Below the pieces are notes generated by a model that saw only the letters and a program-made list of their open reading frames with translations, was not told where the DNA came from and did not search any database. A stretch of DNA of 30,455 nt from a virus. Its lineage: Duplodnaviria > Caudoviricetes. Below, one piece after another: positions 1 to 30,455 of the stretch (position 1 is its first letter; each line of letters starts with the position of its first letter). The position numbers were made by a program, and so were the translations under genes. Where the stretch lies: positions 1-30,455 of IMG/VR virus record IMGVR_UViG_3300025387_000054, one strand, 5' to 3'.

Positions 1-1402
1 ATCTGCTTGGGTCATTGGATGCTGTTAATGTTGGTGCAACAGTTAATTGAGCAACACCATGTACACATGCTGTAGTCAATGTGTGCGATGGGTCGCCATC
101 TTCACCCACGCCAACTCCTTGTCTGTTTATCTCATCATGCTTTTCTGGGTCACGATTGGCATTTCGCAAATCAATTGGAATAGGCTGTGCAACATAACTA
201 GTTTGTTTCATGCCCGGTTGTGCCGCCAAAGCACCAACCACTTGACCATCTCCACCAATCAATCGAACTTCATCTCTGGTGTTTTGTGCAAATGCAATTG
301 GTTGAGCAACACCATGTACGCCTGTTGCATTCAATGTATACATTGGTCCGCCTACTGTAAATCCATCACCATTACCTCCATTCAATGGCTGTCTTCCAAT
401 TGTATTTTCAGCTAACGCAATTGGTTGATTTTTGTTTTCGACTATTTGATTGTCATTTGAATTTGACGGATGATTTACAAAAAGACTGCCATTGAACGCA
501 CTTGCATTGCCATTCCACTTCGTGCCGTAACCCGCAGTCAGGCAATCAGCCGTTTCTTTAAAAGAAGTTGGCGTTTGAGAGACTTCAATTGATATTAAAT
601 CAGTTGCGTCTTTCCAGTCACGAGCTTTCATGGCGCTTGCAGTTTCATCATTTACATATTCTCCAAAAGCAACCATGCGAGAGGCGCAAACAAAATGACC
701 ATTTTGGGCTGTCTGATGGTTTAATTTTGTTCCTCCGCACTCTGTATCTAAACTGCCTACAACCTCAATTGATTTTTGTTCTACAGATTGGCTGACTTCT
801 TTAACGCCGCTTCCAATGCCGCTGGCAAGGTCTTTCCTCGCTTTTCTGCTCGGCGGAGGATTCCCTGACATGCTTTCGCGCTCAAGAAGTACCGCTGCGG
901 CAGATCGCCAGTCTCCAAGACATCCGACAACAAAAACACGGCGGCGTCTCTGGGCCACTCCGAAGTATTGTGCGTCCAGCACTCTGTAGGACCACCCGTA
1001 GCCGAGTTCCCCCAACGCCCCAAGGAAGGTTCCAAAATCCCGCCCTCTGTTGCTTGACAAGACACCAGGGACATTTTCCCAGACAATCCATTTGGGGCGA
1101 TATCGGTCAGCAATTGCCAAATAGGTAAGCATGAGGTTACCACGCGGGTCATCCAATCCTTTTCTGAGACCTGCGACTGAGAATGATTGACAGGGGGTTC
1201 CTCCAACGAGAAGATCGATAGTTGCATCTGGCCACTCCTTAAATTTAGTCATATCCCCCCAATTGGGGACTTCAGGGTAATGATGAGACAATACGGCGCT
1301 TGGAAATTTCTCAATTTCGCTAAACGCTACTGGTTCAAATCCTAATTCATGCCACGCTACGGTTGCAGCTTCAATACCGCTGCATACGCTTATGTACTTC
1401 AC
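1..1402 (-). CDS. DNA (cytosine-5)-methyltransferase with a long multi-module variable region; 3' end runs off the window
   Basis: Translated by hand from GTG at 1402 (GTGA overlap with the RuvC stop); open with no stop to base 1 (at least 467 codons). Motif I SVCSGIEA, motif IV LLVGGTPCQSFSVAG, motif VI WENVPG, motif VIII FGVAQRRRRVFVVG. Absent from the ORF track because its stop is outside the window. Confidence 0.95.
   Translation of the reverse strand, partial: MKYISVCSGIEAATVAWHELGFEPVAFSEIEKFPSAVLSHHYPEVPNWGDMTKFKEWPDATIDLLVGGTPCQSFSVAGLRKGLDDPRGNLMLTYLAIADRYRPKWIVWENVPGVLSSNRGRDFGTFLGALGELGYGWSYRVLDAQYFGVAQRRRRVFVVGCLGDWRSAAAVLLERESMSGNPPPSRKARKDLASGIGSGVKEVSQSVEQKSIEVVGSLDTECGGTKLNHQTAQNGHFVCASRMVAFGEYVNDETASAMKARDWKDATDLISIEVSQTPTSFKETADCLTAGYGTKWNGNASAFNGSLFVNHPSNSNDNQIVENKNQPIALAENTIGRQPLNGGNGDGFTVGGPMYTLNATGVHGVAQPIAFAQNTRDEVRLIGGDGQVVGALAAQPGMKQTSYVAQPIPIDLRNANRDPEKHDEINRQGVGVGEDGDPSHTLTTACVHGVAQLTVAPTLTASNDPSR
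47..428. repeat. Short direct repeats at TRD-module junctions of the MTase
   Basis: ttgagcaacaccatgtac at 47-64 and 302-319 (VHGVAQ); gcaattggttga at 294-305 and 417-428 (QPIA). Confidence 0.9.
781..1227 (-). CDS. Nested out-of-frame gene inside the C5-MTase (resembles the M.EcoHK31I beta polypeptide)
   Basis: 148-aa ORF on the same strand in another frame; AAGGAG (1240-1235) lies 7 nt before the ATG; segment WGNSATGGPTECWTHNTSEWP...LSDVLET...RYFLSAKACQGILRRAEKRGKTLP. Confidence 0.7.
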   Translation of the reverse strand: MQLSIFSLEEPPVNHSQSQVSEKDWMTRVVTSCLPIWQLLTDIAPNGLSGKMSLVSCQATEGGILEPSLGRWGNSATGGPTECWTHNTSEWPRDAAVFLLSDVLETGDLPQRYFLSAKACQGILRRAEKRGKTLPAALEAALKKSANL

Positions 1403-1878
1403 TTTGCTCTCCCAAACTTTTCACCCCACATAGCGATCAAAGCAGCATCCGCTCGACCGTCATCCTTCTTACGCTTAAACAGTTCGGACTGCATTGGGAA
1501 CAGCTGCATGGCTCTCTCACGCGATCCGTCCTTGCCTCCGCGCACCAACATATCCTTCTGCCAGCGCTGCGGTATGACCAGCGTTAATGGGATTCCCATC
1601 GCCGCCACAACGCCCTCAATGACACCGACTGATCGGCCTAGACTCAGCATCGATGTTACGCCTTGACCGGGCATTGCACCTACGCGCTCTAAAAAGGCAA
1701 ACTGAATGTCCTTTCCGACCAAAGCTTCGTACACCATCGCTGCTGCAACTTCACGCTTTGTTTTCTTGTTGCGCTCCAGCTCCACGACTGGCATATCGAT
1801 GATCTCTAAGCCACGCTCGATTGGATCGAGGATGCATAAAGCTCCAGATAGACCTGGATCAATTCCTAAGATATTCAC
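1399..1878 (-). CDS. ruvC: RuvC-like Holliday junction resolvase (RNase H fold)
   Basis: N-terminal ILGIDPG, central FLERV, P-x-x-W-x-K motif, C-terminal DGRADAALIA. Confidence 0.88.
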   Translation of the reverse strand: MNILGIDPGLSGALCILDPIERGLEIIDMPVVELERNKKTKREVAAAMVYEALVGKDIQFAFLERVGAMPGQGVTSMLSLGRSVGVIEGVVAAMGIPLTLVIPQRWQKDMLVRGGKDGSRERAMQLFPMQSELFKRKKDDGRADAALIAMWGEKFGRAK

Positions 1879-2027
1879 TATTCAACCCCTTCCCAGTTAT
1901 TCAACATTTCTAAGTGTTCTCGATCCTTACGCCACTTCTCTTCTATCCGCTCGCGCTCAAGATCGCTTGACGGGCAAGAGGTAGTGTCCTCTGTAGAGGA
2001 ATTCTTCTGGCAATTTTCCGTTTCCAT
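1878..2027 (-). CDS. Possible small hypothetical protein (49 aa), partly overlapping the 1957-2160 ORF
   Basis: METENCQK...DLERERIEEKWRKDREHLEMLNNWEGVE*; its TAG overlaps the RuvC GTG and it fills an otherwise empty 80-bp gap. Confidence 0.4.
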   Translation of the reverse strand: METENCQKNSSTEDTTSCPSSDLERERIEEKWRKDREHLEMLNNWEGVE

Positions 2028-2160
2028 GTTGTACATACCCAATTAATTTTGCCAACTTTTTAGCGGTACAGTTAACGCGAATCGTTTTCGTTTCTGCGCC
2101 TTTCAACTTCACGACCTCTATGTACTTGTTGACCTGATCTAACAACTTATTGTCATCCAT
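1957..2160 (-). CDS. Hypothetical phage protein
   Basis: 67-aa ORF whose start overlaps the upstream stop. Confidence 0.7.
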   Translation of the reverse strand: MDDNKLLDQVNKYIEVVKLKGAETKTIRVNCTAKKLAKLIGYVQHGNGKLPEEFLYRGHYLLPVKRS

Positions 2161-2347
2161 TTGGAAATATCTCCCATGAAACTAAATACTGACGAATCTC
2201 TGGATCATTCTTTGGCAAGTTCCACAAATCTATTTTGGTTTTAAACAAATTCTGAGGATACATTGTCAATACACTTTCAACATACTTCTCAGCTTCCTTT
2301 GGGTCGCTGAACGATTTAGAGTCTGAAAAATAATTTGATTCTTTCAT
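2153..2347 (-). CDS. Hypothetical phage protein
   Basis: 64-aa ORF, ATGA overlap with the upstream gene, GGAG RBS. Confidence 0.75.
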   Translation of the reverse strand: MKESNYFSDSKSFSDPKEAEKYVESVLTMYPQNLFKTKIDLWNLPKNDPEIRQYLVSWEIFPNG

Positions 2348-2556
2348 TCTTCAACTCCGAAATGATGCTTCAATTCTTCAACTCCGAAATGTTTCAGCAT
2401 TGCTTTATGATCTTGGTCATCGGAATAGGCATAATTGGCACACTCCCTAACAATCAACTCGGCAAACTTGAAAGGATCCAACTCACCTGTCACGTAATCG
2501 CCATTGCCTTCTAAAATAATTGCTTGGTCATATAGTTTTAAGATTCGTTCGTTCAT
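2344..2556 (-). CDS. Hypothetical phage protein (MNERI...FAELIVRECA...HFGVEE type)
   Basis: 70 aa, AAGGAG RBS, ATGA coupling at both ends. Confidence 0.8.
   Translation of the reverse strand: MNERILKLYDQAIILEGNGDYVTGELDPFKFAELIVRECANYAYSDDQDHKAMLKHFGVEELKHHFGVEE
2346..2391. repeat. 19-nt direct repeat with a 27-nt period
   Basis: attcttcaactccgaaatg at 2346-2364 and 2373-2391, giving KHFGVEELKHHFGVEE. Confidence 0.95.
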
Positions 2557-3077
2557 GTGTTCTTCTCCTTGAGTTTGGCTTCGATGGCTCGATAGATTTC
2601 ATAGTTGGTTGCAATGACACCAAAGGTTTTTCGTCGAATTTCTATGATTTCGTCATCCGTCAGCCCAACCCATTCACGCTTTGCAAACGCGGGGTTTGGT
2701 GTTATCACCAACGAAGCAGAGGCATCCCATACGGGTTTTTCATCATTACACTTGCAGGTTCTGGGATTGCCAATCCACCAACACTTGCCACAGTCTCCGC
2801 AACATATCTTAAACATTGCTCTTCTCCTTGAGTTTGGATTCGATTTGGTTTTTCCCCCACGAAGCATCTCCATTTCATGAATAAGTTCGTCGGACAAGAT
2901 TCTTGCTTCTTCGTTTCCCTTGACCTTGATGATCACGGTGTCGCCCTCAACGCGGACTCCACGCATCAAACCAAACCATACACGTTGGGGCAATTCGGTA
3001 GTTAAAGATTCAATCCCGCCATTCAGTTTGACCTCAACCTTTGCAGTTTTGTCTGAGAACGAAATTCTTATAGTCAT
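2553..3077 (-). CDS. Hypothetical protein, apparently two fused genes (second start ATG at 2816); Cys-rich middle, C-terminal EWVGLTDDEI...AIEAKLKEKNT
   Basis: 174-aa ORF with AAGGAG RBS; a second internal AAGGAG precedes the in-frame ATG at 2816. Confidence 0.75.
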   Translation of the reverse strand: MTIRISFSDKTAKVEVKLNGGIESLTTELPQRVWFGLMRGVRVEGDTVIIKVKGNEEARILSDELIHEMEMLRGGKTKSNPNSRRRAMFKICCGDCGKCWWIGNPRTCKCNDEKPVWDASASLVITPNPAFAKREWVGLTDDEIIEIRRKTFGVIATNYEIYRAIEAKLKEKNT

Positions 3078-3091
3078 GTGTTCTTCTCCTT
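2553..3091. repeat. Three copies of a gene-junction cassette (…AAACTCAAGGAGAAGAACACATGA on the minus strand)
   Basis: Copies at 2553-2585, 2814-2844 and 3074-3091; tcatgtgttcttctcctt is identical in copies 1 and 3, ctccttgagtttgg in copies 1 and 2. Confidence 0.9.
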
Positions 3092-3097
3092 AATTAA

Positions 3098-3280
3098 TTA
3101 ATTACTTTTCAACTTTTTCAATTTGCCTTCAAATTCCTTAATTCTCTGCAACTGAGTAACGCACACGGCCTCAAGCTCTTTTATGCGTTTATTCAGAACG
3201 ATGAGCTCAGAGTCCAGCTCTCTGAGCCTTCCCATCGCCACCAATGCCGTGTCCATCCAGTATCGATGCGGATCAGTCAT
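3098..3280 (-). CDS. Hypothetical coiled-coil protein
   Basis: Start reassigned to ATG 3280 (ATGA overlap, GAGGT RBS); repeated RIKELE/RIKEFE heptads. Confidence 0.75.
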   Translation of the reverse strand: MTDPHRYWMDTALVAMGRLRELDSELIVLNKRIKELEAVCVTQLQRIKEFEGKLKKLKSN

Positions 3281-3492
3281 TTGATTACCTCGCACTTGAA
3301 GCCAGCGGTATCAACCCTGAATGCCCCTACCTTCTCGCAGTCAGCCTGAATCTGGAGCTGGCCTGCTCGATACACGAATCCCATAGCTATAATGATGGCC
3401 ACTGTAATCACAACGTACACCCAAGGTTTTACGTCTGAGCGTACGTTTAAATCTGCATCGCTATATTTGTACATCGACAAAAGGTTTTTCAT
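3277..3492 (-). CDS. Small membrane protein
   Basis: 71 aa, one hydrophobic segment WVYVVITVAIIIAMGFVY; ATGA coupling. Confidence 0.75.
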   Translation of the reverse strand: MKNLLSMYKYSDADLNVRSDVKPWVYVVITVAIIIAMGFVYRAGQLQIQADCEKVGAFRVDTAGFKCEVIK

Positions 3493-3596
3493 AGTCCACC
3501 TACAAACTTAGTCATACGTACCACAACACCGAACAAGAATCCAGTTATAAATGCAATTAACAACAGCTGTATAAACTGATTGATAACTTTTTTCAT
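3489..3596 (-). CDS. Small membrane peptide (35 aa), not in the ORF track
   Basis: MKKVINQFIQLLLIAFITGFLFGVVVRMTKFVGGL*; ATGA overlaps at both ends, GGAG upstream. Confidence 0.7.
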   Translation of the reverse strand: MKKVINQFIQLLLIAFITGFLFGVVVRMTKFVGGL

Positions 3597-3796
3597 AACT
3601 TAAACTCCATTAGAAGTTTCCACTTTTCGATCAATTCAGCTTGACTTCGAATGGTCTCTGACAATAAGCGAATGGTTTCAGCCTGCCTTTCAATGTGATC
3701 AGCTTGATCTTTCATAAGCTTATCTGCCAATTCAAAGACTTCTAATCCTCTTTGAAAAGCTTCACTTTGGGTTCTTTCCAATTTTCTTTTCTCCAC
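3593..3796 (-). CDS. Hypothetical coiled-coil protein
   Basis: 67 aa, GTG start after AAGGGG; QAETI/LSETI/QAELI heptads. Confidence 0.7.
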   Translation of the reverse strand: MEKRKLERTQSEAFQRGLEVFELADKLMKDQADHIERQAETIRLLSETIRSQAELIEKWKLLMEFKL

Positions 3797-3827
3797 GGAT
3801 GCCCCTTTTTAAAATTTCCCTGCTTTT

Positions 3828-4061
3828 TTACAGGCCTTTTGCTGCTTGTGGGTTTAACTTTTTGATCGCCTTCGCCAGCCATTTCGCCTCCAACTGATTC
3901 TCGTCATATGCTATTAGTAACAACGCAACCGCCTGCGGAATTTCGTTTTTCTCATGCAGCCAATGTCGAATTTGGCGCGGTGATCGACCGACAACCAACG
4001 CTAAAAACTTTTGGCTAAAATTGTTTTTCTTCATAAACCGCTTCAAATCATTTGCTTTCAC
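3828..4061 (-). CDS. XRE/Cro-like helix-turn-helix DNA-binding protein
   Basis: FSQKFLALVVGRSPRQIRHWLHEKNEIP fits an HTH_XRE pattern; GTG 4061 is preceded by AAGGAG. Confidence 0.75.
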   Translation of the reverse strand: MKANDLKRFMKKNNFSQKFLALVVGRSPRQIRHWLHEKNEIPQAVALLLIAYDENQLEAKWLAKAIKKLNPQAAKGL

Positions 4062-4221
4062 TCTTATCTCCTTTATTATCAAACCAAAATTCCAACTTCA
4101 CCATATCCCAACAAAAAACCAAAACAAAGCCAACAAAAAAGCCCATAACGATTGCCAGAGCATCTGCCCAATCGAGCTGTTCTTGCCAGTTAATAAACCA
4201 CAGCATGGCCTGAGCTATCAT
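4048..4221 (-). CDS. Small membrane protein
   Basis: ATGA-coupled start at 4221; hydrophobic ALAIVMGFFVGFVLVFCW. Confidence 0.65.
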   Translation of the reverse strand: MIAQAMLWFINWQEQLDWADALAIVMGFFVGFVLVFCWDMVKLEFWFDNKGDKSESK

Positions 4222-4367
4222 GACTGCCGCCACATACGAAACTTGTGTATTTCAGAGCGCGACAATTGGCTACCAAGCCGCTCGCAAGATCTGTGTGGAG
4301 CAGGCAATGGCCAAAATACAGGAGTCATCATCATTACCCACAATTTTTTAAGCTTTAATTTAAGCAT
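4218..4367 (-). CDS. Hypothetical protein
   Basis: AAGGAG precedes ATG 4367 (MLKLKLKK...); coupled to both neighbours. Confidence 0.6.
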   Translation of the reverse strand: MLKLKLKKLWVMMMTPVFWPLPAPHRSCERLGSQLSRSEIHKFRMWRQS

Positions 4368-4599
4368 GATAATCTCCTTTTTTATCTTCAAATAAATCAT
4401 AATTTAACTGCGCTGCATACCAAGAATCGTAAGACTCTGCCCATTCTCTGAAAGATGCATCTTTTAAAGATGATTCAAGATATTCTACTCGCCGTTTTAA
4501 CAAAGCGATTTCCTGCGCTTGAGCAATATTTAGATCAATGCACAGATCACAGTCTATGAGATAGTCCCAAGACATATCTCGTTGCTTAAATTTACTCAT
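4360..4599 (-). CDS. Hypothetical protein with CxxC and a short coiled coil
   Basis: Start ATG 4599 (MSKFKQRD) overlaps the upstream stop (ATGAGTAA). Confidence 0.7.
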   Translation of the reverse strand: MSKFKQRDMSWDYLIDCDLCIDLNIAQAQEIALLKRRVEYLESSLKDASFREWAESYDSWYAAQLNYDLFEDKKGDYHA

Positions 4600-4780
4600 A
4601 AGCCATTTGCTCCCCTTCAAAAGTGCACTCAGGATCAATTAATCCTTGGCGTTTATAGTTGTCCCAATTGCGGCGCGCTAATTCAAGCTTAGACTCAGCA
4701 ATATTGCGTTGCCAACACATTTCCATAAGCTTGTCTTCAAGCTCGCGTATGCGATTATTTTGGTAATATTGATGACTCAT
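4592..4780 (-). CDS. Hypothetical protein
   Basis: 62 aa, ATGA coupling. Confidence 0.7.
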   Translation of the reverse strand: MSHQYYQNNRIRELEDKLMEMCWQRNIAESKLELARRNWDNYKRQGLIDPECTFEGEQMAYE

Positions 4781-4953
4781 GACAGCGCTCTCTCAATTTC
4801 ATTCAGCGCGCATTCGACAATTTTGTGATCAAAGAATGACGCAGGAATCGTGATTCCTGAGTTCTTGGGCTCAAAGAACTCGATTTCTCCGCCATCAAAC
4901 CAAACATCAAATTCTTGGTCGTTAAATTCAAACGCAAATTTCTGAATAAACAT
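4777..4953 (-). CDS. Small acidic hypothetical protein
   Basis: GGAG precedes ATG 4953 (MFIQKFAF...); first gene after the predicted promoter at 4993-5021. Confidence 0.7.
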   Translation of the reverse strand: MFIQKFAFEFNDQEFDVWFDGGEIEFFEPKNSGITIPASFFDHKIVECALNEIERALS

Positions 4954-4992
4954 ATAAAGCTCCATAGATAGATAGATCATTAACACGATTAA

Positions 4993-5021
4993 ACAATAAC
5001 TGAAAAAATTGCCACTGGCAA
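4993..5021 (-). promoter_or_regulatory. Sigma70-type promoter with an operator-like motif in the spacer
   Basis: TTGCCA-17 bp-TATTGT; spacer contains GGCAATTTTTTC; palindrome TTGCCA-C-TGGCAA at 5009-5021. Confidence 0.6.
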
Positions 5022-5198
5022 CTATTTCATGTGTTGCGTTGCGCCAAACTTTGATTTCATGACGGGACCGGCCTTTCCGTATCGGCGTAACGCTTGCTTA
5101 CGTTTGGCATGAGCTTCGCTGAGAGTCTGCGAGACAATCGTTTCAGTCTGCCTGCCGTAATACGGGTGCGTTGACTCAATCGTGAATAAGTAGCTCAC
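5022..5198 (-). CDS. Small basic hypothetical protein (58 aa), not in the ORF track
   Basis: GTG SYLFTIESTHPYYGRQTETIVSQTLSEAHAKRKQALRRYGKAGPVMKSKFGATQHMK*; GTGA overlap, GGAGG RBS. Confidence 0.7.
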   Translation of the reverse strand: MSYLFTIESTHPYYGRQTETIVSQTLSEAHAKRKQALRRYGKAGPVMKSKFGATQHMK

Positions 5199-5440
5199 AG
5201 AACCTCCGAGAGAGCCTTATCAATAACGCCCAGCATCGCCTTGGCAGCCGCATCATGGCCTGGCGTGTTCTCATACATGGCCACCCATCCGCGAGCCCGT
5301 CTGAGGGCCTGCAGGAGGGCTGGGGCGGCCTCGGCGAGCCGCCATTCCTGCCGTAGCTCGCTTTCCTCTGGGCGGTCCAATCGCATCGACAGGGCCGATG
5401 GTTTTGGTTCAATGACAATGTGTTTGTAATTGCTTTTCAT
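5195..5440 (-). CDS. Hypothetical phage protein with an RLxxAAPxLLxAL motif
   Basis: ATGA-coupled start at 5440; WRLAEAAPALLQAL is a recurring motif in small phage early proteins. Confidence 0.75.
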   Translation of the reverse strand: MKSNYKHIVIEPKPSALSMRLDRPEESELRQEWRLAEAAPALLQALRRARGWVAMYENTPGHDAAAKAMLGVIDKALSEVL

Positions 5441-5715
5441 GAATAAACCCACTCAATTTGTTCGCCGCACAGGCCTTCTTTTACATCGATGCGCCGCCCA
5501 TCGTCCCGAAAATCAAACCAGCACAGGTCATCGGCATTGTCTCGGCTGTGAATTTCGAGCTCGTAAAGATAGACGCATTCGTCATTCCAGACATTGAATT
5601 CAGCGATGGTTTTGGCTTTTTCGGCAGCGTATGCGGCCACGGCATCGGCTTTGTCTTCAAACAATTCAAAGCCATCTTGGCATTCAATCGCTAATCCATA
5701 TACTACTTTTGTCAT
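5437..5715 (-). CDS. Acidic hypothetical early protein
   Basis: AGGAG-6 nt-ATG 5715; D/E-rich; first gene after the predicted promoter at 5761-5789. Confidence 0.8.
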   Translation of the reverse strand: MTKVVYGLAIECQDGFELFEDKADAVAAYAAEKAKTIAEFNVWNDECVYLYELEIHSRDNADDLCWFDFRDDGRRIDVKEGLCGEQIEWVYS

Positions 5716-5760
5716 GTTCATCTCCTAATAAATAGTTACTAATTCATCGAACTTGGATAC

Positions 5761-5814
5761 AGTATAGGCAATTTTTTCCCTATGTGTAAGTCTTAAATGT
5801 AACAATTTTGTTAC
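5761..5814 (-). promoter_or_regulatory. Sigma70-type promoter with a spacer operator and an upstream inverted repeat
   Basis: TTACAC-17 bp-TATACT; GGCAATTTTTTCCC at 5767-5780; GTAACAA-TT-TTGTTAC at 5799-5814. Confidence 0.65.
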
Positions 5815-5825
5815 GTCATGTAATT

Positions 5826-5845
5826 AGGGGAGGTTTCCCTCCCCT
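5826..5845 (-). terminator. Hairpin after the DUF932 gene (terminator-like, weak U tract)
   Basis: AGGGGAGG-GAAA-CCTCCCCT perfect 8-bp stem, 8 nt past the stop. Confidence 0.55.
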
Positions 5846-5853
5846 GCCTTTGC

Positions 5854-6666
5854 CTAAGCCGCCATTTTGTCGGCAATGTCCCACAACCCACGATTCAGGC
5901 GCACCAACTCATTAACTCCGCCTACGGCACGGGTAGTCATCCTGCGGCCAGTTTCGGATCGCCCAGCCAGTCCACCGCGAACGATGTTTTCTTGAATGAC
6001 GTTATAGGTGGTCCACAAATCGCTTGAACGGTCAGCTCCGCGATGAATGTTAAGCATGCGCTCTGGATTCTGAATAGGAGAGTCTTCGCCCCAGCGCAGC
6101 TCAATGGCCTGCTTGGCAAAATCTACTTTTTGCCCAATCGATAGCTGAGTGTTTTTATAGCGCTCCACGCAACCTTGGACGGCCTCGATGTCAGACAGGA
6201 CCCGATAACTGCCCTCGATAACGTTATCAATCACGTTGCCGCTGTGGCGGATTCTAATGTCATCGAATATCGATCCGGCAATCAGGCCGTTTGAGCAGAC
6301 CATACGGAAAATTCCCGACATCAACTGATAAGAGCTTGTTCCGTCATGCGAGTTTAACAGGACAATCTCAGGCACTTCGTGGCCATTGCTCAAATTATTG
6401 ATGTGGCGCAAACGAACCATGTGGCGCGTAAACTCACGTTTATTTTGGTCACGGACCCTAGTCTGGCGCACTTCGTATGGGAAAAATCCTTCGTCCTGCA
6501 TCGACTCCAGAACATTAAAGGTTGAAATAACCTTGTAGGACTGAGCTCTGCTCTGATGAGGCGTGTCAGTCATGACGCTGGGAGCGTAATGCTGAATCTC
6601 TTCAACGGTAATGGGACGGTCAGCTCGAAAGCTTGCTTGGTTTGATGATCGTGAAAATTTATACAT
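5854..6666 (-). CDS. DUF932/DUF945-family (YafZ/YubP-like) protein
   Basis: APSV...HQSR...EGFFP...QTRVRD...FTRHMVRLR, PEIVLLNSHDGTSSYQL.SGIFRMVCSNGLI, DLWTTYNVIQEN. Confidence 0.9.
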   Translation of the reverse strand: MYKFSRSSNQASFRADRPITVEEIQHYAPSVMTDTPHQSRAQSYKVISTFNVLESMQDEGFFPYEVRQTRVRDQNKREFTRHMVRLRHINNLSNGHEVPEIVLLNSHDGTSSYQLMSGIFRMVCSNGLIAGSIFDDIRIRHSGNVIDNVIEGSYRVLSDIEAVQGCVERYKNTQLSIGQKVDFAKQAIELRWGEDSPIQNPERMLNIHRGADRSSDLWTTYNVIQENIVRGGLAGRSETGRRMTTRAVGGVNELVRLNRGLWDIADKMAA

Positions 6667-6709
6667 GTTAAATACTCCGTGATTAGGTTTAATTTGAGAG
6701 CCAAAAGTG

Positions 6710-6729
6710 AAAAGGGCGGCGAACCGCCC
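6710..6729 (-). terminator. Rho-independent terminator
   Basis: GGGCGG-TTCG-CCGCCC followed by TTTTCACTTTT. Confidence 0.8.
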
Positions 6730-6737
6730 CGTGTTAA

Positions 6738-7031
6738 TTAAGCTGTTACTGAAACGCGAATTGTGGCATTGTGCTTGGCGTATTGTGACAAAGTGTCTTG
6801 CGTAATGCCCAAATCAGCAATCATTTTTTTGTAGTCATATGTTGTCGATTGATACAAGCTCACGTTAACGCCAAACGTATTTCCGCGATGCTTGCCTTCG
6901 CCATATTGATTGGAGACTTGATCTTTTAACATTTTGGCGCGTTCGGTTAATGCTTTGATCTGAGCGTCAACTTCGGCCAAATCATCGATGATGCTTGTGG
7001 CTTGTGGGACTAACTTTAATACTGCGTTCAT
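6738..7031 (-). CDS. Hypothetical phage early protein (N-terminal coiled coil)
   Basis: GGAG-6 nt-ATG 7031 (MNAVLK...); IDDLAEVDAQIKALTERAKMLKDQV. Confidence 0.8.
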   Translation of the reverse strand: MNAVLKLVPQATSIIDDLAEVDAQIKALTERAKMLKDQVSNQYGEGKHRGNTFGVNVSLYQSTTYDYKKMIADLGITQDTLSQYAKHNATIRVSVTA

Positions 7032-7079
7032 GTTCATCTCCAATAGGTAGGTAGGTACTAATCAACTCGACTTGTGGCT

Positions 7080-7133
7080 ATCTTAGCGGCATTTTTTGCC
7101 TTTGTGTGAACTTTTCATCAAATAATTTTGTTA
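7080..7133 (-). promoter_or_regulatory. Sigma70-type promoter homologous to the one at 5761-5814
   Basis: TCACAC-18 bp-TAAGAT; GGCATTTTTTGCC at 7088-7100; aataattttgtta at 7121-7133. Confidence 0.6.
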
Positions 7134-7149
7134 TCTAACGTTACGTTTG

Positions 7150-7162
7150 TAAGTTATTGATT
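7150..7162 (-). promoter_or_regulatory. IHF-binding consensus site
   Basis: Minus strand AATCAA-TAAC-TTA matches WATCAA-N4-TTR in an AT-rich divergent intergenic region. Confidence 0.55.
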
Positions 7163-7282
7163 TATATGCAATTATTGTCAAGTTTTTGACACACGAGCTC
7201 ATCAATTATGGTGGTTTTTTGCTCTGCAACATAAATTTTGCGCTATAAATGCGCTCAGTTTACGCAAATTTTAGGACTATCT

Positions 7283-8035
7283 ATGTCAATCAACCCCTTC
7301 GCTGCATATGGAATCGAGCATTTGAGCCCCAGTTCGCTCAATCAGTTCGCGCAATCGCCTGCAAGCTTTGTATTAACGCGCTTGCTCAAAAAGGTTGCTG
7401 CAACTGGCGCACCAGCCCATCGCGGCACTGCTGTAGAAGCAGGCGTATCAAGCGTGCTTAAAGGATCAACGCTTACTGAGGGCGTTAAATTAGCGCAAGA
7501 GAATTTCAAAACATTAGTGAGTCTCAGCGATGATCCGCGCGTCGAAAAAGAATTTGATGCCATTGGCGGAATGGTTGAACAAGGCGTGATGGCATTAAAG
7601 CCTTATGGCGAACCTACGGCTATTCAAGAGCCAGTCAAGCTTGTCGTACCGGAATTGCCAATCCCAATCATTGGTTTTATTGACTTCCGTTTTGGTAACG
7701 TGATTGTAGATCTTAAATCAACACACGCGTTGCCAAGCAAAATCAATAATACAAACCATGAGCGTCAAGTTGCACTTTATATCGCTGCGTCTGAGGGCGA
7801 TTGCAAAGGTTATTTGTGTTACGTCACAGGCAAGAAGCATGGCGTGTATGAAGTGACCGATGCCGAACAGCAGGCGAAAGCTTTAGCGCGGATCGGCGTG
7901 ACATTAGGTAAATTTTTGTCGCTGTCTGCCGATCCAATGGAGCTCGCCCAATTGGTGATTCCAGATGTAGACAGCTTTTGGTTTTCAAATGACGCACACC
8001 AACGCCAAGCCGCGAAAGAGGTGTGGGGCATTTAA
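7283..8035 (+). CDS. PD-(D/E)XK nuclease superfamily protein (recombination exonuclease-like)
   Basis: HLSPSSLNQF, RGTAVE, E...GFIDF...IVDLKS, RQVALY; start reassigned to ATG 7283 after AGGA. Confidence 0.85.
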   Translation: MSINPFAAYGIEHLSPSSLNQFAQSPASFVLTRLLKKVAATGAPAHRGTAVEAGVSSVLKGSTLTEGVKLAQENFKTLVSLSDDPRVEKEFDAIGGMVEQGVMALKPYGEPTAIQEPVKLVVPELPIPIIGFIDFRFGNVIVDLKSTHALPSKINNTNHERQVALYIAASEGDCKGYLCYVTGKKHGVYEVTDAEQQAKALARIGVTLGKFLSLSADPMELAQLVIPDVDSFWFSNDAHQRQAAKEVWGI

Positions 8036-8103
8036 AGGTTTTGGCATTCGCCAAGAAGCAAGAACGTGGCTAAATACGTTCAAAATTGTTAGAGGTAAAA
8101 ATT

Positions 8104-8754
8104 ATGTCTTTGTTTAATGAAAGTGTTTTTGCTGGCGCTGGTAGCGGTGGAGATATCATCCCCATTGTTAAATATGATGCTCGATCTGGCCGTATGTCGC
8201 GCAGCGACTATGCCAACGGCGAGCGTTCATCAACCGATATTACGCGCTCATTCAAGGCGGTTTTCGATTTTGAAAATATCGAAACGGGCACTATTGATTT
8301 CAGCACGGGTGGAGCTCCAAGTTTTGCCTTGGCTCGATACGGATCGCCAATTCCTGCTGCTCCTTCTCCATCTCATAAGCCAGGCTTTCGAGTCTTGGTT
8401 TACTTGTCGAAAGAGTGTGGCGGAGACTTGCGCGAGTTCGCGTCAACTGCTAAGGCCTGCTTAAAGGGAATTAACCAGCTTTTTACTGCTTACCAGCAGG
8501 GCGTGAAGCAGAATCCTGGCAAGCTTCCTGTTGTGAGCTTGGATGACACTGTAGCCATCGTAACTGGTGAGGGCGCGAAAAAATCGACCGCTTATTCGCC
8601 AGTATTCACGATCCATAAGTGGGTTGATCGTCCTACAGGCTTGGTATACACGCCTCGCGCTGTTGCTGCCGCCCCTGCGGTCACCGCAACTCAAGCGGCA
8701 GTTTCTGCTCCTGTTGAAGCTTCGCCATTTGATGATAGTGACGATTTCGGCTAA
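8104..8754 (+). CDS. Probable ssDNA-binding or annealing protein
   Basis: Follows the exonuclease; beta-rich core, Ala/Pro linker, acidic aromatic tail PFDDSDDFG; GAGGT RBS before ATG 8104. Confidence 0.6.
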   Translation: MSLFNESVFAGAGSGGDIIPIVKYDARSGRMSRSDYANGERSSTDITRSFKAVFDFENIETGTIDFSTGGAPSFALARYGSPIPAAPSPSHKPGFRVLVYLSKECGGDLREFASTAKACLKGINQLFTAYQQGVKQNPGKLPVVSLDDTVAIVTGEGAKKSTAYSPVFTIHKWVDRPTGLVYTPRAVAAAPAVTATQAAVSAPVEASPFDDSDDFG

Positions 8755-8767
8755 ACTCTAGTGAGTG

Positions 8768-8792
8768 GGGGCTGTGTGGCGCAGCCCCTTTT
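8768..8792 (+). terminator. Rho-independent terminator
   Basis: GGGGCTGTG-TGG-CGCAGCCCC-TTTT. Confidence 0.75.
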
Positions 8793-8809
8793 ATACAGGG
8801 TTTATGCTT

Positions 8810-9055
8810 ATGAAGTTTCAAATTAGTCTGAATATCCCAAGCTATAACGGCAAACTGGTTCATCAGATTATTGCCGAGCATCGAGCGGAATCGATTGTGG
8901 AGTTCTGCCAGATCCTAAACGATGAAAAGTTTATCATTTTGGAAGAGTTCTACAAGGAAAAGGAAACGCCCAATTCATTCGCTACTTATTACAGCGTTGG
9001 CTATGTCTGCATTAACACAGACTGGGTTGGCAAAGTCAAAGAATTTACTGTTTAA
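8810..9055 (+). CDS. Hypothetical phage protein
   Basis: MKFQISLNIPSYNGKLVHQII...; start at 8804 or 8810; stop overlaps the convergent gene's stop. Confidence 0.75.
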   Translation: MKFQISLNIPSYNGKLVHQIIAEHRAESIVEFCQILNDEKFIILEEFYKEKETPNSFATYYSVGYVCINTDWVGKVKEFTV

Positions 9056-9768
9056 GTGTAGTAGAACGTAATTTGACCAGCTGCGCCTGCACCGGAGAGA
9101 GTATCGATGTTTGAATTTCCGCCTGTACCGCCACCGCCAGGCGCATTACCATCAAAAGATCCTCCGCTATAAGTAGCAGTCCCGCCACCATTTGGCGAAG
9201 CGCCACCATTGCCGCCATTGTTAAGCGATCCTGCCGTACCAGCCGATCCTGTAGTTCCTGATCCTGTGCCGCTTGTAGTACCGCCAGCACCGCCAGATGG
9301 CGGAGTAGCTACACCAGCTCCGCCCCCGTTTGCCGTTAACGATACTGATCCGCCAGACACGGTAGAAGAGCCGCCAGCATTACCGTTGCGAACTGTTGAA
9401 ACAGCAGCGCCGCCTGCGCCGACAGAATATGAAAATGAGCTAATTCCAGATACAGAAATAGTTTGGGTGGTGTAACCACCACCGCCACCGCCGCCACCCC
9501 CCGCAGCTCCAGCATTTTTAAATGCGCCTGATCCGCCGCCGCCCCACATAGTGATAACGACTTGGCTGGCTCCTGCTGGGACTGTTTCTGTTCCTGATCC
9601 CGAAGAGTAAGTGTGAGTCACAGGGCTAAATAAGTTATAGACCTTTTGCCAAGTTCCCGAAACATTAACCCAGACTTGTTTTACCTGCGTCCATGATCCG
9701 GAAATATTGACGTAGACGTTTTTAATCGTCTGCCAAGTGCCGCTCACATTTATGTTAATACCAGCCAT
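9052..9768 (-). CDS. Glycine-rich tail-fibre tip/adhesin-type protein
   Basis: Three 14-aa N-terminal repeats (N[VI]SG[TS]W), then TETVPAG...ITMWGGGGSG...SVGAGG...ANGGGAG...GAAGQI Gly-rich domain; follows the tail fibre gene. Confidence 0.8.
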   Translation of the reverse strand: MAGININVSGTWQTIKNVYVNISGSWTQVKQVWVNVSGTWQKVYNLFSPVTHTYSSGSGTETVPAGASQVVITMWGGGGSGAFKNAGAAGGGGGGGGGYTTQTISVSGISSFSYSVGAGGAAVSTVRNGNAGGSSTVSGGSVSLTANGGGAGVATPPSGGAGGTTSGTGSGTTGSAGTAGSLNNGGNGGASPNGGGTATYSGGSFDGNAPGGGGTGGNSNIDTLSGAGAAGQITFYYT

Positions 9769-9777
9769 TTTTATACC

Positions 9778-12700
9778 TTAATAAATAAAGTAGATATCGC
9801 CCGAAGATCCGCCAGATGGCGAGCCACCAGACTGTACGGTAATTGATCCGCTACCAAAAGTGTTGCTGGCATAATGTGGGAAAGCTCCGCCGCCATTGTA
9901 GGTTAAGCCAGAAAATGTTGGCGAGTTGCCGGTCCCCAAATTCTGGTTAATCGTGTATTGGCTAATGTTGTACGCCGTGCCAGACGAGTTGATGTACCCG
10001 TTCGGATTGGTCGATGAGTAAGCGCCCAAATTGGACAAGGCAGCAGCGGCCGTTGTCGCTCCAGTTCCGCCATTACCAATAGCCACGGTTCCAGTGACGT
10101 TCGCAGCTGTTCCGCTTATGTTTGAAGATGACGTAATGTAGCCTTGACTCGTAACATAAGATTGAGTTGCGTATGGAGCCAGAGCCGATGACGTAATGTA
10201 TCCAGCTGGGTTGGATGCTGCATAAGCGCCCAAGTTGGTTAACGCATTGGCCGCCGTAGTCGCTCCAGTACCGCCATTAGCGACAGCCACAGTACCGGTC
10301 ACATTGCTTGCGGTTCCGGTCGTGTTCTGGTTCAGCGTTGGGATATCAGCGGCCACTAATGCTCGAAACGATGGCGTTCCTGATCCAGACGTTGGGCCTG
10401 CGAATACGCTGTTCTGAGCTTGGCTTGCGAGCGTTCCAGTAAGCGTACCGCTGCTGGTAACAGGGCTGCCGCTGACACTAAATATTGATGGCAAAGACAA
10501 ACCGACTGATGTAACTGTTCCGCCAGACCCAACAGCAACGCCGTTAACATAAATTCCAGTTGCGTTGATCGTGCCAGCGCCTTGCGAACCTCCTGTCGGG
10601 CTGCCGACAACGAGACTTCCGCTTGCGGTAATGCTTGTTGCCGCTACCGATCCGCCGGACAAGTTGGTTGCGGTAGTGGCGGTAGAAGCTGACGATGCGG
10701 ATGTTGCGGTAGTCGCTGAGGTTGCCGAAGTAGCCGTTGCTGCGTTGCCGCTGATGTTGATGCCCCAAGTTCCAGAAGCGCCGCTTCCGGTAGGCGTTGG
10801 TGGCGTATATCCTAAAGCAGTCGTTACTTGACCAGATGTTAAAGATAGCGTACCGCCGAGCGTCAAGCTACCAGAAGTCGTAACCGTTCCTGAAAGCGTG
10901 ATTCCACTCACGGTTCCGGTTCCGGAAACAGACGAAACAGTTCCGCCGCCAGTGCCAACGGCAACGCCATTCACATAAACGCCTGTGGCGTTAATCGTGC
11001 CTGCACCCTGCGATCCGCCGGTCGGGCTGCCTACCACAAGGCTGCCGCTCGCGGTAATGTTGGTGGCCGCTACAGCGCCTCCAGACAAGCTTGTAGCCGT
11101 GGTCGCGGTTCCGGCATTGCCGGTCACGTTAATAGGCCATGTTCCGGAAGCGTTGCCGCCAGTCGCGCTTGCAGCGTTGAGGTTTGAAAGCGCTCCAGCG
11201 GCGGTTGTAGCGCCCGTTCCGCCGTTTCCGATCCCGACCACGCCAGAGACGTTTGCGGCCGTTCCGGATGACGTAATGTAGCCTTGGCTCGTTACAAAGG
11301 ATTGAGTTGCGTAACCCGAAAGCGCCGATGATGTTATGAATCCGCTTGGGTTGGAGGCCGCATAAGCGCCCAGATTGGACAAAGCGCCAGAGGCCGTAGT
11401 TGCGCCTGTGCCGCCGCTCGAAATCGGCAAGGCGGTCCCTGAAAGCGTCACAGCGAGGGTTCCGCTTGTGGTGATCGGACTACCAGATACCGACAGGAAG
11501 CTTGGGACGGTCATGGCAACGGAGCTGACCGATCCGCTTCCCGTACCGACCGCAACGCCGTTCACATAAACGCCCGTGGCGTTAATCGTACCCGCCCCCT
11601 GCGATCCGCCGGTAGCTCCGCCCAAAACGGTCGATCCGCTGGCTGTAATCGTTGTAGCCGCCACAGAGCCGCCAGAGAGGTTTGTGGCGGTGGTGGCTGT
11701 AGTTGCCGAAGTGGCGGAAGCGACCGCTCCGCTGACAATAGAGCCCGAAATAGAAGTTAACCAAGCCGGATTTGAGTACGATCCAGTCGTATAAACGCCG
11801 TTTGTGACAGTTCCTGCATTTCCCGTGACGCTGATTCCCCAGGTTCCAGACGCTCCTGTGCCGGTGGGAGTTGGAGGCGTATACGTCAAAGCTGACGTTA
11901 CTTGAGATGACGTTAATGAACCTGCGTATGTGCCGGTAATGTTGGCTGCGTTTCCTGAGATGTTTCCGCTAATGGCAGAGCCGGGTATTGAGCTCAGCGC
12001 AGTGACCGCAGATGATCCATTTCCAAACAGATATCCCGACAGCGATGTCGCTCCCGTTCCGCCGTTTGCCACCCCTAAAGTCCCAGCCAAAGTAATTGCG
12101 CCAGTTGTCGCTAAAGCCGGAGTAAGGCCTGTTGATCCGCCGCTAAAGCTCGTGACGGCAAAGCTCGTTGTTGCTTGCCAGCTCGTTGCTCCAGTTCCAT
12201 CTGTAGTCAGCACTTGGCCATTAGATCCTGCCGTGCTTGGCAGAGTCATGGTCCAGCTTGATCCGTTTGCTAAAGCTTTTAATCCAACGTAGCCGCTTAC
12301 TGATCCGTTCAATTGAACATTTCCAGTAACGCCGAGCGTAGACCCGTTGAAAGTTAAATTGGGTGAAGCTCCAAACGATCCACTTGAGTTGTATTGAATC
12401 TGAGTGTTGCTGCCAGCGGCGGTAACAGGAACGCTGGTATTGGCCAATCCAATTCCAATACTAGGCACGGAAATAATCGCGGTCGTGTACGTTTGCGGAA
12501 GAGTAACAGTTGTTCCGCCACTTGCAGAACTAAAAGTGACCGTATAATTTCCAGTCGTATTATTAAAAATACTCCAAGTTCCGCCTACGCCAGTAGGAAG
12601 CTGCAAGTTAATATTTGCACTTAGAGTTCCAGACAAAATAATGATCGGAGGTCTGTACTGTGCAATTGTCAAAGTAACAATGCCAGATAATCCCACTACG

Positions 12701-12834
12701 TTGATTGTGGAGCTTCCGCCCAATGCGGCATCAACAATATCCCAGTCGTTATTAACTGGAACGTCCCAAGTATCAACATAATTGCCGCGATCCGGCTTCT
12801 CAATGTTTTTGTTCGTAGTGTATGAACTGGCCAT
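9778..12834 (-). CDS. Long tail fibre protein (1018 aa, S/T/G/A-rich)
   Basis: N-terminal attachment-like region (TWDVPVNNDWDIVDAA), GSNTQIQYN, GSNGQVLTTDGTG, repeated xxGGTGAT motifs, C-terminal SPSGGSSGDIYF. Confidence 0.88.
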   Translation of the reverse strand: MASSYTTNKNIEKPDRGNYVDTWDVPVNNDWDIVDAALGGSSTINVVGLSGIVTLTIAQYRPPIIILSGTLSANINLQLPTGVGGTWSIFNNTTGNYTVTFSSASGGTTVTLPQTYTTAIISVPSIGIGLANTSVPVTAAGSNTQIQYNSSGSFGASPNLTFNGSTLGVTGNVQLNGSVSGYVGLKALANGSSWTMTLPSTAGSNGQVLTTDGTGATSWQATTSFAVTSFSGGSTGLTPALATTGAITLAGTLGVANGGTGATSLSGYLFGNGSSAVTALSSIPGSAISGNISGNAANITGTYAGSLTSSQVTSALTYTPPTPTGTGASGTWGISVTGNAGTVTNGVYTTGSYSNPAWLTSISGSIVSGAVASATSATTATTATNLSGGSVAATTITASGSTVLGGATGGSQGAGTINATGVYVNGVAVGTGSGSVSSVAMTVPSFLSVSGSPITTSGTLAVTLSGTALPISSGGTGATTASGALSNLGAYAASNPSGFITSSALSGYATQSFVTSQGYITSSGTAANVSGVVGIGNGGTGATTAAGALSNLNAASATGGNASGTWPINVTGNAGTATTATSLSGGAVAATNITASGSLVVGSPTGGSQGAGTINATGVYVNGVAVGTGGGTVSSVSGTGTVSGITLSGTVTTSGSLTLGGTLSLTSGQVTTALGYTPPTPTGSGASGTWGINISGNAATATSATSATTATSASSASTATTATNLSGGSVAATSITASGSLVVGSPTGGSQGAGTINATGIYVNGVAVGSGGTVTSVGLSLPSIFSVSGSPVTSSGTLTGTLASQAQNSVFAGPTSGSGTPSFRALVAADIPTLNQNTTGTASNVTGTVAVANGGTGATTAANALTNLGAYAASNPAGYITSSALAPYATQSYVTSQGYITSSSNISGTAANVTGTVAIGNGGTGATTAAAALSNLGAYSSTNPNGYINSSGTAYNISQYTINQNLGTGNSPTFSGLTYNGGGAFPHYASNTFGSGSITVQSGGSPSGGSSGDIYFIY
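9980..11900 (-). repeat. Modular internal repeats of the tail fibre
   Basis: 3 copies of a ~52-aa unit TAT[NS]LSGG..AAT.ITASGS...GGSQGAGTINATG.YVNGVAVG (about 11545-11700, 10954-11110, 10528-10683); 3 of GGTGATT...LGAY..[ST]NP.G.I; 2 of QVT.AL.YTPPTPTG.GASGTWGI. Confidence 0.9.
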
Positions 12835-12843
12835 CTTTTACTC

Positions 12844-15048
12844 CTAAATTGCGTCCTGAGCCACTTTTAACGCCTTGACGATTGCGTCATCAGGCTGATC
12901 TAAAAGAGGTTCCGTTGTCTTGTCAGTAACCTTTTTCGCTTGCTTAAACTTTCTCATCAGCTCATCTACTAATGGCTGAACATTATCAACCCTTCCGCCA
13001 GACTTGCGCTCAATGCGGCCGCCATTTGCTCTTGGAGCAGATTGCTGTGCTTGATCAGGAATTCCCATATCTTCCCAAGAATAAATTTTATCCTGACTTT
13101 CTTCTTTTGGGCTAGTTTGCTGAGTTTGATTTGACAGCTCACCTGATTGAATTTCTTCCCAAGAAACAGGAGCATTTTTTTCTTCTTCTCCAGTTATAGG
13201 AACTGTAGAAGCAATTGTCCTTGGAGATGGAGCAGCGGCTTTTAAAGCTTTAACAGCATTTTGAACAACAGGAGGAGAATCAGATAATGCTTGATTAAAT
13301 GTATTTCCTAAATTTTCTGCGACTTTCCCTATTGGACTTGCGGCATTTCCTAAAATTTCAGATCCTCTCTCGCCAATACCTTGTAGTTGGCCAAGACGAT
13401 AAGTTGCTCCTCCCACAATACGAGGAGAAGTTGTGGCCGCCACTGCCGCTGCTTTTGGCAAAAACGGCAATAAAGCAGGATTTAATATCATTGAAGCTGC
13501 ACCTGCGCCTTCAGCAATAGAAGCTAATGTACCTCCGGGTAAAGAGCTTAATGAATATCCAGCAATTTTATAAGGCAAATCTGGGTTAACTTGCTCTAAT
13601 TCATTCATTAAAGATTGTCCAGTTTGTCCTTTTAAAGATTTTAAAGCTTTATTTGTTGCTTTAATCGCTGAATTGCTGTTTGCTCCTGTTTCAGATCTAA
13701 TGGTTTTTGCCAAGTCCTGAGCATCTCCATATCCTTGCATAACGGTATTATAATTTGGATCAACTTCATTCATTGCGTCAATAACAGCTTTTCTTGTGTC
13801 GCCATAAGCTTTTTGTGAGAACCCAGAAGAAGCTCCTTGTCTTTCCCATAAATGCTGTTTTAAGACATCAGCTCCAATTATATTTGCATTTTTGTTTTGC
13901 AAGTCATTAATTGCAGACCTTATGTCTTGAATAGTTTGCAAATGATTGGTTGCAAAATTTTGAGGACCTTGATTTAATTCGTTTTCAATTTTATCTAAAG
14001 CTTCATGCGCCCCAGAAAAGTCTACTGGCTGATTAATTAAATTAGCTTTTCCTGCTAAATAATTTTGAGAAGCGTTTTCTCTAATTTTCTTGATGCCATC
14101 AATTAAATCTGAATGAATTTCAGATGCCTGCGTAATTTTATCTGCATTATTACCAGTTTGAAAATTTCTAAAAATTTCTGCCCTTTTTTGCAATTCAGGG
14201 TCTGAACTAAAAGACTCTTTTCCTGCTTTAAAAGCTTGTTTTATTACTGGCTCTCCAGAACCGGTTGTTTTCCCCAAAAGACCTGTTGCGCCCTCTCCTG
14301 AAATTCCTAAAGCATTTGGAACTTTTAGCAGATTATAGCCGGGGGTCATCCATTCACCAGTAGACCCAATAGCGTCTTTAGCTTTTTGTAGAGCCGTTTC
14401 TATTGAATCAAATGTTTTTGTTTTATTTGATGGAGCAACTGAAGAATCATCAAAAGTTGTCCAATTTTGACCATATTCATGAGGATTTGCTTGCAAATGC
14501 AATTTATAAGCTTCGTTTACATCATTGGCAATTGAAGCTCTTTTAGCTAATTTAACAGGAGTACTTAATCCTGCTAAAGCGCCTTCCGCTACTGGAGTAA
14601 AAACGGCAAGATCCCCCATGACCCTGAATGGATCTGTACGAAACATTTCTCCTATTTTATCTCCGTCCCATTCTCTTTCTTTTGTTTTGGGATTAATTGA
14701 TACATACGGATCAGTAAGAGCATCTCTTAATCTTGTATAACCAAGAATTGAATTTCTCGCTCTAACATCTGCATCATTAGGCTTTTCATTAGGGCGAGAT
14801 GGGTATATTTTCATTACATCAGATTCATCAACTGGATGCCCAGCCAGTGATGAAGCTAACTTATAATCTGGATAACCAAGAATTCCAAAAGCATCTTTTA
14901 CTGAACTTGGTTTTTGTAAAAGCGTATCAATGCCATCTACAAATCTTTTAGTATTTCCAACAAAAGATGGACCTAAATTAGCCAAAAGCTCCGTAACAGA
15001 AGCTGGCAAAGATTGTTTTAAGTTATAATATGACGGAAGATCAGCCAT
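12844..15048 (-). CDS. Probable internal virion/ejection protein (734 aa)
   Basis: Large helical protein between the ejection protein and tail fibre genes; Ala/Gly hydrophobic segment GAGAASMILNPALL...TSPRIVG; C-terminal RANGG/RKSGG motifs. Confidence 0.6.
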   Translation of the reverse strand: MADLPSYYNLKQSLPASVTELLANLGPSFVGNTKRFVDGIDTLLQKPSSVKDAFGILGYPDYKLASSLAGHPVDESDVMKIYPSRPNEKPNDADVRARNSILGYTRLRDALTDPYVSINPKTKEREWDGDKIGEMFRTDPFRVMGDLAVFTPVAEGALAGLSTPVKLAKRASIANDVNEAYKLHLQANPHEYGQNWTTFDDSSVAPSNKTKTFDSIETALQKAKDAIGSTGEWMTPGYNLLKVPNALGISGEGATGLLGKTTGSGEPVIKQAFKAGKESFSSDPELQKRAEIFRNFQTGNNADKITQASEIHSDLIDGIKKIRENASQNYLAGKANLINQPVDFSGAHEALDKIENELNQGPQNFATNHLQTIQDIRSAINDLQNKNANIIGADVLKQHLWERQGASSGFSQKAYGDTRKAVIDAMNEVDPNYNTVMQGYGDAQDLAKTIRSETGANSNSAIKATNKALKSLKGQTGQSLMNELEQVNPDLPYKIAGYSLSSLPGGTLASIAEGAGAASMILNPALLPFLPKAAAVAATTSPRIVGGATYRLGQLQGIGERGSEILGNAASPIGKVAENLGNTFNQALSDSPPVVQNAVKALKAAAPSPRTIASTVPITGEEEKNAPVSWEEIQSGELSNQTQQTSPKEESQDKIYSWEDMGIPDQAQQSAPRANGGRIERKSGGRVDNVQPLVDELMRKFKQAKKVTDKTTEPLLDQPDDAIVKALKVAQDAI

Positions 15049-15050
15049 GA

Positions 15051-18000
15051 TTATTGCCTCGTTTCAGGCCATTTCCTTTCTCTTGCCCCCCCTTTACCAT
15101 CATTGGCAGAAGGATTCCAAAATAAGGATTGGCCTTTGGGTGTATAAACAACGTCATTCAATTTTAATTCATTTTTTGGTTTATTCTGTTTTGGATGAAC
15201 AAATCTTTCAGCATCGCTCATTCCAGCAAAATAACGGAAATTAGGGTCAGAGAAAATTTTCTTCTCAATGGAAGGCAATTGATTTTCTTGTTCATTGTTC
15301 CAATCATTCATAAATTTAGAGACGTTTGAAACTTTATTTGAAACTTGATTCCAATCATCGTTTCTCATTTTAATTTGATCCAAAACAGCCCTAGCTTTTC
15401 CTATTAAATCATATCTAGCGCCGGGAGATAATTCTGGTCTAGCAACCGTAGCTAAAGCTTCTCCCAAAGTAGCGGCAGGCGCTCCTTTTCCTAATCCGCT
15501 TTGAGCGGCAGAATTCATTGCAAGAATTACGGCATTTTTATTTCCAGAATCAATTGCCTCTTGTAATGCAGTCCATGTTTGCGGAACAGCATTTGGGAAA
15601 ATGCTTCTTAAATTGCCAACTAAATTAGCTTTAAAATCAGACAAACGATTTGCATCATTTTCAGCATAAATATCAGCCAATGATCTTAAAGCCTGATCTA
15701 ATTTCGGGTACATGTTTTGATTAAACATAACCGATTGTTTATTTTGATCATTAATAGCTTGAGAAGCATTCTCACTTGCTGTTTGATTTTGAATTCTAAG
15801 AGATGTCAAATTAGCAGGGCCATTCCATAAAGATCCATCTTTTAAAGTTACAGGCCATTCTGATTTCATAATAGAAGATAATTTGTCTTGCAATTGTTGT
15901 CTTTGAGATTGCAGTCCAGAAGGGTCGCCTTTGTTATTTGTAACAGCAACAATTTGATTATTCAAATTGTTAATTTGTTTTTGTAATACAGATGGCTTAT
16001 TGCTGCTATCCGCTATATTGCTTTCGTCTAATGGCGGAATTGGCTGTTGAATTGAACCCAATCCATATTCACCACGTTTTGCTCTATCGACAGTCTTCAT
16101 TGATAATGCTTCTTGAGAAGGAGCAGCCGTAGCAGCAGTTAGCGGCGTAACAACGGCTGCTGCAGGTGCGACTGCTGCAGGAGCGGAAGTTGATGGTTTA
16201 GGCGATACAGAAGCAGTTGCAATAGGTCTTGTTTCTGGAGCCGCTGCAGAAATTCCTTGTTGAGGAGTCGTTTGAGCCGATGGCTGAGAAGCTTCAGAAG
16301 GAACTTGGCCAACTCCAGTTTTTTGATTAACTTTGTCAGGCTGATAAAATCCCTTCCTCATCATTGAATCAGCATAACTTGTTAAATCACTAATAATATT
16401 ATTAGTCGGAGGAGCCATTGGGCTGTTCATAAACATGCTCGATACTTTTCCGTTTACATCGCTTTCTATGTTTTTCAACATTTCTTTATATTCGCCCGGT
16501 CCCAATAGAGTATTGTCAAGCGTGTTTTGCCATTTGCCCACATTAGGTAGCCATTTGTAATATTTATCAACAATTCCTAGAGCAGCATTTGTACCAAAAT
16601 ATCCGCTACGCATTACCTCAGCTAAAGCACGAGTTTGCTCAATTGGCAACTTCATTCCTTGAATTGAAGCCAAATACCAATTAATTGGCAACTGCCCTTT
16701 TTGAACATCAACTCTTTGTTGTTCTAATCCTAATTGTTGCTGTTGTAATTTAAATTCACGCTGCTGTTGATAAGACTGTGCTCCAGCTCCAACTCCAGAA
16801 GCCAAAGCAACTCCTAAACTTCTTGTTGGAGCAGTACCCATAGCGGCCAATCCGCTTAAAAATGGCAACAACGTATCTGCATTTTTATACCAAGGAGTTG
16901 GTTTATCTGTCTTGTCGGCATCAGCTTTGACAGGTATAGCCGCTTTTCCTAAGCCTGCCGCAGCATTTGCTTGTGCAGGAGGAGGAGCGGCAGCAGCGAC
17001 AGCCCCAAGTCCTGTATTAGCTTTTACGTCTGCAGAAACCGAAGAATCATCATTTTGATTGTCATCGGTTCCGCCATCAGCTCTACGTCTACGGCCAGCA
17101 ACGCCACCAGAAGACATAGCCATAAAAATAGCCGCAATTTTAGCGATGCTCGCAGCTGTAGAAGCGGCATCAGACACATTTTGCAGACCTGTCCGTTGAG
17201 GCGCTAATCCAGGAGCTGTTTGCAGTTTATTTTCATTTTTATTTTCATCAGGAATGTCCAATGAAGTTTGGCCTTCTCCACTAGCATAAGGCAAGTCTGA
17301 AGCTCCGCCTGAAGCATATCCAGCTAATCCGCCACGAGCAAAATGAAGCGCAGACAATCGATGAGATCCATCCTCTTCAGGAATTCCAAAACGAGGACCA
17401 GTCTCATCAGACTCATAAGGTATTCCTCCACCTGCCAATCCAATTCTATGAGTTTTAATAAATCCACCTTCTTTTGCCTTCAAAAGGTCATTAGAACTAT
17501 CAAAGTCATCATAGCTATTTTTTGGTTCTATATTTGCAGAAGAAGAAGGAGAAGAAGTTTCCTGAGGGACTGTCTGACTTAAAGCGTCAGATGTTGATTT
17601 TGACTGATCTGGAGTTGCAAACATTTTTCTAACACTTTGTGCAGCGTTTTTAACAGCGTTTTGAACAGGCTGCTTAAATGTTTCGTAAGTTTTATTTAAT
17701 CCCGTAGCGGCGTCAGTAGCTTGTTTTATATTTTCCAAAGCAGTTCTGTTTTGATGCAATTCTGGAGCAGTTGCTATTTTAGAAACAGGAATATTAGCTC
17801 CGGGCACAACGCTTCCTGCACCTGGCATTCCACTCAAGCCTCTTCCAGATTGAGCATAAGGACCAAACATTTGCTGTTGAGCGGCTAATATTGCAGCAAA
17901 ATCTGTTGCATCAATTCCTGATGGAGATCCACCCAATGCATATCCTTCTCCGCCATGCTTTTCGGTGACATGTCCACCCATTGATTGAGGGACTATTCCG

Positions 18001-20027
18001 CCAGAATAGTAATGGCCTCGATCAGCTGCTTCTTCAGAAGCTTTGCCGTAATCAACGGTCTTGTACCCATGCGACTCGCCAACCGCTTCTGGGGCGCTCT
18101 TCTCAATCTCTTGCGCGATATAACCAACGTGGGTTTTGTTATCGCCCTTGTAATTAAAGCGATAGAGCTTCTTGCCTGAGAAGTCCTTGCCGATTTCCCG
18201 AATGTTTTCTTTCAGGCGTTTGTCTGAGAAGAATCCGCCCGGCTGCGTGGTAGTCGTAGTCGATCCTTGAGCCGTACCAAGACCCAAAGCCGCATTCGTA
18301 AGGAACTGCGAGGTCTGGAATGGGTAAGCCTGCTGCTGCAGGAACTGGTTGTAAAGAGCTTGGTTAAGAGCTTGTTGGGTCTGCTGCTCGGTCGTGCCAG
18401 CAGCCAATTGAGCTTGGCCGCCTTGAATGGCGGAATTTTGAGCGCCTTGACCAATGTTCGCTAAAGAAGCTGAGGTTCCAGAACCCATGCCATACAAGCC
18501 TTGGCCAATGCCCTGAAGTTGTTGAGCGGCTCCGATGCCTTGCGCGTACTGCTGTTGGCCAAGCGCAGCCTTCTGCTGAGCGGTAGTAGCGCCTTGGCCG
18601 TACAGTTGCTGAGCCAAAGCGGCTTGTGCTTGCGCCGAAGTAATATTTTGGCCAAAACCTTGCTGGCCCAAAGCAGCAACATTTTGACCCGTAGTCTGGC
18701 CTTGCCCAAACAGCTGCTGAGCCAGAGCGGCTTGCTGTTGAGCGGTAGTAGCGCCTTGGCCAAACAATTGCTGACCAGCGGCCAATTGCTGTTGAGCTAA
18801 AGTGTTGCCTTGTCCAAAAATCTGCTGTCCCAATTGCGCTTGAGCAGCTCCCAAGCCCAACGGCTGCGAGTAAACTTGCTGGCCTAAATTGGCAAGTTGC
18901 TGACCAGTTCCGGTCTGTTGAGCATACTGTTGCTGAGCTAATGAGCCCAGTTGCTGGCCTGCAGAAGCTTGAGCCGCTCGATTGGCTTGAGCAGCGCCAA
19001 GGCCAACGCCTTGCTGCTGTTGAGCGGCAGACAGAGCTTGGCTGTAGCCTTGATTGAGGAGATTGCTATAAATGTTCGCGTTCGCAATTTGTTGTTGCTG
19101 AGCCAAATTAGCCGCAGCGATGCCTGATCGGTCACCGCCAAAAGCTCCAGCTTGAATAGCGTTGCCCAACTGCCCACTCATGGCTTGTTGGTTTTGCTGG
19201 TTCAGTAAAGCTTGCTCAGATCCGACCACAGATGACATATAAGGGGTCATGTATTGATCGATGGCTGATTGATTCAAGGCCGTGGGATTAATGCTTTGAG
19301 CGCTTTGTTCGCCCAAAGCTTGAGCTTCTTGATTCAATGGGTTCGCAGCGCCAAGACCGGCAAAATACTGATTAGCGGCCAGTTGGTTAAATTGCTGAGG
19401 AGCAGTAGCGGCTTGCTGATAAGCGGCTGCAGCTTGTTGATTGTAGGGCGATGCGGCAGCTCCTGCCTGACCCAACGTGTTTAAACCCTGAGCCGTTAAA
19501 GCGGCTCCTGCTCCCTGAGCTCCGCCCAAGGTATTTAATGCTTGATAATTCAGCGGCTGGGCTGCTGCTTGGCTGCCCATATATTGATTATAAGCATCTT
19601 GATTGGCTGACTGAGCTTGATCGTATGCTCCGCTTAGTTGTCCTGCCGCCTGATACTGCAGAGGGTTTGCGTTATATTGGCCTTGCGCCAAGCTCCCCAA
19701 AGAGCTCGCCGCCAATGCATTTCCAACATTTTGAGCTGCGCCAACATTCCCTGTTGCCTGAGAGTAATACGGCATAGCCGCACCTTGAGCTCCCATTAGT
19801 TCGCCAGTAGCGGCTCCATAGTATGGCTGGGCAGCTCCTGCTGCTTGGTTTACATTAGCAATGCCAGCTTGTTGTGTTCCGGTAAGAGGGGCAACAAATT
19901 GACCACCATAAGCCTGAAAAGGTTGAGAGGCAGCATCCTTAGCCGTTCCATAAGCTTGATTATAATTAGCAAGTACTTCTGGTGGTACTTGTACCGCCTG
20001 GGTACTGGTTGTCGTTTTGCCGCCCAT
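15051..20027 (-). CDS. Large ejection/DNA-pilot-type protein (1658 aa) with an internal peptidase S74 autoproteolytic domain
   Basis: MGGKTTTSTQ start, Q/A/G-rich helical repeats, AGAFGGDR, SDKRLKENI...YRFNY...GYIAQEIE...P.AV...VDY at aa 601 to about 661; directly follows the GNAT gene. Confidence 0.8.
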   Translation of the reverse strand: MGGKTTTSTQAVQVPPEVLANYNQAYGTAKDAASQPFQAYGGQFVAPLTGTQQAGIANVNQAAGAAQPYYGAATGELMGAQGAAMPYYSQATGNVGAAQNVGNALAASSLGSLAQGQYNANPLQYQAAGQLSGAYDQAQSANQDAYNQYMGSQAAAQPLNYQALNTLGGAQGAGAALTAQGLNTLGQAGAAASPYNQQAAAAYQQAATAPQQFNQLAANQYFAGLGAANPLNQEAQALGEQSAQSINPTALNQSAIDQYMTPYMSSVVGSEQALLNQQNQQAMSGQLGNAIQAGAFGGDRSGIAAANLAQQQQIANANIYSNLLNQGYSQALSAAQQQQGVGLGAAQANRAAQASAGQQLGSLAQQQYAQQTGTGQQLANLGQQVYSQPLGLGAAQAQLGQQIFGQGNTLAQQQLAAGQQLFGQGATTAQQQAALAQQLFGQGQTTGQNVAALGQQGFGQNITSAQAQAALAQQLYGQGATTAQQKAALGQQQYAQGIGAAQQLQGIGQGLYGMGSGTSASLANIGQGAQNSAIQGGQAQLAAGTTEQQTQQALNQALYNQFLQQQAYPFQTSQFLTNAALGLGTAQGSTTTTTQPGGFFSDKRLKENIREIGKDFSGKKLYRFNYKGDNKTHVGYIAQEIEKSAPEAVGESHGYKTVDYGKASEEAADRGHYYSGGIVPQSMGGHVTEKHGGEGYALGGSPSGIDATDFAAILAAQQQMFGPYAQSGRGLSGMPGAGSVVPGANIPVSKIATAPELHQNRTALENIKQATDAATGLNKTYETFKQPVQNAVKNAAQSVRKMFATPDQSKSTSDALSQTVPQETSSPSSSANIEPKNSYDDFDSSNDLLKAKEGGFIKTHRIGLAGGGIPYESDETGPRFGIPEEDGSHRLSALHFARGGLAGYASGGASDLPYASGEGQTSLDIPDENKNENKLQTAPGLAPQRTGLQNVSDAASTAASIAKIAAIFMAMSSGGVAGRRRRADGGTDDNQNDDSSVSADVKANTGLGAVAAAAPPPAQANAAAGLGKAAIPVKADADKTDKPTPWYKNADTLLPFLSGLAAMGTAPTRSLGVALASGVGAGAQSYQQQREFKLQQQQLGLEQQRVDVQKGQLPINWYLASIQGMKLPIEQTRALAEVMRSGYFGTNAALGIVDKYYKWLPNVGKWQNTLDNTLLGPGEYKEMLKNIESDVNGKVSSMFMNSPMAPPTNNIISDLTSYADSMMRKGFYQPDKVNQKTGVGQVPSEASQPSAQTTPQQGISAAAPETRPIATASVSPKPSTSAPAAVAPAAAVVTPLTAATAAPSQEALSMKTVDRAKRGEYGLGSIQQPIPPLDESNIADSSNKPSVLQKQINNLNNQIVAVTNNKGDPSGLQSQRQQLQDKLSSIMKSEWPVTLKDGSLWNGPANLTSLRIQNQTASENASQAINDQNKQSVMFNQNMYPKLDQALRSLADIYAENDANRLSDFKANLVGNLRSIFPNAVPQTWTALQEAIDSGNKNAVILAMNSAAQSGLGKGAPAATLGEALATVARPELSPGARYDLIGKARAVLDQIKMRNDDWNQVSNKVSNVSKFMNDWNNEQENQLPSIEKKIFSDPNFRYFAGMSDAERFVHPKQNKPKNELKLNDVVYTPKGQSLFWNPSANDGKGGARERKWPETRQ
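18450..18935 (-). repeat. Array of nine 18-aa (54-nt) repeats, consensus about QQL[FY]GQG.T.AQQ.AAL[AG]
   Basis: aa 365-526 parse into exact 18-mers; one more degenerate unit on each side. Confidence 0.9.
19293..19832 (-). repeat. Array of ten degenerate 18-aa repeats, consensus about A.P[YL]..QA...L..AQ.A
   Basis: aa 66-245 parse into 18-mers beginning AQPYY, AMPYY, GNALA, ANPLQ, AQSAN, AQPLN, GAALT, ASPYN, PQQFN, ANPLN. Confidence 0.85.
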
Positions 20028-20030
20028 GTT

Positions 20031-20531
20031 TTAATGCTCCGTGCTATCCTGCCATCCGCCAGTTTTCGCGCCATAAAGGAAAAAAGCGCCGCTTGGCTTG
20101 CCGAATTGACGTTCATACATACGAACTTTCGCTTCAGTGCGGCTGTTAGATAGTACTCCAATGATCAATGGAATACCAAGTGTATCTGCAAGCTTTTTGC
20201 TAAATTCGCAAAGCTTTTTAGCCCGACCACCTTTGGCGCTTCTAAACTCTGGATGGATGAAAATGGCTTTTTCTTCCACCACCAAATTGTCCGAATACCA
20301 CATGTGACCAATTCGCAGCAATACCAAGCCTTCAATTTTGCCGTTGGGCTTGCCGATCAGTCCGCAGATTCCATGATCTTGATGTAATGCTGGCCATATT
20401 TCAGCGGCAAGCTTTGCTGGGTTTGGGTTCAAGAATCCGTTCTCTTCGCAGGCCAACATGGCTATTTGCATGATCTCATCCATATCGGATGGGACGGCCG
20501 TTCTAATCACTAATTCATCAGGCTTTTCCAT
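20031..20531 (-). CDS. GNAT-fold acetyltransferase-like protein
   Basis: IRTAVPSD start, IFIHPEFRSAKGGRAKKL (motif A-like), MYERQFG; sits between tail and ejection genes as in many podoviruses. Confidence 0.75.
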   Translation of the reverse strand: MEKPDELVIRTAVPSDMDEIMQIAMLACEENGFLNPNPAKLAAEIWPALHQDHGICGLIGKPNGKIEGLVLLRIGHMWYSDNLVVEEKAIFIHPEFRSAKGGRAKKLCEFSKKLADTLGIPLIIGVLSNSRTEAKVRMYERQFGKPSGAFFLYGAKTGGWQDSTEH

Positions 20532-20532
20532 A

Positions 20533-21303
20533 TTAATCCTTCTTAGGTCCGGGTAATTTCTTCAACGTCTTAACAGTCTCTGCTCTCTTTTGCTTAACAA
20601 ACTCATCTAATACTTTGTGACCAGTCTCTAAATCGCCATTCCCTACCATACGAACTTGGTCGGGATGTAGTACATATTCTCCACCAGCGGCAATAATAGG
20701 TACAGTGTTTTCTACTTCTCCGCCCGATGCCATGTGAGGCATTTCAGCGCCATAGGGTCCGCCAGATTGCCCATAAGGCATAGAACCGCCGCCGTAAGGC
20801 GTTCCGCCGAATACGCGCTTCATATGCTTGAAGCCAGCCATCGTGTTCCCTTCACCAAAAGCGGAAACAATGTCCGCAGGGATGACGTATGATCCAGACG
20901 GAACGTGCATAGGCAGATGATCGGTTCGGCCAGCAACGGTGCTGTGGATAGGGCCAACATGCACTTTTGTCGTTACGGACGGCTTGATCTTGGGCATATG
21001 AGGCGCTTTAGGCTTGTGCATATGCATGCTAAATCCGCCTTCGGCCTTAGCCGTGCGTGCAGCCAATTTAAAAGCTTGAGCCGTGGGAGCACCTTTGCTA
21101 TTAGGCTTACGCATATGCTCGCCAGAGCCATGAGCGATGCGTTCCTGCTTGGCGTGAATGTTGGCGTACAAACCGCCGCCAGCGGCCTTTTTGGCCACGT
21201 TAAGGGCGGCTGCTATGGCTTGGTCTTTTGGATGGCCAGAATTGATCATTTCAGCGATATTGCTGCTAATGGTTTTCTGAGAGTGTCCATGTTTAAGCGG
21301 CAT
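20533..21303 (-). CDS. Basic, His/Lys-rich modular protein (probable internal virion protein)
   Basis: Modules MPLKHGHSQKTISSNIAE..., GLYANIHAK...GSGEHMRKP.SKGAPT, GRTDHLP...GSYVIPADIVS.FG.G and VPIIAAGGEYVLHPDQV, separated by AxGG. Confidence 0.75.
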   Translation of the reverse strand: MPLKHGHSQKTISSNIAEMINSGHPKDQAIAAALNVAKKAAGGGLYANIHAKQERIAHGSGEHMRKPNSKGAPTAQAFKLAARTAKAEGGFSMHMHKPKAPHMPKIKPSVTTKVHVGPIHSTVAGRTDHLPMHVPSGSYVIPADIVSAFGEGNTMAGFKHMKRVFGGTPYGGGSMPYGQSGGPYGAEMPHMASGGEVENTVPIIAAGGEYVLHPDQVRMVGNGDLETGHKVLDEFVKQKRAETVKTLKKLPGPKKD

Positions 21304-21310
21304 ACATCAC

Positions 21311-21655
21311 CTATGAGAAACTGACGGTCACAACTTGGCTAGTGCCTGGCACTACCAATACACCATTATTAACGGGCAAATTCACGACATAAATACCGAC
21401 CGTGTTTGGAATGATATAAATCGGCATTGTTGTCATTGAAGTTGAATTTGAATCGTATACGGTTCCAGTAGTGCTTCCTGCAGTGGTTACACTAATAACG
21501 GCTATTCTTCCAGCGCTGGCCTTAACCAAAGTTGCAGACGTAATATGAGGGAAGCCCTGAGCTCCTTGAACATTCAAATAGTTCTGAGCAGCAGTGCTAA
21601 TAGATGTAACTACGTTTTTGGTAGCGGTTAATATGTCTGTTAATGAAACGCTCAT
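21311..21655 (-). CDS. Small beta-rich virion protein
   Basis: 114 aa, ATLVKASAGRI...GTVYDS...NGVLVVPGTSQVVTVSFS; coupled to the hub gene. Confidence 0.7.
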   Translation of the reverse strand: MSVSLTDILTATKNVVTSISTAAQNYLNVQGAQGFPHITSATLVKASAGRIAVISVTTAGSTTGTVYDSNSTSMTTMPIYIIPNTVGIYVVNLPVNNGVLVVPGTSQVVTVSFS

Positions 21656-23976
21656 TAGTATCTACCGTCCTGTTGTGTCCTATAGCGCATATTACCAATA
21701 CGCCAGAAGCTGCCAACGTCATTGCTGCCCATGTAAATGCTCACTAATCGACCCCTGAATCGAGGCGATACAAAGGTCGTGTTCTGGGTTAATGCGAAAG
21801 GGCCGTACTGAGTCTGGGTCTGACCAGCATAATCGCTGACATAAAAAGTCAAATTGATCGTGGCATTTTGGCTTCCGCCGTAATAACCCCACTTCATATC
21901 TGGCCAAACTTCGTCAACAAACATCTTATTGTCTGCTTCGTTAATCACAAAGTTGCCAGTCTGGAACCAAGAATTCATTGCCTGACCATCAGCATTAGTT
22001 GATGTTTCATGCTGATAAATGTACAGAGAGAAAGGGTCTGCACCAATTGGCGGACCTAACACCGATTGATCCACCCAAGCTGATCTTCCCAATGTTCCAA
22101 AATCCCATACTCCCAAACCGACATTGTATTTGGCGTAGGCATTTACTTCTCCGCCATCGCTGATCGTTGGGTAATACCAAGTAATTTCATTGAAACGGCT
22201 GTTCACTGCAACTCGAATCTTATCCAAATTGGTTTGATCCAAGTCTTGATATATAACGTCCCAAACTGGGCAGGTAACAACCTGTACGCCAGAGCTTGTT
22301 AACGAGAAAAACTGGCTTGGCCCCATCCAGTAGACAACGCCGTTAATCGAAGCGGCGGCCTTGCGGCTAATCAAACCGCAGCCAGTACCGATTTCGTTAA
22401 ACGAATAAACGTATGGCTGGCCAACGTATTGCATTGACCATAATCCCAAATCAGTCCACACCAAACCTTGTTGCGGACCTTGAATGCACCCTACAATCTT
22501 AGAACCTTTTGGTATTCGATAAGAACCGGCTTGGTTAGTAATCTGAGCAATCCATGTTCCATAATTGTTAACGTCACACCATCGAATTAACAAAGGATCT
22601 TTTACTCCGGTAAAAGTCGACCCCCAAGCAATAATTTGACGCTGAGGCATCGCTACAAATATTCCATCGTTAACTTGAGGAGCTTGTGGAATGATTGTAG
22701 AAGTTGGGTTTCCGCTTAATGGGTCCCACTGATAAATTGGTTGGAATGGCGTATTGTTAACCAAAATTGTACCCGGCGATGTAATTGCTGCCGTAGTGGT
22801 AGTCGCAAAAGAAACGCTAGTAGGCGTAGAGCTAGTAACCGTCCAGACCCCATTCCAAGAGTTTGGAGAAGCTCCAGAAACAGTAATGGTCTCGCCAACG
22901 TCAATCGTGATTGTAGCGCCAGTAAAATTAATGGTTCCGGTAGAGCCAGTTCCAGAAGCGGAAGCGGCAGTTAATATGATTGGAGACTGTATTGGGCAAC
23001 TAACTAAAACCTCTCCCCAGTTATCCAAGGTCCAGTTATTAGCTTCAATAGGAACGCCCGTTGATGGCGTTACGGCAGGACCCGTTCCGTATCCTCCTGA
23101 TCCATATCCGCCAATGCCATATCCAGAACCTGCTGGAACGGCTCCAATACCAAAGCTGTAAATGTATCTTGCTTTGCCGTTATTGATCGATCCAGAGGTT
23201 GTTGATGTGGCGTTTTGCTGAGCGTAAATAACAAAAGAATTGGCATTTATTACGTTTTCGACAATGTAGTTGCCAAATAAAGTCAATCCGCCAACTTGCG
23301 TAAGAATCAAAATAGGAAACGTGCTTCCAGCATTAAATCCATGATTGTTTAAGGTTACTGTTACTTGGTTTGATCCGCTAACAGTGGCTAAACTTGGAAC
23401 ATAAGCTGTGGTCGATGTATTCGGAACAGGTAAATTGTTTCCAAATTGATCAGTAGCAAAAATAGTGTATTGGTCTGGGCTTAAATATCCATTTGGATCG
23501 CATGAATATAATCCAAATAAAACAACACCGCCAATGCTAATGTGAACCGGAATGTAAACGGAGTCATAAGAAGTAATGTTTTCAATCGTGGTGTCTGTTA
23601 TTACAACTGCAGCGCTTCCGGCAGTTGTAGACAGCGCCAAAGAAACATTGTCAGTAGCTGACCTAGGCGTTATGTCTTTTGAAGACCCGTTACTGATTGA
23701 GGTCAATTGAGACTGATAGGTGTTTGGCAAGTCTTGAGTTCCACAAGCCAAATAAGACTGAGACTCAGTATCTTCCCATGCCCACAAAGCTCTTGGAATT
23801 GCGCTAATTGTGTTTGGATAAAACTTGGTCCATCCGCCAAGCTTCTGAACCAACCCAATTCCGTTTCGGTCATAAATAAAGCGAATGAGGTTGCAGTTTG
23901 AGATACCTGCCTCATTCAATGTTGGCGTTTCGTTTTGATCAACGCCTGGCTTTAATTTTAATGACGCATGCGGCAT
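21655..23976 (-). CDS. Tail hub/nozzle, P22 gp10-like packaged-DNA stabilisation protein with inserted beta domains
   Basis: LKPGV...QKLGGW, WTLDNWGE, DPLLIRWCD, NQAGS.R, CGLIS...VYWMG, EITWYYP, DEVWPD, RFRGR, WRIG..R...DGR; inserted VTVT..NHG modules. Confidence 0.8.
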   Translation of the reverse strand: MPHASLKLKPGVDQNETPTLNEAGISNCNLIRFIYDRNGIGLVQKLGGWTKFYPNTISAIPRALWAWEDTESQSYLACGTQDLPNTYQSQLTSISNGSSKDITPRSATDNVSLALSTTAGSAAVVITDTTIENITSYDSVYIPVHISIGGVVLFGLYSCDPNGYLSPDQYTIFATDQFGNNLPVPNTSTTAYVPSLATVSGSNQVTVTLNNHGFNAGSTFPILILTQVGGLTLFGNYIVENVINANSFVIYAQQNATSTTSGSINNGKARYIYSFGIGAVPAGSGYGIGGYGSGGYGTGPAVTPSTGVPIEANNWTLDNWGEVLVSCPIQSPIILTAASASGTGSTGTINFTGATITIDVGETITVSGASPNSWNGVWTVTSSTPTSVSFATTTTAAITSPGTILVNNTPFQPIYQWDPLSGNPTSTIIPQAPQVNDGIFVAMPQRQIIAWGSTFTGVKDPLLIRWCDVNNYGTWIAQITNQAGSYRIPKGSKIVGCIQGPQQGLVWTDLGLWSMQYVGQPYVYSFNEIGTGCGLISRKAAASINGVVYWMGPSQFFSLTSSGVQVVTCPVWDVIYQDLDQTNLDKIRVAVNSRFNEITWYYPTISDGGEVNAYAKYNVGLGVWDFGTLGRSAWVDQSVLGPPIGADPFSLYIYQHETSTNADGQAMNSWFQTGNFVINEADNKMFVDEVWPDMKWGYYGGSQNATINLTFYVSDYAGQTQTQYGPFALTQNTTFVSPRFRGRLVSIYMGSNDVGSFWRIGNMRYRTQQDGRY

Positions 23977-23982
23977 TTTATC

Positions 23983-24759
23983 TTACCTATTGGGGCTTGC
24001 TGCAACAGCAGGAGACATAGAAGACCATGCAGAAGCAGAGAACTTTTTACGAGCTTCTTCAACAGCAGCCGATGTTAATAACGTCTTATACTGAGCTTCA
24101 TAGCTTTGAGCCATAGCAGGATCATCACTCATGCGTCCAAAGTTACGCTGGAATGCGCTTAAGTAAATCATGCTGGCCATGATGAGAAGATCAGGCAAGT
24201 AAGTGCTAATGAATGTGGTATTGGTTCCAGCCTGACCTGCGTTTGCATATTGATACAAGGTAGGAAGCCTTGACGTTCCAGTCACCGTCACCGTGTAATT
24301 ATTGTCAGGATATGGCCCAAAAATAATGTTGGTGTAAGTATCTCCGCCAGTAGAAGCATCTCCGCCGTACATCGCAAAATAAATGGGCGGAGCAACCGTT
24401 GACGATATTCCGTAAACATTTTGAATGACTTCCTTACTTACAGGCATGATTGGATAGCTTGACCCATCATTTCCCGTAACCTCAATTGTCTGCAAAGTAA
24501 CGAAGTCATTTACAGAAATCTGCAATTGATTGTTGCCGTAAGCCAAAGTATAAGTCTTGGCATTGAGCGATGGCAGCAAGTCCAAATCGCGCTGAATACG
24601 CAATTCTGCGTAGTTCAGCATCTGTGGAATGATGTTATTAAAAGCGGTATCTACGCCAACAACAACGCCGCTAGAAGTCGTAGTGTTTACGACTGCCATC
24701 GTACCTATTTGAGTGACGTAACCGTTGTAGGTTAACGGCGTTGTGTTTGGCGTTGACAT
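23983..24759 (-). CDS. Head-tail adaptor (tail tubular protein A-like)
   Basis: AELRIQRDL, PIYFA, FGPYPDNNYTV, TFISTYLPDLLIMASM; directly upstream of the hub gene. Confidence 0.7.
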   Translation of the reverse strand: MSTPNTTPLTYNGYVTQIGTMAVVNTTTSSGVVVGVDTAFNNIIPQMLNYAELRIQRDLDLLPSLNAKTYTLAYGNNQLQISVNDFVTLQTIEVTGNDGSSYPIMPVSKEVIQNVYGISSTVAPPIYFAMYGGDASTGGDTYTNIIFGPYPDNNYTVTVTGTSRLPTLYQYANAGQAGTNTTFISTYLPDLLIMASMIYLSAFQRNFGRMSDDPAMAQSYEAQYKTLLTSAAVEEARKKFSASAWSSMSPAVAASPNR

Positions 24760-24773
24760 GACCTTTCCCTAAA

Positions 24774-24962
24774 TTAATTTGCTTGAGTAGGGGCTTTAGG
24801 CTGTAAAGAAGCGACTTCTGTCTTTGCCGCGCTTTCAGCGGAAACCAATTCAGATTTTACTTCTGAAACAACTTCTTTTTCAGATTTGTTTTCAAAGTGA
24901 ACATATAGAGAGCAAGCAAACCATCCAGCAATGAAAAACACACACGCAAAAACGATACTCAT
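24774..24962 (-). CDS. Small protein with an N-terminal membrane anchor
   Basis: 62 aa, TAAGGAG RBS, hydrophobic aa 3-21. Confidence 0.7.
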   Translation of the reverse strand: MSIVFACVFFIAGWFACSLYVHFENKSEKEVVSEVKSELVSAESAAKTEVASLQPKAPTQAN

Positions 24963-24974
24963 AAAAACTCCTTA

Positions 24975-25526
24975 TTAATTCCAAGGCAACTTGCCAGTTA
25001 AGGTCTCTGACAAAACTACTACTCCACCAAAAAGCAATCCTGCAACCAAAACAATACCGATAAACAGATTCATTATCAAATCAAATCTTGCCTGAGCCTC
25101 GTCAGCCTCTCTCTGCATTCTGAGCTTCTCAGCCTTAACCTTCTCAGTCTGCTCTTTCTTGGCCTCAAGATAGGCCTCACGCTCATCTTGGCTCATCGCC
25201 CAAATCATCGCTTGTTCTTCCTCGTAAGCCTTCTTCTTGAGCAATACCTGTTTGGCCAGCTCATTAGAAGACGTTACGGCGGCATCGTGATCAGCAATAG
25301 CGGCGTTTGTGGCTCTTTTGGCGATTCGAGTAGTGGCCTTCTTGTTGTTCAAGTTGGCCTGAATAGCCTTTTTGTCAGCATTCTTTTCCTTGTATTGCTT
25401 GTACTCTTCCGCTGTCTGAGCAATGTCTTTGACTAGACCCTTACCTTCTTTCAATACCCCACGAGCGGCCTTGAGCGTTCCCTCAGCCTGATTAAGTGGG
25501 TTGGTAATATCGTCTAATCCAGCCAT
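24975..25526 (-). CDS. Coiled-coil protein with a C-terminal TM helix (lysis cassette)
   Basis: 183 aa K/E/A-rich helix, then LFIGIVLVAGLLFGGVVVL; TAATG-coupled to the endolysin. Confidence 0.75.
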   Translation of the reverse strand: MAGLDDITNPLNQAEGTLKAARGVLKEGKGLVKDIAQTAEEYKQYKEKNADKKAIQANLNNKKATTRIAKRATNAAIADHDAAVTSSNELAKQVLLKKKAYEEEQAMIWAMSQDEREAYLEAKKEQTEKVKAEKLRMQREADEAQARFDLIMNLFIGIVLVAGLLFGGVVVLSETLTGKLPWN

Positions 25527-25945
25527 TACTTGATCTCTTTGCCTGCTTGTAAGTCATGCAAGGATAAGCCGCCACTGTATTGGAAATGAGCCATTTCTTT
25601 AAACGATTTCCAATCTCCGGCCCATTCTAAACCAGCCGCTTTACCCAGTTCCGCAACCTTTTGCCAGACTGGATGAGAACAATCCCAATCAGGCTTCCCG
25701 TTAACCAAGGGAACAATATCAATAGCGCAGCGGTAATTATGAAAAGACTCACCAGCCTTTGCATTTGTAACGATTTTTCCCGGCGCAGTTCTTCCTTGGG
25801 CATACAACGCATTTTGCGACTCCATGTCTCGGTATGTCGATGTGACTAAAATATCGATACCGTGATTCTTGGCATCGGCCAAAAACTGATCTACCCGTGC
25901 CTTAACAACAGGCAATAAATCTTCTAAATTTCTTGAATTAATCAT
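25526..25945 (-). CDS. Endolysin, M15 family (L-Ala-D-Glu peptidase-like)
   Basis: TSTYRD..SQNALYAQGRT.PGKIVTNAKAGESFHNY..AID, WAGDW...E.AHFQ. Confidence 0.92.
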   Translation of the reverse strand: MINSRNLEDLLPVVKARVDQFLADAKNHGIDILVTSTYRDMESQNALYAQGRTAPGKIVTNAKAGESFHNYRCAIDIVPLVNGKPDWDCSHPVWQKVAELGKAAGLEWAGDWKSFKEMAHFQYSGGLSLHDLQAGKEIK

Positions 25946-26448
25946 GATGGGTCCACCGGAGTTGATTTGTGCAAAAGATCATCTTTCTTTTGGCTAGAAG
26001 CAGATGATCCAAAATAGAAACTGATAATTCCAGTCCAAGCAGTGCCTAAACTGCCTAACATAATCATCACTTCGTCACCCTTTACTACTCGCCCCGACAT
26101 CAAGGCAAACAGGATTCCAAAAAATCCAATAGTGACAATGATGGCCATTGCAGGCGGTATCCAAGAATGATTGGCAATCTGCATTTTGCGAGCAGAGTCT
26201 CGATCCTCATTCTCAAGCTTGGCAAAATCCAAACCCATTTCCTGAGCCTTGGCTTTTAAAGCCAACTCAGCTTGTTGCAGAGCCGCTACTTGATCGCCGC
26301 TTAATTTGCCTGAATCCAATACTCGTTGCGCCTCATCTGCTGGCACACCTAATTTGCCAGCCAAAGCCTCAACGGCCATTCCAGCCAAAGGACCGCCCAG
26401 AGCCGAAGCCACGGTAGGTGCAAGCTGCTTTAAAAATGAAAGATCCAT
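25942..26448 (-). CDS. Probable holin
   Basis: LAPTVASALGGPLAG, EDRDSAR, two TM helices, ISFYFGSS; ATGA-coupled to the endolysin. Confidence 0.75.
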   Translation of the reverse strand: MDLSFLKQLAPTVASALGGPLAGMAVEALAGKLGVPADEAQRVLDSGKLSGDQVAALQQAELALKAKAQEMGLDFAKLENEDRDSARKMQIANHSWIPPAMAIIVTIGFFGILFALMSGRVVKGDEVMIMLGSLGTAWTGIISFYFGSSASSQKKDDLLHKSTPVDPS

Positions 26449-26457
26449 ATTAAGCTC

Positions 26458-26631
26458 CTATTTAATTGGCTTTCCAGCAAAAAACATCAAGCCAGAAATA
26501 ACAGCAATTCCAACCAACCAAGCAAGTTTACGCAGGACGTTTTGGCCAATCTCGGCATAAACAATATTCAAAGCTTTGCGAGCAGCTTTTTCCGCAATCG
26601 CGTCCATTTGTTGTTCTGTTAAATCAGTCAT
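26458..26631 (-). CDS. Small membrane protein (57 aa), not in the ORF track
   Basis: MTDLTEQQMDAIAEKAARKALNIVYAEIGQNVLRKLAWLVGIAVISGLMFFAGKPIK*; AGGAG RBS. Confidence 0.8.
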   Translation of the reverse strand: MTDLTEQQMDAIAEKAARKALNIVYAEIGQNVLRKLAWLVGIAVISGLMFFAGKPIK

Positions 26632-26641
26632 CGCCAGTCTC

Positions 26642-27079
26642 CTAGTTGGCCATCATCACGACCCAGTTAGAGCCGTCAGATTGAAGCATGGCGAATTTTC
26701 CTGCTGTCGCAGACAGTATCGCCGTCCCTGCTGTCGCTGAACCTAACGGGACTACATTAGATGAAGCGCTCGTTAATGAATTGTTTGTAATGTTCTTAAC
26801 AAACAGAATTTGACCTGGGTAACTTGACGCTGATAACAAAGTAATAACGCAGTTTGTGGTGGTTATGATTAAAGACGCATCTGAGGTTTTTTGGGTGTAA
26901 GTCCCAGCATTAATGGTTGATGGAGCCTTCAAGGTTAAAGGTCCGTAAATCGTAGTGATCAAAGCAGCCAATTGGCTCGCCGTAACCCTTACCGAGGTTC
27001 CGTTTTGCACAGCAGCCAAAATCTCTTGACCGGTCAGAGAAGTTGCTACAGGCAGGTTTGTGAATGTGACGTTTGACAT
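26642..27079 (-). CDS. Virion fibre/decoration-like protein
   Basis: VTFTNLPVATSLTGQE..VQNGTS N-terminal module; C-terminal beta domain ending LQSDGSNW. Confidence 0.65.
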   Translation of the reverse strand: MSNVTFTNLPVATSLTGQEILAAVQNGTSVRVTASQLAALITTIYGPLTLKAPSTINAGTYTQKTSDASLIITTTNCVITLLSASSYPGQILFVKNITNNSLTSASSNVVPLGSATAGTAILSATAGKFAMLQSDGSNWVVMMAN

Positions 27080-27081
27080 GA

Positions 27082-27819
27082 TTAAATACCCGTTTGAGGA
27101 ATCTGCGTGTAGCCATATGGCAGCGTAACATCAGCAGTTGCCGCCCTAGTGGTTGCAGTGCTAATTGTCCCTGACGGAACAGCCCTATTAGTCGTATAAG
27201 TGAACACGGTAGCGGTAGTTGCTGCCGTTACGTTGTAGAATCCAGAAGCTTCTTTACTGGTCAATCCCTCAATTGAGAATTGATCTCCAGCGTGTAATCC
27301 ATGAGCGGAGCTGCAATTAACGGTGATCGTATTTCCGCCAGTAGAATAGACGGTAAGAACTGGGATAGTGACGTTAAAGTGCAATTTGCCGTTTAGCGGA
27401 GGTACAGCATTTGGGTCAAGGTCCGCAGGAATGCCGATTGGCTGAGGCGTTAAATTCTGGCCATCTTGGGTTACCAACACGTTTTGAGGCGGATTAGGCA
27501 GGCCAGTCTGGGTGTTATAAGTGGTTGGCGCTGAGACAGCAAAATCATCTACTGAGGCCAATTGGAAGTCTTGAATACGGGCATTGATGATTGGCGTAGG
27601 ATCGGCAGGAATGACGATTGCGCGCAGCTGCTCTTGAGGTCTATCAAGGCAATCCCTACAAACCAATATTCGCAAATTCTGTAAAGCAGAACCGCGCCAG
27701 TCGAATTGCCAGCTTAAATCGATCCAGTTATAACGAAATCCGCAACGGTCACATATCGCATGTGCCTGCGGATTACTAGAACTGGTTCTGGCTCGACCTG
27801 CTTGCGATGCATATCCCAT
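27082..27819 (-). CDS. Virion-associated protein with N-terminal CxxC...CxxC and a C-terminal beta domain
   Basis: AICDRCGFRY...LVCRDCLDRPQEQL; C-terminal ITVNCSSAHGLHAGDQFSIEG...FTY resembles the hub's inserted modules. Confidence 0.7.
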   Translation of the reverse strand: MGYASQAGRARTSSSNPQAHAICDRCGFRYNWIDLSWQFDWRGSALQNLRILVCRDCLDRPQEQLRAIVIPADPTPIINARIQDFQLASVDDFAVSAPTTYNTQTGLPNPPQNVLVTQDGQNLTPQPIGIPADLDPNAVPPLNGKLHFNVTIPVLTVYSTGGNTITVNCSSAHGLHAGDQFSIEGLTSKEASGFYNVTAATTATVFTYTTNRAVPSGTISTATTRAATADVTLPYGYTQIPQTGI

Positions 27820-27821
27820 AA

Positions 27822-28553
27822 TTACGGCCTAAAGTAGCTGGAAATTGTGGGAGAAATATATTGTTGAGCTGTTTCGATGTTTTGTTGCGCTGCGATACCG
27901 TAAGATTCGTCAGCCAAAGGTTTGAGCATTTCGAGCTTTTCAGGAGCCCAGATAAGGGCTAATCTCTCGGCCAATCCGAAAGCGAACGCTTCTAAGAAGT
28001 AGTAGGGGATTTCTATTTGCTGGCCATCGGTGAAATTTGAGTCCTGAATCTGCCTTACTCGATAGTAGACAAACTGATTGACCGATCCATCTGGAACCGG
28101 CCACAAGGTCACAGTCGGTGACAGCAACCGATCAAACCAATAGGTCGTAGGAAATCCTTGCTGCTGAGGATTGGGATAAGAAGCATATTCCGTTCTGCTG
28201 ATGGGCAGGATAAGGCGGTTGATAGCCGCCGTACCCTGATTTTGCGTGATGTACGCATCGAGCATCACAATCGTATTGGTTGGAACTTGATATGTAGAAC
28301 AGCCCTGAACGAGATTGATGCATTGCTGATCAACTGTCCATAGGTTAACGCCTTGACTGCTCCAACGGCCTAACATCATGTTTGCGGCCATACGCGCTGA
28401 CTGCATATGCTCTTGAACGAGAGCAGTCGGGCGAATCCCACACAGTTGGTAGGAATACAACGTGATTTCACCCAAGCTTGGAGCGAATGCATATGTGCCG
28501 CTGGTATTAGCGTTGGCAGGCAAGTTGTTGCTGTTCACATAAGTTGTAGCCAT
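27822..28553 (-). CDS. Second head-tail adaptor-like protein
   Basis: TSGTYAF, SARMAANM...W...GVNLWTV, ISRTEYASYPN...G.PT.YWFDR, LWPVPD, P..FLEA...GLA..LA. Confidence 0.7.
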   Translation of the reverse strand: MATTYVNSNNLPANANTSGTYAFAPSLGEITLYSYQLCGIRPTALVQEHMQSARMAANMMLGRWSSQGVNLWTVDQQCINLVQGCSTYQVPTNTIVMLDAYITQNQGTAAINRLILPISRTEYASYPNPQQQGFPTTYWFDRLLSPTVTLWPVPDGSVNQFVYYRVRQIQDSNFTDGQQIEIPYYFLEAFAFGLAERLALIWAPEKLEMLKPLADESYGIAAQQNIETAQQYISPTISSYFRP

Positions 28554-30121
28554 TACGCCGCCTCAGATGATTGGGAAATTGCTGCCAGATTCCTACGCAG
28601 GCGCATATCGTTAGGATCTAAATCGACAGCGTCCTGAGCATGTTTCTTTGCGAGATCATACATCTTTAAATTCCAAGATGCTATAGCCGCGAAGTCATGT
28701 GGCTTCGCTCCCCACACTTCTGGGTCAATGGTGTAAACCATTTCCTTGTTGGTAATCGAAAGGCAAGTTAAGGCAGCGCCATAGCACTCAGCCCAACGGC
28801 CAAGCGTATAGCAGACTCCAGCCAGTTCGCACCACGGCTCTCGCGTGTTGGGCGCTTCAGCGGTGGCTTTACGCAGCCAGTTAATGGCGAGGTCATAATT
28901 GCCTATCTGCACATAGCATCGAGCGATTGTACGCATGGCGTAGCAGCGCTCATTGATCCATGTGGCTCGCGGCAACGCCAAGTAGCGCTCAGCCTCTTTG
29001 ATCGCTTGTTCCCATTGGCCGTGGAAAGACAGCTCTCGCGCATAGTAAAAGGCGTTTCGAGGGCAGTGCGGATCTTCCTCAATGCTGACGCGCAGCAGGT
29101 CTAAATACTGGCCTCTGCTCTTTGTGGGATCTGGCATATGGACCACCAGAAGCTTATTGGTGACCTGCCATTTCTCCTCAATACGGTCAGGCACGGGATA
29201 TTCATGGCAGGGGTGATGCCAGCGGTATCCTTTGCGCGCATGGATCTTTTCGTAGAGGAAAACAATGCCGCATCCCCAGTCAAAGCCATAGCGCATTCGG
29301 GTTGTGCCCTCAATCCATGTTTCCTCAATTGCCTCTCGCCATCCCTCTTGCAAAACCTCATCTAGGTCTAAGCTCACGCAGACATCGACATCAGCAGGGA
29401 GCATATGGAGAGCGGCGTTTCGGGCATCGTCAAAGCGCCAAGGGTTGATGTAGATGTGCTTAACGGTAGCGCCGTTAGCCTCTAGGATTTCTACCGTTTT
29501 GTCGGTAGATCCTGTGTCGGCAACCATGATCAGATCAGCGTCTTTAGCCGCCTTGCAGAATCTTTCAGCAAATTTCTCTTCATTCTTGCTAATGGCATAT
29601 ACCGCGATTTTCAGCTTCTTCTTTTCATTTGAGAACATATAGACTCCAATTTCATTATCAATCTTTGAATAGATAGGATTGCCAAAATATTGCCTGACTT
29701 CCTTGTCAGACCAGTCATCTTTTATGTGTTTTTCGTAGGGGTTTCCCTCGTATTCGTCTTGTGGGTAATGGCCGATTGGGATACTGATAATGACGTTTTT
29801 AGCGCACTTTTTAAGCTTTTCTACAAGCTCAACCGCCTCTTTAGGGGTCATGTGCTCCAAGACATCGCCTGCAATGGATAAGTCGTATTGATCATCAGGA
29901 CTCCATGTTCTGGCATCCTCAACGATCAGTCTGTCGTATAAATCAGAAAGGCCGTATTGCTCAACATACGGCCTCCATACCTCTATCCCAGTCAGATGAG
30001 AATCAGGGAACATCTTTGCGTATGTTCCCGATCCGCAGCCTATATCGAGGATTTTATCGTGCTTAACGCCTAATACTAAATCCTTGATGAATGGCTTTCC
30101 AGATTCTGAACTGAAAGGCAT
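28553..30121 (-). CDS. Fusion of class I SAM methyltransferase, family 2 glycosyltransferase and TPR repeats
   Basis: ILDIGCGSG, GIE, GDVLEH (MTase, about 29625-30121); IAVYAISKNE, DTGSTD, FDDARN, SLDLDE, HE (GT2); FYYAREL...A...ERYL, A...P..REPW..LA (TPR). Confidence 0.9.
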   Translation of the reverse strand: MPFSSESGKPFIKDLVLGVKHDKILDIGCGSGTYAKMFPDSHLTGIEVWRPYVEQYGLSDLYDRLIVEDARTWSPDDQYDLSIAGDVLEHMTPKEAVELVEKLKKCAKNVIISIPIGHYPQDEYEGNPYEKHIKDDWSDKEVRQYFGNPIYSKIDNEIGVYMFSNEKKKLKIAVYAISKNEEKFAERFCKAAKDADLIMVADTGSTDKTVEILEANGATVKHIYINPWRFDDARNAALHMLPADVDVCVSLDLDEVLQEGWREAIEETWIEGTTRMRYGFDWGCGIVFLYEKIHARKGYRWHHPCHEYPVPDRIEEKWQVTNKLLVVHMPDPTKSRGQYLDLLRVSIEEDPHCPRNAFYYARELSFHGQWEQAIKEAERYLALPRATWINERCYAMRTIARCYVQIGNYDLAINWLRKATAEAPNTREPWCELAGVCYTLGRWAECYGAALTCLSITNKEMVYTIDPEVWGAKPHDFAAIASWNLKMYDLAKKHAQDAVDLDPNDMRLRRNLAAISQSSEAA

Positions 30122-30124
30122 ACA

Positions 30125-30292
30125 TTAAGAAACTTTAGGCGCTTCTGGAGCTGGAGAAGCGGCCAATTGAGTTTCTGCCTGTTGCTTTACCTTTTGAACC
30201 AGATTCCAAGCGCCAGTCTTGGTTGGCAACTCGCCCAGAACTTGCAACAAGAAATTTACTTCATCAACATTCAAGATTAAATTAACGTCCAT
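30125..30292 (-). CDS. Small hypothetical protein (55 aa), not in the ORF track
   Basis: MDVNLILNVDEVNFLLQVLGELPTKTGAWNLVQKVKQQAETQLAASPAPEAPKVS*; TAAGGAG RBS. Confidence 0.8.
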   Translation of the reverse strand: MDVNLILNVDEVNFLLQVLGELPTKTGAWNLVQKVKQQAETQLAASPAPEAPKVS

Positions 30293-30302
30293 CTTCATCT
30301 CC

Positions 30303-30455
30303 TTATTTAAAGATCATTCCAGCAAACAACAATAAAATTGCCCCAAAAGCGGCAATCATAACCATTTCTATCCTCTTTAATCTAGCATTTGTAGCTCTAA
30401 ATTGGATATCAACAGAGTCAAATCGCGCATCCATAATCTGAATATGCGCTTTTAA
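30303..30455 (-). CDS. 3' part of a small coiled-coil protein with a C-terminal TM helix (start outside the window)
   Basis: ...ARFDSVDIQFRATNARLKRIEMVMIAAFGAILLLFAGMIFK*. Confidence 0.7.
   Translation of the reverse strand, partial: LKAHIQIMDARFDSVDIQFRATNARLKRIEMVMIAAFGAILLLFAGMIFK

Follow-up and report, generated by a model that had tools for sequence, protein, structure and literature searches.

Two length-matched repeat arms of a freshwater podophage polyprotein very likely form a helical hairpin, the candidate wall of a DNA-ejection tube of variable length

Why should one phage protein carry two arrays of 18-residue repeats, different in consensus and similar in length, on either side of a non-repetitive segment? 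The question arises from a virus record, linear and 30,455 bases long (the whole stretch of DNA analysed here, called the window), which is about 53% complete and whose sequence occurs in metagenomes from fresh water and lakes (24 runs in 23 studies). A single open reading frame of 1658 amino acids on the minus strand (15051..20027) encodes both arrays in what we regard as an ejection polyprotein. A sequence-only reading had taken the arrays for the arms of an antiparallel hairpin that acts as a ruler for a DNA-ejection tube.

The minus strand of the window is a podophage morphogenesis block, and the features given below all lie on this strand. An SU10-type adaptor gene (23983-24759) is followed by the gene of a 773-aa virion structural protein (21655..23976; phrog_3287, E 4e-56), the likely tail nozzle or hub and the presumed docking partner of the hairpin. 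After two small genes comes a GNAT acetyltransferase gene (20031..20531; phrog_1249, E 6e-10) in the position of P22 gp14 or IVP-A, and the polyprotein gene stands directly behind it. P22 gene 14 is homologous to IVP-A, and the ejectosome genes come after tube B, as set out by Hardies et al. (PMC10386132). The P22 record has the order gp14-gp7-gp20-gp16; a GNAT gene is likewise found upstream in P22, OH, CRP-901 and Tb, and a GNAT homologue occurs in 110 flanking loci of relatives. The polyprotein gene is followed by a 734-aa gene (12844..15048), which gave no significant match in family searches and by its gene order, in the gp16 position, is a candidate third ejection protein; a 1018-aa gene comes next in the same block.

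The two arrays are real periodic sequences. Autocorrelation, with significance from 300 shuffles, gives z=7.5 at lag 18 and z=6.7 at lag 36 for aa 66-245, and z=13.8 and z=9.8 at the same lags for aa 347-544; lag 11 stays below z=2 in both arms, and no lag exceeds z=2 in aa 246-346. Arm 1 (aa 66-245; 19293..19832) holds ten repeats rich in Pro, aromatic residues and Ala, and arm 2 (aa 347-534; 18426..18989) about ten repeats of the consensus QQxFGQGxxxAxQxAxLG, so that the two units differ as had been read from the sequence; a 54-bp period is seen by TRF in arm 2 only (18573-18827). Contigs from other lake-metagenome runs cover the arms in long stretches free of gaps (18394-20060, 17900-19619, 18016-19596 and 18676-20099), and the arrays are therefore not an assembly artefact. 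The segment between the arms had been described as a hinge. It is indeed non-repetitive, but it is no mere spacer: it consists of two further helices around a turn at aa 293-299. This helix-turn-helix core (aa 246-346; 18990..19292) has a fixed length, with an anchor spacing of 29/40 residues in 227 of 228 homologues. At its tip lies the GAFGGDR turn (aa 293-300; 19128..19151), in which F296, G297, G298, D299 and R300 are invariant in our alignment (A3) and which, by analogy with P22 gp7*, may be the fingertip that docks in the tail nozzle.

The ends of the domain were correctly located by the earlier reading, as were the Gln-rich composition and the near-absence of charge. There are 16 charged residues in aa 1-600 (Q 21%, A 21%, G 13.5%) as compared to 215 in aa 601-1658. 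A Gly-Gly-Lys start and a Thr-rich strand (aa 2-14; 19986..20024) are followed by a conserved N-side clamp (aa 15-65; 19833..19985), and a Met-Gly start is found in 147 of 188 homologous proteins. On the other side, a conserved C-side clamp (aa 535-588; 18264..18425) leads to a C-terminal Thr strand with a PGGFF end (aa 589-600; 18228..18263), which cleavage is predicted to set free. No other end precedes the S74 serine as often as PGGFF (90 proteins). The Peptidase S74 autocleavage domain (aa 601-about 665; 18033..18227; PF13884, E 7e-11, match aa 601-649) opens with Ser-Asp-x-Arg-x-Lys, starting at Ser601, and its motif is present in 262 of 304 homologues. Beyond it, a linker with seven A/S-x-G-G motifs (aa 666-1039; 16911..18032) connects to the C-terminal part (aa 1040-1658; 15054..16910); in some homologous polyproteins a muralytic domain is inserted between S74 and this part. 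The C-terminal part is a candidate second ejection protein, a gp20-like periplasmic tunnel; its nearest named ESM Atlas cluster is PF16928, which is P22 gp20, at a score of 0.88 (below 0.9 and thus a lead only), and the Pfam HMM of PF16928 gave no match.

The key prediction of a hairpin is that the two arms change length together. Homologues were gathered by similarity to the hinge, from two sets of viral loci (80 of 174 and 80 of 538), 13 MAG loci, the 120 best of 1306 proteins and, at E<=0.001, the 150 best of 6817 representatives; close relatives are for this reason over-represented. The 397 items examined included 35 with no anchor (many of them at contig ends, and the two inspected N-truncated) and 58 duplicates, which left 304 distinct homologues. 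Arm 1, measured from the clamp to YMxPY, spans 26-565 residues and arm 2 spans 23-495. The prediction was borne out, as the two lengths correlate with r=0.998 (n=304). The left/right offset is exactly +2 in 231 of 304 and lies within 7 residues of +2 in 302 of 304, while shuffling arms between proteins gives an expected match of 15% (maximum 22%). In 257 of 304 homologues the length of arm 2 lies a whole number of 18-residue units away from its base class, most of the remainder differing by an extra 7 or 11. The two mismatches, L028 (230/196, from a complete genome) and P0055 (565/495), are off by exactly two and exactly four units. Two other apparent mismatches, L158 (86/196) and P0060 (50/304), proved N-truncated on inspection and were dropped under a stricter anchor rule.

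On a FastTree phylogeny of the conserved blocks, rooted at the midpoint, independent contrasts of the arm lengths correlate with r=0.996; arm 2 changes at least 130 times and the offset 37 times. A difference in length separates the members of 30 of the 95 sister pairs, and in 29 of these 30 both arms change equally, within 3 residues. The nearest relatives of the window's protein (P0002 and P0003) have 72 residues fewer in each arm. Four of the five measurable cultured members (phiM5, RW, OH and MJing1) have an offset within 3 of that of the window's protein, the arms measuring 156/142 residues in phiM5 and 114/103 in RW, and the fifth, CRP-901 gp33, is 22 residues away; LUZ24 gp53 and DB2 gp18 were left out of this measurement for too low anchor scores.

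The position of the changes points in the same direction. The indel in each arm was located for 37 disjoint pairs whose lengths had changed in a matched way. The junction ranges overlap the mirror site (register i+j=595) in 30 of them, with 11, 23 and 29 at offsets of 0, 6 and 18; the best parallel register gives 13, and random placement a mean of 17.7 (maximum 26). Mean-field DCA on 225 sequences (effective number 117; 295 columns, confined to the clamp, the core and, in each arm, the initial 25-30 residues) places 41 of the 60 top pairs at i+j 580-610 against a background of 9%, with 12 of the 60 being artefacts of overlapping windows in short proteins. The antidiagonal extends from the core (V268-L323, Y259-A334, A282-A309) to the clamp, where aa 15-65 covary with aa 533-583 (Q43-L554, N60-Q540, A32-S573, A25-A579). 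Both AlphaFold2 models, of the window's protein (pLDDT 67, pTM 0.37, mid-arms below 50) and of the short homologue L006 (pLDDT 77), consist of long helices that break at GAFGGD and of only two strands, one per end (aa 6-10 and aa 591-595 in the window's protein), which are predicted to be partners. Since matched lengths, mirror indels and antidiagonal coevolution agree, the arms of aa 1-600 very likely form an antiparallel hairpin that changes in step, as the sequence-only reading had proposed. Searches of solved structures (PDB by sequence; Foldseek) gave no match at E<=0.001; the spike-protein rows in the PDB search were chance matches to the GGD motif, and the top Foldseek match of the short model was a chemoreceptor signalling hairpin, a weak one (E 0.19). 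Chemoreceptor signalling hairpins also resemble the arms in that symmetric paired indels about the hairpin tip define their length classes; their function is unrelated and their steps are heptads and not 18 residues. Two Gly/Ala faces, which the wall of a barrel would require, are suggested by the logos of the repeats; a test for two opposed Gly/Ala packing faces in the arm helices was not significant (P=0.13 and 0.07).

A role in DNA ejection, also claimed at the outset, is supported at family level. The N-terminal domain matches phrog_4287, 'DNA ejection protein', at E 2e-5, and short homologues match it end to end (E 4e-13 to 3e-8, profile positions 4-295); reciprocal hhalign to the cultured members reaches 99%. 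The family includes Sinorhizobium phage phiM5 gp27 (noted in its record as a particle protein), Ochrobactrum phage OH p40 and Caulobacter phage RW gp65, which match over the whole domain, as well as DB2 gp18 and MJing1; LUZ24 gp53, which matches more weakly, and Pa223 gp56 are more distant members of the comparison group. These proteins share with ours the tip motif, the Thr ends and, in most, the position after the GNAT gene. Ours differs in that S74, a linker and another large region are fused to it, and by its clear 18-mers in arms up to ten times longer. The Pa223 study (10.1101/2025.06.11.659172) reports gp56 in virions by mass spectrometry and proposes it as a T7-gp14-like outer-membrane channel.

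Among known systems, P22 gp7* is the best model for the hairpin domain, and by this analogy the domain likely works like gp7. In the in situ structure (bioRxiv 10.64898/2026.09.03.749273), each gp7* chain doubles back as a pair of helices, and twelve chains make a 24-helix extracellular channel; residues 90-126 dock in the gp10 hub, the C-terminus lies in the outer membrane, and the periplasm is crossed by a second protein, gp20. Like our protein, gp7* is encoded after a gp14-like gene and is rich in Gln, Ala and Gly; it has a fold-back helix pair with a Gly-rich tip, as is very likely the case here. The window's protein was nevertheless not filed as gp7, because no profile test matched P22 gp7 (PF25688, phrog_598): not hhalign against gp7 alone and against seven gp7 relatives, hmmsearch, phrog_4287 over the P22 record, or Pfam. 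The ESM Atlas points aa 1-600 to a P22_gp7 cluster at a score of 0.87, again below 0.9 and a lead only. Furthermore, gp7 has 229 aa (relatives about 210-230 aa), no repeats and no S74, and it possesses a hydrophobic C-terminal anchor where our domain ends in the short PGGFF before S74. In the S74-less members LUZ24 gp53 and MJing1 a gp7-like glycine zipper forms the C-terminal end, which would place the paired ends at the membrane, and LUZ24 gp53 has, as gp7 does, a leader ahead of Lys-Gly-Gly. A first ejection protein that is helical and extends the nozzle is also known from T7 gp14, Ar-KM gp41 and DEV gp73; that of Ar-KM, a phiKMV-like phage, is a helical hairpin in the nozzle after ejection (10.64898/2026.05.18.726046). 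The parallel first drawn, to phiX174 H, turned out to be a looser analogy. H reportedly builds a Gln-rich straight DNA tube from unbranched helices that do not fold back and have an 11-residue repeat, whereas our arms are 18-periodic and very likely fold back.

Taken together, we consider it probable that aa 1-600 belongs to the ejection-family hairpins and forms a DNA-conducting barrel, likely leading from the hub of the tail to the host's outer membrane. By the chemistry of S74 domains, the hairpin domain would be cut free before Ser601. By analogy with P22 gp7* and the phiKMV-like gp41, the uncharged chain would be stored in the head and ejected first, the invariant-length core with the conserved GAFGGDR tip would dock in the nozzle, and the paired N- and C-ends would come to lie at the membrane. 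Several hairpins would assemble side by side into the barrel, the parts in the periplasm and inner membrane would come from what remains of the polyprotein and from the gene behind it, and hairpin length would set the stand-off distance of the virion from the membrane. One unit added per arm would lengthen the wall by about 2.7 nm without changing the register, since 18 residues make five turns.

At 0.15 nm per residue the hairpin of the window's protein measures at most about 41 nm; matched members range from about 14 to 69 nm, with the commonest classes at 17-20 nm. The initial estimate of 27 nm, equated with the scale of the Gram-negative envelope, is not supported: the whole hairpin is longer, each arm lacks 72 residues in a relative about 83% identical, and the P22 gp7* parallel is extracellular. 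The same hairpin barrel might still cross the outer membrane and the periplasm as an envelope ruler. The commonest classes fall within 17-25 nm and the periplasm is of nearly this width, and the Pa223 study (10.1101/2025.06.11.659172) describes an AlphaFold3 nonamer of about 330 A that resembles a periplasmic tunnel (the passage names gp56, perhaps gp54 being meant). This reading is unlikely in our view, given the wide length range, in which each arm differs by 18-72 residues between relatives whose conserved blocks are 95-100% identical, the lack of a hydrophobic belt in the arms, and the separate gp20-like candidate later in the same polyprotein. Moreover, in P22 and T7 the first ejection protein forms the part from hub to outer membrane (bioRxiv 10.64898/2026.09.03.749273; PMC8954989). 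It is quite improbable that S74, as a chaperone, folds the hairpin into a trimeric stalk, a needle or a tail spike. S74 domains normally serve trimers, and phiM5 gp27, OH p40 and DB2 gp18 carry the public annotations 'tailspike' or 'tail fiber', labels that they owe to S74. Against this, the motif is absent in 42 of 304 homologues and in LUZ24 gp53, RW gp65, MJing1 and CRP-901 gp33, the client is predicted to be all-helical with no beta-helix, gene position and near-absence of charge suit an internal protein, and Pa223 gp56, found in virions, is invisible in the tail map (10.1101/2025.06.11.659172).

A barrel may also be real and its length largely neutral above a minimum, with slippage adding units and selection just restoring symmetry. 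The many length changes on the tree fit this account, as do the distribution of arm 1 (70 residues or less in 52% of homologues, with a long tail beyond) and the finding that no other gene length tracks the arms. Among 27 shared families in 27 genomes (the window and 26 records, two of them partial or incomplete) only the polyprotein tracked arm length; the length after the hairpin does not follow it (rho 0.03, n=259), neither does that of the 773-aa structural protein, and the flanking gene families show no clear trend (weakest P 0.04, for a 114-aa gene whose length spans merely 112-137). However, each step takes two matched events, and mismatched states are rare. In addition, the long form carries no arm indels in the contigs listed from eight lake and freshwater runs, contigs being prone to drop rare variants. 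On balance we hold neutral length to be somewhat unlikely. Since nothing else measured in the virion scales with the arms, selection on length, if any, comes probably from the host surface. The 13 MAG contigs (7 labelled Alphaproteobacteria), possibly mis-binned, were not used to relate length to host.

The class to which this domain belongs, a first ejection protein built as a helical hairpin, is known; the strictly paired, five-fold variation of its length in steps of 18 is new. Our literature search, which covered mostly papers outside subscription, found no paper describing paired length variation or a fold-back ruler for phrog_4287. In a review (PMC8954989), 14 gp14-like proteins of 181-240 aa vary by less than 30%, and the first ejection protein is regarded as nearly constant in size; the hairpin found here in the same position covers an about five-fold range of lengths and obeys a strict two-arm rule. 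The tailspike labels on cultured members are suggested to be wrong. From sequence, tube length becomes estimable in phage proteins that number thousands (E<=0.001 gives 6817 representatives, with the rule measured in 304), and the cause of the gap between tail and membrane becomes testable. Nature also provides in this hairpin a plan for a straight helical channel whose length could be programmed. We tentatively suggest that in a widespread clade of freshwater and soil podophages the ejected DNA tube is adjusted to reach between about 14 and about 70 nm, one gene gaining repeats in pairs that each add 2.7 nm. Length would then be a host-range factor matched to the thickness of capsule, O-antigen or S-layer, independent of the tail fibres. 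If this is true, a single protein would serve both as tape measure and as tube wall, in phages believed to lack a length ruler.

The linker of the ejection polyprotein (window 16911-18032, minus strand) carries repeats of an A/S-x-G-G motif, with seven copies of the motif counted in aa 660-1060 of the polyprotein and none beyond aa 1060. Across 182 homologues the motif is about two-fold more frequent than in shuffled sequences and is usually preceded by Phe or Tyr; similar motifs are visible in a 256-aa gene (20533-21303, minus strand). They are possible maturation-protease sites, and cutting there would leave Gly-Gly ends resembling the polyprotein's own N-terminal start. This start reads M-G-x-x-x-S/T in 103 of 188 homologues, a pattern similar to an N-acylation motif. 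Speculatively, it may be modified by the product of the GNAT acetyltransferase gene directly upstream (gene and polyprotein start, 20010-20531, minus strand).

Further genes of the structural block, all on the minus strand, include a methyltransferase, family-2 glycosyltransferase and TPR fusion (28553-30121), which has relatives in 14 of the 27 genomes compared and may modify virion proteins. By family match, an M15-family peptidase located among the structural genes (25526-25945) is likely the endolysin. Different muralytic domains (PF18013, PF05838) lie behind S74 in a subset of homologous polyproteins, among them P0016 and P0013; the window's own polyprotein carries neither. The window also encodes two SU10-adaptor (tube A-like) paralogues, identified by family match (27822-28553 and 23983-24759), reminiscent of the arrangement with dual tube A that PMC10386132 describes.

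Three proteins of cultured phages, publicly labelled tailspike or tail fibre, match the hairpin family: phiM5 gp27 (L174:6566-7972), OH p40 (L175:5692-6831) and DB2 gp18 (L176:5869-6774). Within this family, the arms fall out of match by 36 residues in homologue locus L028 (complete genome G005) and by 72 in protein P0055. Both carry recent, near-identical repeat copies, and they could represent evolutionary intermediates or else assembly errors.
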